A stretch of 62,152 bases of DNA, filler included, from Klebsormidium nitens (lineage: Eukaryota; Plantae; Klebsormidiophyceae): the NCBI GenBank assembly GCA_000708835.1. It is 7 parts of 7 records of this genome, joined end to end, with 100 filler letters (N's around TTAATTAATTAA, not from the genome) between each part and the next. Parts side by side here need not be neighbours in the genome. Positions count along the whole stretch, not along the records: positions 30,017 to 34,101 come from DF238532.1; positions 34,202 to 40,507 come from DF237801.1; 5 more parts are not named here. The stretch is one strand, 5' to 3'. The notes under the pieces were generated by a model. It was not told the DNA's origin. It ran no database searches and saw nothing but the letters and a program-made list of their open reading frames with translations. Within the stretch, counting starts at the first letter, position 1. The number at the start of each line of letters is the position of its first letter. Of the stretch, positions 1 to 62,152 are shown one piece after another. The position numbers were made by a program, and so were the translations under genes.

Positions 1-779
1 GGACTCTCCGCACTAGTTGCGTGCCTGGCCGCACGATTGCATACGGACAGGTTGCGTTCCGCCACTAGATTCGCTGTTCGATTCTCGCCGTCTCAGATAT
101 TGTACTGCGATTGTCCAATCGGGGCTAGACTTTGCACGTGTTATTTGCGTGACCTGACTTTGCCTAGGCGGACTTATACCAGGTTTAGCATAGCACCCGG
201 ACACTCTATCTTTCGCGCCGCTAGTATGAGACTTGACTTTCGATTGCCTTAGGCTCAGGAGTGTGATTTGTAGAGATATTCTTCTTCTAGGAGTTGCGGG
301 GAGACGAGTTGCTAGGATAGGCGCTTGTGCTGAGGTCTTGAGCAGCTTATTATGGCTCCCGCAGTTGTGTTTTGCTTCCGCTCAATTTCAGCGTGCTTAG
401 TGTGATAAGATTTCATGCGGGGACGTCATGCTGTGTGCGGGGAACTGACGTGTGGCTGCGGAGAGCCAGCGTTTATAGCTGCATAGCCTGTGTGCGGGCT
501 GCCAGGGCCAGCCCCTGGTTGCACTTAAGTGGTATGGGACACTTAAGAGCATGTGTGCAGTAGATTTGTGCCGAGTGCAAAGGGGCTCGCCACGTTATGC
601 TTCCGCTGCGTAGATAGCCTGCGGAGCCGTGCGGAGATGACGTCATACGTGTGACTTGTGCGCGCGCATGAGCATGGCTGCCAGGTGTATCGTTGCTCTC
701 CGCCCTAGTTGCTGATTTCCGCCATGGTGGGGGTTGGCAGGTAGGTGTGGCTTCCTAGAGAGTACACACCTCTGGTTGA

Positions 780-1060
780 CGGCGGCAACGGCGTCGATTA
801 TTTTCCGTTAAAATTTCAGAAGGCCCGTCGACGGGGCATCGACGGCGTCGACGGAACCTTGAAAGATTTGTAGGTCCCAATCCCCCGTCAATGGAGTAGT
901 GTCCGTCGACGGACTCCGTCGCCTGCGAAAGCCCGGGGTACCGAGCAGATTTTGATGTACAGACAGTCAACGGTCCGACGACGGAAATAGGAGACTGCAA
1001 AGAACCCAGTGTTTCCGTCGAATTCTAAAAAATCTGGCCCGCCGACGGCGTCAAAAATAA
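780..1060. repeat. Cluster of CCGTCGACGG-like palindromic motifs, possibly the subterminal region of a DNA transposon
   Basis: Repeated CCGTCG/CGACGG words near 826-860, 902-922, 975-985, 1014-1020 and 1041-1050. No convincing TIR pair or TSD found. Confidence 0.4.
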
Positions 1061-2046
1061 ATCCAGGTGCGAACAATCAAACGCGACCATTGTCCGTCCG
1101 ACTCCGACCCCCGGCTGGTGTTCAATGCATGGTCCAAGAGGAAACACGGTACCAACCGGTCACCAGGATTAACATGCAACTGCCAGTTGACGCCGGCAGG
1201 ACTCCGTCCGGCAGTGCATGTACGCCTCTGACAGACCAGCTAGGACGACCGTTTCGTACGGATAGCCGAGCTCAAGACCGGGAGTCAACTTGAAGGGCCG
1301 GACTCGGACAGGAATCAGTTGGGACTCATCAGGCCGGGCTGAGCTAGAAAGCAATTTGATGCGTGCGCCTCCCGGCGGCGTCGTCGTCGGCGGAGCTACC
1401 GGTAGCACAGTTCCAAACGATATCAATAATTACTTGGACAATCACAGACTGCTACCCGTACTGCCAGTCTAGGTAGGATCTGTAACAGTATAGCGTACGG
1501 TAGTCTGTTTGTCTGAAGAAGCTGTCAGTTAAGTAATCTGCACTCTAGTGCAGCTTGCTGCCATCCGCCCAATCATAATTAGCTCCAGCGCAAGTTTTAC
1601 ATTCCCTTCAGCCCACCACCAGCCAGTCTCTACTACCGGTAGCATCAATCAGCTGTCTTCAAGCTAGGGTTCAGCGGATCACTGGCGCCGGCATCCCCTT
1701 CATCCCGCCAGTAGTGGCGATCAAGGTCAATTCGGAGGCTTCCTTGAACGTGAGATTCTTCCTCTTTAACCAGCTGATTCCTCAGGTCATCTTTCTCCAC
1801 GCCCAGCTCATAGACTCCGGGACGTCGTTCTCTGTAAGCTGAGACAAAGCACTAGCGCTAGCTTGTGGCATTGTGGACACTAGCCTGGTAAGGAACATCG
1901 AACATCTGCCTTTGCTTTGTACAAACTTAAATTCAGTGTTGACTCCACTCCCTAATTAGTTCGACATTTGAATCATTCTGCTGCGCTGTTGTTATTACTG
2001 CAAGATATTCAAACTTCTTTATGCAATGTCCCATGTTGCAGGCTCA

Positions 2047-4874
2047 ATGGCGCCTTCTACCACCATCTATCTCGTCCTGGCGATGGCTCTTCTTCTCGCT
2101 TTCTGCCAGACTGGCGCCTCTGTCTTAGATACAGTAAATGGGTCTGTGACCACCTTGGCTGATGGGGTGAGTACAAAAGCAGTTGGATAATTCTCAGGTT
2201 CACTACAAGCTGGCTTCTCTGACAAGTTGCGATCTTATGTTTGTATCCGCTTTGCACGGGTAAGCCTGCGCTTTAAATATTGAATCCATTGGTTCTTGTA
2301 GCTCCCGGCAGGCACTTAGATTTGATTTTGATGAGACCAACTGATCACCTTGAGATTTACTATCACTATCACAGCATCATGATATTGACTCAACTTGTGG
2401 AAGTTTAAACCACTGGCAGATTGTGGCGGGTCATGTTGCACATCCTCTTCTCGATGCCCACTTTGACCTGACAGCAATGCCCACTTTGACCTGACAAGCT
2501 TTCCAATCCCTTCTCGCAGATCGGGGCCCGGCGCAATCTGCTCCAGATGGTAGCCAACTCACAATGCACAGCGGCCGGACAGTACATTGCGGACACATCC
2601 GTCTCCTGCACCAAAAACTGGCAGTGCACCGGCAACGGGCAGGCGTCCTACAGGAGCTGCCCTATTGGGAGTGCCTTTAAAAGTGAGTGCAAATGCTGCA
2701 TCGCCAAGTTCGTGTGCGGTGGGACTACCTCTGCCCCGACCACCAATCCACCCAAGTCAACAACCCCCATTACCCCAGCTCCGACAACGCCCCGCACCGG
2801 CAACGCCAGCGACTACTCAATGTAAGTCGTCAATCTGAGTACACAGTAATCATTCCTGATCAGATCAACGCGGCAAAGATGAGTTGGGTTTGCTTGACCT
2901 GCTGATGTTGAATTTCGTGTATGGCATATAATCATCTGCACGGAACATTGACAGAGATACCGGTAAGGTTGACCGTCCTTGCCTGTATTATTTCTTGACT
3001 TTTATTTGATTGAAAGTGGTTCAGTTGTCATCAGGTCTCTAGATGAGATGTCCATCACCTTACTTTTAGGGCAACTCAAAACTGGTCAGTATCTGCTTGG
3101 ACTGCAAAGAATTTCCTGGTTTTGGGGACAATGATGTTGATGAATTTTTAAAGGTTGCGACGACCCTTCAGATGGTGCCATTGCAGCGCATAGGCTCGTT
3201 TGCCAAGGTTTTAACTCGTTGTACAACTCCTTTGCAGCTTTCATCGGCTGCGTGAAGCATTCCTATGGTCGGGGCGCCGGCTCCCCGCTTCATGCGTGCC
3301 CCTCCGACCATCCCTCCCGAGAGAACAGTCTCTGCTATGCAAACTGTCCTGGTGGCTACTCTGGAAACGCCTTCATGTGCTACCAGAACTGCCCAAGTGG
3401 TTTCGCAAACACGCCTCTGACTTGCACAAAGCCATGTGAGTGCCAGGTCATTAGATTCTTGTGATCCATCCTCTGAAATTGCCTCTGAAATTGCCTTGCT
3501 TGCATGTGTCTGAGCGATGTCACGTGTGATGCTTGAACCTGTGAGAAACGAATAGCTCATGAGTTAATGTTGACTGTGCCCTAATCAGTTGGAGACGTAC
3601 TTGTCCACCGGCTCTCTCAACTGCGATATGTCCTGGCTTTTGCACTTGAGGCCGGAAAGTCACCAAGGCCTTTTGTGCTTGCACATGTGCCATACTGGCT
3701 TATCTTGCTGCTTGTATTTAATTGGTTGCCCACTTGTATAGATGTGCCTGGGTGAACTCATCTTCGTCTCTGGTCTTGCACATTCTAAAAGGTGTTCATT
3801 CTGAATCCTTAACAGCTTGACTCTTTTGCAGCTGTGTACGGCCGAGGTGGTGGCTACTGCTGGTTCTTCAACAACCCTCAAGCGAATTGTGAGCGCGACA
3901 ACGGCGCTGGGAACTGCGAAATGTGGGGCACGTGCTCGTACCCCAAGTGCCAAGCCAACTTCTCCCCTTTCGCTTGTTGCGTTTGCTCACCAAACTGCCC
4001 CGGAGGTTGGAGTGACTTCGGCGTGGGCTGTTCCAAGCCAGCCTACAATCGTGGCGCCGGCGTTCCCATGCAGTGCGGCTCCAATGAGGACCAGAACGGT
4101 GCCCTGTGCTACCCACCATGCACCAATGGAGCCAAAGGTCGGTCTTTAATGTAGCTACTCTTCGAATGAAGTTCAATGAACTGTACTGCTAGACCGAAGG
4201 TGCACAAGCAGCTGCATCTTCGTTGAACTTTTGCCTCTTTGCCTGTTTCCGATTGTCACTTCCTTATTTCGCGCAGCATGTTGTAGACATTCTAGCACAA
4301 ATGAGCATACTCCACTTGATTGTTAACCAATCTTTCCCGTTGTTCTTAAGGGGTTGGGCCGGTGTGTTGGGGCACATGTTCGGGTACGTACCCGACTGAG
4401 TGCGGCATGTTCTGCACCAAGAGTACGCTCGACTGTGTTCACCTCAACGGAGAGCTTTTGCTTCAATCAAGTGAGTCATTGAAAGTTGATATGTTTGCAC
4501 GGAGATATGACAAGGGAGCATCGACTGCTGCCTGTGGAAACAACTTGAATGCATTTTGTAGTTTGCAAAAAACGATACAAATTGAATTCCATATTCACAA
4601 ACTGGTAAGTCTCTCACTAGCTAGCAGAATAGTAATGAGTGTCCAACATAAAACTATCCGTGCACAACCTCTTGTGTCGATATCTTTGAGTTTTACTCTT
4701 GCAGAGGAAATTCTACAATCCGCTGCAGCCATTGTCAGTTGCGCAGCGACCACAATTGCAACCAATGGTGCGGCAGCCGCATGCTTCGTTTCTGCAATAG
4801 CGGAGGCGACTCTTGTTACTGCTCCAACGGTTGCGGTTTTCTGGGGAGAAAAAATAGATGGATTGTGTAAGTGA
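2047..4874 (+). CDS. Secreted protein (~407 aa): signal peptide, CBM14/peritrophin-A-like chitin-binding domain, Thr/Pro linker, cysteine-rich repeats, hydrophobic C-terminal tail
   Basis: Phase-consistent GT-AG exons 2047-2166, 2520-2821, 2955-2962, 3238-3435, 3832-4137, 4351-4470, 4705-4874 (1224 nt). N-terminus MAPSTTIYLVLAMALLLAFCQTGAS. Domain CTAAGQYIADTSVSCTKNWQCTGNGQASYRSCPIGSAFKSECKCCIAKFVC has ChtBD2-like cysteine spacing. Repeats contain YGRG, LCY and GVGPVCW. Confidence 0.75.
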
Positions 4875-5294
4875 AACAGGATATGTGGGTAGGTGATCCA
4901 CCGCAAGCTACCAACGTGTATGGAAAACCGAGATTGTTTTCAACAACTTTTGAACAACAACTAAGTCGAGTATGTAAGAGTAATCTAACTAACTCCGAAG
5001 TAGACGTAGTTGTTAACATTGATTTCTTTTAACCATCTACAATTGAAACACGTACCAGTGACTGGATATTTATTTTGAGTACCTTCTTAACAAGTTCTTT
5101 TCTTAAAAGCCAGGCAAAGAAGACGACATTTTACCTACGTAATTCAGAATATGCTACTCTCGAGGTAAAGTGGTCACTTTGCTCCAAAATATTGAGAACT
5201 TATAATAATATTGCTGGCCCACCACTTAAATAATTGGTAGGAATGATAATCACGCGTACCTCTTCACATATCTCATTGGTGACGCATGTTCCAC

Positions 5295-5799
5295 TTATGG
5301 CTCCTCTTATGGGGCCTTTCAACCGGAAAGCCGCTGGCTACAATATATAATGGGAGACTTTGACCGGTTTGCCGCCACCTTAAGCGCAGAGGGGCCTCAT
5401 CTAGGCCGCCTGATATTTGTGTACCTGAGAACATCTCGGATTCAGCCGCTTTGGTCCGATGCAGACTATTTGAAGGACAGCTTGGAAGCATGGGCGCTCA
5501 CAGCAGACGGACGCTTGGTGGAAAATGTATCGTTGGAAATGTATGCTTGTCTAGATCAGTCCCTTAGAAAGCCATATCAAGAGGTAGAGAGCGGAGCCAA
5601 GGCGTGGTTTTGTCCCATGGCTTTACCGGAAGGTCACAGTGACATTTTCATCGGAAAGTTCTTTCCTGTGTATTGTAAGCAGAGTCTAGTCAAGAGCGGC
5701 GGCAGCAAAGATGGCGAGATCGTCTCCAAAAGCCCTGACTTCCAGGCAAGGAAATGGTCGTGTTGTCTGAGAATGCTTTTTTCTCAGATCAAGAGATGA
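5295..5799 (+). pseudogene. Frameshifted, 5'-truncated relic of the adjacent F-box-like family
   Basis: LLLWGL (frame starting 5301) shifts +1 into the 5350 ORF, which has GDF, TSRIQPL and SLEMY. These align by eye with LLWGL, VGDF, TSRLEPV and DLEIY of the 8976 ORF. No F-box N-terminus. Confidence 0.45.
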
Positions 5800-7288
5800 G
5801 TCCTGGACTTCTTCGTTTCCTAGGCTGAAAGGTATTACTGAAGTAAGGGCATGACTGAACAGTCCCACTCGTTCCTAAATCTCGCTTAGTGAACGCACTC
5901 TCTTTCACAAGCTTTAGCCCTCGTCACACATGAGATTCGACTCCAATAAACGGGACGCCTCCTGATGTAATACTTGTTGAAACGTTTAAGACAACCCATT
6001 TCTGTGCCATGCATTGCAACCTACAAACACCGCATGGAACCCAGTTCCAAGAAAGACAGATGCAGAGATGTTTGTGGTGACTACGTTTGCACTTTTAGAT
6101 CTTTACTTGCCGGTCGATTTACGACCCGGCAGTCTACTTGAAGTCTGCGTCGCTTGCAAAACTTGCAGGTCACAGCTTGCCGAGTTGTGCAATACTCCAT
6201 CAAGCCGGCCTGCATGATGCCACTCAGGCGGACGGGGCCTTTCTCGTAAGTGCCTCAATTCGGGTCCGCCTACATTATCGTCGAAGTTTCCCTCAGCTCT
6301 CTTTCTGCAAGAATGTATGTATGTATCAATTTTCCAATGCCACATCATGAATGAGCTCGTGTGAAGGATGCTGTCCGGAGGAGGCGCTACTTGTTTTACT
6401 ATTCCCTACCATGTCAAGTCTGGTCGATACATGGCCCGAATCTAACTCCAATACTTCCAAGCGGATTGACCCGGCCTTTTTCAGAATTCTTCAAAGATTT
6501 GCAGATCAGATTACACATTCCGTCAAGTTACACATTCAGCGGCCGGTAAATTCCTACACGGAACCGCTTATCATTATACGCTGCCTCACCGCAGTCGGGA
6601 AGTAGAGCGATGCATGAACAGCAGTACGGAGCGAATCGCCGCTCCAATCATAAGCCCACTGAACCGAGCCGTCAATTCTCTTGGCAGAGGAACGGTAAAA
6701 CTTGCATGATGGGTGGTACGTGGTCAGAATCAGCCGTGGACTTTACGAAGATTGTCAAAAGATTCATGAAAGTCGATCAAATCTTTCATGGTACAAAAAA
6801 TGAATCGAATCATTAGGCAACAAAGCCCGTAAACAATCCGGTAACCCTTTGTCCTGAAGTATCTGCGCGCCGCATCGTCGTGCATCGGATTAGATTCTCC
6901 ACCATTTTGGAATTTTGTCTTCGTACTCCCATGACAGATGTTGTGTAAACAGATAGCACCGACCAGTACGTCGAACGAGAGCTCAATCTTTTCTCGATCT
7001 TGCATACCAGCTTGTAGATTAAGTGCCGGGCTTCTTACACGCACATATTCGCATCTAACAAGAACTTTGTGGAAAAGCATTCTTGGCAATTCTCTTACTG
7101 AACAAACAATTCACTACGACGTTATTTCAAACGTCAGATCTTTACCGGCAGCAATCTATGATTCTACCAGCGATGCAAGGTGGACGGTAGTACTTTCTTG
7201 AACCAGAAACCTCTATGCTGCTCTTATCCCTGGCTCTACATTCACCAAAGGCCCGGCGGTTCTCCTAGTAGCTTCCTTGCGCAAAACT

Positions 7289-8188
7289 TCAATTCAGAGG
7301 GGATTCCTTCTCGTCAACCCAATTGAAGGTCAAGCGTGGACGTAGCGTGCCGAATTCGACCCGCAAGAAGGAGTCTCTTCCAATCGCTGAGGAGCTTGAA
7401 GGGACACCTGGAGAAGAGAACCCCCGAAAAGAGAAATTCCGCCAGGCAACAGAGTTCGTTCTCAGCTCTTCCAGTTTCGGCTGTTTGCGCGGATCAAATC
7501 CTCCGTACAAGATGTCGGCATAGTCTGCACCTGCGCCGGCGCGCACAGATCCTTCCCGATTGGTGACGTATACCTCAACAGAGATCACACTGAGAAGCTC
7601 AACAAGTTGACGTTGTGTGCTGTCTTTGTCTTCTGCCATCTTCCATGCTTTCATGGATTCCTCTAAAGAGGCAGCTTCAGGCAATGGATTGAGAAATTGT
7701 GTAGCCCATGCCTTATGATGCCTTTCTGAACTCTGGTCTCCTCTTGGCAGAATTAGTACTGCATCCGTGCCCCAGAAGATGAGGCTCCCATGTAGCCGAA
7801 CCAAGGTCAACGTATTTCTACTTGAAAAGGGGTATGACCTAGAGTGAGAGAGAACAAAGCTTTCCTTTTCAAATGTCTTCGTTCTAGTGTTCGACCGAGT
7901 TCTTGGAAAGCGCTCTGTCACAAATTGAGCCATCACAAACTGCTTGAAGCCGCCTAGCCTGTCTATTTCTGCCCCCAGGTATTCTATCTTTCCTAGGTAC
8001 TTCTGTGAGTCGCTATTGCCGTGCCTAGTCATTGGACCATACAGTGCTTCCTTCCAGATGCCTGGGTTCTGTGATGCGCAGCGGTGGAAGGGCGCTAAAA
8101 CAAGGGTCGCTTGGAGCAGAGAGAGGGGATCTTGGGCCGCCAGCTTGCGGAGAACCATTAGCAGCACGTCGCCGGGAAGGCTCTCCAT
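7289..8188 (-). CDS. Intronless F-box-like protein (299 aa)
   Basis: ATG at 8188. N-terminus MESLPGDVLLMVLRKLAAQDPLSLLQAT...IWKEALYG is an LP-D-V-L F-box-like start. Paralogous to 8976-9800. Confidence 0.7.
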   Translation of the reverse strand: MESLPGDVLLMVLRKLAAQDPLSLLQATLVLAPFHRCASQNPGIWKEALYGPMTRHGNSDSQKYLGKIEYLGAEIDRLGGFKQFVMAQFVTERFPRTRSNTRTKTFEKESFVLSHSRSYPFSSRNTLTLVRLHGSLIFWGTDAVLILPRGDQSSERHHKAWATQFLNPLPEAASLEESMKAWKMAEDKDSTQRQLVELLSVISVEVYVTNREGSVRAGAGADYADILYGGFDPRKQPKLEELRTNSVAWRNFSFRGFSSPGVPSSSSAIGRDSFLRVEFGTLRPRLTFNWVDEKESPLN

Positions 8189-8975
8189 GTTTTTGCTGCT
8201 GCTTAACAGGAAGTGAAGTTGATATGCGCTCCTCGCTGGCAATGGAGAAAAAGTACTAGTGAGCAAGATGGAATGCACTTGGATTTTGGAACACGCGGCG
8301 CGCATTCAAATGAAGGGTTTGAGCGCGCGCCGTGCCGCGGCCGCGTCTAACTTGAAATGTCTGAGAACCTCGCCAAAACCTCCCAATATATAGAAGCGCG
8401 CGGGCGGCAGATTTGCCATCCGACGCGGCCGGCCGCACCGGCCGCCACTCTCATTCAGCGTCAGCAATATGATAGCAGTACTTGTGGTCCCAGGAAAGAC
8501 CGGTACCTCCAGACGTCAACTCGACCAGCGGCACGCCTCAAGCTGATGCGGGTGTGACTGGGATTTAGCAGCGTCAGGTTCTATGAATTGACAGGTGGCA
8601 TGGCTTTCATCACGTGTTCCTCCTTTCCTGGAAGTTCATCTAAGCACCTCTCTGCGTTCTTGTTCTGTGCACCAGCTAGACGTCCGTGTGATGATGCAGC
8701 TAGATCGAGATTCACAGCCTCTGCCTTCGAAGTCATTATGTATTTTCTCCTTCAACCAGTCCCTTGCAGTCGAAACAAGTGCCTTCAGCTCGCAAGCTTT
8801 TTGCATCCAAGCTTCTTCGCGTTTGGAAAAGTCCAAAGACCTTCAAATTCCGTAGCCCCCGAAAGAACACAAAGCTCCCTTTCTATCCAAGGAGAAAGGA
8901 AGGAAAGAGGGGAAAGGGAAAAGTATACCAGGAAAGAGGCGGAGAAAAGGCCTCCAGCAAGTTTCTCGAGCTGCC

Positions 8976-9800
8976 ATGGAGAGTCTCCCAAACGACGTCG
9001 TTTCCGTCGTTCTTCACAAGCTGGCGGTGCAGGATCCCCGGTCTCTGCTACGCGCCACTTTTGCCTGCGAAGCGTTCCACCGGGAGGCTGAAAGTAACCG
9101 GGGCATCTGGAAGGACGCCTTCTTCGGCGGAGACTCGAATTCTGCTGGGGACTACTGCAAAGACGAGAAAGTCGAAGCAGAGATCCTGGCTTTGGGTGGC
9201 TATGAGCAGATGGTGAAAGCTCGGTGGGCTGTGCCGGGGTGTTTGTTCCCTGAACAAAAGCAGGGAGATGCGTCGGTAATCGGGGTCGGCAGATTGGAAG
9301 ACAGCTCAGCTGGGGAGTATAAGCTGAGCAAACACCTGGTCGTCTTGAGGGAGAAAGGGCGACCTTTGCTGTGGGGCTTGCTGCTTCAGGACCGCCCGGA
9401 GACTCTGCGGGAGGTGGGCGATTTCGGTTTCAAGAACGCGTTTCGGGGCGGATCTCCCGACAGGATTTGCTTGACTCTCTTCACTTCTCGGCTGGAGCCA
9501 GTCTCTTCGAAAGACGAAAGGGAAGGTCACTTGAAGATGAAGCTTAAGGGAAGTGGACGAGTAATGCAGAGGGCCGATCTCGATCTGGAAATCTATAATT
9601 ATATGAACGTCGCATCAGAGGCTTCAGATGCATCAGCAGATTCAGAAGACACCGTCACATCAGAGGTTTCAGAAGCATCAAAAGATTCCGAAGACGTAAT
9701 GTCAGACGATAGTCGGTCTTGGGCGTGCGATCTCGACTACGAGGGCAGAGACAATGTTTGGGCGTCTATATCTGATGGGGAGTTCTTCTACGTTAGATAG
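8976..9800 (+). CDS. Intronless F-box-like protein (274 aa), head-to-head paralog of 7289-8188
   Basis: MESLPNDVVSVVLHKLAVQDPRSLLRATFACEAF...IWKDAFFG is clearly similar to the minus-strand neighbour. Internal 45-bp duplication at 9614-9703. Confidence 0.7.
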   Translation: MESLPNDVVSVVLHKLAVQDPRSLLRATFACEAFHREAESNRGIWKDAFFGGDSNSAGDYCKDEKVEAEILALGGYEQMVKARWAVPGCLFPEQKQGDASVIGVGRLEDSSAGEYKLSKHLVVLREKGRPLLWGLLLQDRPETLREVGDFGFKNAFRGGSPDRICLTLFTSRLEPVSSKDEREGHLKMKLKGSGRVMQRADLDLEIYNYMNVASEASDASADSEDTVTSEVSEASKDSEDVMSDDSRSWACDLDYEGRDNVWASISDGEFFYVR

Positions 9801-11575
9801 AGATTGAGCCTGAGCTGTAAAGTCGAGGAAATGATCAACAGTGCGCTGTTAGAACTTTCCTTCGACAAACCGCGATCGTGTTTATTTATATTAGGTGTTT
9901 GAAAGTTTTGGTAACAAGAGCTACACTCTGCTTCCAAACGTTCGTCCGTGTAGAAGACTACTCTGACTGCGGTCGAGAAAAAGAAGTTTATTAACATGTG
10001 ACCCATTAGTTCTCACAACGACTTTTGTCACCAGGCGCCGTTCTGACATCAAGTGGTATGCAGTGCGTCTTGCTGAATGCTTTTATATTAAGAAAGTAGA
10101 TGCACGAGAGATGTCCCAATCCACTTGAAAGTGGGTGAATCTGCAAAGTCAATTCGAGAAGCAGCGCGGGGCTTTAAGTTGCAGTTAGATATATCCGCCA
10201 GTTGCGTGCAGTACGCCCTCATGCATGTCTGGCATTTGTAATGCAGTCCAGTGAGCTTCAAAGCCTGGTGCAATGCAAACACGAGTGAGCCAGGCTAATA
10301 ATGAGCACTTTGCACCAGGCTTTGAAGCTCATCGGACTGCATTACAATGCCTATGTATCCCAAGCTATAGCGGCCAAAACGTGATTTCAAACTTCGTGGA
10401 CGATTGTTTGATGTTAAGTGCAGTCCATGATATCGCAAGGGCGTTGACGAGATTCATACGTATGCCAAATAGTACATACTGCGCACGAAATGTTGTGCAC
10501 TACCGCGGATCGAGCGCTGCCCAGCGCCGCCGACGCATAGTGAAAGTGATAGCAGTAATAAATGGTTACACTACATATATGATGGGCCCATATATATTCA
10601 ATAGTATATCGGGCCCATGTTCAATAATATCTACATCATTGCCGCCATATGATAAGTTCGTCTGCAAGGTACCGTACCCCGGGCCCGCACCAACTGCACG
10701 CCCCTGTGAGAGCGGGCGTACGTAAACCTGGGTCCAAATACGTCCGAACCATCATGGCATGTGGAGATAACTTGACTTGGACCAGTGCAGCGCGCGGCAC
10801 TGGCACGCTCAACTCAGCTTACTAAGTTAAGCTTTGAAGCATGCAACGATCGCAAACGGTTTTAGTTAAGCTTGCATGCGGATGCAAAACACCCCTGGCA
10901 CTGATGCGTGTGCCGCCATGCATGAGCGCACATGTGAGTCGAACTGGCCTTGACTCGTGAGTCTCGCATGCCGCCTCGGCGCGCACCAGCAGGCTGGTCA
11001 TTCACTTGCACATGCACTGATCTGATCATGATCAGTTTGAAAGACACCTAGCTAATTTAAAGAGATCATGAAGCTCGTCGGGTGGGCCCGCGCCTGCGCT
11101 ACCTCCCTAGCTCAACAATGACCATGACCTTTCCTGTGGCAGGACTTGGGCATGCACTGATTTGCCGATTGAACCAGCATGCTAAACTGAAGAAACTGCG
11201 GCGGCGACCACATGCGCGTCTTTCATAAGATCACTGGGTGAGGCAGATGTCACAGGGGCCCGGCTGTTGGACTTCCATGCACACAGATGGACTCGCATGC
11301 TGACAATCTCAACGAGGGTCATGTCTGAAGAAGCTCAAGAAGGACCGACTCAAAGCCCGGTTTGACACAATGTACTCACACGAACGTGGTAGCTCTTTAC
11401 AGGCTATCTTATTTACGTCTTGTTGCACCACGCGGAATTGGATGCGAGACGGAGCGTGACCAAAGCGAAAGACTGGGCGCTCGCCCGATTCTCGACTAAC
11501 GAATCGTATCCCTACCCTCAAGAATAAGTTATATCTGATCCTACATAATCCGCAACGCCCACACCTCCTAGACTC

Positions 11576-14500
11576 TTACTCTAGCACCTTAAACGTAAAG
11601 CTCGACTGGTCTTGGAACTCCTTGGGCACTTTCCCCTCGCAGTAACTCTGGCTGCACAGATTGAAGTTCAAGTTCACTTCCTTGAACCGCATCCCAACAA
11701 TCCGCTTCTCGTCAACCGCGCAGAACGCATTGTGGCGCTTGTCCGGCTTTTCTAGCCGGAGCAACAGTTCGTAAACCCCGAGCCCGCACTGGGGGTTATT
11801 GAGCAGTGCCTCAAACTCCCTGAAGCCGAGAAGCACTTCGCCCATCTCCTTCCCGTCGCCCGGGAGAGGTGAACCGGGCAGGAGCACCGTGCGCAGAGAC
11901 CGCAGGAACTCGTACACGTCAGCTTGCGGAACCTGAGGCAAACGCGGAAGCGATGGGGTTGGAAGGATGTGAGAACGCATCAGAGGCTTGCGTGACGCCC
12001 TCGTCAGGGGCCGCGATGAAGTGAAGGGAAGGGATGAGGTAAAAACCCGTTTCGACAACACGTCAAAGGCTTGCGTGACAGTCACAGTTGGTTCCTCGTT
12101 GGCTCACAACTCGAGAAGAAAGCTTGATTTGGATGCAAAGTCATGAACAGGTATATAAAAGGTCCCCTCCTAAACGAGGGGCAAGTACTGTCAAGCGACC
12201 CAATCAGGAGAGAACACGCTTGCAGAGACCTGTGCTAGAAGGCGCCGACGGTTTCATAACAGAACTTAATTTGAGAGCAGGAAGGCAGAAAGAAAGGCTG
12301 ACGCTTTGCAACCGATAAAGTTCCGTCCGTCAACAGCATATCGTGGCGACCAGAGCAAGCCTCCGGCCCCTCACCTGGTCGCCCTGCCGGCCCGACCGGT
12401 GCACGAGCACCTTGAACGCCACCTGCTTGCGCTCGCTCGCGGGCCCTTCCGCCGCGAGCAGGCTCGCGATTGCGAGAACGATCCCGAGGTCAACGGAGTC
12501 TCGCTTGGTTTCCAGCGGCGTGAGGACCGTCGAGTTGAAGGCGCGCATCGCGAGGGGGAACATGAGGGGGAAGCGCTCGGGAGAGAGGGAGTGGAGGATG
12601 CGCTGGAAGACCAGCTCCGCCTGCGCCTTGGTCATGGGCTGCGGGGAAAAAGGGTGACGTCGTCAGGTACGAGACGCATGACGTCAGCGACAGAGTCAAG
12701 GCTTCAGCTCGATGCGCATCCCAAAGCTGATAGCCAGCTGAATGCTGCTTGAGGCGAGCAAGTAGCAGACGAAGATTCTGATTGTGAAGAGAAAATTGTT
12801 AGTTTCGGATACCGGATCGAATATTGCACGGGTTCCAGACACAAACTAGCGCCTTGGATATGACTTCCGACTAGAAGTCAGGAACTCGCAAGATTGGCTC
12901 GCTTATTTCAGCTCCTTACATTGTCACGTGTACACGCCTTACCAAGTCCACGTGTACACGCCTTACCAAATCCATGTGTACACGCCTTACCAAATATCAT
13001 AATAAACCTGTTCGTGGCAAACCATCTGCCGGCTGACGGCCAACGGCTTACGGAACTCAGGAGAGGCTTAATTAATGACTTGCGGGCATCCATGAGACCA
13101 AACGACGACTTACTTGTTGGAGCGCTGGCGTCGACTCCCGCAAGATGTCCCGGGGGGCCACCCGGTCGAGGTGGCTGGCGCGCTGGAACGCCCGGATCTC
13201 GAGCGCCTGGGAGAGGTCCACCGGTGAAGGAGTGGTCCCGTTGGCCTGGTTGAACGTGCTGGAGAAACCGGGGGCAGGGCCGAGTTCGCCGTTCGCGATG
13301 TCCTTGTCTGTGGGAAAAGACGAGGCAAAAATGTTCAAAATGGATATGAACAGTCGACATAGTTACAACCGAGACAAGAGAAGTGAAAAGCTGGCCCGGT
13401 TGAACGTGCTGGGGGAACAAGAGGCGGGGCCGAGCGCGCAACGTCCTTGTCTGGAAGAGAGATGGAGCAAACCGTTTGAATACGCGAGAAGCGGCTTCCA
13501 AAATCCATTGGAAGGGGCTCGGAAACATCGGTTCCGGTGTCCTTCTTTGAGGGAAACACAACTGTAAGAGAAGGGGGAAACAGAGACAAGAGAAACAAAA
13601 AGTTGGCCCGGTTGAACGTGCTGGAGAAGCCACGGGCGGGCCAAGTGCGCCGGTTGCAGTGTGCTTGTCTGCAGGGAGCATAGCAAAGCAGGCGTCTGCA
13701 GTCGCTCGCGCGCTTGGTTGGACAGCAACGAAGTAGAGATTGGATTATGCATTGAACGATGCTAGCTGGTGAGCTCGCTCCATTTACACCCTTCATTGAA
13801 GCTGCCGCCCCTTCTGAGATGATTCGGTAGGAGGAAGGGACGACTGACGATGAGCGGGGACGTACAAAAACCAGCTGCGCCTTGACCGTAGTGTTCTTCT
13901 CTTGAGCCGCGGGAGAAAAGTTAGATCAGTCGGAAAACTAGATAGGGCCGGAAAAGAGAATAGTGTCGGTTGCACAGGAGACGTTGGAGTGACGGACTGA
14001 AGAGGGTGGCAAAAAAGGGTAAGCAGAAAACCCAAACCATGGGACCCCGGAAAGGGCTATGACTCTGTTGGAAAGGCCAACTACCACTTACATTGATTGG
14101 GACCCCGGAAAGGGCTATGACTCTGTTGGAAAGGCCAACTACCACTTACATTGATACAGGAGACAAGCCAGTGCAAACATTCCGGACAGGACCAAGGCGT
14201 ATCGAAACAGGGGTTAAATACCTCAGAAGCCAAGGAAGAACTGCGGTCCTGACCGTTCACTGCACTCGTGGACGGCTCCGCCGCAATTTCCAAGTCCCCC
14301 AGCGCCGCGCTGGGGCTCTTCTTCTTGCGAGAGGCCGCTTAAGAATCATATGATTACAATACGAGGGGAAAAATTGCTCAAAAGCCAAACAAGGAAAACC
14401 GCGTACCTGGCCCGTTCACTGCACTCGTGGACGGCTCTGCCGCGATTTCCAGGTCCCCGAGCGCCGCGTTGGCGCTCTTCTTCTTGCGGGAGAGCCGCTT

Positions 14501-17500
14501 GAGGTGCTCGATGGTGTCGTGGATCTCGATGCGCTCCTCCAAATGCAGCGCCGCCACGAGAACTGTCTGCGCCTCGGCGGTCGAGTCGAGCCCGATGAGC
14601 GCGACGGCAAGGTTCAGCATAGCCTTCCAGTCAGTCGGCCGGGCTTTGAGCACCTGTAAAGAGAACCTTTCTGTGAGAAAGATGTGGCTGTCGCTCTCAG
14701 GAAGTCTGCGGGCTTTGAGTATCTCCGGTATGGAGATTGGCGGTCGAGTCGAGCTCGATGAGTGCGACGGCCGGGTTCAGCATAGCCTTCAGGTCGGTCG
14801 GCCGGGCTTTGAGCACCTGCGAAATATTGAATTTTTGTAAACATTAGGATGTGGCTGTGGCTTTGTTGAGTTTTGCAAAATTTAAGCGTCTGCAGCACGG
14901 AGATCCGCGGTCGAGTCGAGCCCGATGAGCGCGACCACGAGGTTCAGCATGGCCTTCCGGTCGCTCGGCCGGGCTTTGAGCACCTGTGAAATATCAAGTT
15001 TTCATGAGAATTAGGATTTGTCTATGCATTTATTCAAAGTCGCAAAAATCGAGCTTATCCGATGCGAAGATCAGCGGTCGAGTCGAGTCCAATAAGCGCG
15101 TCCGCAAGATTCAGCATGGCCTTTCAGTCGGACGGCCGGGCCTTCAGAACCTGCAAAGAGATTGCCCTTTGGGGTTCAAGAATGATAGAAAGAAAGGCAT
15201 CCGAAACCGGGGAGTCTCTGAACAGGTCTTGACGAATAAGACCGAACACGTTGCTCTTGTGGTAATCTACAGCGCCTCAATTGATTGGCATCCACGTTCC
15301 CCCAAACGGCCGCGTTGCTGCCCGCAAATGCCTTGTGACAGCTCCGGCCCGATTATCCTTCCCCTTCTTCCCCAACCGCCGAGCTTCTGGCACCCACAGT
15401 CTTCGATCAATCTCACTATGGCCGAACCCGTGGCTGGCACTTGATATTGTCCAGGTCCACACGACTTTCAGGCGCGCTTTCAACAGGGCACACGGCTTTT
15501 GGGTACTTAAACCGAGGGCGTGAGACTCCATGGGACACTCGTGCATCTGAGTCCTGAGGGAAATTTACACCCGACGGCCCAGAATCCATCGCAGAATTTT
15601 TCCTGAGCGACCATCTGGCTCTACGGGCACTTTGCTGGTCGCCGAAGGGGGACCGATCCCCACGACGCCCTCTTTCAAGCCACCACGAACACTTTTAAGC
15701 CCTCTGAACTTCTGACATGGGTTCTTCTCTGGGCGCTATTCCAGTCTGATCATTCTAGACTGATCTGCTAAGCTCCAGACGCTCTACTGGGATTCTGAAA
15801 CGCTTGGGAAGACAGCGGGTTCGACTTGAACAGATAGTTACGCTTCTTTTCACTGGCTCTTCTACAGTCTTGCGATCTCTGCACTCGTCCTTAGTGCACA
15901 CGTAAATGGAGATCTCAGCAGGCCTTTTCACGAAAACTGTCTCGTTCCTTTTTCGTTCCTCTGAACACCATACTCGTTCTTCCCTATGTTTCCAGCTTCT
16001 CCAGATTTTAGAGGCCCTTCTTTTGGAAACCGAAGTAGGGTCACTTGCATAAGCTTTTCCAAGTTTTCCTCACCTCCCGGTACATCTTCTCCGCCCCCTT
16101 GAAGTCGCCCATGTCCCGCAACAAATTCCCGTAGTTGTACTTCACGTCAATGTCGCCCGGGGCCAGCTTCAGGGCGTCCGTCATCTCCATCTTCGCCGCC
16201 CTATGGTCGCCCATTTGGTGCAAAACCGACGCCAGCTCGACGTGCGCGTCGGCAAAGTCCGCGTTTAGGTAGAGGGAGTGCTCGAGCGAGTCTTTGGCGT
16301 CTTTGAGATCGCCGAGCGCGAGCTGCGCGCCGCTGAGGAGCTTCAGCACGCGGAAGTGCTTCTGGTTGAGGCGCGCAGCGTCTTGGTAGTGCTCGCGCGC
16401 GGCGAAGAGGAGGCCCTGCGACTCGAGCACGATGCCCAGGTTCGTGTGCACCTGTGCGGGGGAATTTAGTAATGTTTAGGGTTTGTATTCCGTCCTCATC
16501 AGCTTTTATTCGTAATTTAATTGAGGCGCGCAGCATCTTGGTAACGAGGAGGCCCTGCGACTCGAGCACGGTGCTCAGGTTCGTGTGCACATTTTGGGGG
16601 AACAAAGACTCTCGAGTCCACAGCCTCTTTTTGTCTTCACCAAAGCGTATTTGCGTCTTCATTAGTTTAGGAGTGGATTTCAACTTGACGCACACAGCGT
16701 CTTGGTAGTGCTCGCGCACCAAAAGCTTCTTCGTGAGATGTTCAGAGATTCAGTGCACGCCTCACCTGCGCTAGAAGATCTTTCGACGCCTCTCCCGGAG
16801 TATTCCGTTCCCCCTGCAGCGCCCGCTCGTACGACGACTGCGCCTCGGTGATCGCATTGATGGCGTAGTACGAGTTGCCCGTGCGGAAGTGCGCAAGGAC
16901 ATCGTCCAGCTTCAGGTTAGTCGCCTTCACGAAGCTCGTGATCGCCTCGCCGTGCTTCTCGTGCTGCGCCAGCATCTGGCCCATCGCCATATGTGCCCTG
17001 GAGAGCATTGATTGACATTATCAGGATGCAGGGAGACTTAGCCAGTCCCAGAAGCTGCAGACTGGTTTACGGTGATCGTTAGCCGCACTGGGGTCAATCA
17101 ACCAACGAGCTTGGCATCTCATATGCATAAGGCGCCGTTCCTTCAGTGGAACATCTTATTTGAACAACGGCGCAGTTTCAAAGGATGTTGAACGACCAGC
17201 GGAACTGGTTCTCGCCTGAGCTTTATTCGTCCTAAGGTGATTCATCGTCTAACGTCAAGGATGAAACTGCAACTTCGACGTTGGTGTTGACTCTCAGCTT
17301 TCAGCAAGGTACCACCAACAACTAGAATGTCCTCCCCCTTGGAAGTTTTGCAAGAAGGTTTCAGTATGAGGTTAATGGATTCTCGCTTTCGAAGCAGGAA
17401 ATCTGCTGAGGTTAGTAGGGGGTTAGTCGCTCAAGTTTCGATCTCGGTCAACGCGGTCAACCCGGTAAGGGTTTCGGCCAATAGGATCACGAATTAAAAT

Positions 17501-20020
17501 GCCTTTTTTGAACATGTCATGTCAATAAGGGAGGCAACCATTCCGGAACACACCTGAACGCCTCGTCGAGGGGCGTGAAACGGTCCGCCCGTTTCCGCAG
17601 CTCCACGAGCCCCCGCGCGAGCTCCTTGGGATCCAAGCCTGCCTGTGCCTTGACACTCTCCCCGTAGTGCGGCCTCGACACCTTGTGCCTCCGCAGGAGC
17701 AGCTGCAAGTCTTCCAGCAGCTTGCGCGTCTGCTCGTGGGCTGGGCCGTCTCCGTCTTCAATGTCAATCTGCGAGAGAGAGAACGTTTGTCCGTTTGGTT
17801 TGGTTTGCTTGCTTCTCTCCAGATGTTCTGCTGCTTACTGATATTGTTGTTGTTCGTCTCTTTGTTCCAGTCACAGGAGTAGACTTGAACCAGCAGCTTG
17901 CTTGTTTGCTCGTTCGCCGGAATCTTTGAAACCGGCCAATGGCGTGATGCTAGAAGCACCAAATCGACTCAAGTCTCTTTCACTCAACCTGAATATTTTG
18001 AGAAGCAGAAAGCGAGGGCCAAGAGCCCCCGGGTTTAACAGTTCGGGGCCTGTAATCGTCTCCTAGCCAAGATTTGACCGCAGGAAGCCGAGGCACTCTA
18101 TATACTTTTTGAAAACCATGAGACGTGTCAGCTGTCAAAGCCATCGGACTTGACAGGACCTTTTTGACAGACGTGTTGCTACAGGCGACACACACCTTGA
18201 AGTCGGTCATCATGGACTGGGGCGGCTTCTTCTTGGTGTCAAAGCCCCCCACGATGCTGCCCATCTGCAGATTGAGCGCTTCAAAGTCGCGGTCGACGTC
18301 ACCCGCTCCATCGTCGTACGTGCGCTTGAGGCCGTCCAGGCTGAGGCCCCGCTCGGGGATGATGAACTCCCCGTACGTACGGAACACCTGAAAACAGAAG
18401 CGTCATCAGCAAGTTGAAGTCGTTGCCTTATTTCCTTAACCTGATGATTCTGTTGCGCTTTCGTGATTGTTTAACAGAACTCGACAACCACCGAGATTGT
18501 CCAAAGTTGTCCAGAATCAGCCCTCGTTCAGGTACACGGAAGGTTGGACAGAATGTCAAGAGCGGCACCGATGCTGTGACCAACAGCCTGCGTGCGGTTT
18601 TTCCAAACCGCAGGCATCTCTGGTCTGCTTGGACCAGGTCCTTTAAGGACTTGCGAATGGTTATTGCCTTCCCAAAGGAGGGTCCATTCCAGGCTTGTAG
18701 GTCTCAACACCGCTTTAATAGCCTTTTGCCTGGGAAATCTGTGACCAGAAACAGCAGACTTTAGAGTCCGCCCCAAAATAAACTTGGAGGGCGTGTTAAA
18801 CAATCTCCAGTCCTTCCTACCACCCCACTTAGAGCTGTAAACGTTACTTCCCCTTGCAACTCAAAGCTGCTCAGTACTTGTTTCTGTGAAACCCAAACGA
18901 TCATTGTAGAATCATCGAGATACACGCCCTTCGTGTGAGAAAAATGACAAATGTTGCGTCCTGATATCTCCTCTTCTGGCCACTTTGCATATCTACAGAG
19001 GGGCAGGGTATGGGGTGGTAAACTGTCACATCTAGAAACCTGGGCAAAGACAACCACCATCAGACCTGCCTTTCCGACATACACACTCCTGACCAATACC
19101 ATGACATAAAGATGATAACTGAATACTGCCTTCCTGTGGAGAAAGACTTCTTTCAATTATGTCTAACAAGAGGTTCTGTTTTGAAACCCATGCACCGTAT
19201 AGTACTTCATTACAATGTTGCTAGTGGAACTGTTTGCATGTGGTGTGCCTGTAGGGAACCTTGTAAGGACAGCCCGTACAATGCATTTTGCACTGCCAAC
19301 TTGAAGCTGCTGCAATTGGCACCTAACAAGTTTGAACCGCCAGAATCCTTTTCAGAGTTTCCAATATGCGCCGGAGGATAGAAGAGAAGTTTATGGTAGG
19401 TACATCGGAGGCAGACGACCATAATGGGTCACATTCTGAAGTATCAAGCAACGATAGTAGATTGTCTGCAAACATTTGGAAAACATGAAAAAAGAAGAGC
19501 GCGGGGTAAATTCGACCAAGTGCGAACAGTTGAAAGTAGAATGAAAGGGGCAAGAACATAGCAAAGGAATGATGGTGGCCAGCTGACGCCTCCTGAGAGG
19601 CACTGCACTTGGTTGACATTTTTATCACCCACCGGACTTTCAGACGCACGGAGGAGACAAGATTTTATGTCTTGGGGTGAGAACAGCTGCATGTCACAGA
19701 GCTCGGGAAGAAGACACCACCGCAATCTACCAAGAAAGTAATATGCCACAGTTCTTAACCAGCATTGCATGGTTCCCAGCAAAGAGAACCAAAAAAGACA
19801 TTAGGGACCGACATACCTCATCCAGGATGGCCTTGATTTGATCCTCGCTGAACTTGACCCTCGGGTTGACAGCGATGACCAGGTTTGCCATCTCCTCTTT
19901 GCTGAGCGCCCCATCTTTGTTCCGGTCAAACTTGTTAAAGATCTGCTGCACTTTCTGGGCGCGCCTGCTTCCTGACGCAGGAGTCCTCGGCGTGTCGGGC
20001 TCTGACACTTCTGACGCCAT
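11576..20020 (-). CDS. EF-hand/TPR-repeat protein, Arabidopsis At1g05150-like (~760 aa, 9 exons)
   Basis: Phase-consistent exons 20020-19817, 18387-18196, 17768-17554, 16997-16766, 16451-16074, 14653-14407, 13307-13114, 12638-12375, 11932-11576 (2283 nt). EF-hand DRNKDGALSKEE, family motif RTYDDGAGDVDRDFEAL, TPRs, ALEIRAFQR, VDLGIVLA and C-terminal GMRFKE..NLC..CEGKVP. Confidence 0.9.
12925..12995. repeat. 24-bp intronic tandem repeat x3
   Basis: cacgtgtacacgccttaccaa(g/a)tc three times, nearly identical. Confidence 0.9.
13240..13671 (-). repeat. Degenerate copies of the TPR exon-7 splice acceptor plus exon start
   Basis: cag|acaag...ccagcacgttcaacc recurs with acceptor CAG at 13310 (real), 13453 and 13671. 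Confidence 0.85.
14040..14155. repeat. Perfect 58-bp tandem duplication (intronic)
   Basis: 14040-14097 is identical to 14098-14155. Confidence 0.95.
14241..14343 (-). repeat. Copy of the TPR exon-6 3' end with the donor mutated
   Basis: Matches about 14400-14500 (KKK..AALGDLEIAAEPSTSAVNG). The donor ag|gtacgc has become ag|gaccgc. Confidence 0.9.
14570..15153 (-). repeat. About 165-bp tandem array of the TPR exon-6 acceptor plus first ~85 nt (4 units including the real one)
   Basis: cag|gt(g/t)ct(c/g)aa(a/g)gcccggccg...ctcgactcgaccgc with CAG at 14656 (real), 14819, 14986 and 15153; spacings 163, 167, 167. Confidence 0.92.
16520..16720 (-). repeat. Partial copies of the TPR exon-5 start in intron 4
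   Basis: gtgcacacgaacctgagcaccgtgctcgagtcgcagggcctcctc with its acceptor lost, and gcgcgagcactaccaagacgctg, both duplicate exon 5. Confidence 0.85.
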
Positions 20021-20806
20021 CGCTGCTCACAAACAAGCTCTCTGTTCCTAGTACACCTTAGAAACCTGGCCCGCAAAATGCCATTGTACCAGGCTGGAAT
20101 TTAATTGGGAGACCCGCCGCTTTGGAACTCTGCCCCAAGCGCTTGCCTAACTTTCAGAGCCTTGTTCTTCCGCCAACAGAAACAACAACCGGCTTTGCAG
20201 GATCGAGGGCTCCACCTATGGCTGGCAGCTTTCTGTCAGTCGCTGACCCTTTCTCCAGCATTCCCCCAAACGCGGCTACCGCTTAAAAACTGAGACATAT
20301 CAACACCACCTCTTGCTCCTTTCATGCAACAATCAAGGATGCTCCAAGACGGCTCCGTTCCCTTGCCCCTGCAATTCTCGACAGCTGAAATGCACCGGCG
20401 AAACCCCTTCTTCTCTGCGGCAAAGGAACACCTCTCTCTCCTTGGAATGCCCTCTTCGTTTTGAAATCCGGCAGCTTGCTCTACTTAACCAGCTTCTGCA
20501 TGCCACAGCTTTCTGCTACGCCTCTAGAGCGACAGCCCTGCCAGGGCGCCCCCCCTCTTCTTCAGTCTCTGCGAACTGCGTTGAAAGCAGGCTGGCGCAA
20601 ACTTTGCGGGCAAACTTCTTTTGGGGCAAGGCGCGAAGATGGCGGCGCACATGTCCGCGCTGGCCCGTTGGATCCTCCAGAGGCCGAGTCATCGGACGGC
20701 TCTTCAACTTCGCTTGCGTGAACCGTGCGATTTTGAACGGGTGGAATCGCAACGCAATGTGCACTGAACAACGAGATCGTGCACAATAACAAGCAGCAGC
20801 AATGTC

Positions 20807-20887
20807 AAAACCCTATATAAAATCCTAAGCTTTGGCCTGGTGCCAGCAGCTTTAGGGTTTGCCTCGGGAACCTCAAGGCTAGGGTTT
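20807..20887. promoter_or_regulatory. Telo-boxes plus TATA in the divergent region between the TPR and GH3 genes
   Basis: AAACCCTA at 20808 overlapping TATATAAAA; TAGGGTTT at 20853 and 20880. The flanking genes start at 20020 (-) and 21020 (+). Confidence 0.5.
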
Positions 20888-21019
20888 GACCCAAGTGCTT
20901 TTGAGCTGCCTTCGAGCTGCTCCTCCTCGCAAAATTCCAGCCAGTTTTTGAAGGCGATGGCAGCTAAAATTGGGCGCCAATTTCTTCAAGAACTGTTGTA
21001 AAGGGTGGAGTGAGACGTC

Positions 21020-24000
21020 ATGGCTCCTTCGAAGGAAGCGGAGACGTGGGACGAGGGCTGGGATCTTGACGACGATGACGCCAATGAAGAGGCGGGGCTT
21101 CTCGCTTCAGAAGAGGAGGCCATTCAGCAGCTCAGAGCAGAGCCGATTCAAGTCACCTCCCTGGTCCAGCAACAATACCGGTGTGCCTTCAAATTCATCA
21201 TATCATTTCTTTTGTCTTCCATTATTCTCTTTGCTTCTCGACCAGCTCTGATTCAGCCGTGACAGGCACGAACCTCTTCATCAGAACGGGCCATGACTAG
21301 CTTGCGACTATGTTATGAAAGACTCAGAGCTGTCTCAGAGCTGTAGCTACTTGGTGGCCTGGAAGCGCGGATCAATCTTGATTAGCCTTTACTAGATAAG
21401 CTTATTCTCCTCTCCTTGCAATCTTTCAACCGACTCCGATCCACTTGCATGCAAGAATTAGGGTTCCCAAAAACCTTTTCTTTTCGATCTGCAAAACTCG
21501 GTGGGGTCATCCGTCTCAATCAATCTATTGACGACCAGCAGAATCCATCTGAGAATCACTTCCAAACAGCTTTAAAAATGCAAAGCAAGGAGGAGTCTCT
21601 TTCATTCCAAGGGGATCCCCTTGGAAACCCTTGCTACCTATTTCCGGTTGACATGTTGACTACAGGAAACAGCTTCTTCCTTCCCTCAGCCCTATTGTCT
21701 TCTGCCACTGGTGGGTCTTTTCAGTTTTCTGATGAGTAAGGAAACTCAAGCCTTTGCTGAAGTTTCAGCAGAAACGGTCACCAAAATTGATCTCGGGCTG
21801 AGCTCGAGTTGAAGTTTCCATTGAGAAACTGGAGTTGAAGTTTCCGTTGAGAAACTGGAGTCCGCAATCAGTTACTTCAGTCTCCCAACACAAGAGGGTG
21901 CAGATTCTCAGGCAGAAAATCAACGGAAGAGCTTCAATATGGATCGAACTGCTGAGCTGCACTTACGCCTTGAGCGGGGCCCGTTCCATGGCACCACTGC
22001 CGAGCTGACGTCATGTTAAATCACCGCCACCCCCCCCTTACAGGAAGGAGATGGAGAAGAAGCGAACGAAGCTCCTGGTGGCGCTCATCGTCCCAGTCCT
22101 GCTCATCGTTCTTGTGTGGAACCTGCTGGGGGGGGGGACGTCTAGTAATCTGCACAAGACTGCACAGAACTGCGTAACTGGGGCTTACGACCGTGAGTAG
22201 TTTCTCAAAAAAGTTTAGTTGTTCGGTCAAACTTCTGACCTCGTCTGATAGTCGCTTTTTTTGTGAAACAGCACTGAAAGTCAAGGGGAAAGGGCAGTTT
22301 CCGGGTGGGTTTAATATGTGGTTCATGTATCTTTCGTCCTCAAATTGCGTGTCTCTACCTTGAAGGGTCATCAATGGAAGCTTTGTCCAATATAAAGTAC
22401 TGTGTAGATGATTGAAGCTTTTGATTGGAGCGGGTCGCAGGATTTGCAATGTTCTTTAGGGAGCCACATTCTCAACCTTTTATGAGTCAGACAGTCAGTT
22501 GAAAGTTGCAGAAACTTGGGAGCTGTTGATCTGCTGCCATTCATTCTTCCGATCTTATCATCGATCTGGTTGTTTCGGTCTCCAACTGTATAGACCGAGT
22601 AATCCCGACGTTCTTTGCAATGAGTCAGTGATGAGAGTCTTTCGCTCAAAGAACGGGGTTGAAATCTTGAACGAATCCACCGAATCGACTCTCTACCAGA
22701 TCAAGTCTTTCAAATGTCTCATCTCATTGGAAGCCGCACAGATTGATGGAGTATATGGTCGAAGAATTCTCTGTACATCTAGCTGCTTACAGGCATTCTG
22801 GTGTACCTTGAGATCAATATTGAAATATATTCGGTCCCTTTGCAGTGCCATACGAGCTGGAGATGATGGTGTGCTCCGACATGAGCCTCGAGGAGAAGGT
22901 CGGCCAAATGATGCTGCCGGCCCGAAACTGGATCAACCCAAACGGCAGTGACGTCACTAATTACTTCCTGGGCGGGGTCCTTTCGGGTGGCGGCTCTGTG
23001 CCCTCCGAAGGAAACGAGCCGAGCAAATGGGCCGATATGGTGGACACGTTTCAGGTGCGGTTTCCGGTCGTTACTCAAACGGAGAAACACTTTTTGATTG
23101 AAGTCATCTCAGTGGACGTCAGCTTTGAAGAAATTGGTATCTTCAATCGATACTCGGCCTGTGTGTTGAGGAGGACTCTTCCTGTATTATTCAGAGGGCC
23201 CGCTCCAGTGCTTCTTGCTGTCGTGGGTGAAAGGAAGCACACAACTACAAGGACGGTGTGTGGTATGTTGATAAGCTCCGCTATAGCTTTCGAATTGTCT
23301 GACGATCGTGGACTCAGAACTACTTGATCCGACCGTTTGCTTATGATAGCCATCGAGCAATCCCCAGGAACCTTTTTGTACCTTGGAATACGTTCACGAG
23401 CTTTAAGAGCTCAATAACATCACGACAACATCGTAAGTCGTAGGTTAAAACAGGGATTCGAAGAAGAGTGGGAGCAAGCGGTTTATAGAATCGATACCCA
23501 GCGAGCATCTTCTAATACCTCGAGATCGTCAGATCTAGGCAGAATACCAATTGTTAAGCTTAAGGCCAGCTTCGACCAACGGAATGATTCTGGTATACGG
23601 CCCAAATGCAGCCTTGAGTAACGTTCAAAAATTTCGACGAACTGCTATGAGCGAGCTAGGAGAGACGCTGTCTGCGTCCCTGATCCATAGCAAGTAGACT
23701 TTCTACTTCGAGCCCTCGACGGAAGGCAAAGAACAAATCTTGAAACGTCCCGAATGCTTCCTTTCTCGACCAAGTGGGTCCGCAGGTCGAAAGAACGAAC
23801 CCTTTCAATAATTTGCAGAGAGCGAGCTTGAAAACGCGGCTGCGCATACCCATGATCTACGGCATCGATGCGATTCACGGCCACAATACCGTCTATGGCG
23901 CGACTATCTTCCCGCACAACGTCGGCCTGGGAGCGACGAGGAACGCCTCCCTTGTAGGAATGGTGGGAGCGACTTCTCTTTTTTGCACATAGATTCGAGT

Positions 24001-27000
24001 ATCTTGTCAGGTTCGCGGGCCTGATGAGTGCAGTTGGAAAATTTTGCGTCGGTATCCAGAATGGAATGTGGATGCTGTGCTTTCCTGTCCACCCGAGCAA
24101 CAAACAGAAGCACGCTGCGTAGGATTGCTGATGAGTTTGTGCGTTCTCACAAATGTGTTGTGATGGAGATTGCCGTCCTTTTCTCAAACGAGACTCCCAA
24201 CCTGTTTGGTTCCACTTGGTTGGTCCCGGGATCGCAAATAGCCTCTCTCTCATCTGCTGTCGACGTATCACCAACTCGTTAGCCAATGGGACATAGTTTC
24301 GAACTGACAATTAGCCCTGCATTGTTTGGCTCTCCAGTCTAGCTTTTCTAGACTGGAAGCGCTCAATGGTCACTCATCACAATGCTTAACCATCAGATTA
24401 TTCTTTGTTTCAGATTGGTCGGGCGACCGCTTTGGAAGTACGAGCGACGGGGATCCCTTGGACCTTTGCCCCTTGCGTTGCTGTTTGTCGGGACCCCCGG
24501 TGGGGAAGATGCTACGAAAGGTAGGCCTCGCAAGAAACGTTACGTGACTTGGTGTTTGAAGCATTCGGGACGGACGAAAGGCAGAACGTCATTGTGATGG
24601 TGTGGTTTTATCGGGCTCGCGTAGAATTTTCAGGACGTGTGTCACGTCTCGAAGTCGGAGAAAAAGGGAGCGTGATGGGGAAAGCATCACCGACCCGTTC
24701 CACCCTGAACTCAAAATCTACGCGTTTCCGTAATCCAACTCACCGCTTCCCAAAATCCCAAGACCTTCTGGCGACGGGATCGACCTTCTGACTCATGGAC
24801 CTTGAGAGTCATGGGGTAAACTCTTTATTAAGCGGTCTTTCGGACGCTGTGTGCGGAACGTGGGCCGTCAGATATGCAGCTCAAGCGATGTTGAGCCTTG
24901 ACAACGGACTGTCGCTTACTGTGCAAAAAAAGCGTCCGTTAGTAGATCAATCCTTCCGTCGCAGGCTTAGTCCGCTTTTGTTCCTTTTCGTCTGCCAGCT
25001 CGACAATTCAGCTCTGCACGTGTAGAATGCGAATAAGGTGTAGTCTGGATTTCCAAAAAAGAAGTCCGCTGCGGAATTATCCAGGGTTCGGCTTCTGAAG
25101 GGCTCGTCGGTTGTCGCTGCTCTTTCCTGCTATGAAAAGCTCAACGCTGTTGCGTCAAGCAGGACTTTGATCAAACCTCCTGCTTTGCCTTGGTTGTACT
25201 GGAATTTATGCATCACCCTCCATGCTTTAGATCGCCAGATCTTCCATCACCTCGGATCCCGTCTAGTATTCGGCTTACCACAGCGCTTTCATTTGCAGGA
25301 CAATCGACTGCAGCACCAATTATGGAAATTTCCTGTATTGCAGCTTCAGACATGCCTTGTCCCGAGCTGCTCTCAAACTCTCTGAGCACCTTTCAACACC
25401 CCAAACTTTTGAGCTCTTCTCGATCTCCAACTATCTTACCAGCTTCCTTGACAAACGAGGTTGCAAAAGGCCCTGTTTTTGAAAAGCTTGCAATCTCTCT
25501 GCAGCTATAGCGACGACACGGCTCTGGTCACCGCTCTGGGCGGGGCCCTCATCGACGGGTTGCAGGGCTCGCTCTCCGGCCCCGCGGATTTTGTTGCCGC
25601 CACCGCCAAGCATTTCCTTGCGGACGGAGGTACCACTAAAGGGAAGGACGAGGTATGAGCTTTTTAGTCTGGTGGCCACAATTGTTTCTGTAGACTTTGA
25701 GACGGATACACCCCTCACATAAGGGTGTTTTGATGGCAGTATTGGCTCGTTTGCCTGTGCATTTGTACGCATAGCCTGCGTGCGAGATCGAGATCAACGG
25801 CACTGCACATGCATCGGGCTTACCAGTTAAAAACGATCTGGTCGGCTGCGATGTTCGCTTCTTGCAGCTGGAAATTGGCTTTTGAAATGAACTCTCTTTT
25901 AGACAATAATACGCGCACTTGCGATGGCCGAGGCTTTGGATCGGGTCTCGTTACACATTGCTACCTACTTCTGAAGTGCAAGTCTTTTGCGAATCGAACC
26001 AAGATCGGCGCACCTCACACAATGACATGAGCTCCAAAGTGGACTTTCTCTTTCTAGGGGGACGCAAAAGGCAGCGACGCCGACCTTCGTCGCCTCTTCC
26101 TCCCCCCCTACATCGAGGCCGTGAAGCGCAACGTACTGTCGATCATGCCGTCGTACAGCAGCTGGAACGGAATCAAGATGCACGCGAATAAGCACTTGTT
26201 GACAGACCTACTGAAAAAGGAGCTTGGGTTCAAGGTACGTTGCGCGCTTCGGCTTTTCTCTTCCCTGATGTTATCTGCCACGTTCGTCGTTGGAAATTGT
26301 TTGTAAGCTGAAACGGACACACGATGTACGCGGGTAAGCACTTGCTGACGGACCTACTGAAAGAAGAGCTTGGGTTGAAGGTACGTTGCCCGCTTCGGCT
26401 TTTTCACCGTTAGCTTCTCAACCAGGTTCGGCTGAGATTCGCGTGTAAGCTGGAACGGAGTTAAGATGCACGCGAATAAGCACTTGCTGACGGATCTACT
26501 GAAAACGGAGCTTGGATTTAAGTATGTTGCGTGATCTGGCTTCTTTCTTTATCTTATGACTGTAACCGGAGTCGGGAAAGAGATTGCGTGGAAGCTGGAA
26601 TGGAAGCAAGATCCACGTGCACAAGCACTTGCTGACGGACCTTTTAGCAAGAGCTTGGATGGAAGGTACATTGTTTGAGTTCGCTTCTATGTGCTTGGAA
26701 GTTTTGACTAGATTCATGCTCGACACGGTATGCATCGGTAATGTGGAACCGGGACCAAGCTGCACGCGAATAAGGTCTTGCTAACGGACCCACTTAAGAG
26801 GGAGCTAAGGTTCGAAGTATGGCTTCCGGTCATTGGAAAGAGGCTCGGTCATTGGAAAAAGCCTCTTAAAGGGCTTACCTTGAGGCCGATCAGGAACGGA
26901 AAGGAGGCCGACGACATTTGCCGTGCATCGCGAGTGCCTTGTGTCAATCCGATCTGACACCATCTTTTTGGAACATCTTCTGGATTGGATTGAAACAAAT

Positions 27001-29086
27001 GTCGGGGGTCAATCCCAAAAGCAATTGACTGGCCGCTGCAGCTAGTTTAAGCCGGCGCCCGAATGCTGACACTCTTTTCGCACTTCGTTCGTTGTTCGGT
27101 GTGGCAGGGTTTTCTGGTGTCAGATTGGGGCGCCATCAACCAGCTACCGCAGAGCACGGACGCCTTGCGGCTTTACGACTCAATAAATGCGGGTGTCGAC
27201 ATGGTAATGATGGGCGACAGGGAGCGGTTGCAAGACGTCATCCGTGACCTCATCGCGGGGGTCAAGGGCGGACACGTGTCGGACGCGAGGATAGACGACG
27301 CGGTCAAGCGGATTCTTAGAGCGAAGGTGGGACTGCATGTTCTGCAACGTTCGTACAAAGGTTTACTTCAAAAGCTTTGAACGAGCAGACTGCCGCTGCT
27401 TTGAGAAGTTCAAGCTGGCGTGATGGCACTTCCCTCGTGACCAGCATGGACTGCTGTATTAAAGAGGTGCTGGTAAGCATATCGAAGATATGCTGGCCTT
27501 TTGCTTTCGAGCTCGGCGGCCCTGAAAGGACTGGCGGCACCTCATTGTCGGCTAGTGGAACTGTAATGTTGACAAACTCGCAGATCAAAGTGCAGAATGT
27601 GACACCCGCTTGTCGCTGGTTGGTCACTTTGCGCTCCTTTACGAATCTACACGAGCACATCGAGTATTTCCGAACGTACTGATGCTTGAGGACTTTATGG
27701 TTGGACTATTTGGCTCGAGTAGATGTCCCCGGAATCCTTGCTCCAGTCAGGTTCGTCTATGCAAGACCACTCGGGAGAAGTTTGGATGTTGGACTTGCGG
27801 ACTTCTGGAAGTTCTGAGATACTCCAATCCGCTCAACGAATGCAAGAAGTCTTTGCATATCCCTGCCGTTACGAGATCGTCCTAGCAAACTAGCAACTAG
27901 CGGCAGGGGAACATGACACAGAGAAAGAAACGCGTTTCATTTCATCGCAGTCCTTATATCACAAAACCATGGGTCAGAAGCAGATTGCGGATACAGTCCC
28001 TTAAACGCCTTTTACGAATGTATGGGTTTCAAACCGCAGGTAAAAGTGGGCCTTTTCGAGCACGCCTTTGCAAACCGCACGCTCCTCTCCCAAGTGGGCA
28101 CCCACCGCCAGCTGGCGCGCGAGGCCGTCCGCCAGTCCGTTGTCCTTCTGAAGAATGGAATGAGGACGGAGCGGAACGGAACGAACGGAACAGCGGGGAG
28201 CGAGCGGGTCTTGCCGCTCAGGAAAGATGGAGTGAAGACTTTGGTGGCGGGGAGAAGCGCCGACGATATCGGAAGGCAGTGCGGAGGCTGGACGCTGACG
28301 TGGCAAGGGGCGAGCGGAAACACAGTACCTGGTAAGCAGTTCCCCTGTTATACTTCAACTTCTTCTGCGGATGTTTCTTCTTAGTTGAAGAGTTGGGGTC
28401 AAAACAGGAGGCGCCGTTTCGGCAGAGCGCGCAATCGATTGAAATCAACGGACGGTTTATGGTGCGGTCCTTTGTTGTCATGTATCTATTTGCACGGGCA
28501 TTCACTTAACGCCGGCTTTGTACTCGAACACTAAAGAAGAGACTATGAACCTGTTTCCTGGAAACCCGTGACTCCTCCAATCTGTGCATCGACGCACCAC
28601 TTGCGCTCTACATTTCATGCTCTCCTTCATACCTCATTCGATCCGTGACAAAGGAAGGCCTCCGAATGTGGCCCCGCAGATCCTTATTCGATGTTCACTT
28701 TTTCTCCGAATGCTCATGAAAGTGGATATCCCAGGATTCTGAGGAAACTTGCCACAGCTTTAATGAAGTGGCAAGCTCCAAGCCGAATCCTTGGGGAGAC
28801 CAACCTGTCTGGTTCCTGGCTCTTAAAATCCGACTCCCTTTCGCACCGACAGGAACCACGATACTTCAAGCGGTCAAGTCCGCCGTCTCCAACAGCAGTT
28901 CCGTTGTGTACGACAAGGACGTCAACGGAACGGTTCCGCCGGCGGACGTCGGAATCGTGGTCGTGGGCGAGAACCCGTACGCCGAGTATTACGGGGACGA
29001 TCCGAAGCTGGAGCTGAACGGAACGGATCCTGCGGTGGTCCGGAAAGTGTGTGGCGCGATGCCGTGCGTCGTGGTTCTTGTTACCG
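21020..29086 (+). CDS. GH3 beta-glucosidase/exo-beta-glucanase with type II membrane anchor; final exon(s) missing at the contig end
   Basis: Phase-consistent exons 21020-21180, 22044-22192, 22846-23054, 23819-23962, 24414-24520, 25505-25652, 26058-26234, 27108-27326, 28040-28331, 28853-29086. Motifs [46 protein letters not shown] (nucleophile), [12 protein letters not shown] (acid/base). Confidence 0.92.
26160..26820 (+). repeat. About 145-bp tandem array of the GH3 exon end ([25 protein letters not shown]) plus donor, 5 units including the real one
   Basis: Donor-like GTA sites at 26235 (real), 26381, 26522, 26666 and ~26817, each preceded by a copy of the exon end. Confidence 0.92.
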
Positions 29087-29460
29087 GTGAGTGATTTGTC
29101 CTTTCCGACATTCCGGTGCGCTTGGCAAGAATTGGACCGGAATGCTCCTGGACTGAGAAGGAGCAGCGAGAAGAAACGGCGGCGGCGCGATGCCGTGCGT
29201 CAGAGCTCTGGTAAAGGGGGAGTTGTTCCTGCTTTCTGACATTCCGGTGCGCTTGATCGGAATTTGACTGGAATGCTTTACGGTTTATGAGGAGCAACGA
29301 GAGAACGGCTGCTGCGCAATGCCGTGCGTCGTAGTTCTCGTGACCGGTGAGTTGTGTGTCCTTTCTGGGGATGCCGGCGGGCTTGGACGGATCCGACCGG
29401 AATGCTCTACAGCTTGGCAGGAGCAGCGAGAAAGAACGGCTGCGGCGCAGTGCCCTGACG
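29054..29460 (+). repeat. About 130-bp tandem array of the GH3 exon end ([11 protein letters not shown]) plus donor, 4 units including the real one
   Basis: gcgc(g/a)atgccgtgcgtc-like starts near 29054, 29184, 29314 and 29445. The third unit keeps accg|gtgagt. Confidence 0.88.
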
Positions 29461-29916
29461 TGGGGAAGCGTTTTGCCATATCCCCATGTCATTCCTCGCT
29501 TGGCCGCCGGAGACGGTACGGGACTTGAGCGGACTTCGAAACTTCGGTCGAAAGTGCAGCGGAGAGTATAGGACTTGACGGTTGTCCAAAGACTCTGCAA
29601 AACGATATCGTGCACCGTAGTCTGTCGTCAGAAATGCGTTGTGTGTGCCCGTTACGACATTCCCCCCCAGCTCGGTTGGGCCGGAGAACGGCCGGATCGG
29701 AATCAATCACCAATCAACGGAGGTCGTAATCAAAGTGACTCGAAAGCCCTGGGTCTTTCACGGCAAGAGCCCTGCGCATCACCTGGGCAGTGTTTGGAAT
29801 GCGCTTTTTGAACCCACCGGAGGTTGAGCGTCAATTCAGCTTACGGTTTTCGTTGTTAGGAGAGGATTTTCCGCTACCCTACTGCGCTTGGAGGTTCAAT
29901 GTCAAGTATTCCTCAT

Positions 29917-30016
29917 NNNNNNNNNNNNNNNNNNNNNNNNNNNNNNNNNNNNNNNNNNNNTTAATTAATTAANNNNNNNNNNNNNNNNNNNNNNNNNNNN
30001 NNNNNNNNNNNNNNNN
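29917..30016. other. Artificial contig linker (N44-TTAATTAATTAA-N44)
   Basis: The identical 100-nt six-frame-stop linker also occurs at 34102-34201, 40508-40607, 42635-42734, 49365-49464 and 57526-57625. Confidence 0.97.
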
Positions 30017-30017
30017 A

Positions 30018-31289
30018 TCCGTGACCAACATCAACACGATCGAATGCACGAACTACATGAATCCTCCGGCTCCTCGAGTGGTGGTGAGCAAGATGATAGG
30101 CAAGCCGGGCGAAGCCCGCTCGTTCGACTGTGGGCCCGCGGGCCTCAGCGGAATGCTCCTGAAAGCGTCGGCCGTGGTGGATTCCATCCAACCCATCTGC
30201 GGCACGGACCTGGGCACGAAGGACGTCAACGCGTACATCAAAGGCTACCCCTGGTCCACCGGTGCTTCCATCGGCGGACCTAACGCGCCCCAGTTCGCTC
30301 AATGGTGTGCAGCCGGCAGTCGACCGGCCGGCGACAAGGCTCTCATAACATCCATCTCAGGAGGCCCGGCGAACAACGGCAACCACCCTAATGATCTCAG
30401 CAAGTTGTCGTTCACGTGCAAAGACTTTGCGGAAATCGATGCCGTGAAGAACGATCCAGAGCGGACGGCGGACGTCTGCATCGGGACGGATCCGCTGACG
30501 CCCGAACTGTCCGGCGCGATCGACTGCAATGGTTCGATGAAGGGTTACTGCACCGGTACTCGGGCCTGGTCCAACAAGTGCAACATCTACGTCGGCAAGG
30601 TTCCGACGCAAGCCGCCGATCAAGACAGAGCGAAGATGGACCACTGCTCGACGGGTCAGAACTACAAGAGTCAGGTCTGTCAAGACTTTTGCCTCGCCGG
30701 CGGAGTCGACATGTACGTCCCCGGCGGCCCGGGAAGGCCCGCCTTCAAAGATCAGTGTAACGTGCTCTATGCGAACAAGTGCAAGGGGGACTCTTCGGAC
30801 CTGTGCTCCTGCGTCAACAAACCCCGTCTAGAAGACTGGGGGGCGGACCAGACGTACCAAGCGGTGATGAGCGCCGTGAACGGAACGGCAGGAGCGAATC
30901 GCAATCCCCAGTGTTACTTCGGACCTTGCAAGGAAAGAGGCTACAAGGCCGTCAGCTTCTCGAAAGCTGGATGCCCGAGCTGCTTGAACAGCATCACCGT
31001 CTCAGGAACCGACGGAGGAGTCGCTAGCCTGGGCAGTGCCGTCCAGTCCTGCCTCGCCAGCGATGCGCCGGCACCAGCCGCCGCTCCCTCTCCCTCCAAG
31101 AGCGGCACGTCCTCCGGTTCCTCGGGGTCCCTTCAGACGCCAGCGCCCTCTCCACCCAAGGGGTGGCTGTATGCTTTGCTCATCCTCATCGCCGTCGTCC
31201 TCGTCGCAGCGCTGCTCGAGTGGGTCTTCACAGGCGACAAACCCACTCCGAGACCCGCAGCTTCCACCATGAACCATGCGCCGACCTAG
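30018..31289 (+). CDS. Intronless cysteine-rich membrane protein resembling the NCLDV entry-fusion family A16/G9/J5 (5'-partial)
   Basis: Frame is open from the contig edge. Cysteine pattern CQDFC..C...Y..KC.....LCSC...NPQCYFGPC.....CPSC..I, then a Pro/Ser linker and a single C-terminal TM helix (WLYALLILIAVVLVAALLEWVF). Family assigned from pattern recall, not a search. Confidence 0.6.
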   Translation, partial: SVTNINTIECTNYMNPPAPRVVVSKMIGKPGEARSFDCGPAGLSGMLLKASAVVDSIQPICGTDLGTKDVNAYIKGYPWSTGASIGGPNAPQFAQWCAAGSRPAGDKALITSISGGPANNGNHPNDLSKLSFTCKDFAEIDAVKNDPERTADVCIGTDPLTPELSGAIDCNGSMKGYCTGTRAWSNKCNIYVGKVPTQAADQDRAKMDHCSTGQNYKSQVCQDFCLAGGVDMYVPGGPGRPAFKDQCNVLYANKCKGDSSDLCSCVNKPRLEDWGADQTYQAVMSAVNGTAGANRNPQCYFGPCKERGYKAVSFSKAGCPSCLNSITVSGTDGGVASLGSAVQSCLASDAPAPAAAPSPSKSGTSSGSSGSLQTPAPSPPKGWLYALLILIAVVLVAALLEWVFTGDKPTPRPAASTMNHAPT

Positions 31290-31330
31290 CCGGTCTTCGG
31301 GAAAATAATCTGATCTTCTTTCCGAACGGT

Positions 31331-31522
31331 ATGTCGGAACCCTTACCGCGATCGAGCGATTCGGGCGACCAGACCTCGAATCACAACTCCGACGCTAGGG
31401 CTAAGAAACCGCCACCGAGTACTCATCCGCCAAAGAAGAACATGGATGCAGGCGTTCCGCCCCCGAAACCCATCGAACGTTCCAGCAGCTGGTTCCGTTA
31501 CCTCACCGGATCTTGGTTCTAA
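31331..31522 (+). CDS. Small ORF (63 aa), possibly a viral gene cut by the IS607 insertion
   Basis: MSEPLPRSS...SSSWFRYLTGSWF*. The frame can be continued into the right flank of the element (see findings). Confidence 0.3.
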   Translation: MSEPLPRSSDSGDQTSNHNSDARAKKPPPSTHPPKKNMDAGVPPPKPIERSSSWFRYLTGSWF

Positions 31523-31827
31523 AAGTTGTGGAACTACTCCCTATGCATTTAGAGTCTGCGTAAGTCTGCGTCCCAAAGAATGTTTGATGTCGAGAAGCAC
31601 CGATGGGTATTGACGTTTACGCCATTTGTCCAGACACGCTTATTCAGAAGAGCATGGAATCCAGGATGTTAGAAGAGCTTGGCTGGACGGAACCCAGAGG
31701 TCCTTGCTGCTGCCAGCTTTGCTTCTCGATCCTACTCAATCCTTCTCGAAACCTATCGAACTTCGGTCACGTCACACCTTATTAAGACCGAACAACATTG
31801 CTGAGGTCACCCTGCCATCGACGCGCC

Positions 31828-31835
31828 TATAAAAG
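31828..31835 (+). promoter_or_regulatory. TATA box upstream of tnpA
   Basis: TATAAAAG starts 58 nt before the ATG at 31886, followed by a pyrimidine-rich leader. Confidence 0.5.
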
Positions 31836-31885
31836 CCCGGATTACAAACATTCTCTCTCATTTCCAAAGATGCTCCCTCCACACA

Positions 31886-32836
31886 ATGTTCCTCGGCTTC
31901 AAGGCCGCCAAGGCCCACTTCGGGGTCTCCTCTTGCACACTCCGAAGGTGGGCCAATGAAGCCAAGGTCGTCTCCAAGCGCACCGCTGGCAACCACAGGG
32001 TCTTCCTCGCCGCCACCTCCCAAGCGGAAGAAGGCCGGGAACGCCTCGCCTACTGCCGTGTCAGCAGCTCCAAGCAGCGCGACGACCTGCAGCGCCAGAA
32101 GGACTTTCTCGCTCACCAATACCCCGGACACCGCATTGTCACGGACGTGGGCTCCGGCATCAACTTCAAGAGACCCGGACTGCTATCCCTTCTGGAACGA
32201 GTCTTGCAAGGCCGAGTATCGCAAGTGGTGGTTACCAGCAAAGACCGCCTGTGCCGCTTCGCGTTCGAGCTCCTTCAATGGATCTGCCTCCGCCAAGGGA
32301 CACAGATCCTGGTTCTCGATTCAGGAGACAAGTCACCAAACGAGGAGTGCACAGAGGACATCCTGGCCATCATGCAAGTATTCGCTGGTAGATGGAACGG
32401 CAAGAGGCGCTACAAGCAGGGAGGCGCGCGCAAGCGGGGCTCCCCCGACGGCAGTTCAGGTGGCTCGGGCGTGCCCGACTGTGTGCAGGAAGATCCGGGC
32501 CTTCCCGACGGCGCAGCAGCGCAACATACTCCGGAGGCTGGTGGGCGGGTGCAGGAAGCTGTACAACGAGGCGGTCTCCATGATCCGGGATCGCAGGCTG
32601 CCGTTCGCGAGCGAGGCGGAGTTCCGGGAGGCCGAGCGAGAGCGAGGGCTCCGGCTCGCCGAGCGGAAGCGCAAGGCCAGAAGCGGCCAAGAGGAGGAGA
32701 GCGGGCGAGGGGAGGGGGCGGGAGCGTACAAGGGCACGAAGCACCCGTGGCTCGACAAGGTGTACGTGAAGAACTTTCTGGTCCCGGAGAAGAGTGCATT
32801 CGTGCGGGCGAACCCGTACCTGAAGGACGTGCCTAA
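31886..32836 (+). CDS. tnpA: IS607 TnpA serine recombinase (N-terminal MerR-like HTH plus catalytic domain) with a long C-terminal run-on
   Basis: HFGVSSCTLRRWANE..RTAGNHR (HTH), AYCRVSSSKQRDDLQRQ (catalytic Ser), DVGSGINFKRPGL, KDRLCRFAFEL, EDILAIMQVF..GKRRYK. Confidence 0.92.
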   Translation: MFLGFKAAKAHFGVSSCTLRRWANEAKVVSKRTAGNHRVFLAATSQAEEGRERLAYCRVSSSKQRDDLQRQKDFLAHQYPGHRIVTDVGSGINFKRPGLLSLLERVLQGRVSQVVVTSKDRLCRFAFELLQWICLRQGTQILVLDSGDKSPNEECTEDILAIMQVFAGRWNGKRRYKQGGARKRGSPDGSSGGSGVPDCVQEDPGLPDGAAAQHTPEAGGRVQEAVQRGGLHDPGSQAAVRERGGVPGGRARARAPARRAEAQGQKRPRGGERARGGGGSVQGHEAPVARQGVREELSGPGEECIRAGEPVPEGRA

Positions 32837-33929
32837 GGAGACGAGGCAGCAGGCGGTGGAAGACGCGATCGAGGCGTGCAAGGCGGCCCTGAGCAACGTG
32901 CGAGCGGGCAACATCGAGCACTTCAGCCTGGGGTTCCGGAAGAAGAAGGACCCGCGGTGGTCGCTGGCAGTGGCGTTCAATGCGGTTTCAGGCAGCAGGT
33001 TCTGGCCGCGCAAGATCAAGGAGTTCGGGCAGCTGCGGGTGGCGGAGCCAGGGCACCTGAGGCCCCACTACGACAGGGAGCTGAAGGTCTCCAAAGACGA
33101 GCTGGGCCGCTACTGGATGCTGGTCCTGAGTGCGAAGGGCCCCGCCAGGGGCACGAACGAGGCTGCGGCCAGGGTGGAGGCGCTGGCAGAGTCGACCCGC
33201 GAGAACCAAGCGGGGGACCGGCCCGTAGCTGCCATCGACCCCGGCGTGCGGACTCGGCACTCGATCTACATGACGGACGGCAGGGTGGTGGACGTAGGCG
33301 GGGGAGACATCGCCCGTGTGGTGCGGCTCTGCCGCCACGTAGACCGCTGCATCTCCGCGCTGAAGAAGGGAGAATTCTGTGTGTCACGGAAGCACGTGAG
33401 GCGTGAGCCTGGTGCGTCTACTATGCGGCTGTTCGACCACTACCGCCCGGCCAAGAAGGAGCAGGGGGCGCATGTCGTCCCGCTAGACGGGCGTAGCAGG
33501 GAGCACATTCGGGCGAAGATGCACCGGCTGAGGGCAAAGGTACAGGCGCTGAAGGACGAGGTAGACAATCAGACGGTTGCATACCTGGTAAGGGAGTGCA
33601 AGGCGGTGCTCCTCCCGCCGTTCGACACGCATCGCATGGCGACGCGGCTGAATCACAAGACGGCACGGGCGATGATGCAGTGGAGGCACGGGGCATTCAA
33701 AGCCAAGCTGTTGGAGCGGGCAGCACGGATGGGCGTGCAGGTGATGGTCGTTCCGGAGGCGTACACGAGCAAGACATGTGGGGCGTGTGGGTGGCTGCAC
33801 CCAAGCTTGGGAGGGGCGAAGACGTTCCAGTGCAGGAGCTGTGGAGTGGAGTTAGACCGGGACCACAACGGTGCCCGTAATATCTTCCTGAGAGCAATTC
33901 GGTCTTGGGGAGTAGATAGCCCCGAATGA
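31956..33929 (+). CDS. tnpB: Fanzor2/TnpB RNA-guided nuclease; recognisable core starts ~32485, true start uncertain
   Basis: KIRAFPT..Q...L......R.LYN N-terminus, RuvC-I AIDPG, Pro at the canonical Glu position (VLLPPF), alternative Glu in VPEAYTSKTC, zinc finger CGAC...CRSC, RuvC-III DRDHNGARNI. No stops or frameshifts. Confidence 0.93.
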   Translation: MKPRSSPSAPLATTGSSSPPPPKRKKAGNASPTAVSAAPSSATTCSARRTFSLTNTPDTALSRTWAPASTSRDPDCYPFWNESCKAEYRKWWLPAKTACAASRSSSFNGSASAKGHRSWFSIQETSHQTRSAQRTSWPSCKYSLVDGTARGATSREARASGAPPTAVQVARACPTVCRKIRAFPTAQQRNILRRLVGGCRKLYNEAVSMIRDRRLPFASEAEFREAERERGLRLAERKRKARSGQEEESGRGEGAGAYKGTKHPWLDKVYVKNFLVPEKSAFVRANPYLKDVPKETRQQAVEDAIEACKAALSNVRAGNIEHFSLGFRKKKDPRWSLAVAFNAVSGSRFWPRKIKEFGQLRVAEPGHLRPHYDRELKVSKDELGRYWMLVLSAKGPARGTNEAAARVEALAESTRENQAGDRPVAAIDPGVRTRHSIYMTDGRVVDVGGGDIARVVRLCRHVDRCISALKKGEFCVSRKHVRREPGASTMRLFDHYRPAKKEQGAHVVPLDGRSREHIRAKMHRLRAKVQALKDEVDNQTVAYLVRECKAVLLPPFDTHRMATRLNHKTARAMMQWRHGAFKAKLLERAARMGVQVMVVPEAYTSKTCGACGWLHPSLGGAKTFQCRSCGVELDRDHNGARNIFLRAIRSWGVDSPE

Positions 33930-34084
33930 ACCTGGCGCTGCCGGGGACGAGTCGGAGAGATGGCTCCTAGTCCCAGAAGTATGAGGGGCTTGGTACTAGG
34001 CTAGAGGTAGGAGATAGCACGGTACACAGAAACTGAGTAGGATTACTTAAGTTTCAACCATCGGATCTGTGGCAGACGGAAGTG
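33930..34084 (+). ncRNA. Predicted omegaRNA (scaffold to 34064, guide ~34065-34084)
   Basis: 11-bp bulged hairpin 34029-34055; stems cctagt/actagg (33966-33971 with 33995-34000) and gggac/gtccc (33944-33948 with 33970-33974); gatgg 33959-33963 complementary to ccatc 34058-34062 just before GG. The 5' end may lie inside tnpB. Confidence 0.6.
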
Positions 34085-34254
34085 TAGTCTGTCCATATCA
34101 TNNNNNNNNNNNNNNNNNNNNNNNNNNNNNNNNNNNNNNNNNNNNTTAATTAATTAANNNNNNNNNNNNNNNNNNNNNNNNNNNNNNNNNNNNNNNNNNN
34201 NTGATCCCATTGTATATTATATGCGACTTTTCAGAAGAAAAATATAACAGATTA

Positions 34255-34544
34255 CCGTAGTCCAAGGTAATGATTCCGAATAAATAAATAATTATCTGCA
34301 TTCGGAAAGTCAGAAATTCAAATTTCCCGTTCGGAAAGTGGAGATTCGGAAAGGTAATATAATTCTGGAATGTCCCTAGGAAGCCCCAAAATGGCCAAAA
34401 TACCCCTGAAAATCATCTTCCAAGTGAGAACATAGGGCATTCGGATTGTTGTCGGATTCAGCATAAATAAATCCGCTTTCCTGGTCGGATTGTCGGAAAA
34501 TAATTCGAAATAAAATCGTTCGGAATCATCACGTTGGACTACGG
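34255..34544. mobile_element. 290-bp MITE, Tc1/mariner (pogo/Tc2-like) type
   Basis: 26-bp TIRs ccgtagtccaaggtaatgattccgaa and ttcggaatcatcacgttggactacgg (2 mismatches). TA on both sides (34253-34254, 34545-34546). AT-rich interior with repeated TTCGGA. Confidence 0.85.
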
Positions 34545-35591
34545 TAACAGTACAGGTTGTTCCCTTTTGGGACTTTTAGTAAATATGTATGTATGTTACT
34601 CACATAGGAACAAGAGGCAAAATACCGGCTTTTGTTCCTAAGTGAGTGCCCGGGTGGTCCCAGTCAACCACACTTGGGTTCGTACCGGCTTCCGGAGAAC
34701 TTTCGACCGGGTTGGACCCCTCCACTAGTGACCTGCAGCTTTTCTGGGCCGGGGAGGCTGACATGGCGGCCTGTGAGTGGCCAAAAGTTTAGTCCGAAGT
34801 TCATTTCAATTGGCTTGCTGCCTTAAGAACAAAGTACAGTGCGCGCGCTGTCGACGGACGGTGCCGATTGAATCTTTCGGGCAGTGCTCGGGGATCCCAG
34901 GTCTCTGGGTTAGTGGGATCACGACCGAACCGACGGTCCCAGAACCCGAATGTCCTCGGGTATGGCCGGACCTTCGGACCTTCGAGGGGGGTATGACATG
35001 GCGCGCTCCGGAACTTCAAATGGCTTGCTGTCCCGCAGAGTTTTTGAGCGTCAGCGGAACGGACGGAATTCTCTTCTCTAGCTCCGCTCAGCAACTCTTA
35101 ACTTGGTCGAGAGGGCTTCAGGTAATCCGCCAAAGTCAAGTGCGGCCCATTTTGCTTTCGCTGCCGTCGATCTTCTTTCTGCTCCAATGGCCAAATCGGC
35201 CGGTGCTTAGGGCCTAGCTTACATCAAGGTTACATGGTTACATTGTTGTCGCCAATAATTTTGGCTACACCGGGCACAGCATTCATGCCCGGTAGACAGG
35301 CTGAATGAGCATCGTGACCGTCAATATCAGCTTTCGGCTTCTGAATTGTCATCAACGGTAGCGAAAGAGTTTTGACAACTTTACCAGGCTTAGGCAGGTT
35401 GGAAAAGCTTGACGAGCGAAGCACGTCCGCTTAAAGGGGCTTTGGTGGCTGGTCTGAGGCTATGGGTTCTGCAGTTTTGCTCTCCAAGGTTGCCAAAGCC
35501 AAGGCTGCCATTCTGTGCAGACAGGCAGACAGTGCCCAGTTGATAACCAAGTCAGCTGCTGGGGGGGGCCTTCTGTGCCCCCCCTTTGAGA

Positions 35592-38500
35592 ATGCAAGGT
35601 ACAGGAGCAACTGCAATGCGAAAACGGATAAAGGGTTTTCTGTTAGGGCTGAGAATCGTCCTGAGGCAAAGCCTGCTAGGAGGGCAGCAGCTCAGGACCC
35701 GCTCGCGAGCATCGAGAAAGCAATCTCGTCGAGGATTATAAAGCTGGAAAACGACATTGAGGCGGCTGGAAAGGCAGGCAATCTCGAGCGGCGGGATGTG
35801 CTGGAGAAGAGGTTGGAAAAGCTGCAAGAGCGATGGATGGCGCTGGTGGAGAAAAGCCTGGAGCTGAAGGTGCAGAAAAGCCTGGTGCTGAAGGGAGGGA
35901 CGCTTTCCAGGCCGCCAGGTTTGCCTCTTCTCTAATTGTGCATTCAGACCGTCATTGGCCGAGAATCTCCCTGGAGCGGCCTTTCTGGTGCGTTCAGTAA
36001 ACCAGCGCACAGATACATCAAGGCCGGGGCAGCCAATGTTCTGCTGCGGGGTATTTTCCTCTGTTGCTCGCTGATGTTTTGTTGCTCAATGGGGTTCTGA
36101 TAATCTGCAGACAAGAAGGCTTCATGATGCAGAGAGTCTGGATCAAACCTCGTTTTGCTGCTCATGAAAGCCTTAGCTGCAGTTGGCTCAACCTGGGACT
36201 GCACACGGGGTACTGGCTCGTAGAGCTTTGTTTGTGTGCAGCAGTGGCTGGTCCAGACAGGGGTGAAACTTCGTGGTTGTCTTCATGTGTTGGCATGGCG
36301 TCAGGGCTTGCCAGCATCAGTTCTGGCAAGCCTCTGCATTTGAGGCACCTGGGCTGCTTACATAGAGTGCCCATTCTGGGGAACGTTGTGAGCCGTGATT
36401 TTGGTCCTAAGGCTTTAGGGATTTGCCAAGCAATCCCTTGGGTTCATGGATCTTCAGCGCTTCTCTTGCGGGCTTATGCCAAAACTGCAGATGGAAACTC
36501 TTTATCACGCAGTTGCTTCTACTAATGACCAAAGGCAGTTCAGAGAACGGCTATGTCCAGGGCAGTCACAGTCGCAGTCGCAGTCGCAGTCGCAGGTTGT
36601 CACTGAAAGGAGAACTGTTGCCTCTGTGTGCAGCGAAAGCGCCGCAAGGGCTGAGCAACTTCTGGAAGGCCTTGCCGCGCGCAACATGGTCCGATGACGG
36701 GAAGCTCATGACTCTGGCGGAGGGAACCAGCTTCATGGGATACGAGAAGTTTGGTGACAAGATGTTCATCCGCGAGAGTTACCATGGGATGGATCAGGAG
36801 CTGAAGCGCGTCTTCATCCAGGACGATGGGATCGCGGTGGTGCTTGTTGGAAACCCTGGTGAGCAGGAAGCACGGACACATTTTCTGTTGGTCGACGGTA
36901 GAATGTGCATGGTGTGGAGGTCAAACACTGCAGGTTTGCTGGTCGATTGCCCGGGAAATGGCCTCTGAGATCTGACAAGAATTCCCTCCTGCGCAGGGGT
37001 CGGCAAGTCCATCTATGGGTTCAGGCTCCTCTACCAGTGGTCATGCGAGCAGCGGCGAGTTGTTGTCGTCAAGAGGGGCACCTGCCCCATCCCAACTCTC
37101 CTTACGCCGGATGGGGCGTTCAAACTGGACGCAGCTGGCCTGGAAGCAGAATTGGATGACCCGGACGTCCGGTACGTGGCTCCTTTCATTCTGGTGTGCA
37201 CCTGTTGTATTTGTTCGTCTAGTGAAGCCGGCTGCCATGAATTTCACAAGTGTGGTGTGCTGTGGATTGTGCTTCGGTTGCTCCATCAATAAAGGAGTAC
37301 CCGTGAAGTCGCATCGGATCGATGAACGACCTCAAACTTGCTCGACCCCACCCTTCTTGCAGCTCATCTGGGGAGGACATGCATTCTAAGCCTTGCGCAT
37401 GTACAGCTGAGGGGCGCTGCGTGACCTTTTTCCTTTAAAAGCAGTTCTCACTCTTGCTGGCCACAGGTACCTGGTGGACTCTCTGGACCCGTCCCTCGTC
37501 GGTTCGCTGCCCACTAAAGCGAAGATGGTCGTCATCTCGTCCCCCAACAGAAACGTCTAAGAGGTGAGGCCTGCCGGCAGTCTGCTGTGAACGGCACACC
37601 GGTACTTGCTGAAGCTCAATCTTGCCGGTGCACTTGTTTTGGTGACTTGCCCAATTGGCGGAATCATCCCAACGCATGGAGTTGTGCCCGGTCAAGCCTA
37701 GTCACGCCTTGACAAACCTGTCTGCGTGCTCTACTTCTTGGTGGCAGGAGGTTTGCAAAGGGCCCGGTTACGTCATGCGCTACTTTGACACCTGGTCGCT
37801 GGAGGAGCTGCTGGAGTGCTGGAGCCGCATGTTTGCCTGGCAGTCGCAGGAGGAGGTTCAAGAGCGCTTCTATAGGTATGGCGTCCATCTCTCTGGCAAT
37901 GCAATCGCATTGACCGGCTCTGTGATTTCTGGAAACTCAATCCGGATTGATCAGTTTCGGATTGCCAACAACGGTACCCACGTAATCGTTGAAAGTACCC
38001 ACCCCTGATGTTGACTCCGTCGAAGCTGATAAGTTGGGACGCTTCTAAGATGCCATCGTGGCAGCCAATTGGCAGGATCGACATCCGTGTGCTATCATCG
38101 ACGGTCACAGGTCTGACCGCGGGCCAGGTTGTGTTCTTTTAACCAAGCCCCGGGCTAAGTACGTAGCCACGGGCCACTGCCTCTGTATTTCGAGCTGCTT
38201 AGCCTGTCAGACTCTTGGGTAGGTGATGACATTTTGGTCCCTGGGGACTTTACTCCTATCGGGTACATCGAGCTTCCGTTCGTGCGGAGACCTACACGGC
38301 TCGTCATGCACACTCTGCACGGTTCAAGGGCTCAGGAAGTCCGACGTGGAAAGTTATCGCCGGACGATCCGCCTCACCGGTCCACAGTGTCACCATAGCA
38401 TGTTCGCGCGTAGGTACGACGGTCCCCTCGGCCTCTGCAATAACCAATCCGGAACTGTCTAAAGGCGGAACCAAGTCGTGCATACGCTCTGTGGAGGCCA

Positions 38501-40011
38501 CTCAATCTTGCTTGCAGCCGTTCCTACATCTGCTGTTCCAAAAAATGATGTGCCTTGAGCTCACGGGGTTGCACCCCTTTGCGTCTCGCTAGAAGTCTTG
38601 TCCGCTGTCCGCTCGGTGTGACCACCCCCGTGAAACCCGTCTGTGGAAATCGTCGCTTCTCCAAGCCGAGTATTCACATCGTTCCTTTCTTGGCACTTCG
38701 AAAGAGTCTCATGGTGCTGGGCGTTAATTTTGGGCCCTTTTCTCTCCCCGCCGCCTCTACAGATTACCTGTCTCGGTACCCTTGTCCAATATCCGGGCCC
38801 CAATTCATACCCTGATCATCTGTTTGCCCAATCCCGCCTGGTAACACCCTGCTGGAACCTTCTGGTTGCTTTCGGCCGTTGACGCGAGCCGCTCCGTATG
38901 CATCTGCACTCACATCTTAATCCTCTCGTCCTAAGCCCGGCTCGAAACCCGGATTCTGCACGCTCGCTCTGTATCTGTCTCATTCCGTGGAGTGACTCGG
39001 TTCAGTCACTTTGATAAAACCGTCATCTCGACCCGTTCTCCTGTCGCCCCTCCTGCGACTTCAGCGGTACAGGTTCTGTTTCCGACCTTTGCCTGCAACC
39101 TCGGACGAGTGTCCCGTACTCGAACCCGATGCCAAACCCGCCCCTGACCCATTCTCAAACCCCGTCTCTCACCTGCCTTCATTGCGCGCTCGTTGAACCA
39201 CTTTTCGCGTTACTTCGGTCCGTGCAGATGGGGGGGCGTGCCCCGGTACGTGCTGGAGAAGCTCGACACGACGAACCAAAATCTGCTGGAAAGAGCAATC
39301 GGCCGGACGGATCTCACCGCTCTCAAGCAGGCGGTGGGAGATCCGGAGTCCCCCCAGGCAGCTAGCCACAAGCTGCTTCACCTGAGGGCTAATCCCGATT
39401 TCCAGACGACGTACATGGAGATGGCCTCCCCGTATGTCCAGGAACTGGTGGCGTTCAAACTTTGGGAGAACGAATCGCTGGCCCTGGAACTTTTCCTTAG
39501 CGCGGCGACAGACGATCCGACCGTGGCAGGTTTTCGGGGTAACCTCTTCGAAGGCTTCTGTCACCGAAGGCTGAAAAATGGGGGTACTTTCAGGGTCAGG
39601 GACCTTGCTTCAGGCAGCGTGGACGAGATCGTCCTGCAACCAACAAGAAAAGCCCTTGCCTTTGCAAGCTGGCAGGAAGTGGAAGCGGAGACGGACGATG
39701 AGCGGTATTTCCAGCCGCTGAATAGGCGAACCGCGGCCGTGGACGGGGGGATGCAGCCGGACAAGCTTTTCCAGTTCACGGTGTCCGCCGAGGGGAAGAA
39801 GAACAAGGGGCTGGTATTCGCGAGTTTGAGGGATGCGGTGCGCAGCATGAAGAACAAGTCCGAAGTCAAGCTGTTCTTCGTGTTGCCGCCAGATCAGTTC
39901 TTCGAGGCCAAGGAAGTGAAGATTGCGGGCAGCGGTAAGGGGATGGAAGGAGTAGCGCAAGTCCGGAAGGTTTTGAAGCAGTTCGCGCTCGAAATCAGTT
40001 TCAAGCGGTAA
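35592..40011 (+). pseudogene. Crinkler/RHS-like P-loop NTPase plus restriction-endonuclease-fold protein with one in-frame TAA
   Basis: Exons 35691-35918, 36634-36858, 36997-37171, 37467-37563, 37748-37875, 39228-40011; the start at 35592 is tentative. Walker A GNPG|GVGKS, YLVD, VISSPN, WSLEEL, WGGVPRYV, GNLFEGFCH, AAVDG, LFQFTVS. TAA at 37558-37560. Confidence 0.75.
36563..36595. repeat. (CAGTCG)n microsatellite, intronic
   Basis: cagtca(cagtcg)4cag. Confidence 0.9.
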
Positions 40012-40607
40012 TCGCCAAAACGAGGTTGAGGTTGAGGTGGCTTAGGACCTGGCTATCGCATGTTGCTTTGTGCTAACCAGGAAGCTACTTCATGCTCACC
40101 AGCAGCAGTCACCCTATGGAGAGAAGTGAAAAGGACTGTGGGATTTTTAAATTCTCACAGCGTCCAAGTCTTAGTGGCGGGACTTCTATGATTTGGCTCA
40201 TGGCTCGTGCGATCGCTGGTATCCTAGCCCAATGAATTGTCAGCGCCGATGCGGTCAGTTTGTAGAGGTACAATCGAAATCACTTCATTCAAATGAAAAG
40301 ATGGCAAGCTTTGCAATCGTCGATCATAACCTACTCCTGAGCACGTCATAACCGCCCAGATGCATGCAATCGATAGTTTGACCGGCCACGTTTACTTTCA
40401 CTTCAATCCCGGTCCTACTTCACGTGTCACTTTTAGTCTCTGTCACGTGCTCCAGATATGCGCTCGTGCATGGTTTGCATTTGCATATATGTGGCGGCAT
40501 GACATATNNNNNNNNNNNNNNNNNNNNNNNNNNNNNNNNNNNNNNNNNNNNTTAATTAATTAANNNNNNNNNNNNNNNNNNNNNNNNNNNNNNNNNNNNN
40601 NNNNNNN

Positions 40608-42634
40608 CCGCTTGACGTCGTAGCCGTAGTTTGTCGCAGCCAAGAGCAGCAGGCGCATGTCTTCCTTGAGTTCGCCAAACTCCAGCGTGATGGATTCGAT
40701 ACGAGTCAACCCGGTCGCGTCGTAAAGGTGCGTGACTCGTTCTGTGGCTCTTTGCAAGGTTTGTTCCGGAGCGCCCCGGCAAAGTCGTCTCACGAGTGCC
40801 TGGCACTGTGCGAACGCCTCCTCGAGGCCGGGTGCCCCGATCGTTCCGAATGCGTCCGTGATGCTCGTCGCGCATTCCGATAGGGCAGACGCGGCGCTTC
40901 CTACGTCTGACGTCGAATCCAGCTGAGTGCATCCGAGACGGATGCCGGACTCGCTGATGTTCTCTCGAATGGCGTCCATCCAGACCCCGAATGCCTTCAG
41001 ACGGACCGCGAAGTCTTGGAGGTAGTCCGGAGGGTCCGCGACGATGGCGTTGCACGCGTTCCCATTCGGCGCGCCGGACGTGTCGAATATGATGTTCAAT
41101 GTGGACACGTCGGGGATCGGATCCATGACGACGTCCTTGGTTTCGCAAATTCCTCTGATCGAAGTCTCGAGGCGCCGTATCGCAGGCGCCGTTTCTGGCG
41201 CAAACTCGTTCAAGAGATCCCATTCTGCTCTGACGGGTGCGTCGGGGGCGAAGAGCGAGCACAGCGATTCGGCCTCACCCAAGGACCTGACGTACAGCTG
41301 TAGCGCGACCCTCGTCTTCTGAGAGTCGACCAGTTTTCTAAGTCCGGCGAGGTGCTCCGGATCCCGGGTGACGAGCTCCTCCGCCAATCCTCGAAGTGCC
41401 ATCATGATCTCGGATTCTCCGTCCAACGTCATGCTTTCGACATTCCCTGACTCGCGCAATGCCTTTGACGCGTCCTGCAAGAACTCGATGGAAGTCGAGT
41501 CGGCGATGGAGCTGACGAAAGTCCGCGAATTCATGTACAGTCCGCTGAACCTGGCGAACTCGCCGGCCTGCTCCCGTCCGAATACTCGGGAAACGTCGTC
41601 GGTTCTCAGGAATCGGGAGTCGCGTGTGGTGATGTATTGGAAGCTATCTTCGTAGAGTAAGAGAGCATCGTCGCAGGCTTCTTTCACCGCCGTCAGAAAC
41701 TCGGCGAAGGACTCCGCTTCCGGCCATCTCGGCGGGGGCGTGACGAGAGGGAACTTCGTTCGTGGGTTGCTGTGCTGGAGTAAGAATTCACCATCTGCCG
41801 AGATCCGATATAAGGCCCCTCGATCGGCTTCGCCGGCGTCGGGTGGTCGTTTCTCGAGTTCGGTCAGGGCGAAGAGGGGCGTCATGCGATGCGAGAGGAG
41901 CGTTATGATCTCTCTTGCGAAGGACCCACTCGTCATACTCTCGATGTGATGATTCACTCCATCGAAGTCGACGTTCATTTCCCCCAGAGCACGGACGGCC
42001 TTTGTAGCACAGAAGAGGTCATTCAGGAGTGCGTAGAACTTGAATGCCTTTTCGAGAGTTTGAATGTCCGCACATCCGTTCGCCGCGCTCGTTCTCTCTT
42101 TCTCCAGTCTGGACAATTGGGATCGGATCAGGTCGAACAGGGAGTCGACGTCCTTCCCGGTCATCGGATTCTGTGCCGCAGACGTCTGTTCGGCAAAGAT
42201 CCCTACGTAATCGCCCAAGAGGTCGGCGCGAGGAGTCGTGCGTATTTCTTTGGCGGTCTCGATGACTTGCGCGAGTTTTCGACACCGCTCGAAATAGAGT
42301 GGGTCATTGCGTGCGAGGTCCACCGCCAGGTTCCGGAACGTGGTGTCGTCGTCAGCGGTCCGATTGATCTTAGGCGGTCTCATCATATTTTCGGTTTCTT
42401 TGAGAGCCTCCGCTGCGAGTTCCAGGAACCTGGCTGGTTGGTCTACGACGGCTTTCGCAAAGTCCCTGGGCAGAGAGGATCGATAAACCACCCCTTCGAA
42501 CGTCCGCGCCGCCCCCTCTCCGAACGTCGCTGTCACTCTCCCCCTGTCCGCTCTTCCAGAGTCGCGTAGAACGTCTAATATGCTGTTCGCATACAAGTCG
42601 GGTGCTTCTCCAGAAGCATCCCTGACTCTCCCGA
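40608..42634 (-). CDS. Intronless ~675-aa partial ORF filling a whole contig, unknown function
   Basis: One frame is open across the 2027-bp contig and runs off both ends. Looks mostly helical; no motif recognised. Confidence 0.7.
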
Positions 42635-43025
42635 NNNNNNNNNNNNNNNNNNNNNNNNNNNNNNNNNNNNNNNNNNNNTTAATTAATTAANNNNNNNNNN
42701 NNNNNNNNNNNNNNNNNNNNNNNNNNNNNNNNNNGCCTAGCTGCCAGATCAGAAAGGTCACGCAACCTCTAGCTTGCAACCATTCTTCGCAGGGGCTGTT
42801 TCTAAAGATTGTCCCCTGTAAAGGTTCAGAAGGCGGCGCGTGGTGAGAACCATAGCATGGTATCCTTATCATTACCACTCTGAACGTCGCCGGATGACCC
42901 AATTTCTGACCTCAGGATTCCTCAGGATGGACCACAGCTCATCTTCGTGACATCAGAAGTCTCGCCCATAATTTGGCATGAATCACAGGTTCTTTCTAGA
43001 GGTTCTGTAGAGGTGGTGGCTCGCA

Positions 43026-46000
43026 ATGGCGTCCTCTCTCCGCTGTAGCATGCAGCCCTGCATATTCCTAAACAGGGCTTTGCTGGATGCCGGAACCGAC
43101 ACCACCTCTCATCATGGGGTTTTGCCGCTCACGGGCCCATCAAAAGTGACCAGGTTTGGTCTGGCGCAGTGGAGGGTGCACAAAGCAACCGCAGAATTCT
43201 CGGAAAGAGCAGATATTTTTCAAAGTCGGCGGATGGACTGGGGGAGTGCAGGCGTCCTTTGCATCGTTCGGAGAGGTGGTGAGTGCCTGGCACAATGAGA
43301 GACTCTTGTTGCTCCCGGTTTGAGCTGTGTGGTGCTTTGCTATCCCGGCAGTCATTACAAGGTCTGAGTTGTAATAAGTTTTCAGCAGGTCTGCCACTCA
43401 GTGGATCTACGCGTGAACATTCGCCCTTTGCTTTCCTACTGTTCTGCCACTATTTGTCTCTTTGAGAGGAGGCTCCGCAGAGTGCTACCACACAAGGCTT
43501 CATTTACCCAGTTGAGCGTTTTGTCAGGCTTGAAAATGTTGCTATGGTCTTCTGCACCTGCAAACCAAACAAACCTTTCTTTGGTGCATTCAGCTGACTT
43601 TGGACGGACTCTACTCTTGCAGTCCGCTCCCAATCAACAACGGCAGGCAAGCCCAGAACTTCAGTGCAGCTCAGAGCCTTCACCTCCAGGAGCACTGACG
43701 GCGCCAGCACATCGAACCCTGCTCCAAGGCACGCTTCCTCTGCACCCAACCACCCCGTACAGCCTGCCCAAGGCAGTGCTCAAAGAAAGGTACCCGACGG
43801 CCATTCGAACACAGTGCTAAGGCCCCAGAAGGATGCTTTTACAACTAGAAGTGGCAAGCCTTTAATGGATGAGCTGGGAGGGACCGTGCCAGCGGATGAA
43901 GAAGACGTGTTGGATGCTTGGCGTTCCGAGATTCTCGGAGAGAGCACCAAAGCTGGGGGCTCTGCTGCTACGAACAGGGGGGTTCAGTCGGTCAGCACGC
44001 CGGGGGAGTCCGGCGCGATGGGAGGAGGAGGCGCTTCTGGAGATGAGGGATCAGGGAAAAGGGAAACGAGGGAGAATGTGGCAGGGGTTAGCGGGGTGCA
44101 ATCTGGGGGCTCAGATGCGTCTGACGCTTTTCAACGAAAGACGGCGCTGGCAGCCCGGCTACTGGGGCTGAACGACCCCGCTGACATCAGCGTCCCGTCA
44201 GGCCCCCCGGCCAGGGAGGTCCTCGCAGGCCTAAAGAACCCTCCCTGGAAAGCGGAGGGGAGCAGTAGCGGCGAGTCTGGGTCGGCAGAAGGGGAAGGCC
44301 CTGTTTTAAGCGAGGGCGACCGGTGGCGGCAGGAGCGGCTGCAGCAGTACCTCGAAAACAAGGCCCGGGTGCAGGCCAGTCGGGCAGCTGAAAGTAGCGG
44401 ACGAGGAGTTGCGGCATACCCCCGGAAAGACATGGGGAGGGTGCGGAAGAGTCGCGGGATGGAGGGGCCGGGCCTCGAGCGCAAGCACAGCCGGCCGGGG
44501 TACATCCCACTCGCCCGAGCAGCGATGTTTACGCAGTTCAACAGCGAGGTGCACGAGGCAATCAAACAGGCGGTCGGTGCTGGGGAGGGGCGAGCAGAGG
44601 TAGAAGAAGAGGCTCGTTCCCAGGCAGCGGAGTCTGGGTTGGCAGAACCGAAAGCTGAGGACGGCGCTAGTATAGAGGCTGAAGAGCAGGGTTCTTCAGC
44701 ATTTGAGAAAGCTGGGGCGTCCGAAGGGTCCGAAACGGTGGTGTCCGAAGAGCAGGTCGCAGCAATGGGTCCGAATCTGCTCAAGTCGGCTCTCGCTGCG
44801 GGCTCTGTCTCCGAATTGCAAGAGCTGATTCGTGCTCACGAGGAGGCGACTTCGGACGTTTTGGACGCGGACACCGGGTCGATGCTCGTCCGCGAGCTAA
44901 GCTGGGCCAGGCGTCCGGAGCTGGCGGAGGCCGTCTTCCGGACACTGTGCGCCGTCGGGAACGAGCCGAGCGCGCGCGCATGCGCCGCTCTAGTTGCCGC
45001 CGCGCACAGGAGTGAAGACTTCCGGATGACGCTGCGCGTGTTTTCGGCTGCTCGGGTGCGGGAGATCGTGCCGGACCGGGCCACGTGCATGGCGGCGCTC
45101 GCGGCGTGTCACCGCCTTGGCCGGTGGCGGGAAGCGAAGGCAATCTTTTCGGACATGCTCCGGACGGGCCTCGAGCCGGACACGCTCGCTTATAACGCCC
45201 TGCTTATGGTGCTCGGGGGGCAGCGGCAGGCGGCGGAAGTGCAGGCCGTCTGGGTCTCGATGCAGGCGCGGGGCGTGCGGCCGAACTCGCAGACGTACGG
45301 GCTGCTCATCTCGACGTTCACGAAAGCGGAGCTTGCGGAAAACGCGCTTGAAATCTACGAGCGGCTGACGAAGGAGGGGCTCCAACCGTCGGCCCTCATG
45401 TACGAGGGGCTCGTCGTGCTGCTGTGCCGAAACAAGCGGGATCGCATGGCCCTGAACTTCTACCAGGAGATGCGGCTCGCGGGGTGCGTTCTGAGAGCGC
45501 GCGGGTGCGCCGTCCTGCTGTCGGCGCTCGCGAAGGGCTGGGTCCTCGACTGGGAGTCGGCGCTGGAAGTGTACACCAACATGAAGAGCGACAAGGTCCA
45601 GCTGGACGTGCACCACATGACGGCCCTCCTAAAGGTTCTCGCGCTCAGCAGGCAGACCGAGGCCGCCCTGGAAACCTGGAAGGAGTTCCTCGCGGCCGGC
45701 GTCGCGCCCGACCGCGCGTGCTACAACTCGGTCATCGGCGTCCTGCGCGTGGTGCACGACTACGACCGTGCAATGGACTTCTTCTGGGAGATGAAGGACA
45801 GGGGGATCCCCCCGGACCAGGAGACGTACGGAAACTTGCTGTGGGCGTGTTCGGAACCGGGGCTGTACAAGACGGCGTTGAAGCTGTTCGAAGATATGAA
45901 GGCCGGGGGTGTGCCGCCGAACACGCACGCGTTCACGGCGCTCTTTACGGTGATGGGGCGCGCGGGGGAGTGGCAAACGGCGCTGGAGCTCTGGAAGGTA

Positions 46001-47690
46001 AGAGAAAGGGTTGGGATAACTTGCGTGCTCGGAAGTCGGCGATACTGCTCTTCCAGCTTCTTACGTACACGGAATGTTTTGGCTTTTTCCTGATCGATAC
46101 ACACAGCTTCAATCGACCCAGCTGGAGTTGTTAAGACTCCAGGGAGGAAACAGGGTGCGAAGAGAGCTGTTTTGTTTCGGTCCTTCTTCTCAGTCCGATC
46201 GGAAGCACTGTCTTTTGTCGCCCTCTGGATGCAGGACCTGTGACTATGCCGTCTCTGCACGCTCCACAGCTGGCGCAGTCAGCTCAACAATTTGGAGTCT
46301 CCTCATGCCTTCCGACTCCATCTCGCATTCTCCTGCTTCACTGCCCTGTCGACCTTCGCCGTCTTCCGAACCCACCCTTGTCTACCCCGCCTCCTTTCGT
46401 GAACTCCTTCAGCACTTCGTTCCCTCAGGATATCCGCTCTTAGGCACGGAGCCCAACACCGAGAATTCTTTCTCGATCGCACCTACTTTCTCACGCGCAC
46501 GGATCCTCTTCTCCGTCTGGGAGATCCGTCCTCACGACATTGAGCTCAGCACCAAGAGGCATAAATCTCTCAATAGCGGATGAAGATTTCCTGATCCCTG
46601 GTTCTCTCCTCAAACAGTGCGCTCAACGTTTGACAAAGACCGAGCCGAAACATCGTTTCTCCTATTCGCTCCTCCATCTTTCACCGGCCTTGTCTCTTTC
46701 TTCAGAGAAAGAGAAGGAGTGCGTTCGACCAGATTGAGCGTCCTCACCAAAACGTCTCCTTTGTCCCCTCCTTATTTTTCACACCGGCTCCATGTTCTCG
46801 CAGGAGATGCGCGCCCTGGGCATCAAGCCCAGCACGAAGACGTACAACGCGATGATCGGCAGCCTGGGTCGCTGCCGCAAGCCGGATCTCATGCTCAAGG
46901 CGCACCGCCAAATGCTCGACGAGGGGGTCCGCCCCGACGACACCACCCGCCACTTCCTGGGCAAATTCGGCCCCCCCGGAACCAACCAGAATCCCAACCC
47001 ATGGGGGGCTGGGAATCTGCTCGGCCAACGGGTGGAGCTCAAGCACTACGCCCGGGGGAACGAACCGAGGGTCGAGGTGCCTAGCGATTCGAGCCCGGTG
47101 TACACCCCCGGGGAGGCGTACCGGCGAGGGGGGGTTCTGCACGCAATCAAGCGGGAGGATCCGGGGTGGGTCCGGCCGACGGAAGAGCGGAAGGTGGCGG
47201 CGGAACTGCGGAAGATAGAGAAGGAGAGGGCGCGCGCAAGGGGGGAGGCGGGGTGGAGCGACACTGAAGAGAGTGGGGGTGTAGAAACCGGTGGGGTCGC
47301 GGGGAGGGAAAATGAGGATGCGGACGAATGGCAGGAGGACGAGTATGAGTGGGTGAGTGAGGACGATGAGGAACTAGAGGAAGCGGGAAATGAGGGGCCC
47401 GGCTATGATTGGAAGAGAAGAGGGGTGGAGAAAGGGGAGCGCGAGTTTGGCGGTAAGAAGGAAAGGCAGGCGAAGGCGAAGACTGTCCGGAGGGATGGGC
47501 GAAGTACGCGGACGTCCGAACAGGTAAGCGGGCCGCGTGTATCCCTTCTCTGCCGTCCGATTGCCTGTGCCCGAGCTTTGCTGTTTTGAGGAGCAGTAGC
47601 TGTCAATTTTCAGGAGATCCGGAGGCGAATGAGAGAGAAAAGGTCGCCGCCTCCAGAAATTGAGACACCGCTATCCAAGAGTTGGTCCTG
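43026..47690 (+). CDS. P-class pentatricopeptide repeat protein with probable organellar transit peptide; 3' end uncertain
   Basis: Exons 43026-43278, 43623-45997, 46804-47523, 47614-47690 and perhaps a last exon to ~47991. Roughly a dozen 35-aa repeats (e.g. GLEPDTLAYNALL, GVRPNSQTYGLLI, GVAPDRACYNSVI, GIPPDQETYGNLL). Ser/Arg-rich N-terminus MASSLRCS. Confidence 0.88.
46426..46770 (+). repeat. Highly decayed copies of the PPR exon-3 acceptor and start in intron 2
   Basis: cag|DIRS(fs)LGTEPNTENSFSI at 46429 and EIRPHDIELSTKRHKSLNSG at 46521 versus the real EMRALGIKPSTKTYNAMIGS at 46804. A weaker trace near 46735-46760. Confidence 0.6.
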
Positions 47691-50600
47691 GTAATTTTGA
47701 AGGGCTCAAAGCCTGAGGAAGGAGGGCAATAGCACTCCCATAGACACCGGCCAGTTGTGCGTCGTCGTAACAGGGGCTTCCTAATCTTGATCGCCAATGC
47801 TTTGTCTGCTCCACACCCCAGCTCACGCCTTCCTGTGTTGGTGCACGACCTTGATTCTGACCAAACCCTTGAACGCCTGTCTGGTCCGAGCTCTTCAGAA
47901 TTCTCCTTTTTGCAGGGGGGGAGTATCCAGAAGGGCACTGTCGTCAGGGACGGGCTCCCTGTTGTTGAAGTTGAGTCCGGGGCTGCTGTAGAGAACCCAG
48001 GAATGGCAGATTCGAGAACGAAAGCAGTGAGTAAGAAGAAAGGAAAAAGAGGGAAAGACAAGTCGGAAGATGAGAGCGTCCCCTTGTGGCAGCTGATTTG
48101 ACCTCTGAGAGACAGTGGAACGAATATCCGTAACGCAGAAAGCAGCTCCTTCCGTGAGTCGACGTATTGGGCAGGTGAGATAAGTTGCGCGTCATCAGAT
48201 GCCGCACAATTCGGCAAAGTCCATTTGAAAAATCACTCAGACATTTCTGCCGGCGATTCGCTCAAGACAATCGAGGATTATCTGGCTCGATTTTGATCTC
48301 GATGATGAGCGTTCTAGTCTTCATTGTTACATCGAAGATCAATCCGTCAGTGTGCTCTTCTGACGACTAAGATATTCGTGTGTCGTCATCTTCGTACGAC
48401 GTTCTTGAAGTAACTTCACTAGTTGCACGGTTACTTGATATCCAGCAGCAATAAGCTTGCCATGCATGGGCGTCTGCATGCATGAAGAAAGATTGATGCA
48501 GCTTCCTTGCAGCGCGCCGATGGCTAGTTGCGCTGTGAAAGGTGTTGTGCCATGTCAACATAGGAGTTGGCTGTGGTGCGTAGTTGTGTACCGACGGGTC
48601 GCGTCCTGGACTGATTGACCAACAATTATGCTTGCGAGTATACAACACTCTGGGTCAAGAATTTCTCCCATGTGCAAATCACTTTGGACTTATGTGATTA
48701 CAAGCGTTCAATGTACGTATATCCAGTAGCTTAATGATCATGAAGAAGCGCCCTGTGCCTGCATGCGGACCAATACAGGCAGCATGACGGGAGCATGACG
48801 TTGCATGCAGCACGGATCGCGGAAATTTGGTGCCTTAAACAATGTTTTGTGTTAAGATAGCCGCGTTCGGACGGTTGCTGGCAGTGGGCCTTAAGAGGTT
48901 GTGATATCATCAGTCATTGCTTGGAATCAATGCATCTATTTTTGTCTTTCTTCTATTCAACCTCAAAATCTTCGGCTCAATATCTTCGCTGGTAATGTAA
49001 AGCTCTGTGCAATGTTTGCATGGATCACCGACAAACTGATTTTGATAGGATTAGCCGCAAAACTAGATCTTAGTTATAGCACAAACTCGTGACCATCTCA
49101 TTTCATGTTTCCGAACTCAAAAGCTCCATGCTTCGGTACGGGCTTGTTAACTGATGTATACATACATGTATTGCATTTAAAATTCTTATTAAATTTTTTA
49201 TAAAAATCAGTGGATAATAGCGGCACGTGGCAACCCCCTATTTCTGCGGAAGTATGACGTCAGGCACGCAATAAATCCCGTAGATTTCGGGACGCCGCGA
49301 AAATTTTGAAGACTGAACTATGAAGGTGAAGTTTGACGTTCTTCACAACTATTCTTCACGCAATNNNNNNNNNNNNNNNNNNNNNNNNNNNNNNNNNNNN
49401 NNNNNNNNTTAATTAATTAANNNNNNNNNNNNNNNNNNNNNNNNNNNNNNNNNNNNNNNNNNNNAGACTCTTCGACTGAATATGGAGCCTCTTCGCGAGT
49501 CCTAACTAATCGATCTTTGGGAAGAAGGCAAGAAGACGCAATTTTTCTGAGAGGCGCTCTTGCTGAGGTGATCCCAAGGCGTGCTGAAAAGCTTCGCATG
49601 GTTTCCGCACATGTGAAGTAGACAGGCAGCGTGTAAACCCTGTCCAACCGTCACACTTCTCTCCTACTGGTAGTCTTATTCAGAAAATTCCCATCACTCT
49701 CCATAATGGGGTTTCCGCGCACCAGGCACGGCATATGGTGCGACGGAATTTTGCAATCAGGAGCGCGGCGCTCGGTGAGTGGTAAATTGTAACTGTGTGA
49801 TTGGAAAAGTTTGGCTTCGGTAGATGTTTGATTTGCGTTGAAATTCTTCAACACTTAGACATCAAGAATGCATCAAACAAAATTGCAACAAGTCTTCAGT
49901 CAACAGACTCTTTGAGAGCTCATCCACTCCTGAGTGTGCTTTGATGCAAAACAAAGGAGGCAGGATTCCCTAGGATAATAGACAGGGTGCATTGTCGTCA
50001 GCGCAATGCCTTGTTATTCAGGTCTTTGTGATATACTTCATATTCAAGGTGGTGGTAGACGCCAAGATTTGCAATCTGAGGGCCGTTGGAAAGGGTTTCT
50101 GCACCTCAAAGATGCTGACACCTCATCCCAGTATTTGTCATGCATTGCGGACTTTCACGTTTCCTTCTCAAGGATGACGGCAACATTGGATGGACTACTT
50201 TGAGCCTGCTTTGACTTCACTACTAGCATTTAAAGTGCTGCTCGGTGTTCTTATGTGATCGTAGTGGTCAATTTGAAGTGATGGATGCTTTCTGCCGGTT
50301 TTTTGGACAGGCACTGCAATACAAGTGAGGGCGTCCAAACACTAAACTTTATGTAAGGATTGAAAACTCTCGTCATGAACACTTTGCTCTAAAAGGACAG
50401 CGCTGACTGGCGTATGGTTGTTTTCATCGCCTTTAGATTCCGAGAAGAAGTGCGCCCCCAATCATTGGCAGAGCGTTGAAGCAGAACTATGAAAAACCAC
50501 CTCGCAACAAGGAGACCGAGCAGTGGAAGGTTGAACACAGTCCGGTTTCCCCTAGGGAGATTCCCGGCCTAAGCAGTCCCAGCACACCCCATCAGCAATG

Positions 50601-50895
50601 CCTCCGAGGAGGCCGGCTTGATGCGCCGATTGGCAGGGAGCACCGTCTGGCGAAGGGGCGGCCAAGACTACCAGGGCAGAAGTTTGGTTACAGATGGGCG
50701 CAGACGGGCCGGGTCGTGGTAGAGGAGAGATCTAACAGGGGGACCAGAGAGGTGTCTTCCAAGAGCAGGAGAGCGAGGCTGGCGGCGGAGAGGTTGAAGA
50801 AGAAGCGGAGGAAGGAAAGGAGGCGGGAAGAGAAGCTGGAGAAGGACAAGGAGGACGGCCAGTGGCTTTACGATGTCGAGCCAACTGATGCTCAG

Positions 50896-51827
50896 TGTAA
50901 CGGTACGGAAGCCGACCNNNNNNNNNNNNNNNNNNNNNNNNNNNNNNNNNNNNNNNNNNNNNNNNNNNNNNNNNNNNNNNNNNNNNNNNNNNNNNNNNNN
51001 NNNNNNNNNNNNNNNNNNNNNNNNNNNNNNNNNNNNNNNNNNNNNNNNNNNNNNNNNNNNNNNNNNNNNNNNNNNNNNNNNNNNNNNNNNNNNNNNNNNN
51101 NNNNNNNNNNNNNNNNNNNNNNNNNNNNNNNNNNNNNNNNNNNNNNNNNNNNNNNNNNNNNNNNNNNNNNNNNNNNNNNNNNNNNNNNNNNNNNNNNNNN
51201 NNNNNNNNNNNNNNNNNNNNNNNNNNNNNNNNNNNNNNNNNNNNNNNNNNNNNNNNNNNNNNNNNNNNNNNNNNNNNNNNNNNNNNNNNNNNNNNNNNNN
51301 NNNNNNNNNNNNNNNNNNNNNNNNNNNNNNNNNNNNNNNNNNNNNNNNNNNNNNNNNNNNNNNNNNNNNNNNNNNNNNNNNNNNNNNNNNNNNNNNNNNN
51401 NNNNNNNNNNNNNNNNNNNNNNNNNNNNNNNNNNNNNNNNNNNNNNNNNNNNNNNNNNNNNNNNNNNNNNNNNNNNNNNNNNNNNNNNNNNNNNNNNNNN
51501 NNNNNNNNNNNNNNNNNNNNNNNNNNNNNNNNNNNNNNNNNNNNNNNNNNNNNNNNNNNNNNNNNNNNNNNNNNNNNNNNNNNNNNNNNNNNNNNNNNNN
51601 NNNNNNNNNNNNNNNNNNNNNNNNNNNNNNNNNNNNNNNNNNNNNNNNNNNNNNNNNNNNNNNNNNNNNNNNNNNNNNNNNNNNNNNNNNNNNNNNNNNN
51701 NNNNNNNNNNNNNNNNNNNNNNNNNNNNNNNNNNNNNNNNNNNNNNNNNNNNNNNNNNNNNNNNNNNNNNNNNNNNNNNNNNNNNNNNNNNNNNNNNNNN
51801 NNNNNGGTCGGCTTCCGTACCGTTACA
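50896..51827. mobile_element. TGT...ACA element with perfect terminal inverted repeats and 5-bp TSD; interior unassembled
   Basis: tgtaacggtacggaagccgacc (50896-50917) and ggtcggcttccgtaccgttaca (51806-51827) are exact reverse complements. CTCAG duplicated at 50891-50895 and 51828-51832. 888 N between. Confidence 0.85.
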
Positions 51828-54800
51828 CTCAGGGCAAGGGCACAGCAATGGATGACGGCGCAAGGCAGGCAAAGGGTGGAACGGGGGGTTACATATAGGC
51901 GGAAGCAAGCTCCAGAAAAAAGGGCGGGGCCAAGACAGGCCAGAAGAGGGAGGCTGCGGGTAAGAAGAAGAGGGTTGATGATACAACTGAAGGTCAATGT
52001 CAATCTGGAAAACTGCAACAGAACCCTAGCTTCCGTCAAAGAAGATGTCAGGTGGTCACAATAGGTGTCACACTCAGCGTCCGGCAGCTCATATTTATTC
52101 GATGCGCACGATGCGCTCTGGTCCAGCATGAGCCTGAGCAACCGAGCACTTGGCGGAAGGGCAGTACTGTGCATCTGAGGACAGGGGTTTGTGGCGGTGG
52201 GCGGATAAGCCGGCAGACAAAGCGGAGGTCTCCAGGAAGCTTGATTGTCCAGCTTAGTATTGTGGAACGTGGTGGAGGGAAGGCCAGTGGCGGTAGCTTC
52301 CTCAAATGCCAGAGTCGGCGGCGAGAGAGCAGAGGCGACAGTGCGGGGCAGATGACAGAGGTGAGATGCACACATGACGAGAGAGACTACTTCTTTGAGA
52401 CTACTTCGGGTCCTCAACGGAGGTGATCAGATAGCTTCATCAATGTGCAGGACGTTGAGACTCTCAATCCGCCCTCCCCTGAGAAGTTTAGGGTTTGACT
52501 TTGGGTTGCCTGCTGGACTTATTTCTCCGAGTTCATGTTGGGCCTGGGGACAAGATGTAGAAGGGAGTTCGTTGATATCAAGAGTTTGGAGCACCTGCCA
52601 GACACTTAGCACTATATGCTCGCGCCCAAAGTACTTCAATTGCATATGCAAGTGTGCACATATGAACATTTTAGCACCTTGAAGAAGGCCACAAGCCTGA
52701 GGGGGACCCCCTGAAGACACGGAGGCCCTGTCAGACATCATAGAGTAATTATTTATTGGCACTGTTTGGGCAAGCCTGCATGTTTGGACAGATTTCCTCT
52801 GTTCCATTCTATGCTGTCTGCCCCAAGCAGTGCCCAGGTAAGGAGGGCTGCCGGCTGGTAGGTTGGGTCTCGACTTGATAGGCCTTGAGAATTCATACTT
52901 TTTCCCAATGATGGGATTTGCTGAGTCAGGCCGCCACGTGTCTTGTCAGATTCACCAGCTTTCCTGCTTTGGATACGACCACTTCCCCTGCTTTCGAACC
53001 ACCGTTTTCGACTATTTAAGCGAGTTTGCCTGGGGTATTTGCGGCAGTGCTTGCAGTGTCTTTCCAAATGGGTCTTTCTGTGCTAGAGGATTGACAAGCG
53101 CACCTGGATCGTTTGCAGCTACTTTGGTGCGGTCCTCAAACTTTTCACCTCCTAACATTCTGAATGATCATCAATTGCGATCATTTGATGCTGATACCTT
53201 TTCAAGCAGATACCCTTTCATTTCCGCTTCGAAGTCTCTTTGACCCCTCCTCTATGTTACCTACTCAGGAAGCGGAGGAATCGAAGTGGCTGACAGCCGA
53301 GGCCGAGCATGTCAGAAATCGAGAGACGGAACGGATGGTGGTGATGGAAAGAGCACGGGAGCGGAGACAGAAGAAGTAAGAAGAATCAATGCTGTCAACC
53401 TTGCTGCTGCAGGGGTCTGTCTGGATGGATTATAGAACCTTTGATAGAAGCTTCGCTACTTCGATGGTCAAGCGTTGAATCGCAGGCAAGCAATGAACTA
53501 CAACAACCGAAATTCCCGAAGCCGGTCGTCACCTCGACATCTGCTGATTGTCTGCTTCAGTGCTGTGGCAATCAGCTTTGAGTCGGACATTCACGTAAGG
53601 GAAAATCTTGAGAGTCGCACGAACATTTGAAGCGGCCTGGAAGTGTCACTCTCGCGTGGTGGATAAGTCACACATTGTAAGCGTCTCGGGAAGCTTCGGA
53701 CGGCATCAAGTCGTTCGAGTGGAATGGCAGGGACATCTGCTCCGAGGCCTGTGCTCGTGGTAAAGTGACCAAAAAAATGCGTCTTGTGCACCTTACCAGC
53801 AAATTCTAACCTCAGGTGTATGTCGCTGCAGACTGCAGCCAAGAAGGAAGCGCGGGGAGAGAGTGAAACAGAAGGAGGAGGACGAGGGGACCCGGACGGA
53901 AAGGGGGTGACGGAAGCACAAGCGGAAGGAGGGCTCACCAAGAATGGTGGTGGAGGAGGGACTCAGCTACCAAGAGAAGGAGAGAAGGAGGAAGCCCGGA
54001 GAGGAGGAGATGAGGACGGTGGAAGCAGAAGGGCAACGGATTGCGGAAGGAACTCGGCAGCGAAACTCGGCGGGGCAGGAGCGGCCGAGGCAGGCAAAGG
54101 GTGGGCGGCGGACGCAGGAACCGGAAGAAAAACGGAACGGAACACTAAAGGTGAGATGCTCGTTGCCTCATCGAAATTTGCGCCTTTCTTGTCTGTACTT
54201 AGGAGAGGTTCGATCGTAGGACTTGAATTTGACATACTTGGCTGATAGTTCGTGGTCATCAGGTTCAAAGTCAACTTAGACGGTGCTCCAACTTGGAAGC
54301 CCGTCGGTCTCCAAGGGTTTTCTTCTACAATATTTGACAGATTGAATGGTCTGTAGTTGTTTGACGCTGTTGTCCGCCTCCTGTTCCTTGCTCTGAAAGC
54401 CGGAGATTTGAGGCGTTATCACTCGGGCTGATGACTTGTGTGCCTCTGGATCGAGAAAGAGGTCGGAGAGTACTGTAGCGTCTGTCGGCAATCGCCTTGT
54501 TTGATGCTGAGCATTTGCTCCACATTCGACGTGATTCCAGAGGGTCACGTGAAAATCCGTCGAAGTTGCTGTTTGAATTCACACCGGTCCAGCATTTTGA
54601 AACACGGGGAGTGGTGCATTTGTGCTGGACCTACAGTAATCATCCCATTGGTCTGCAGGAGGCGATCAAGAGGAGGGCATGGCTGCAAACGATAGCCGAC
54701 CAGATGGGTGTCCGAGCAGACGGCGGCGCAAGCGGAAGGCAACGGATGGCAGCAGCAGCGCCAGCGGTGAGACTGGTTGCGCTTCTCGTTTCACGCTCTC

Positions 54801-57800
54801 GGTTTCGCCGCTTGCCTCGCGTCGCGACTCTGCGTGCTTTCTCGCACACTCTCTTACGGACTATTACACCAAGCCTCTTCGCACGCTCGAACAGTCGAGC
54901 CTAGCAGCTCGGACACTTTTTTCTTTTCTCGTCGGAGAGTGTTTGATTGCCCTTCGCGATGGGAACCTGTCTTTGAGAAGACTCTCTGCTGAGGCGTCTG
55001 CTTTGAGTGCTGGTGCCGTTTCAGTTCTTGTCATGGAAAAGGGTACGTGAAAGTCTCAAAGGAGTTTTGGCGGCAGTGTCAGGCTTCTCCTCGTCGCTAA
55101 ATTAAGTGCAAATGCACTTCTGATCCTTTTTCTTTTCAATTTCCAGAAAGAACGACTTGTTACTTCCGTCAGTGCTTTCTGCGTCCCCTGCTTCGGTAGT
55201 ACTTCTCTGCCTACTTTGGCTGCTTGTCCCTTGATCCGCTCGTTCCATTCTCTCTTCACACCGTCATCCAGTCCCTTGGTAAAAACGAGTCGGCGCCGCT
55301 CATCGGGCGAGTTGACAATCGAACACGGTTAGTAATCTCACAGGCCGCGTACCTAAGGTTGTTTATTGCTTCTGTGTGGCAGGCGCAACGGAGCATCAGC
55401 GCCACCAGCCGGCGCTGGACAAGACAGCCGAGGTGGGCGGGAGGGGAAAAGAGAGTGGAGGTGGGGAAGGAAGTCAGAGAGGACAGACGGCAGGGGATTG
55501 CGGCAGCATGCAGGGCATTGTTTGCAGACGGACTTGCACGGCCTGTGCAGCGGAAAGGAAAAGGAGATCGCACGTGGCGAGGGCGCTCAAAAAGAAGATT
55601 CGAGACGAGAGACGGCGTCGCGTGAGACGGCAAAAGCGGGCCGAACGGAAAGAGAGGGACCGCGTGGCGAGGAACGGTGCGCTTCTGAGACTTTAGAAAC
55701 GGTTTCGAGCGTGTGGGGCCAGAGCGCGACTCGAACGCGTCACAACGCTTTTAGCGAGGCTTCGCACCGGGGACGAGGTGGCGGCGTCAAAACACCGCCG
55801 GAAGATGAACAGGCACGCCAAACGGGCACAGCGGGGGAAACTACGCGAGCAACAGGTGTCAGTACAGGCTGACGGTCGCTTTGGGGGAGACGCTCATGGC
55901 TCGGCCGGTGTGCCTGTTTGGGGGGCAGAATGCGTGCCGGCAGCGAGTAATCGACCACAGCGGGAAGGCGTGAGGCCCTCAGAACCGGAGAAGTGTATGG
56001 CGAAGGAGAAGCGGGAAGGTCCCTTGTATGAGATCAGCAGGTTCCGCAAGAGGATGCGGTCGAAGAAGGATGACGAACAAGAAGGAGGCAGCGACAGTGA
56101 TCTTCCTCCTCTCATTAATGGTTACGACACTGATGAAGAGGACGAAGACAGGGACAGCAGCGATCGAGCCCCATCCGACTCTGCTATAGGTTGCAACCCA
56201 GGTAAAGCAAGCGCCCGTCACAATCTTACAAACGATAGGTCGTGGTGTTCGACGCCTTAGCTTTCCTCTCGTTCTCTCTATTCAAATCACCCCTTCTTGC
56301 GGATTCGTTGAGGTGTCCCTTATACCCAGCACTGTCGCGTTGTACGGCCCGATTCGCCGATTAGTTGCCAGCCTGGCTTCGTTCGACAAGCCGCCTCCAT
56401 CACCGTATATGAGAAGCTGCGGTTCCATCTCGTTTTGCTTGGCAAATCGACCGCCGAGCTAGCAAGGTCTTCCGATTTTTAAGGAGAATTCTAGCGAGGC
56501 CGTCGAACTGCTCGTTTCTCCGTCACTACTAGCAGTTGCAAGTGGCTCGATCGTCTCACAACATCCAGCAGGCGAGAGTATCTAAACCCCCTCCGGTTTT
56601 TCACTGACCAGGGCTCCTCGACCCTTCGCGCCGAGGGCCGCGCGTCATGGGGTCCCCGCGCGAAGCGTCCCCAATGGTGCCCGGCGGAAACGGCCCTAGT
56701 GGAGCTGCGGAACCGATCACAAGTCAAGTACCAGATCAACGAGAATATGGACTGCTTGCACAAGAGGTGAGTGTCGGTCGGAGCTGGAACATTGCATCAC
56801 ATGAAGTATGCGCCGACAATCACGTGGCATTGGTCTGATCTGCTGTGAAGGACCGATGTCGTCCAAAGAAGCAATAAAGGGCGCAGAAGAGTCGCTTTCA
56901 TCTACGCTTGTTGCTCTTAACCGGTTGGTGGAAGCTTCGATGAAGTTGCACCGTTGTGCGATTGCATTGAAGGTGACTATGCTGCAGCCGTTTTGAATGT
57001 TACAAGTCCACAAGACTTGGTTCAGCCAAGAAATGTCAGTACGTAACCGATCAAATCCTGTCTGGTAGGATGCACCGCGCTCGCGCTCACGAGACGACGA
57101 CCAGGAAGTGACACGTGGCAGAGCTGCGTGGCACCACCATCAGGGAGACGTGTCGCCATCTCCACCGCTAGGGCTGCCGCCCCTTCGTCACTCACGGCGG
57201 ATTCGACGTACTCGTTCTTTGCAGCAGCCGCAGGTGAGGGCTTAACAGATCCCGGTTTTCTTTCTATGAAGTTTCGGCATTGAGCGGACCGTCGCGGCGG
57301 CTGCTCTGATCGAGTGAACACGAAACAGGAACCCGTTTCTTCATCCGGTGCCTCGATCTCGAGTCGTGACCATTCTCACTCCCCACCTGTGACAAGTGCA
57401 GCCACCAGTTGCGAGAGGCGGTCAGCAGCGTCCAAGAGGTTGAAACCCGTCTTGAAGCTGAACTCGCAAGTCTCGACGTCGATCCCATGAAGCGGCGCTG
57501 AACAGAATCGACTCGGGGTGAGAGCNNNNNNNNNNNNNNNNNNNNNNNNNNNNNNNNNNNNNNNNNNNNTTAATTAATTAANNNNNNNNNNNNNNNNNNN
57601 NNNNNNNNNNNNNNNNNNNNNNNNNGAAATCCTGTCGAGAACGAGGTTAGGCTCAACCAGTCGTAATCGTTACACTGGACGTTGTGGCCTACTACGGATG
57701 GTTTTTTTCAGACTGGTTCTTTCGTTACGGGGGATGGAAGGCGCAAGGCAACTCGAAGGCGGCAAGGTTTGAATGAACCCCGATCGAACACAATTGGAAT

Positions 57801-58526
57801 CGAGCGAATTTGAAGATCAAGGAACAGACAGGAACAGAGGAAGGGATCCGAAAGCAGACGGCGTAAAAGAGTGACATTTCAAGCACACTCTCAGACTCCG
57901 TCTCAGAAGCTAGACACGAGACTTCGAAGACGTGACTCAAAAACGGGTGGTCGGACCAAACAGCAGGCCAAATACTGCGAGTCGGCATGCCAGTCTTACT
58001 TACGTGGGGAACAGGTCGTGAGGTCTATAAAGTTAGTGTTTCTGACTTCGCCATTCGTAGGAAGAGCGTCCGTGAAAACGTTCGGACAGCCGGAGAACGT
58101 CCGAATTTGGTTGAGGAGCGTGGTGTAAGCCGCCAATGGCAGAAGGCTCGCGTCAAGTCCTGTTCGGAGAGGCCGCGGGATGACGTCAGTCTTACGTATA
58201 AGGTAGCGCACCGACCTTAAACTAAGTTGGCCTGCAGGAACCCAATCAAGTTCTCGTGCCAACAAAGCCCAACATCAGAAACGGGTCCATCCATGCGCCA
58301 GATTAGAGCAGTCAGCTTGACGTTTGGATGACGTCGAGCAGCAAATGCGCAAATTACCTGGAGACGCTTACTGCTTTGAGCCCCCCAGTTTGCAAAGCTT
58401 TCTTCAATGATCTCGGCACTTCCCGATCTAGTGAAGAACAAGCTCAACCAAACAGTATCACAAGCAGTAACCAAGCCCTCGACCTAACCAAAAATCTAAA
58501 CCAAACGTTTACACGCTCCGCACTGG

Positions 58527-58587
58527 CACCCACCCTCACCCTACTAACCCTAACCCTCGATCGGGCTGCTAACCCTACCAACCCTAG
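58527..58587. repeat. Degenerate telomere-like (ACCCT(A/C)) repeats
   Basis: caccctcaccctactaaccctaaccctc...ctaaccctaccaaccctag. Confidence 0.5.
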
Positions 58588-58673
58588 CTGTGAGAACTGA
58601 CTCCGCACGTCCCAGCACTGGCCAGCTCTCATTGTTCACCGAACTTACTTTTCCTAGGGTCGGTCAGACTTAC

Positions 58674-60950
58674 CCGCATCGAGGATCCAGAAAATATCGT
58701 CCGGGGCGGTCGCCTTGTCCGCAGCAAGCGCAGCAGACGCCCCGGGCGCAGGCACGCCGTTGACCAAAAAATCCGCCGGGGGGGGGGCGAGCCACACATC
58801 ATCGACGAACTCCACAGGAGTGATCGGTTGATCGGTAAACGAGAAGTCGTACGGGGTGTTGCCCCCGGGCTTGGTTGGGACCCCCCCCAGGAAGAGGCTC
58901 CCGCCGTTGGACCCCCCCGAAGCGAGGCAGATCGCGAAAGTGGCAGTGGGCACTGCTCCAACTTGCTTGAGCTGGTTGGGAAGAGACCGGGCGTTGGGGC
59001 TAAAGCCCGCGACCCCCTCCGCGCCGCTCATCTTGCTCCCGGGCTGCAGAATGCTCGTCCCGAGCAGGATTTTCTGCCCGAGGGTGGACACCGAACCGAT
59101 GGAGAAAGTGTCGAGAACGGCGGGACCGGCCGCTAAAGCGAGCGTCCCGAAGGACGCCCCGTATTGGCACTGAGTGGGGGGTAGGTTCAGATCGTCGGAG
59201 CAGCCAAGGTTGAACGTCCCGGCGACGAGGGTTGGGCATACGGACTGGCAGTCGGGGGCAGTCACCGAGGTCAGGGACAGACTCGGGTAGTACAGGGCGC
59301 CAGTGAAAGGACAGGAAGTATGGCCTCCGTTTGCGAAAACAGCGTTTTGTGCCCCCAGAGTTCCGCAGACAGTACTCCCCGGACATGGGGAGCAGTCTGG
59401 GCCCTGAACCCAGGAGAAGGTGGCGAATATGTCGGCAATCACGGGAATGCTTACCGGGGGGGTGCCGACCTGCAAGGGAAAGAGGGGAAGGAGAGGGGGA
59501 TGAGGTGACAATGCTGGACAATAACCCTAAAACTTCGAAACCGTAAATATGAAATCTTTGCTCCCTTGGTGGTTGGGGGAGAGGAGTCAGAAACTTGGGT
59601 CTGAAAGACCGTGGATTATTGTTTGACCTGTACCGAAATGCTGCTCTCCGTATGTGGGGTACCATGCATGCCAACCTGCAGAATTGACGCGGAGAGAATG
59701 TGAAGTTTCGTGGAGAGAATGTAAAGTTTCAAACGATTGCAACTTGAAGCCCTTGATGATATGGAGCCTGAAAATCCAAGCAGAGGTGGAGAACTGATCA
59801 ACGGTGACCGGTTTATGCCCATTGGGGGGTTGCCTGCAACCCTTAGGAATTAAAGCCGGGGGTGTAAGTTGGGTTTTGAGGGTTTGATATCTGACTGACA
59901 AAAGAAGTTGAGCTTTTCAAGAAAAAACCAAGTGAAATCCACGTGAGTACTCATGCAATGCAGTACTTGGTGCCAGTAAGGCGGCAAGTTAAGTCATCAA
60001 TATTAATGCACTCTTGAATTGGATAACTTCTGGACAAAATGAATTAAGCTCTGCATAGTTCGGCTTAGCTACATTTCCCTGTGCTTAATAGATTATAACC
60101 ACTCAGGGTGACATGTTGACAACCACCTGCAATCCAAACACCCAATCAATGCCTGTTCCAGTTGCAATATAAGTGTTAAAGCTCTGCCGTGACCCAATCT
60201 AGCTGCCCTAGCATTTGTTTTTCAGAGCACCGGAGGGGTTTTGTTTACCTTTTAACTAGTGTGAGACTGAATGCTAAAACTTGGCTACTAGACAGTTGCT
60301 TGCGATGACAGAAATGCCAATGTTCACATCTTTTGACTGGAATTGAAATCTCCAAGATCATAAGATAGATAGGAAAAAGTTGCAGCATGAAATCCCGTTC
60401 GCTCGTTGTTGAAATATGTTGGCAATGACAGATGGGACTGCTGTCTGCCTTTTCAATGTTGAAGAAACCTACCAGACAACTGTCATCACTGTCAGCTACC
60501 TGATCACAATGAGGTTCGCAATATGAGTGCACTCACATTGTACAATTGTGCTTACGGAAGCACGATGAGCCCTAGTACAAGGTATCATATATATACCAGG
60601 CTCACTGCTCAGATTGGAAAACAGCTCAAACCCACCTTAACCTCCACCGTAAAGCCACCCACTGGCGCGCTTGGGCCCACAATCGGGACCCTTGCAGCAG
60701 CAAAGGAACGGACATTAGGATCCGAAACTCCCCCTCCAGCGACTCGGAGGCTCTGGACGAAAGCCAGCTTTGCGTCGAGTTGCGCAAGGGTGTCTGCAAA
60801 CGACAGCGCAATCCTGCTGACGGGCAGGGGGCCCGTCGATGAGGGGCCTTGGAGAAGAAGTCTCCCCCCTGAAACAGGGGCGGCAGTGACTAGCAAAAGC
60901 GCGGCGAAAAGAAAGGCGAAGAGTGGCACTGTCTGCCGGACGGGCGCCAT
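58674..60950 (-). CDS. Secreted A1-family (nepenthesin/TAXI-like) aspartic-protease-fold protein with non-canonical active-site motifs; downstream exons not resolved
   Basis: Exon 1 60950-60636 (signal peptide, GGRLLLQ); exon 2 59469-58674. VGTPP..VIADIF..SW, cysteine-rich insert, YGASFGT, GVAGF, FAICL, GSLFLGG, WILDAG. Confidence 0.8.
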
Positions 60951-62152
60951 TGCGAGAAGGCGGGCGAGTGTTCTTGCTCTTGTTCCTAGTAGTCTTGAAG
61001 TTGCGAATGAGGACCGCTTGACAAAAGGCTCAGACCTTAACGTCGATGTGTTCTAGTACTAGGCCGCAGTTAAATTATGATTTAACATATAGCCTCCAAG
61101 AAATCGAAGGCAAATGAAGATCGGCTCGCCTAGCAATGTAGCACGGCAGTTGAGTCCATGAGCTCAGTTGAAACACTGCAGCTAAAATCACCACTAGGTA
61201 ATCATATTGTTTCTGTGTACCCCGTTGGCATGCCAACCACCTAGTTGGCACAAACCTCGTGCAGATCACAGCTCGTGTCTCCGTTCGAGTTGACTCCCAT
61301 TGACCTGTGACCCCATGCAAGGCCGCCGACAGCAGCCAGCTGCCCCTCTACCGTCCTGACTCCTACCTACTACTATCTACTCCTACCTACTTCTAAATAT
61401 CAGGTAAATATCCTAATACCACCACCACCCGCCAAAGGCAGCTAATTAACTACCGAATTAGCGGTTCCGACATGATACATCGTCCCAGCCTGATGATATT
61501 GGGATCCATGACGTATGCGTACGTGACTGCGCCCATAATTCTGGAGTAGATGTTACCGGCCGGGAGCGAGACACCGTAAAAGCTGTTGATCTACCACTCT
61601 CGGAGTCACCGGCGAACCGGCCGTGACAGCTAGTGTACGTCACTGAACGTCGTAGTGACTCAGAGCCTCACATACTAGTAATATACGGTACACAGCGCCG
61701 GGGAGCAGATTCGTGCTCGGGAGTCGGTACATTCGGTACCTAGAACCATGCCTATGTGTATCCAGATCATCCTGTTTTAATACGGCAACCGGTTGTCCTC
61801 TGAGGCTGAGGCTGAGCTCTCCAATCGGTGCCGCGTCTATAGACTATGAGTCACATGTCGCCATCGAGTTGCCACCAATCAGTCGCGAACGATGAACGGC
61901 TGCATTTTGACAGCCGTAGTTCCCCACGCCAGTGCACGTTGACCGGATTCTGCGGCTTTCCATTTTTCAACAGAATGGCGCTTGACTGATCCATGGCGAG
62001 ACAGCCAGCCCCCTCCAGTTGAGTCCGACATCGGAATGACACACGTCACCGACTCTTTCTAGTCTCTTTGAGTTGGAACTTTCGGAAGCTCATCTCACGG
62101 AATGGTTTCTCTCCTGGAGGAGCCGGGATTGGCTTGAACGCGCGACCCACTA

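Follow-up and report, generated by a model that had tools for sequence, protein, structure and literature searches.

Does the 4,085-bp contig of the Klebsormidium nitens assembly at positions 30017-34101 of the window (the whole 62,152-nucleotide stretch of DNA analysed here) carry a complete transposon that encodes both its own transposase and a Fanzor2 nuclease, and where does such an element begin and end? On this contig tnpA and the Fanzor2 gene are both open, and the window harbours a single copy of the element. Positions 31701-34062 are read here as a complete IS607-family transposon of ~2.36 kb whose two open genes overlap in different frames, with a serine recombinase as its probable mover, and a Fanzor2 that is predicted to be guided by an RNA from the right end and to cut vacated sites; the probability of this reading is put at roughly 0.7. 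The locus is a further member of the known IS607-Fanzor2 class. The features of the element and its surroundings are:

30017..31289, + strand: upstream intronless open reading frame (ORF), cut by the contig edge and outside the element; Cys-rich, with a C-terminal hydrophobic helix (relatives of 469-486 aa)
31331..31522, + strand: short ORF of 63 aa reading into the insertion at ~31517 (translation; X1 joint of 31518 to 34063)
31517..31698, + strand: likely left piece of a different inserted element, after GG 31515-31516 (X9 and X7 contigs)
31698..31700, + strand: AGG, the left core GG with its preceding A, predicted target-adjacent motif (TAM; 4 of 4 different left flanks listed)
31701..31885, + strand: left end with four direct repeats and an inverted-repeat arm (shuffle tests; IS607 end layout)
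31886..32836, + strand: tnpA, IS607 serine recombinase, 316 aa (profile matches)
31956..33929, + strand: Fanzor2 nuclease, 657 aa (D428, P554, E601, D636, C4 zinc finger)
31956..32419, + strand: stretch read in two frames, with the N-terminal domain of Fanzor lying at +1 to the tnpA core
33912..34064, + strand: predicted omegaRNA scaffold and right end (5′ limit inferred); includes the inverted-repeat arm at 34034-34043 and the core GG at 34063-34064
34065..34084, + strand: predicted guide from the right flank (flanks differ between copies after 34064; length by analogy with the reRNAs of bioRxiv 10.1101/2023.08.09.552727)

The IS607-Fanzor2 identity put forward in the original prediction was borne out by profile, structure and tree alike. 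The tnpA frame, expected to be uninterrupted, indeed runs from 31886 to 32836 without a stop, and its 316-aa product scores 145.6 bits against the NCBIfam IS607 transposase NF033518 (cut-off 110), carries a BldC/MerR-type N-terminal helix-turn-helix (HTH; aa 10-42) and a Resolvase domain (aa 55-175, with YCRVSS at aa 56-61), and matches the TnpA proteins of ISC1904, ISC1926 and IS1535 in PDB. The conserved core extends to ~aa 178 and is followed by a read-through tail of 139 aa; among 90 relatives the tails have a median of 24 and a maximum of 57 aa.

For the nuclease, the D-E-D triad and zinc finger were likewise recovered as AIDPG (D428), VPEAYTSKTC (E601), DRDHN (D636) and CGAC/CRSC, with the catalytic residues kept in all homologue rows that have a residue there (153/153, 151/151 and 148/148, respectively). 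D428 is followed by Pro-Gly, P554 occupies the canonical RuvC-II Glu position, and the shifted Glu, E601, precedes by six residues the zinc finger that C608 opens. Searched against PDB, the family profile matched ApmFz2 best (9b0l, E 2.3e-78; next chain 2e-38), and the same mimivirus Fanzor2 entry was the top PDB match of the AlphaFold model in Foldseek. The model has a pLDDT of 81.2 overall, 91 at aa 81-90, 85 at aa 121-130 and under 50 at aa 1-46. In a BFVD search, 27 top rows precede the first phage row, the named ones being giant-virus transposases. An N-terminal domain is present, as the profile alignment starts at ApmFz2 residue 75 and includes N82-S83-W84. Of the two insertions relative to TnpB that had been proposed, the insertions stood but not their number: the low-occupancy segments among 154 homologues (aa 216-226, 231-266, 400-415 and 473-508) amount to three to four. 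The basic patch RKRKAR is present at aa 237-242; as the main nuclear localization signal (NLS) it is doubtful, because the model places it in a helix within one of the insertions. A candidate for that role is PKRKK (aa 22-26) in the disordered N-terminus, at the position of the ApmFz2 NLS.

The left boundary lies further in than first thought. A left end at 31517 proved wrong: the autonomous element begins 184 bases further in, at 31701 after GG 31699-31700, as judged from the repeats that follow this GG and from a copy in another run that is ~98% identical and has unrelated sequence on either side. The right end, confirmed by unrelated flanks beyond it in runs X1 and X5, lies at GG 34063-34064, so that the element ends at GG on both sides, beyond which the sequences in X5, X9 and X1 are unrelated. 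Four direct repeats spaced 10-11 bp apart start at end position 22 (31722-31760; a chain of four arose in 0 of 2000 shuffles), and a 10-bp inverted repeat has its arms at 31729-31738 and 34034-34043, 29 and 20 from the respective ends (18 of 2000 shuffles); both match the layout described for IS607 ends (PMC6188088). No terminal inverted repeat (TIR) was found at the element ends. A Fanzor2* identity, that is, capture by a transposon with TIRs and a target-site duplication but no serine recombinase, is ruled out by tnpA, the GG cores and the missing TIR. No circle junction was present among the joints listed in sequencing-run contigs.

The preceding stretch, 31517-31698, is likely the remnant of another element, as judged from its sequence: an X9 contig carries a diverged version of it at the same site, and both this contig and an X7 contig go on with other sequence after 31699. 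Any repeat array in it is within the range of chance, being equalled in 763 of 2000 shuffles. Its outer left boundary falls at 31516 or 31518. The short ORF at 31331-31522 is likely the interrupted target; a search with its 63-aa product found no homologue.

Further copies in the sequencing runs bear on mobility. The X5 contig (6,053 nt) covers 31698-34064 with 46 differing letters and has unrelated flanks on both sides; because this full copy, ~98% identical, lies between other flanks, the family looks recently mobile. The nearest copy, in X1, reads Asn in place of the conserved I643, and at 33942, within the RNA region, an additional G is found in X1, X5 and X6; each of the two changes may reflect either a genuine defect or a mistake in assembly. 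None of the sequencing runs listed with the element was an RNA run, an outcome that carries no information on its expression.

At the right end, the structured 3′ end claimed earlier held up modestly: it folds better than shuffles (z -2.30; 4/200), as does the terminal hairpin (z -2.73; 4/200), z values ranging overall from -2.2 to -2.7, and the RNA has no Rfam match. The region common to related right ends begins at ~33912, and 33922-25 can be paired with 34061-64 at the 3′ end of the scaffold, a candidate pairing; two variants in other copies keep their pairs. The claim that all parts for reconstitution are at hand stands only with changes: the protein must start at ATG 31956, since the N-terminal domain is missing from the public gene model, and the RNA proposed, 33930-34084, omits 33922-33925. 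All four left flanks among those listed (the window, X5 and two in X9; others may exist) end in AGG, which is thus the predicted TAM, while right ends show CGG, or TGG in one X1 copy. A comparable logic is known from ISXfa1, which cuts GGG and spares CGG (bioRxiv 10.1101/2023.08.09.552727).

By extension from work on IS607 and TnpB, TnpA would bind the left-end repeats, excise a double-stranded circle and insert it at GG, and a transcript through the right end would yield a scaffold of ~150 nt plus a flank-derived guide. The nuclease would cut vacated sites that bear the TAM (AGG, if the prediction holds) and so promote copying-back of the element, whereas filled sites would escape because their right end presents CGG or TGG. 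A single mRNA would serve both proteins, with TnpA starting at AUG 31886 and Fanzor at the next AUG, 31956, in the +1 frame; the N-terminal domain of the nuclease would thus be encoded inside tnpA.

The overlap of the two frames measures 881 nt, of which ~465 nt (the ~155 front residues of the nuclease) lie on the recombinase core, so that, with a start at 31956, tnpA carries the N-terminal domain as a +1 overprint. The dual-coding motifs are PKRKK, FWN..WLP (aa 79-94) and SWFS (aa 118-121). Neither this overlap nor the 139-codon tail of tnpA figured in the first reading of the locus. Among tnpA clusters, the last 120 codons lack any +1 stop in 47 of the 49 whose partner is of Fanzor type (mean expected 8.6), in 0 of 5 whose partner is canonical and in 0 of 25 for which no partner was detected; in the sample examined here, IS607 tnpA genes partnered by canonical TnpB have 5-15 stops in that frame and hence no overprinted domain. 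Judging from these reading frames, the +1 layout is lineage-wide and selected. It was not found in published literature, and a fossil-tnpA signal was absent in loci L011, L025 and L037. The domain itself was called unique to Fanzor2 by the cryo-EM paper, where it touches the RNA pseudoknot and target DNA. It is likely that the Fanzor2 N-terminal domain was born by +1 overprinting of IS607 tnpA and kept by selection from cyanobacteria through giant viruses to a streptophyte alga, outlasting the death or relocation of tnpA, and that the present locus, masked by a chimeric gene model, exemplifies this in an alga as an autonomous and recently mobile element whose ends are defined and whose predicted TAM, AGG, is new. 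The overlap offers a possible origin by overprinting for this domain, a point not specific to this locus.

Among characterized systems, ApmFz2 (also ApmFNuc; Fanzor2 of Acanthamoeba polyphaga mimivirus, L79, PDB 9B0L; PMC11832414, PMC10530073) shares the DPG motif, the shifted Glu (there Asp324/Glu467/Asp501), the zinc finger, the N-terminal domain (N82-S83-W84 aligned to R117-S118-W119 here), a basic N-terminal patch, an IS607 host element and a G-rich target. Yet identity is ~14% in the structural alignment, and ApmFz2 has 520 aa against 657 here (extra insertions at 216-266, 400-415 and 473-508), a GGG TAM against predicted AGG, Gly against Pro at the canonical Glu position, and a 205-nt scaffold against a shorter predicted one. 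The cyanobacterial pro-Fanzor/TnpB2 IS607 elements (PMC10711439) have the DPG and shifted Glu, the upstream tnpA and the +1 overlap, but form a separate clade with best segments ≤40% identical, far shorter TnpA tails and, in some families, other core dinucleotides (GC, AC). With IS607, IS1535, ISXfa1 and CboIStron (PMC6188088; bioRxiv 10.1101/2023.08.09.552727; 10.1101/2023.11.20.567912) the element shares a serine TnpA with N-terminal HTH, a GG core, direct repeats ~20-60 bp from the left end, an off-set inverted repeat and a self-protecting right-end CGG. KnFNuc, the tested K. nitens Fanzor (PMC10530073), has the species label and RNA-guided RuvC activity in common with what is predicted here, but is a Fanzor1 with TAM TTA from a different element.

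The copy is not new, as its letters are already in databases under GAQ93499.1 (K. nitens 'putative Resolvase'), a 633-aa spliced chimera without the nuclease N-terminal domain that is listed in Table S2 of PMC10711439. In the parts of that source consulted, it is absent from the K. nitens rows of curated Tables S3 and S5, and the ends, TAM and RNA of the locus are not described; the protein motifs were not found within the first 400 letters per cell of Data S1 of PMC10530073. What the locus adds, from an alga close to land plants, is a Fanzor2 open to testing: the ends of the element are mapped, the TAM is predicted to be AGG, the protein has a folded extra insertion, and the element brings its own transposase. 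To our knowledge, only a small number of autonomous IS607 elements from eukaryotes have so far been assayed.

With odds somewhat against it, the copy could be intact in sequence yet silent or already partly inactivated. It would then have inserted recently into the algal genome, perhaps within a giant-virus segment integrated there, and would now be under repression or in decay; TnpA could have been damaged by the loss of its stop codon, or Fanzor by its private substitutions. The TnpA tail, far longer than in the 90 relatives, would fit this and speaks to some degree against the earlier view of a still-functional member, as would G366 and H517, which are absent from all 10 close relatives with sequence at the respective site (both columns are variable family-wide), the I643N of the nearest copy, and the apparently shortened or frameshifted state of close relatives P0011, P0012, P0016, P0017 and P0021. 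However, no stop in the tnpA frame is found among the differences listed for X5, X7 and X9 (X5 shows no more than a 12-nt deletion there that keeps the frame); the tail could therefore be characteristic of the subfamily, and the catalytic and zinc residues are all retained. An uncut, empty-like allele in X1 that matches the guide of the window copy also points towards inactivity, but it carries TGG rather than the predicted TAM; as the guide thus points to a site after TGG, this copy may have no cleavable target.

It is very unlikely that the locus is instead expressed as the spliced TnpA-Fanzor fusion of the public model, which joins TnpA 1-154 to Fanzor 179-657 across a 142-nt GT-AG intron (32347-32488). 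GT and AG are present, and four more K. nitens models (GAQ92436.1, GAQ92077.1, GAQ91406.1 and GAQ87932.1) are TnpA-Fanzor chimeras; but the joints of these models fall at differing positions, the expected behaviour of gene-finding software faced with two overlapping frames. Splicing would also discard the conserved N-terminal domain of the nuclease in full, along with the last part of the recombinase profile match, and the two-frame layout is kept in bacteria, which lack a spliceosome. Because the nuclease gene begins inside tnpA, the public models of this and the four other loci are chimeric, and cloning from them would lose a domain required for contact with the RNA. Contamination by a bacterial (cyanobacterial pro-Fanzor) contig, named beforehand as what could overturn the assignment, is very unlikely. 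The contig is short and unplaced, its ORFs are intronless, and cyanobacterial IS607 elements are among the closest named relatives outside the alga; against this, in a FastTree tree (ApmFz2 itself not included) the protein belongs to a 15-row clade (support 100) that is distinct from the 13-row cyanobacterial one, two named K. nitens proteins, one a 65%-identical relative and the other a paralogue of the flanking gene, are encoded on contigs of 18 kb and 89 kb, and the 80 best prokaryotic matches include no close locus (best segments ≤40%).

The virus-like character of the contig, proposed earlier, found no confirmation. No close relatives of the element were found as DNA in viral contigs, and metagenome contigs yielded none but one distant locus. 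The 84 viral stretches with a 16-nt right-end pattern were rejected as chance, 0 of the 80 examined matching the element by tblastn or blastn. A sigma-70 scan gave no match. For the upstream ORF, no Pfam, PHROG or Atlas (whole protein) family was found, PDB returned only a kelch-repeat artefact, no relatives were found in viral contigs, and the structure model (pLDDT 31.8) is unusable. NCLDV genes have been reported in K. nitens (as K. flaccidum; PMC5294986; PMC11244446). The upstream ORF is the one full-size neighbour gene on the contig.

The locus is a real IS607-Fanzor2 element, with corrected ends and an overprinted N-terminal nuclease domain. It is present as a single copy in the window, on a 4,085-bp contig (30017-34101) among short contigs chained by N-linkers, others of which carry eukaryotic genes (for example, for PPR proteins). 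By cluster look-up, the public protein model GAQ93499.1 (labelled Klebsormidium nitens) is letter-identical to the locus and comes from a contig of equal length. The features of the locus are:

30017-31289, + strand: upstream Cys-rich protein gene, intronless, with a C-terminal hydrophobic helix
31517-31698, + strand: probable left remnant of another inserted element; contains a separate 10-bp tandem repeat (31553-31571)
31701-34062, + strand: element, 2,362 bp, flanked by two GG cores
31886-32836, + strand: tnpA (NCBIfam IS607 transposase, 145.6 versus a cut-off of 110)
31956 (ATG) to 33929, + strand: Fanzor2 nuclease ORF, an open frame of 657 aa

The IS607-Fanzor2 identity put forward in the original prediction was confirmed by the NCBIfam score, by D428, E601 and D636, and by the Fanzor2 of Acanthamoeba polyphaga mimivirus (ApmFz2; PDB 9b0l), the best match in both profile and structure searches. 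The profile, of 124 sequences, matched 9b0l at 2.3e-78 (next chain, 2e-38); the structure model (pLDDT 81.2) had 9b0l as its best PDB match and giant-virus transposases as its best named viral matches. The tnpA product also matches solved structures of IS607 TnpA domains. Across 154 nuclease homologues, each of at least 350 aa, D428-P-G, P554, E601, four zinc cysteines and D636 are conserved, and the predicted full D-E-D triad and zinc finger held; DPG plus a shifted Glu is, in the accessible text of bioRxiv 10.1101/2023.08.09.552727, the signature defining Fanzors and pro-Fanzors. Insertions relative to these homologues were also found, in three to four segments instead of the predicted two: aa 216-226, 231-266, 400-415 and 473-508. 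The last, predicted to be folded (block pLDDT 74-89), is common to homologues P0001, P0003, P0020 and P0024 and missing from P0006, P0007 and P0022. The Fanzor2-IS607 link has long been known (accessible parts of PMC3627910 and PMC13565253), and the locus adds another member to a known class.

Fanzor overlaps the tnpA core with its opening 155 or so codons, which are read in the +1 frame relative to TnpA: the FWN..WLP stretch of Fanzor is the +1 reading of TnpA LLERVLQGRVSQVVV, and SWFS that of TnpA ILVL. The profile search aligned SWFS with N82-S83-W84 of ApmFz2, whose N82 and S83 touch the RNA pseudoknot (PMC11832414, in its available sections). Intact, non-identical tnpA genes across the collected loci were clustered at 90%, and +1-frame stops over the last 120 tnpA codons were counted against an expectation from synonymous resampling. 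A DPG plus shifted-Glu partner accompanied 49 clusters, and in 47 of these the +1 frame was stop-free (expected mean, 8.6); the Fanzor-type loci were mostly retrieved by a Fanzor query, which biases towards this result. The corresponding fractions were 5/6 for DPG-only, 2/2 for shifted-Glu-only, 2/6 for truncated or unclear and 0/5 for canonical partners, and 0/25 where no partner was detected. Among 61 genes retrieved by TnpA search only, 18 had 0-1 stops and 43 had 3-18; all 13 with a DPG-type partner had none. For loci with the N-terminal domain but without an intact same-strand tnpA, a remnant in the expected frame was detected in 7 of 24 (E <1e-4). In giant-virus loci L011, L025 and L037 the domain is kept with no tnpA remnant; tnpA is there a gene of its own on the opposite strand, and the overlap is uncoupled. 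No printed description of the overlap was found in the openly searchable papers and supplements.

Several further observations concern these frames. Downstream opposite-strand tnpA genes at giant-virus loci L011, L025, L031 and L037 have 26-32 stops in their own +1 frame. At L210 (from G252) tnpA has no +1 stop and the partner ORF begins downstream in another frame; it may be a frameshifted pro-Fanzor. Where the TnpA tail (32420-32836) covers the Fanzor HTH/REC region, the DNA is again dual-coded. The third frame holds an upstream ORF of 29 codons (31870-31959) whose terminal TGA shares bases with the Fanzor ATG at 31956, an arrangement that could permit re-initiation or be due to chance. GAQ93499.1, which is among the Fanzor hits listed in Table S2 of PMC10711439, reads as TnpA for 154 aa and as Fanzor from aa 179, and four further K. 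nitens models are comparable chimeras with differing junctions. KnFNuc, the assayed K. nitens nuclease, is a Fanzor1 (accessible text of PMC10530073).

Six of the 24 listed sequencing runs were compared with the locus, all as contigs. A 6,053-nt contig of run X5 spans 31698-34064 with 46 differing letters and unrelated flanks on both sides, and matches in two X9 contigs start at 31696-31697 after different upstream sequence. Four 8-mers, 10-11 bp apart, follow GG 31699-31700 from end position 22 (0/2000 shuffles), and an inverted copy of a 10-bp left-end arm is located 20 bp from the right end (18/2000). Because of these flanks and end repeats, the element was placed at 31701-34062, in agreement with the IS607 layout of direct repeats plus inverted repeat described in the available part of PMC6188088. 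The originally proposed left end, 31517, was abandoned: X5 and X9 matches begin at 31696-31698, and repeats and inverted arm at 31517 did not exceed chance (763/2000 and 1322/2000 shuffles). The window and runs give at least four different left flanks, with AGG terminal in 4/4 listed, while CGG (TGG in one X1 copy) precedes the right flank. Since right ends carry CGG or TGG, and self-protection logic was shown for ISXfa1 (bioRxiv 10.1101/2023.08.09.552727, accessible text), the TAM is expected to exclude both; AGG as the predicted TAM would be consistent with this and with the left flanks. Cyanobacterial pro-Fanzor IS607 copies (L100/L104/L106/L109-L111, L155/L158) apparently end in GC or AC, not GG.

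For the outer site, an X1 contig joins 31518 to 34063, an empty-like allele, and contigs of X9 and X7 carry a diverged 31517-31699 version at the same site followed by different sequence. The simplest reading would be that an older element occupied a short ORF (31331-31522), the autonomous element then inserted into it at AGG, and the remainder of the older one was deleted between similar right ends; its outer boundary has a two-base uncertainty. Left cores that do not match are known for IS607 TnpA (bioRxiv 10.1101/2023.11.20.567912, accessible text). On this reading, the predicted guide of the window copy would target a site after TGG, which may explain persistence of the empty allele.

The claim of an apparently intact system stood in part. 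In its favour, both frames are open with catalytic residues conserved, X1 contigs across the ORFs show one letter difference and zero indels, and a full copy of ~98% identity lies at another site. Against it, TnpA runs 139 codons beyond its core (90 relatives: median 24, maximum 57), though none of the listed X5, X7 and X9 variants restores a stop; G366 and H517 are private among the nuclease's close relatives, several of which are fragments; the single X1 difference changes I643 (136/148) to Asn; and three runs have one more G at 33942. The element probably moved recently.

The predicted structured 3′ end also held only partly: three windows folded more stably than most shuffles (z -2.30, -2.19 and -2.73), yet 33965-34064 gave z -1.46 and the right-end region had no Rfam match. 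Related ends begin matching at 33912-33914 and 33951, and summed X1 depth, which is 14 across the ORF, climbs to 138 by 33988, suggesting many related right ends. Bases 33922-33925 are complementary to 34061-34064, a candidate pairing, and variants at 33988 and 34033 retain pairs in the 33912-34084 fold. ApmFz2 RNA forms a pseudoknot of its 5′ scaffold part with its last bases (PMC11832414, available sections).

In an 85-row FastTree, which leaves out ApmFz2 and counts L001, a metagenome contig, among prokaryotes, the nuclease and K. nitens-like proteins together form a clade of 5 rows (support 100), nested in a 15-row clade (support 100) whose remaining 10 rows are without taxon label; a 13-row cyanobacterial clade is separate.

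A resemblance of the upstream gene product to poxvirus-type membrane proteins found no support in family, structure or viral-contig searches; apart from a K. nitens paralogue, the relatives of this product are unnamed proteins from metagenomes. At least two variants of the gene, about 4-6% apart, occur in X1, several adjoining the same insertion site. K. nitens is said to carry giant-virus insertions (PMC5294986; PMC11244446), and the odds that the locus sits in an integrated virus are about even. A long intronless ORF (40608-42386, - strand; ~590 aa, truncated by the contig edge), the sole ORF on a 2-kb contig, had no Pfam family. ORFs 36423-36968 and 39415-40011 resemble pieces of a Crinkler/RHS-like protein; a Pfam scan of one piece gave no match. 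At 50902-51821, an 888-N gap between an inverted pair of identical 15-16 bases is probably an assembly artefact.

Follow-up and report, generated by a model that had tools for sequence, protein, structure and literature searches.

How could a eukaryotic ribosome make both proteins of a transposon whose two genes overlap by hundreds of nucleotides, when the core of the second has no start codon nearby? The question is raised by an element from Klebsormidium nitens (GenBank assembly GCA_000708835.1), located in a stretch of 62,152 nucleotides in seven joined parts, here called the window, within the part drawn from DF238532.1 (positions 30,017 to 34,101). A first-pass annotation had noted that the open frames of TnpA and Fanzor share 881 nt, that the Fanzor frame lies at +1 relative to TnpA and is stop-free from ATG 31956, and that no in-frame ATG follows before the Fanzor core. 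The ORF coordinates agree with this (Table 1). Counted from the tnpA ATG, ATGs in the Fanzor frame occur at +70 (31956) and next at +694 (32580), and none lies between the first of these and the canonical TnpB N-terminus, KIRAFPT (residues 179–185 of the Fanzor ORF, ORF2; nt ~32490). On the evidence of the sequence, the genes are nested, Fanzor starting 70 nt inside tnpA, rather than consecutive. Three routes to the second protein had been proposed: leaky scanning to ATG 31956, an 82-nt intron, and a +1 frameshift.

Table 1. Features of the element, in window positions.
Feature	Position	Strand	Remarks
Whole IS607-type element, ~2.37 kb	31699..34064	+	alignment with copy L001
Putative core promoter: TATAAAA 31828–31834 and Inr-like TCATTTC (A 31860), 32 nt apart	31828..31864	+	
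Upstream ORF, 29 codons, third frame	31870..31959	+	TGA 31957–31959 overlaps Fanzor ATG (A-TGA)
tnpA ORF, 316 aa	31886..32836	+	ATG start
tnpA core, MerR-like HTH and serine-recombinase catalytic domain	31886..32431	+	Pfam, PDB matches
Fanzor ORF (ORF2), 657 aa	31956..33929	+	ATG start; one frame off TnpA (+1)
TnpA/Fanzor shared stretch, 881 nt	31956..32836		
Fanzor N-terminal domain (predicted), ORF2 aa 1–178	31956..32489	+	start ATG 31956; +1 frame of tnpA
NLS-like basic patch PPPPKRKK, ORF2 aa 19–26	32010..32033	+	over TnpA HTH–catalytic linker
+1-frame motifs PFW 32187–32195, WWLP 32226–32237, SWFS 32307–32318	32187..32318	+	
Putative 82-nt intron, judged not real	32378..32459	+	
TnpA read-on tail over Fanzor core, ~135 codons, Gly/Arg/Ala-rich	32432..32836	+	
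Fanzor2 core (WED/REC/RuvC/ZnF)	32490..33929	+	stop TGA 33927–33929
Structured 3' non-coding region, 135 nt, to right end	33930..34064	+	conservation, consensus fold

The ends of the element were placed with copy L001, which is 97.4% identical, sits in another flanking context and aligns exactly over window positions 31698–34064; the left end is the GG at 31699–31700 and the right end the GG at 34063–34064. An empty site was not found, and a related contig (L169/L170) has the neighbour gene and diverges from window position 31518 onward. Relatives of that gene, none of them named, occur only in JGI metagenomes 3300060284/5. The TnpA core carries the catalytic motif YCRVSSSKQ, a Pfam Resolvase domain at residues 55–175 (5e-19) and a weak MerR match at residues 12–40. 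PDB matches 3ilx, 3lhf and 6dgc span residues 51–182, with E values of 1e-28 to 4e-11 against the catalytic domains of ISC1904, ISC1926 and IS1535. Homology to these solved IS607-type domains stops at about residue 182 (nt ~32431). With a helix-turn-helix, a catalytic domain and an RVSS-type nucleophile motif, the protein can be assigned to the IS607-family serine transposases.

The second protein matches the Pfam families HTH_OrfB_IS605 (aa 179–213) and Cas12f1-like_TNB (aa 578–643) and displays the motifs AIDPGVRT (D428, nt 33237–33239), VPEAYTSKTCGACG (the shifted Glu, E601), CRSCG and DRDHNGARN (D636). Its CxxC...CxxC zinc finger and catalytic residues are intact, and in our alignment A3 residues D428, G430 and E601 are invariant and D636 nearly so (at least 90%). 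The combination of DPG, a catalytic Glu moved to a site immediately ahead of the zinc finger, the zinc finger itself and RD is the one used to recognize Fanzor2 and pro-Fanzor proteins (10.1101/2023.08.09.552727), and by these motifs the protein belongs among them. In an AlphaFold2 model (pTM 0.71; core pLDDT >90) the predicted fold is closest to that of the solved Fanzor2, the top Foldseek match being 9b0l_P (E 2e-21), ahead of TnpB and Cas12f structures. We take the locus to be an intact IS607-type element of the pro-Fanzor/Fanzor2 lineage.

Downstream of the stop codon, the non-coding region is 74–97% identical in L001, L005, L002 and L004. Its consensus fold from the alignment contains 42 pairs, of which 5 show compensatory changes, and is more informative than the single-sequence fold, which is unexceptional (z = -1.3). 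No Rfam family matched anywhere in the sequence examined. This region is presumed to be the omega-RNA scaffold, and the guide would then start at 34065. Canonical IS200/IS605 and IS607 TnpBs (ISDra2, 8h1j; ISFba1, 8iaz) share with the window element the WED/REC/RuvC/ZnF core and encode their omega-RNA at the right end, where that of the window element would also lie.

The first-pass annotation had cautioned that high GC makes chance open frames more likely. The open +1 frame might be a by-product of base composition, with a Fanzor that is decaying or that starts at a non-AUG codon near 32460, such as GTG 32460. Synonymous-codon shuffling within the window tnpA gave a probability of 0.038 for the absence of +1 stops, which is weak because the GC content is 61%; moreover, several close copies are broken (L002, L003/4 and L005). 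The comparative signal is decisive, since the +1 frame is also open in copies of 30–36% GC, where the +2 frame holds 25–33 stops. A TnpA-alignment scan found 79 viral and 80 bacterial loci. Of the non-redundant elements among them (<90% identity), we retained the 86 in which TnpA is intact and a +1 ORF of 480 aa or more has its start no farther than 135 nt from the tnpA ATG. Their sources are giant-virus contigs of GC-rich and of AT-rich composition, chlorovirus-sized genomes, Cyanobacteria and Dehalococcoidia. Across the TnpA core, the 86 elements contain no stops in the +1 frame and 943 in the +2 frame; synonymous shuffling predicts a median of 2.8 stops, and 71 of the 86 are individually at P<0.05. 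As a control, 13 related IS607 TnpAs from outside the clade have 10–39 stops in +1.

Besides the window copy, five copies from metagenomes were compared in detail; all have Fanzor at +1 in a frame that stays open throughout tnpA, with its ATG at +70 or +4. Identity to the window copy is 97% for L001 and 74% for L002, and L006–L008, at 41–51% GC, show 50–57% TnpA identity. Gene callers often omit tnpA, as in L006–L008. The alignment-based scan succeeded where close-relative scans of viral contigs with the window Fanzor and TnpA gave no matches. A protein search seeded on words from the first 178 residues returned two proteins only, and its low sensitivity means that absence is not implied.

Selection in the +1 frame can be traced to individual codons. 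At conserved residues, four-fold-site identity between paired copies is 0.42–0.65 in the overlapped part of tnpA, and for these pairs it is 0.25–0.44 in the Fanzor core. TnpA residues 141–144 vary in amino acid (I/L/V, V/L/M) while the third positions of their codons are fixed (NTC in 84/86, NTG in 81/86, GTT in 80/86 and CTC in 64/86), which reads S-W-F-S in +1. The codons underlying PYW and LWLP follow the same pattern, and controls give A/T drift only. Thus TnpA residues vary at the very codons that encode conserved +1 motifs. Family-wide, conservation of the +1 residues is 81% (P) and 87% (W) in PYW, 90% (L), 81% (L) and 85% (P) in LWLP, and 98%, 94%, 93% and 80% for S, W, F and S in SWFS. 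Synonymous constraint could in principle reflect a function of the RNA or DNA, but we favour constraint on the protein because the fixed codon choices spell conserved Trp motifs. Both frames are open and under purifying selection across lineages, as expected of overlapping genes. With the frame open at low GC, selection visible at the codon level, and the catalytic residues and zinc finger of the window Fanzor intact, we give almost no weight to an explanation by base composition.

The GC caveat is confined to the tail of TnpA, which itself shows that GC-rich frames can remain open by chance. Among the 86 elements, the TnpA ORF ranges from 171 to 316 aa, and that of the window element is the longest; the TnpA of bacterial pro-Fanzor elements stops at ~190–200 aa. 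Conservation is lower in the tail than in the Fanzor frame that it overlies, and the tail is probably under no selection of its own; the run into the Fanzor core would result from GC-driven loss of an ancestral stop codon. The overlap thus falls into two parts, one under selection (31956 to ~32431) and one that looks incidental.

What does the selected part encode? Reading in +1 across the serine-recombinase core yields ~158 codons, followed by ~20 junction codons before the TnpB fold begins at ~32490. The conserved motifs fall at ORF2 residues 78–80 (PFW), 91–94 (WWLP) and 118–120 (SWF), and ATG 31956 is backed as the Fanzor start because it is the only ATG able to supply all three. In the AlphaFold2 model of the window ORF, a helix at residues 82–90 and a strand at 122–125 (pLDDT ~77, moderate) coincide with the conserved motifs. 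The overprinted domain would thus comprise a disordered basic head with KRKK, then a PFW/WWLP helix and an SWFS strand.

Comparison with the mimivirus Fanzor2 (ApmFz2, L79; PDB 9b0l) suggests what these elements correspond to. Both proteins have the DPG RuvC-I motif, the shifted catalytic Glu, the zinc finger, an IS607 TnpA partner and an N-terminal domain that canonical TnpB lacks; aligned by structure, the two are only ~15% identical. A profile of the 86 long ORFs aligns with L79 from residue 79 ('IETNSWYEHRKF') at the SWF motif, so that the SWY of ApmFz2 (residues 83–85) pairs with the window SWF. This lies inside residues 65–91, which are reported to form a structured subdomain, RuvC-R, that makes the RuvC fold complete and is in contact with the omega-RNA (PMC11832414). 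The short overprinted elements would accordingly match the RuvC-R part of the mimivirus N-terminal domain. The two proteins differ in the number of residues before KIRxYPT (178 in the window protein, ~133 in ApmFz2) and in the REC insertion, which is longer in the window protein. In searches for the mimivirus L79 locus, tblastn of two short L79 fragments against the collected loci gave at most 47% identity, and a degenerate DNA pattern had no match in viral contigs. The ApmFz2 papers draw TnpA and Fanzor as separate ORFs and do not mention a coding overlap (PMC11832414, PMC10530073), nor did we find the overlap described in the Fanzor and IS607 literature searched.

Residues 1–53 of ApmFz2 form a disordered NLS (PMC11832414), and its basic N-terminus is paralleled by the basic head of the window Fanzor (PMC11832414, PMC10530073). 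By analogy with ApmFz2 (PMC10530073), the KRKK patch is a putative NLS. It reads KRRR in the 74%-identical copy L002, despite a differing TnpA linker beneath. Runs of at least four K/R occur in 7/31 virus-type N-termini versus 0/43 bacterial ones. The first-pass annotation had singled out the open +1 frame and PKRKK as features to look for in related copies; the former is present in 86 elements, and the latter reads KRRR in L002.

The bacterial pro-Fanzor IS607 elements (10.1101/2023.08.09.552727), for example that of the 548-aa Geitlerinema TnpB P0018, belong to the same TnpA and TnpB lineages. Their TnpB is also at +1, starting at +67/+73 versus +70 in the window copy, with the same overprinted PYW/LWLP/SWFS. 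Unlike the window copy, they have no N-terminal K/R runs, and Shine-Dalgarno-like stretches are found in about half. Canonical TnpBs (8h1j, 8iaz) start only at the KIRxYPT equivalent, profile position 184; they lack the N-terminal domain and hence a long overlap with tnpA. By this distribution, the N-terminal extension is an ancestral domain of the pro-Fanzor/Fanzor2 lineage and no local invention of a eukaryotic element. Taking together the overlap, its conservation, the selection on both frames and the fact that the overprinted part has a homologous element in a solved structure, we consider it likely that this stretch forms a true N-terminal domain of the nuclease, that the overlap is a selected dual-coding design, and that both proteins come from a shared 5' region by choice of start codon.

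The two other proposed routes fared poorly. A spliceosomal intron of 82 nt would join TnpA, or ATG 32372, to the Fanzor core, and GT...AG borders with a length of 3n+1 do occur in the window copy, L001 (70 nt) and L005. The acceptor AG is limited to these three closest copies, being absent at the homologous site in L002, L006, L007 and L008; nearby AGs in L002 yield lengths divisible by 3. The donor GT is part of invariant TnpA Gln-Val codons (CAR GTN) in every copy. Conservation of GT-AG borders and of a frame-restoring length, expected of a real intron, is thus lacking. Splicing would also remove the TnpA C-terminal motif RWNGxRRY together with conserved Fanzor N-terminal motifs, and bacterial relatives have the same layout without a spliceosome. 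We find the intron scarcely credible.

A programmed +1 frameshift near the end of tnpA would produce a TnpA–Fanzor fusion with no independent Fanzor start. The Fanzor frame is indeed +1 to TnpA in virtually all copies, and frameshifting is how IS1 and IS3 produce their transposases. The OrfA–OrfB pairs of those families use programmed -1 frameshifting in a short overlap to give a fusion product. They resemble the window element in having two overlapping transposon ORFs on one mRNA, but the window element has ~500 nt of overlap at +1 and a separate start for each ORF. A further apparent precedent is the database protein P0027 (MerR, Resolvase and OrfB domains), which reads TnpA residues 1–~110 and then the +1 frame. 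We rejected it as a natural TnpA–TnpB fusion, as the switch falls in the middle of the catalytic domain; this single sequence points to a mutated (frameshifted) copy or an assembly error. Frameshifting needs the +1 frame open only near the shift site and would not require it open from the tnpA 5' end, yet it is open and under amino-acid-level selection (PYW, LWLP, SWFS) from near that end, behind a conserved ATG. Such a mechanism is needless and, in our judgement, very improbable.

With start-codon choice as the preferred reading, TnpA would use AUG 31886 and Fanzor the next AUG, 31956. No ATG lies between them, in any frame, in any clade-1 copy, and the ATG at +70 is kept in all clade-1 copies, positionally equivalent to the bacterial ATG at +67/+73. 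Translation by a eukaryotic system is suggested by the giant-virus-type genes that lie beside related copies (D5 primase-helicase, mRNA triphosphatase, several DNA methylases, DUF5871 and DUF5901). On a capped eukaryotic or viral mRNA, the second start would be reached by leaky scanning; the bacterial ancestors would instead have initiated internally, at +67/+73. About half of the bacterial copies have a Shine-Dalgarno-like stretch ahead of that start, supplied in some, for instance, by the Arg codons AGG AGR within the TnpA LRRW motif. Of the first proposed route, then, the start at ATG 31956, the overprinted N-terminus and the retained KRKK/KRRR patch are supported, while leaky scanning, start-site usage and the transcript start are what we infer.

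The context of AUG 31956 is weak for scanning (C at -3; the TnpA AUG has A at -3), so that Fanzor output by this means might be low. This weakness would suit an arrangement in which dual coding holds but Fanzor is made from its own transcript, driven by an internal promoter at ~31886–31956 or just upstream, and giant-virus genes usually have individual promoters. However, the conserved promoter-like elements, TATAAAA and the Inr-like sequence, lie only upstream of both start codons; CCTATAAA and CTCATT are kept in the window copy, L001, L005, L002 and L004 while their surroundings have diverged, and they may function as a core promoter. Furthermore, most virus-type copies have their two ATGs 4–13 nt apart or the Fanzor ATG first, leaving no room for a promoter. 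We regard a separate Fanzor transcript as unlikely, if still worth keeping in mind. We also considered the upstream ORF, with its A-TGA overlap, as a reinitiation device. Its ATG is at -16 in the window copy, L001 and L005 and at -31 in the same frame in L004; it is absent from L002 and is probably incidental.

The closest parallels to the proposed start-codon choice are overprinted viral genes expressed by leaky scanning, such as tombusvirus p22/p19 (PMC11044054; reviewed in PMC8227390), in which a second protein occupies an alternative frame of an older gene. As in the window element, the start codons are close together near the 5' end and both frames are under purifying selection. The window element differs in being a DNA transposon rather than an RNA virus, in an arrangement that arose in bacteria, and in that its new frame forms the N-terminal domain of a pre-existing downstream gene rather than a separate protein. 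With ~500 nt of overlap, found from Cyanobacteria to giant viruses and selected in both frames, it would count among the long and old cases of dual coding.

Fanzor2 and TnpB are studied intensely as compact genome editors and as Cas12 ancestors. For such elements, the present reading redefines the gene model as nested rather than tandem, and predicts that the choice of start codon on a single mRNA determines the dosage of TnpA and Fanzor. Native N-terminal residues may be missing from constructs that begin at annotated internal ATGs. The Discussion of 10.1101/2023.08.09.552727 asks explicitly why a single small IS607 clade passed into eukaryotic viruses. As a tentative answer, which we would not yet put at even chances, the Fanzor2 N-terminal domain (NLS head, RuvC-R and neighbouring elements) may have been born by overprinting tnpA in the bacterial IS607 lineage, and two starts within ~70 nt of the mRNA 5' end may have pre-adapted this TnpB clade to cap-dependent, monocistronic translation. 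If true, Fanzor2 proteins as annotated may lack part of the native N-terminus, and this might extend to the 520-aa ApmFz2 on which structural and editing work was done. The arrangement would then also go some way to explaining how pro-Fanzors, rather than other and far commoner TnpBs, came to colonise giant viruses and eukaryotes.

The piece at 30017–34101 carries an element (WIN) in which tnpA, encoding an IS607-type serine transposase, and ORF2, encoding the RNA-guided nuclease Fanzor in the +1 frame of tnpA, overlap by 881 nt. Its ends were placed from L001, a 97% identical copy in a different flanking context, because the two align exactly over window 31698–34064. Pfam assigns TnpA a Resolvase (serine-recombinase) domain at residues 55–175, preceded by a weak MerR helix-turn-helix, and ORF2 two TnpB/Fanzor domains (residues 179–213 and 578–643). 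The TnpA catalytic motif is intact; so are, in Fanzor, the catalytic residues and the zinc finger. The positions of ORFs and ATGs agree with the first-pass annotation, which had described this overlap and the missing in-frame ATG near the Fanzor core: after 31956, the next Fanzor-frame ATG is at 32580, within the conserved core.

Features of the window element
Feature	Position	Strand	Remarks
Element	31699–34064	+	ends from L001 alignment, both GG
TATAAAA box	31828–31834	+	conserved throughout clade 1, 5′ of either start codon
Inr-like TCATTTC	A at 31860	+	conserved throughout clade 1, 5′ of either start codon
29-codon upstream ORF	31870–31959	+	third frame; TGA overlaps Fanzor ATG (AATGA)
tnpA ORF	31886–32836	+	ATG start, 316 aa
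Fanzor ORF (ORF2)	31956–33929	+	ATG start, 657 aa, one frame downstream of tnpA
PYW island (+1 frame)	TnpA codons 101–103
LWLP island (+1 frame)	TnpA codons 114–117
SWFS island (+1 frame)	TnpA codons 141–144		NTC 84/86, NTG 81/86, GTT 80/86, CTC 64/86

The overlap is conserved: Fanzor occupies the +1 frame of every intact copy, and no stop interrupts this frame across tnpA. Counted from the tnpA ATG, the Fanzor frame has an ATG at +70 in clade 1 (the window, L001, L002, L004 and L005) and at +4 (ATGTATG) in clade 2 (L006–L008; TnpA identity 50–57%, GC 41–51%). Within-gene shuffling of synonymous codons gave probabilities of a +1 frame without stops of 0.038 for the window, 0.0014 for L002, 0.018 for L006, 0.042 for L007 and 0.0026 for L008; the +2 frames of these genes hold 2–14 stops each. 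TnpA-alignment scans then provided 79 viral loci, many from giant-virus MAGs, and 80 bacterial loci. From these, 86 non-redundant elements (<90% identity) were taken in which TnpA is intact and the +1 ORF reaches 480 aa or more and begins no more than 135 nt from the tnpA ATG. Their TnpA cores contain no +1 stops versus 943 in the +2 frame. This contrast extends to 30–36% GC (0 versus 33 in L013, 28 in L010 and 25 in L014). Thirteen related IS607 tnpA genes outside the clade have 10–39 stops in the +1 frame.

Selection acts on the protein encoded by the +1 frame. Four-fold-site identity at conserved residues was higher in the overlapped part of tnpA (0.42–0.65) than in the Fanzor core (0.25–0.44) in every pair among six copies, the divergence time being common to both regions. 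Column-wise, three islands stand out: the TnpA residue varies there, the third base of the codon does not, and the residue read in +1 is conserved. At these codon positions, control TnpAs followed A/T composition alone. Such a pattern of fixed third bases is hard to account for unless the +1 frame is translated.

Aligned to a profile of the 86 long ORFs, mimivirus L79 (ApmFz2, PDB 9b0l) matches from its residue 79, IETNSWYEHRKF, which falls on the SWF motif. In contrast, alignment with ISDra2 and ISFba1 TnpB begins no earlier than the KIRxYPT position. In the cryo-EM structure of ApmFz2, residues 1–53 form a disordered NLS, residues 65–91 (RuvC-R) complete the RuvC fold and contact the omega-RNA, and residues 109–130 form a basic ‘thumb’ that sits on the target DNA (PMC11832414). 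The AlphaFold2 model of the window Fanzor, built with the 86-sequence alignment (mean pLDDT 75.5, pTM 0.71), has disordered residues 1–76 and 130–159, a helix at 82–90 (PFW/WWLP) and a strand at 122–125 (after SWF), both at ~77, and a confident core from residue 177. Foldseek ranked 9b0l first (E 2e-21). Given this rank and the L79/SWF alignment, the Fanzor ‘extension’ is a Fanzor2-type N-terminal domain encoded atop tnpA.

The NLS-like KRKK occupies Fanzor residues 23–26, over the variable TnpA linker, and is a putative NLS by analogy with ApmFz2 (PMC10530073). L002 has KRRR at this place although its TnpA residues differ. Runs of four or more K/R are present in 7/31 virus-type N-termini and 0/43 bacterial ones. 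AT-rich composition confounds such counts, though not for the GC-rich window.

The shortest TnpA ORF has 171 aa and the longest, that of the window, 316 aa. Similarity to solved IS607-type catalytic domains stops at about residue 182, near nt 32431; the tail beyond (32432–32836) shows lower conservation than does the underlying Fanzor frame, ends at differing points in L002 and L005, and looks like the product of an ancestral stop codon lost in a GC-rich lineage. The 82-nt intron once proposed to join TnpA to Fanzor finds no support, its donor being an invariant TnpA Gln-Val codon pair and its acceptor AG occurring only in the three closest copies. A +1 frameshift is likewise unneeded, as it would call for neither a +1 frame open over its whole length nor a conserved start. 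The database protein P0027 (577 aa, ENA, 2.7-Mb contig) combines MerR, Resolvase and TnpB domains. It comprises TnpA residues 1 to ~110 followed by +1-frame sequence (LWLP...SWFST...KIRIYP), and this switch inside the catalytic domain indicates either a frameshifted element or an error of assembly rather than a designed TnpA–TnpB fusion.

The simplest mechanism for making both proteins, we infer, is leaky scanning, in which ribosomes would pass the TnpA AUG (A at −3, U at +4) and initiate at the Fanzor AUG (C at −3), the next ATG in any frame. The same logic fits other viral copies, whose AUGs lie 4–13 nt apart directly 3′ of AT-rich TATA-like motifs. The upstream ORF is common to L001 and L005 and shifted in L004; as it is not conserved in L002, we treated it as incidental.

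The 135 nt 3′ of the Fanzor stop are conserved as far as the right end, with a consensus fold containing five compensatory pairs, and presumably form the omega-RNA scaffold. A second, solo segment of this kind (L002:3740–3878, 78% identical to window 33927–34064) precedes the L002 element by ~2.1 kb without an adjoining Fanzor match, and may be a relic or a guide locus in its own right.

Several clade-1-type copies are decaying, while the window and L001 remain intact. In L002 (74% nucleotide identity), TGG-to-TGA at 7819–7821 (~window 33792–33794) ends the ORF at 606 aa in the zinc-finger region; stops or frameshifts also occur in L005 (TnpA identity 87%) and L003/L004, where both genes are broken. 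For L006–L008, the gene caller reported the long Fanzor ORF (621–657 aa) alone and missed tnpA, so the transposase gene is hidden in public annotations of such elements. Genes adjoining related copies encode a D5-type primase-helicase, an mRNA triphosphatase, several DNA methylases and DUF5871/DUF5901 proteins. By these neighbors, their contigs are of giant-virus type, and we infer a similar host for the window element. An ORF upstream of the element (30021–31289), truncated where the piece ends, encodes a protein rich in Cys that has a Ser/Pro-rich stalk and, near its C terminus, a hydrophobic segment; a Pfam search found no domain, and its relatives (38–92%) occur only in JGI metagenomes 3300060284/5. 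Contigs sharing a neighbor gene yielded no empty site.

Among bacterial elements (Cyanobacteria, Dehalococcoidia, Poribacteria and others), the +1 ORF becomes open near +61 and is 515–555 aa long. In 30/43 non-redundant elements its start is an ATG at either +67 or +73, the same site as the window ATG at +70. A Geitlerinema TnpB (P0018, 548 aa, NCBI-annotated) shares the +1-frame motifs of the window Fanzor. A Shine-Dalgarno (SD)-like stretch precedes the bacterial +67/+73 ATG in 21/43 copies; in some it consists of the AGG AGR codons for Arg in the LRRW motif of TnpA. Before the bacterial tnpA ATG, SD-like sequence is found in 3/43, and many of the bacterial loci (L089–L168) have a TATAAT/TACAAT-like box 6–10 nt upstream, which suggests a leaderless tnpA mRNA. 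In most virus-type copies, the Fanzor ATG has shifted and now lies no more than 13 nt from that of TnpA (+4, +7, +10 or −5); since +70 matches the bacterial positions, unlike most viral copies, the window clade is probably a virus-borne lineage retaining the bacterial start. The overlap arrangement itself is ancestral.

Among the openly accessible core papers, a tnpA–Fanzor2/TnpB coding overlap is not mentioned in PMC3627910 (Bao and Jurka 2013), PMC10432273 (Saito 2023), PMC10530073 (Jiang 2023), the Yoon 2023 preprint, PMC11832414 (the Fanzor2 structure) or the IStron study. The window element adds a new member to a known family. What appears to be undescribed is the nested dual-coding gene model, together with the origin that this model implies for the N-terminal domain of Fanzor2.

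Follow-up and report, generated by a model that had tools for sequence, protein, structure and literature searches.

A predicted omegaRNA scaffold with a covarying, guide-adjacent pseudoknot at the right end of an IS607-type element encoding a Fanzor2-like nuclease in a Klebsormidium nitens assembly

IS607 crossover occurs at GG dinucleotides, and a GG at both junctions without duplicated bases is the signature of these elements (PMC10711439). In ISXfa1 of Xylella fastidiosa (Yoon et al. 2023, PMC10711439), a serine-recombinase TnpA crosses over at a GG at both ends, and an RNA scaffold of about 150 nt with several stem-loops contains a fixed GG, with the guide directly after it; a fixed flanking base is part of the scaffold. 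In IS607 TnpB and in ISDra2, five guide-flanking nucleotides pair with an apical loop, and in ISXfa1 this guide-adjacent 5-nt pseudoknot is required (PMC10711439). The Fanzor2 of Acanthamoeba polyphaga mimivirus (ApmFz2, L79; 9B0L; PMC11832414, PMC10530073) is IS607-associated and linked to giant viruses, combines a rearranged RuvC glutamate with an N-terminal extension, and has a 205-nt scaffold whose structure shows a guide-adjacent pseudoknot at positions −4 to 0 as the RNA core (PMC11832414), plus a pseudotriplex. In both ISXfa1 and ApmFz2, a GGG TAM coincides with the element start (PMC10711439; PMC10530073; PMC11832414). ISDra2 TnpB of Deinococcus radiodurans (8H1J, 8EXA) also takes its omegaRNA from the element 3′ end, with a pseudoknot core and a guide from the flank, but belongs to the IS200/IS605 family, is moved as single-stranded DNA by a Y1 transposase, and has a scaffold ending at the element boundary, a TTGAT TAM, and a canonical RuvC glutamate. 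KnFNuc (Jiang et al. 2023, PMC10530073) is an RNA-guided Fanzor reported under the species name of the assembly analyzed here, but is a Fanzor1 with a TTA TAM and five genomic copies; since it is a different element, the data published for it do not apply to the IS607-associated, Fanzor2-like locus described below.

This locus lies on a 4085-bp Klebsormidium nitens assembly scaffold, which makes up positions 30017 to 34101 of the window (i.e., the whole stretch of DNA analyzed, 62,152 nt). The assembly scaffold contains three ORFs, namely a left-flank ORF (30021–31289), tnpA, and a TnpB-family ORF (Table 1). Judged from its sequence and that of its relatives, the segment from 31699 to 34064 constitutes an intact transposon of the IS607 type that carries tnpA, for a serine recombinase, and a gene for a Fanzor2-like nuclease, and its last ∼135 nt (33931–34064) very probably encode the omegaRNA (reRNA) scaffold of that nuclease, a reading to which we assign a probability of roughly 0.85. 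Like ISXfa1, the element has a serine-recombinase TnpA, a GG at both ends, a fixed GG in the predicted RNA with the predicted guide directly after it, several stem-loops with a 5-nt apical-loop pseudoknot, and a predicted TAM ending in GG, here (A/G)GG with more upstream purines. ISXfa1 is, however, bacterial, lacks the long N-terminal extension, and is unrelated in sequence, and its pseudoknot was proven by mutation and rescue, whereas covariation is the evidence for that of the K. nitens element. The IS607 and giant virus associations, the rearranged glutamate, the N-terminal extension, and the guide-adjacent pseudoknot are shared with ApmFz2, but a single-sequence search aligns only the C-terminal ∼90 residues of the two proteins (E 1.4e-10), and in contrast to the mimivirus RNA, the predicted scaffold is ∼135 nt long, with its pseudoknot at positions −6 to −2 and the terminal GG unpaired.

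Table 1. Features of the element and its junctions, in window coordinates
Feature	Coordinates	Strand	Remarks
Predicted TAM, AGAGG	31696–31700	+	Three left-flank purines plus the GG core
Left-end non-coding region	31701–31885	+	Conserved inward from the junction in L001, L005, L007, L006, and L004
tnpA	31886–32455	+	IS607-type serine recombinase; frame open to 32836
Fanzor2-like (TnpB-family) nuclease ORF	31956–33929	+	657 aa; TnpB core from ∼32470
Stem-loop 0	33931–33944	+	First scaffold hairpin, directly 3′ of the stop codon
Stem-loop 1	33954–33967	+	GGAG/CUCC stem; 6-nt loop A-GAUGG
Pseudoknot 5′ arm, GAUGG	33959–33963	+	In the loop of stem-loop 1
Stem-loop 2	33969–33990	+	Two pairs changed on both sides among the eight close copies
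Stem-loop 3	33991–34028	+	Long interrupted stem; one pair changed on both sides; 98.8% of cells paired
Stem-loop 4	34029–34055	+	Present in minimum-free-energy and centroid folds; 98.9% of cells paired
Pseudoknot 3′ arm, CCAUC	34058–34062	+	Two bases before the scaffold end
GG crossover core	34063–34064	+	Element right end and last two scaffold bases; invariant in 14 copies
Predicted guide, ATCTGTGGCAGACGGAAGTG	34065–34084	+	Flanking host DNA; begins at the first position where copies differ

Giant-virus-like metagenome contigs yielded 13 further copies, with protein identities of 36 to 98%; relatives recovered by word search stood at 98, 80, 74, and 68% identity, with a second tier at 36 to 43%. 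The comparisons comprise eight close copies (the window copy with L001, L005, L007, L006, L004, L002, and L003), five distant copies (L008, L009, L010, L091, and L092), and one solo RNA copy, for a total of 14. Exact and degenerate DNA patterns of the right end gave no match in the viral_contigs and metagenome_contigs collections (which do not include the samples holding the close copies), and protein-pattern scans of viral_contigs returned no relative. A protein scan of the metagenome yielded 80 distant loci at 23 to 35% identity, in none of which was the motif pair GAGAURG...CYAUCGG found in a credible place, so that these loci added nothing on the RNA. The solo copy (L002:1733–1878) comprises the omegaRNA/right end and shares its contig with the full element, which begins ∼2 kb further downstream; it matches the main L002 copy at 94% identity and carries GAUAG:CUAUC and the GG. 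Blastn of the window copy against L002 detected no second match to the element genes beside it, and this solo stretch may represent either a remnant or a non-autonomous element.

In hand-registered right junctions, C(C/U)AU(C/U)GG was terminal in 14 of 14 copies, and the sequence was unrelated from the next base onward. The right end is accordingly placed at 34064, because the flanks are unrelated straight after the shared GG in all 14. A first-pass annotation of this DNA had proposed the same end and predicted that similarity among copies would fall off past CCATCGG, and the multi-copy alignment bore this out, showing neither identity past 34064 nor earlier divergence. By blastn, the right boundary fell at 34064 to 34067 in all seven other close copies and the left boundary at 31696 to 31699 in the five copies with the left end retained. 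No left end could be assigned in L002, L003, or the distant copies; the left-junction set comprises six insertions, each of which reads flank-RRR-GG-TC(C/G)TTGC, with the GG at 31699 to 31700. GG was thus present at 6/6 left and 14/14 right junctions with no duplicated bases beyond it, as expected of IS607 elements; the GG-core background on which the first-pass annotation drew is likewise published (PMC10711439). Mobility is indicated by copies 87 to 97% identical within six left flanks and eight right flanks that all differ. Gene order is also that of IS607 elements, with the tnpB-family gene 3′ of tnpA on the same strand and an identical layout in 12 of 12 related loci. Close to the left end, within the element, CTTCTCGA occurs twice as an exact direct repeat at a spacing of 20 nt (31722–31729 and 31742–31749); the two repeats may be TnpA binding sites.

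The tnpA product matches Pfam Resolvase (1.5e-19) at residues 54 to 175, C-terminal to a MerR-like HTH (MerR/MerR_1, residues 7–40) that is weak and below the curated Pfam cut-offs, and tnpA homologues were present in 12/12 related loci. The nuclease ORF matches HTH_OrfB_IS605 and Cas12f1-like_TNB in Pfam and carries IDPGVR, LLPPFD in place of the canonical glutamate, VPEAYTSKTC with the alternative glutamate, DRDHNGARNI, and a CxxC...CxxC zinc finger. These correspond to the published signatures of the rearranged active site (DPG, lost canonical glutamate, alternative glutamate, and DRD; PMC10711439), and alignment to Cas12f shows the shifted RuvC glutamate. Across family alignments the D, P, G, and E residues are invariant, the DRD aspartates invariant or nearly so, and the zinc finger conserved. 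Searched as a family profile, the nuclease has the mimivirus Fanzor2 ApmFz2 (9B0L) as its best solved relative (E 8e-33). Based on these conserved motifs and this relative, the nuclease is classed by sequence as Fanzor2-like and as a member of the rearranged-site clade.

Folding of positions 33930 to 34064 as a single sequence gave a z-score of −1.65, with 7 of 200 shuffles folding equally well; evidence for structure from one sequence is therefore weak and exceeds chance only through comparison. Among the eight close copies, four nested stems together with the pseudoknot were 98.1% paired, and six pairs were changed on both sides. Neither the covariation score nor the percentage of pairing was reached by any of 500 shuffles, and slid controls were 32 to 42% paired. 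Conservation of the non-coding 145 nt matched that of the ORF, with identities of 77.6% versus 74.3% for L002 and 73.6% versus 71.8% for L003. A conserved and structured non-coding stretch thus extends from the nuclease stop codon to the right end, as is characteristic of an omegaRNA. The strong hairpin noted in the first-pass annotation corresponds to stem-loop 4, in which compensatory pairs occur among copies, with two pairs changed on both sides (C-G to U-A and U-A to C-G). In stem-loop 1, the 3-bp stem adjoining the loop covaries, appearing as GAG/CUC, GUG/CAC, GGG/CCC, GCG/CGC, and GGU/ACC. No pair of stem-loop 0 changed on both sides, and three of six changed on one side only. When the distant copies were folded with both pseudoknot arms held open, the same order of elements was recovered (hairpin, loop stem, tetraloop hairpin, variable multi-stem region, terminal stem, 3′ arm, GG) from sequences that are no longer alignable: a hairpin of unrelated sequence takes the place of stem-loop 0 in L008, L009, L010, L091, and L092, a tetraloop hairpin stands at the position of stem-loop 2, and the stem-loop 3 region is variable and expanded, with a length that differs between clades. 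Copies differ in how far the 5′ arm lies from the end (104–201 nt). Rfam (E up to 1) gave no family in 31300 to 34101, with no group I intron or known RNA, and a scan of 33700 to 34101 with sigma-70 promoter and terminator models, which are not appropriate for this host, found neither. In L007, L004, and L003, stop codons interrupt the tnpA and/or nuclease frame, yet the omegaRNA stems and pseudoknot are intact; by sequence, the RNA end is preserved at least as well as the genes in these copies.

Pairing of the loop of stem-loop 1 with bases next to the guide, as the first-pass annotation had proposed for GATGG and CCATC, was complete (5/5) in 14 of 14 copies, including the solo copy; the positions it gave for both arms, the GG, and ATCTGTGGCAGACGGAAGTG are those of Table 1, and its premise that TnpB-type scaffolds close with such a pseudoknot is found in the literature (PMC10711439; PMC11832414). 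A ∼5-bp pseudoknot between an apical loop and guide-adjacent bases is a further characteristic of omegaRNAs. Pair 4 is G:C in nine copies and A:U in five, position 33962 being A rather than G exactly where 34059 is U rather than C. The arms read GAUGG:CCAUC in the clade of the window copy, L003, L009, and L091; GAUAG:CUAUC in L008, L010, L092, and the solo L002 copy; and GAUAG:CUAUU in L002. As the pair-4 states are interleaved on a maximum-likelihood tree of the nuclease, the G:C to A:U switch occurred at least two times independently. Covariation concerns one pair of the five; the remaining four show no change except a single G:U and are uninformative either way. In the MAFFT alignment, the 5′ arm of L008 is one column off register, which understates pairing, and the hand-registered table was used instead. 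A third GAUAG-like motif, in stem-loop 3 (34012–34016), was considered as an alternative and rejected, its complementarity being only 4/5 in the clade of the window copy.

Two other accounts of the conserved 3′ region were weighed against an omegaRNA with a loop pseudoknot. It could be a DNA right end for TnpA only, with no functional RNA and coincidental complementarity. Indeed, the crossover site must lie within the terminal C(C/U)AU(C/U)GG, these bases must also serve as the TnpA recombination site so that their conservation is partly at the DNA level, and in a single sequence the 5-nt complementarity does not reach significance by itself, GATGG arising by chance in 23% of scaffold shuffles. 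DNA binding does not, however, predict coordinated changes 100 to 200 nt apart (the repeated switch at pair 4), nor compensatory changes in four other stems, nor a conserved order of hairpins built from unrelated sequences, and we consider this account very improbable. The other account retains an RNA but pairs CCAUCGG with CCGAAUG at the Fanzor stop codon (33922–33928), giving a nested closing helix in place of the loop pseudoknot. This helix is the consensus that RNAalifold itself returned for the eight close copies, and both C-to-U changes in L002 retain pairing within it as G:U. It was nevertheless rejected, with little chance of being correct: none of its pairs is changed on both sides, L003 breaks one pair, the stop-codon bases of L008 and L009 are complementary to the 3′ end over just two to three pairs, and the G-to-A change at 33962 is left unexplained.

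A third account accepts the architecture but takes this copy for an inert relic, or for a piece of viral DNA within the Klebsormidium assembly, that forms no RNP there. The assembly scaffold is only 4085 bp long, the closest relatives (L001, L005, L007, and L006; 91–97% DNA identity) lie on giant-virus-like contigs, and the sister copies L007, L004, and L003 carry stop codons. In the window copy, on the other hand, neither tnpA nor the 657-aa Fanzor frame is interrupted, the catalytic residues are retained, and the scaffold differs from that of L001 at just ∼4 of 146 positions; an inert copy is thus a serious possibility, albeit one that we hold to be rather unlikely. The contigs of the relatives bear giant-virus-type genes (Capsid_NCLDV, Pox_VLTF3, mRNA_triPase, and TBP), with some matches faint. 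Because the element is 91 to 97% identical to copies on contigs with such markers, the short Klebsormidium scaffold may be viral or an endogenized viral fragment rather than ordinary algal nuclear DNA. The product of the left-flank ORF (30021–31289) is rich in cysteine, with a Pro/Ser-rich linker and a membrane anchor at its C-terminus; it matched no Pfam entry, and the fetched loci contained no homologue.

For the omegaRNA reading, the junctions also predict a guide and a TAM. The guide would begin at 34065, because identity among copies ends right after the GG, in agreement with the first-pass proposal that the scaffold ends at 34064 and the guide follows. Its length is assumed to be ∼20 nt; guides of 20 to 21 nt were used for ISXfa1 and ApmFz2 (PMC10711439; PMC10530073). 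On the left, positions −1 to −3 of the flank are purines in 18 of 18 cases over six insertions (AGA, GAA, AGA, AGA, GGA, and GAG), and the base adjoining the left GG is A five times and G once. From the purines that precede GG at these six junctions and the GGG TAMs of ISXfa1 and ApmFz2, we infer a TAM of (A/G)GG, possibly with more purines upstream, which fits the first-pass expectation of a TAM ending in GG. Searches for empty sites and guide targets returned no match, so that no unoccupied site was available from which to read the TAM. At 34065 and the equivalent positions in 13 other copies, the flank (guide) starts with A, T, or C and never with G, perhaps owing to a target preference or to biased resolution of a GGG site.

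The 5′ part of the nuclease gene overlaps tnpA. No in-frame ATG lies near the start of the conserved TnpB core, and the frame is open back to the ATG at 31956, 70 nt after the ATG of tnpA (the Fanzor ORF starts either 4 or 70 nt after it), such that the first ∼175 nuclease codons sit in the +1 frame of tnpA. Beside the window, the overlap was seen in L001, L002, L005, L006, L008 to L010, L091, and L092. Over 540 nt of tnpA in nine copies from five lineages, the +1 frame is free of stops and the +2 frame contains 2 to 12; when synonymous codons of tnpA were shuffled, a stop-free +1 frame arose in 0.04 to 5% of trials per lineage. Third-position divergence is lower in tnpA than in the nuclease core, and at the +1-frame motifs YPFW and SWFS, nucleotides vary only at the wobble positions of the nuclease frame while the TnpA residue shifts among L, I, and V. 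Distant metagenome loci with an upstream tnpA (among L011–L090) showed the same +1 relation in 47 of 50 cases, and in 46 of those 47, the nuclease ORF overlaps tnpA by 299 to 680 nt, with many beginning ATGnATG. The family profile aligns SWFS (window 32307–32318) with N82-S83-W84-Y85 of 9B0L, a weak match (domain i-Evalue 0.0016) that is collinear with the strong core match; N82 and S83 of the mimivirus Fanzor2 are reported to contact the omegaRNA pseudoknot (PMC11832414). An AlphaFold2 model of the 657-aa ORF from a 10-sequence alignment had pLDDT below 50 for residues 1 to 173, which is neutral with respect to a folded N-terminal domain. The pattern has the look of genuine dual coding, in which tnpA and the N-terminal region of the Fanzor share the same DNA, and it appears likely that in this clade the Fanzor gene is overprinted on tnpA, adding a ∼175-aa N-terminal region with an NLS-like basic run and invariant YPFW, SWFS, and VDG. 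No description of such a tnpA/nuclease overlap was found in the searchable literature.

A different gene model is given by GenBank entry GAQ93499.1 ("putative Resolvase [Klebsormidium nitens]", 633 aa), which falls in the same 90% cluster as the window protein P0001 and whose two exons read as translations of the window. It implies a GT...AG intron (32347–32488) that fuses TnpA residues 1 to 153 to the nuclease; given that the overlapping frame is conserved, an artefact of annotation is the probable source of this spliced model. In homology searches, the TnpA and Fanzor parts served as separate queries.

The model proposed for this element starts from its observed boundaries, the GG at both junctions, the conserved and covarying stems and pseudoknot, and the intact catalytic motifs; to these are added transcription and processing of the RNA, a guide length, a TAM, and cleavage, all of which we infer. 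Five stem-loops would form in a transcript that continues beyond the 3′ end of the Fanzor gene, and the GAUGG loop of stem-loop 1 would pair with CCAUC to form the pseudoknot core that is held by TnpB and Fanzor2 proteins. The GG used by the TnpA serine recombinase for crossover would be the last part of the scaffold, and the guide would consist of the next ∼20 nt of flank (ATCTGTGGCAGACGGAAGTG). Once the element is excised, the empty site would have the order purines-GG-guide target (...CCCAGAGGATCTGTGG...), and the RNP would recognize it through the (A/G)GG TAM and guide pairing and then cut, which would favor re-copying of the element.

The system follows rules already published in 2023 to 2024, and what is new is this member. 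The analysis yields a testable omegaRNA scaffold, guide position, and TAM prediction for an uncharacterized GC-rich Fanzor2 lineage from algal or giant virus sequence, and the natural G:C to A:U switch in the pseudoknot constitutes a built-in compensatory-mutation series. It also indicates that the published IS607/Fanzor2 rules (i.e., the GG core, the loop-to-3′-end pseudoknot, and the guide start after the GG) suffice, given comparison of a handful of copies, for such RNAs to be read from sequence alone. If the overlap of tnpA and the nuclease gene is confirmed, it would explain the apparent missing start codon of these Fanzors and their misannotation by gene callers and in GenBank, and would couple expression of transposase and nuclease; the transposase and the pseudoknot-reading part of the nuclease would then be encoded by the same DNA, with both proteins probably arising by alternative initiation on one mRNA.
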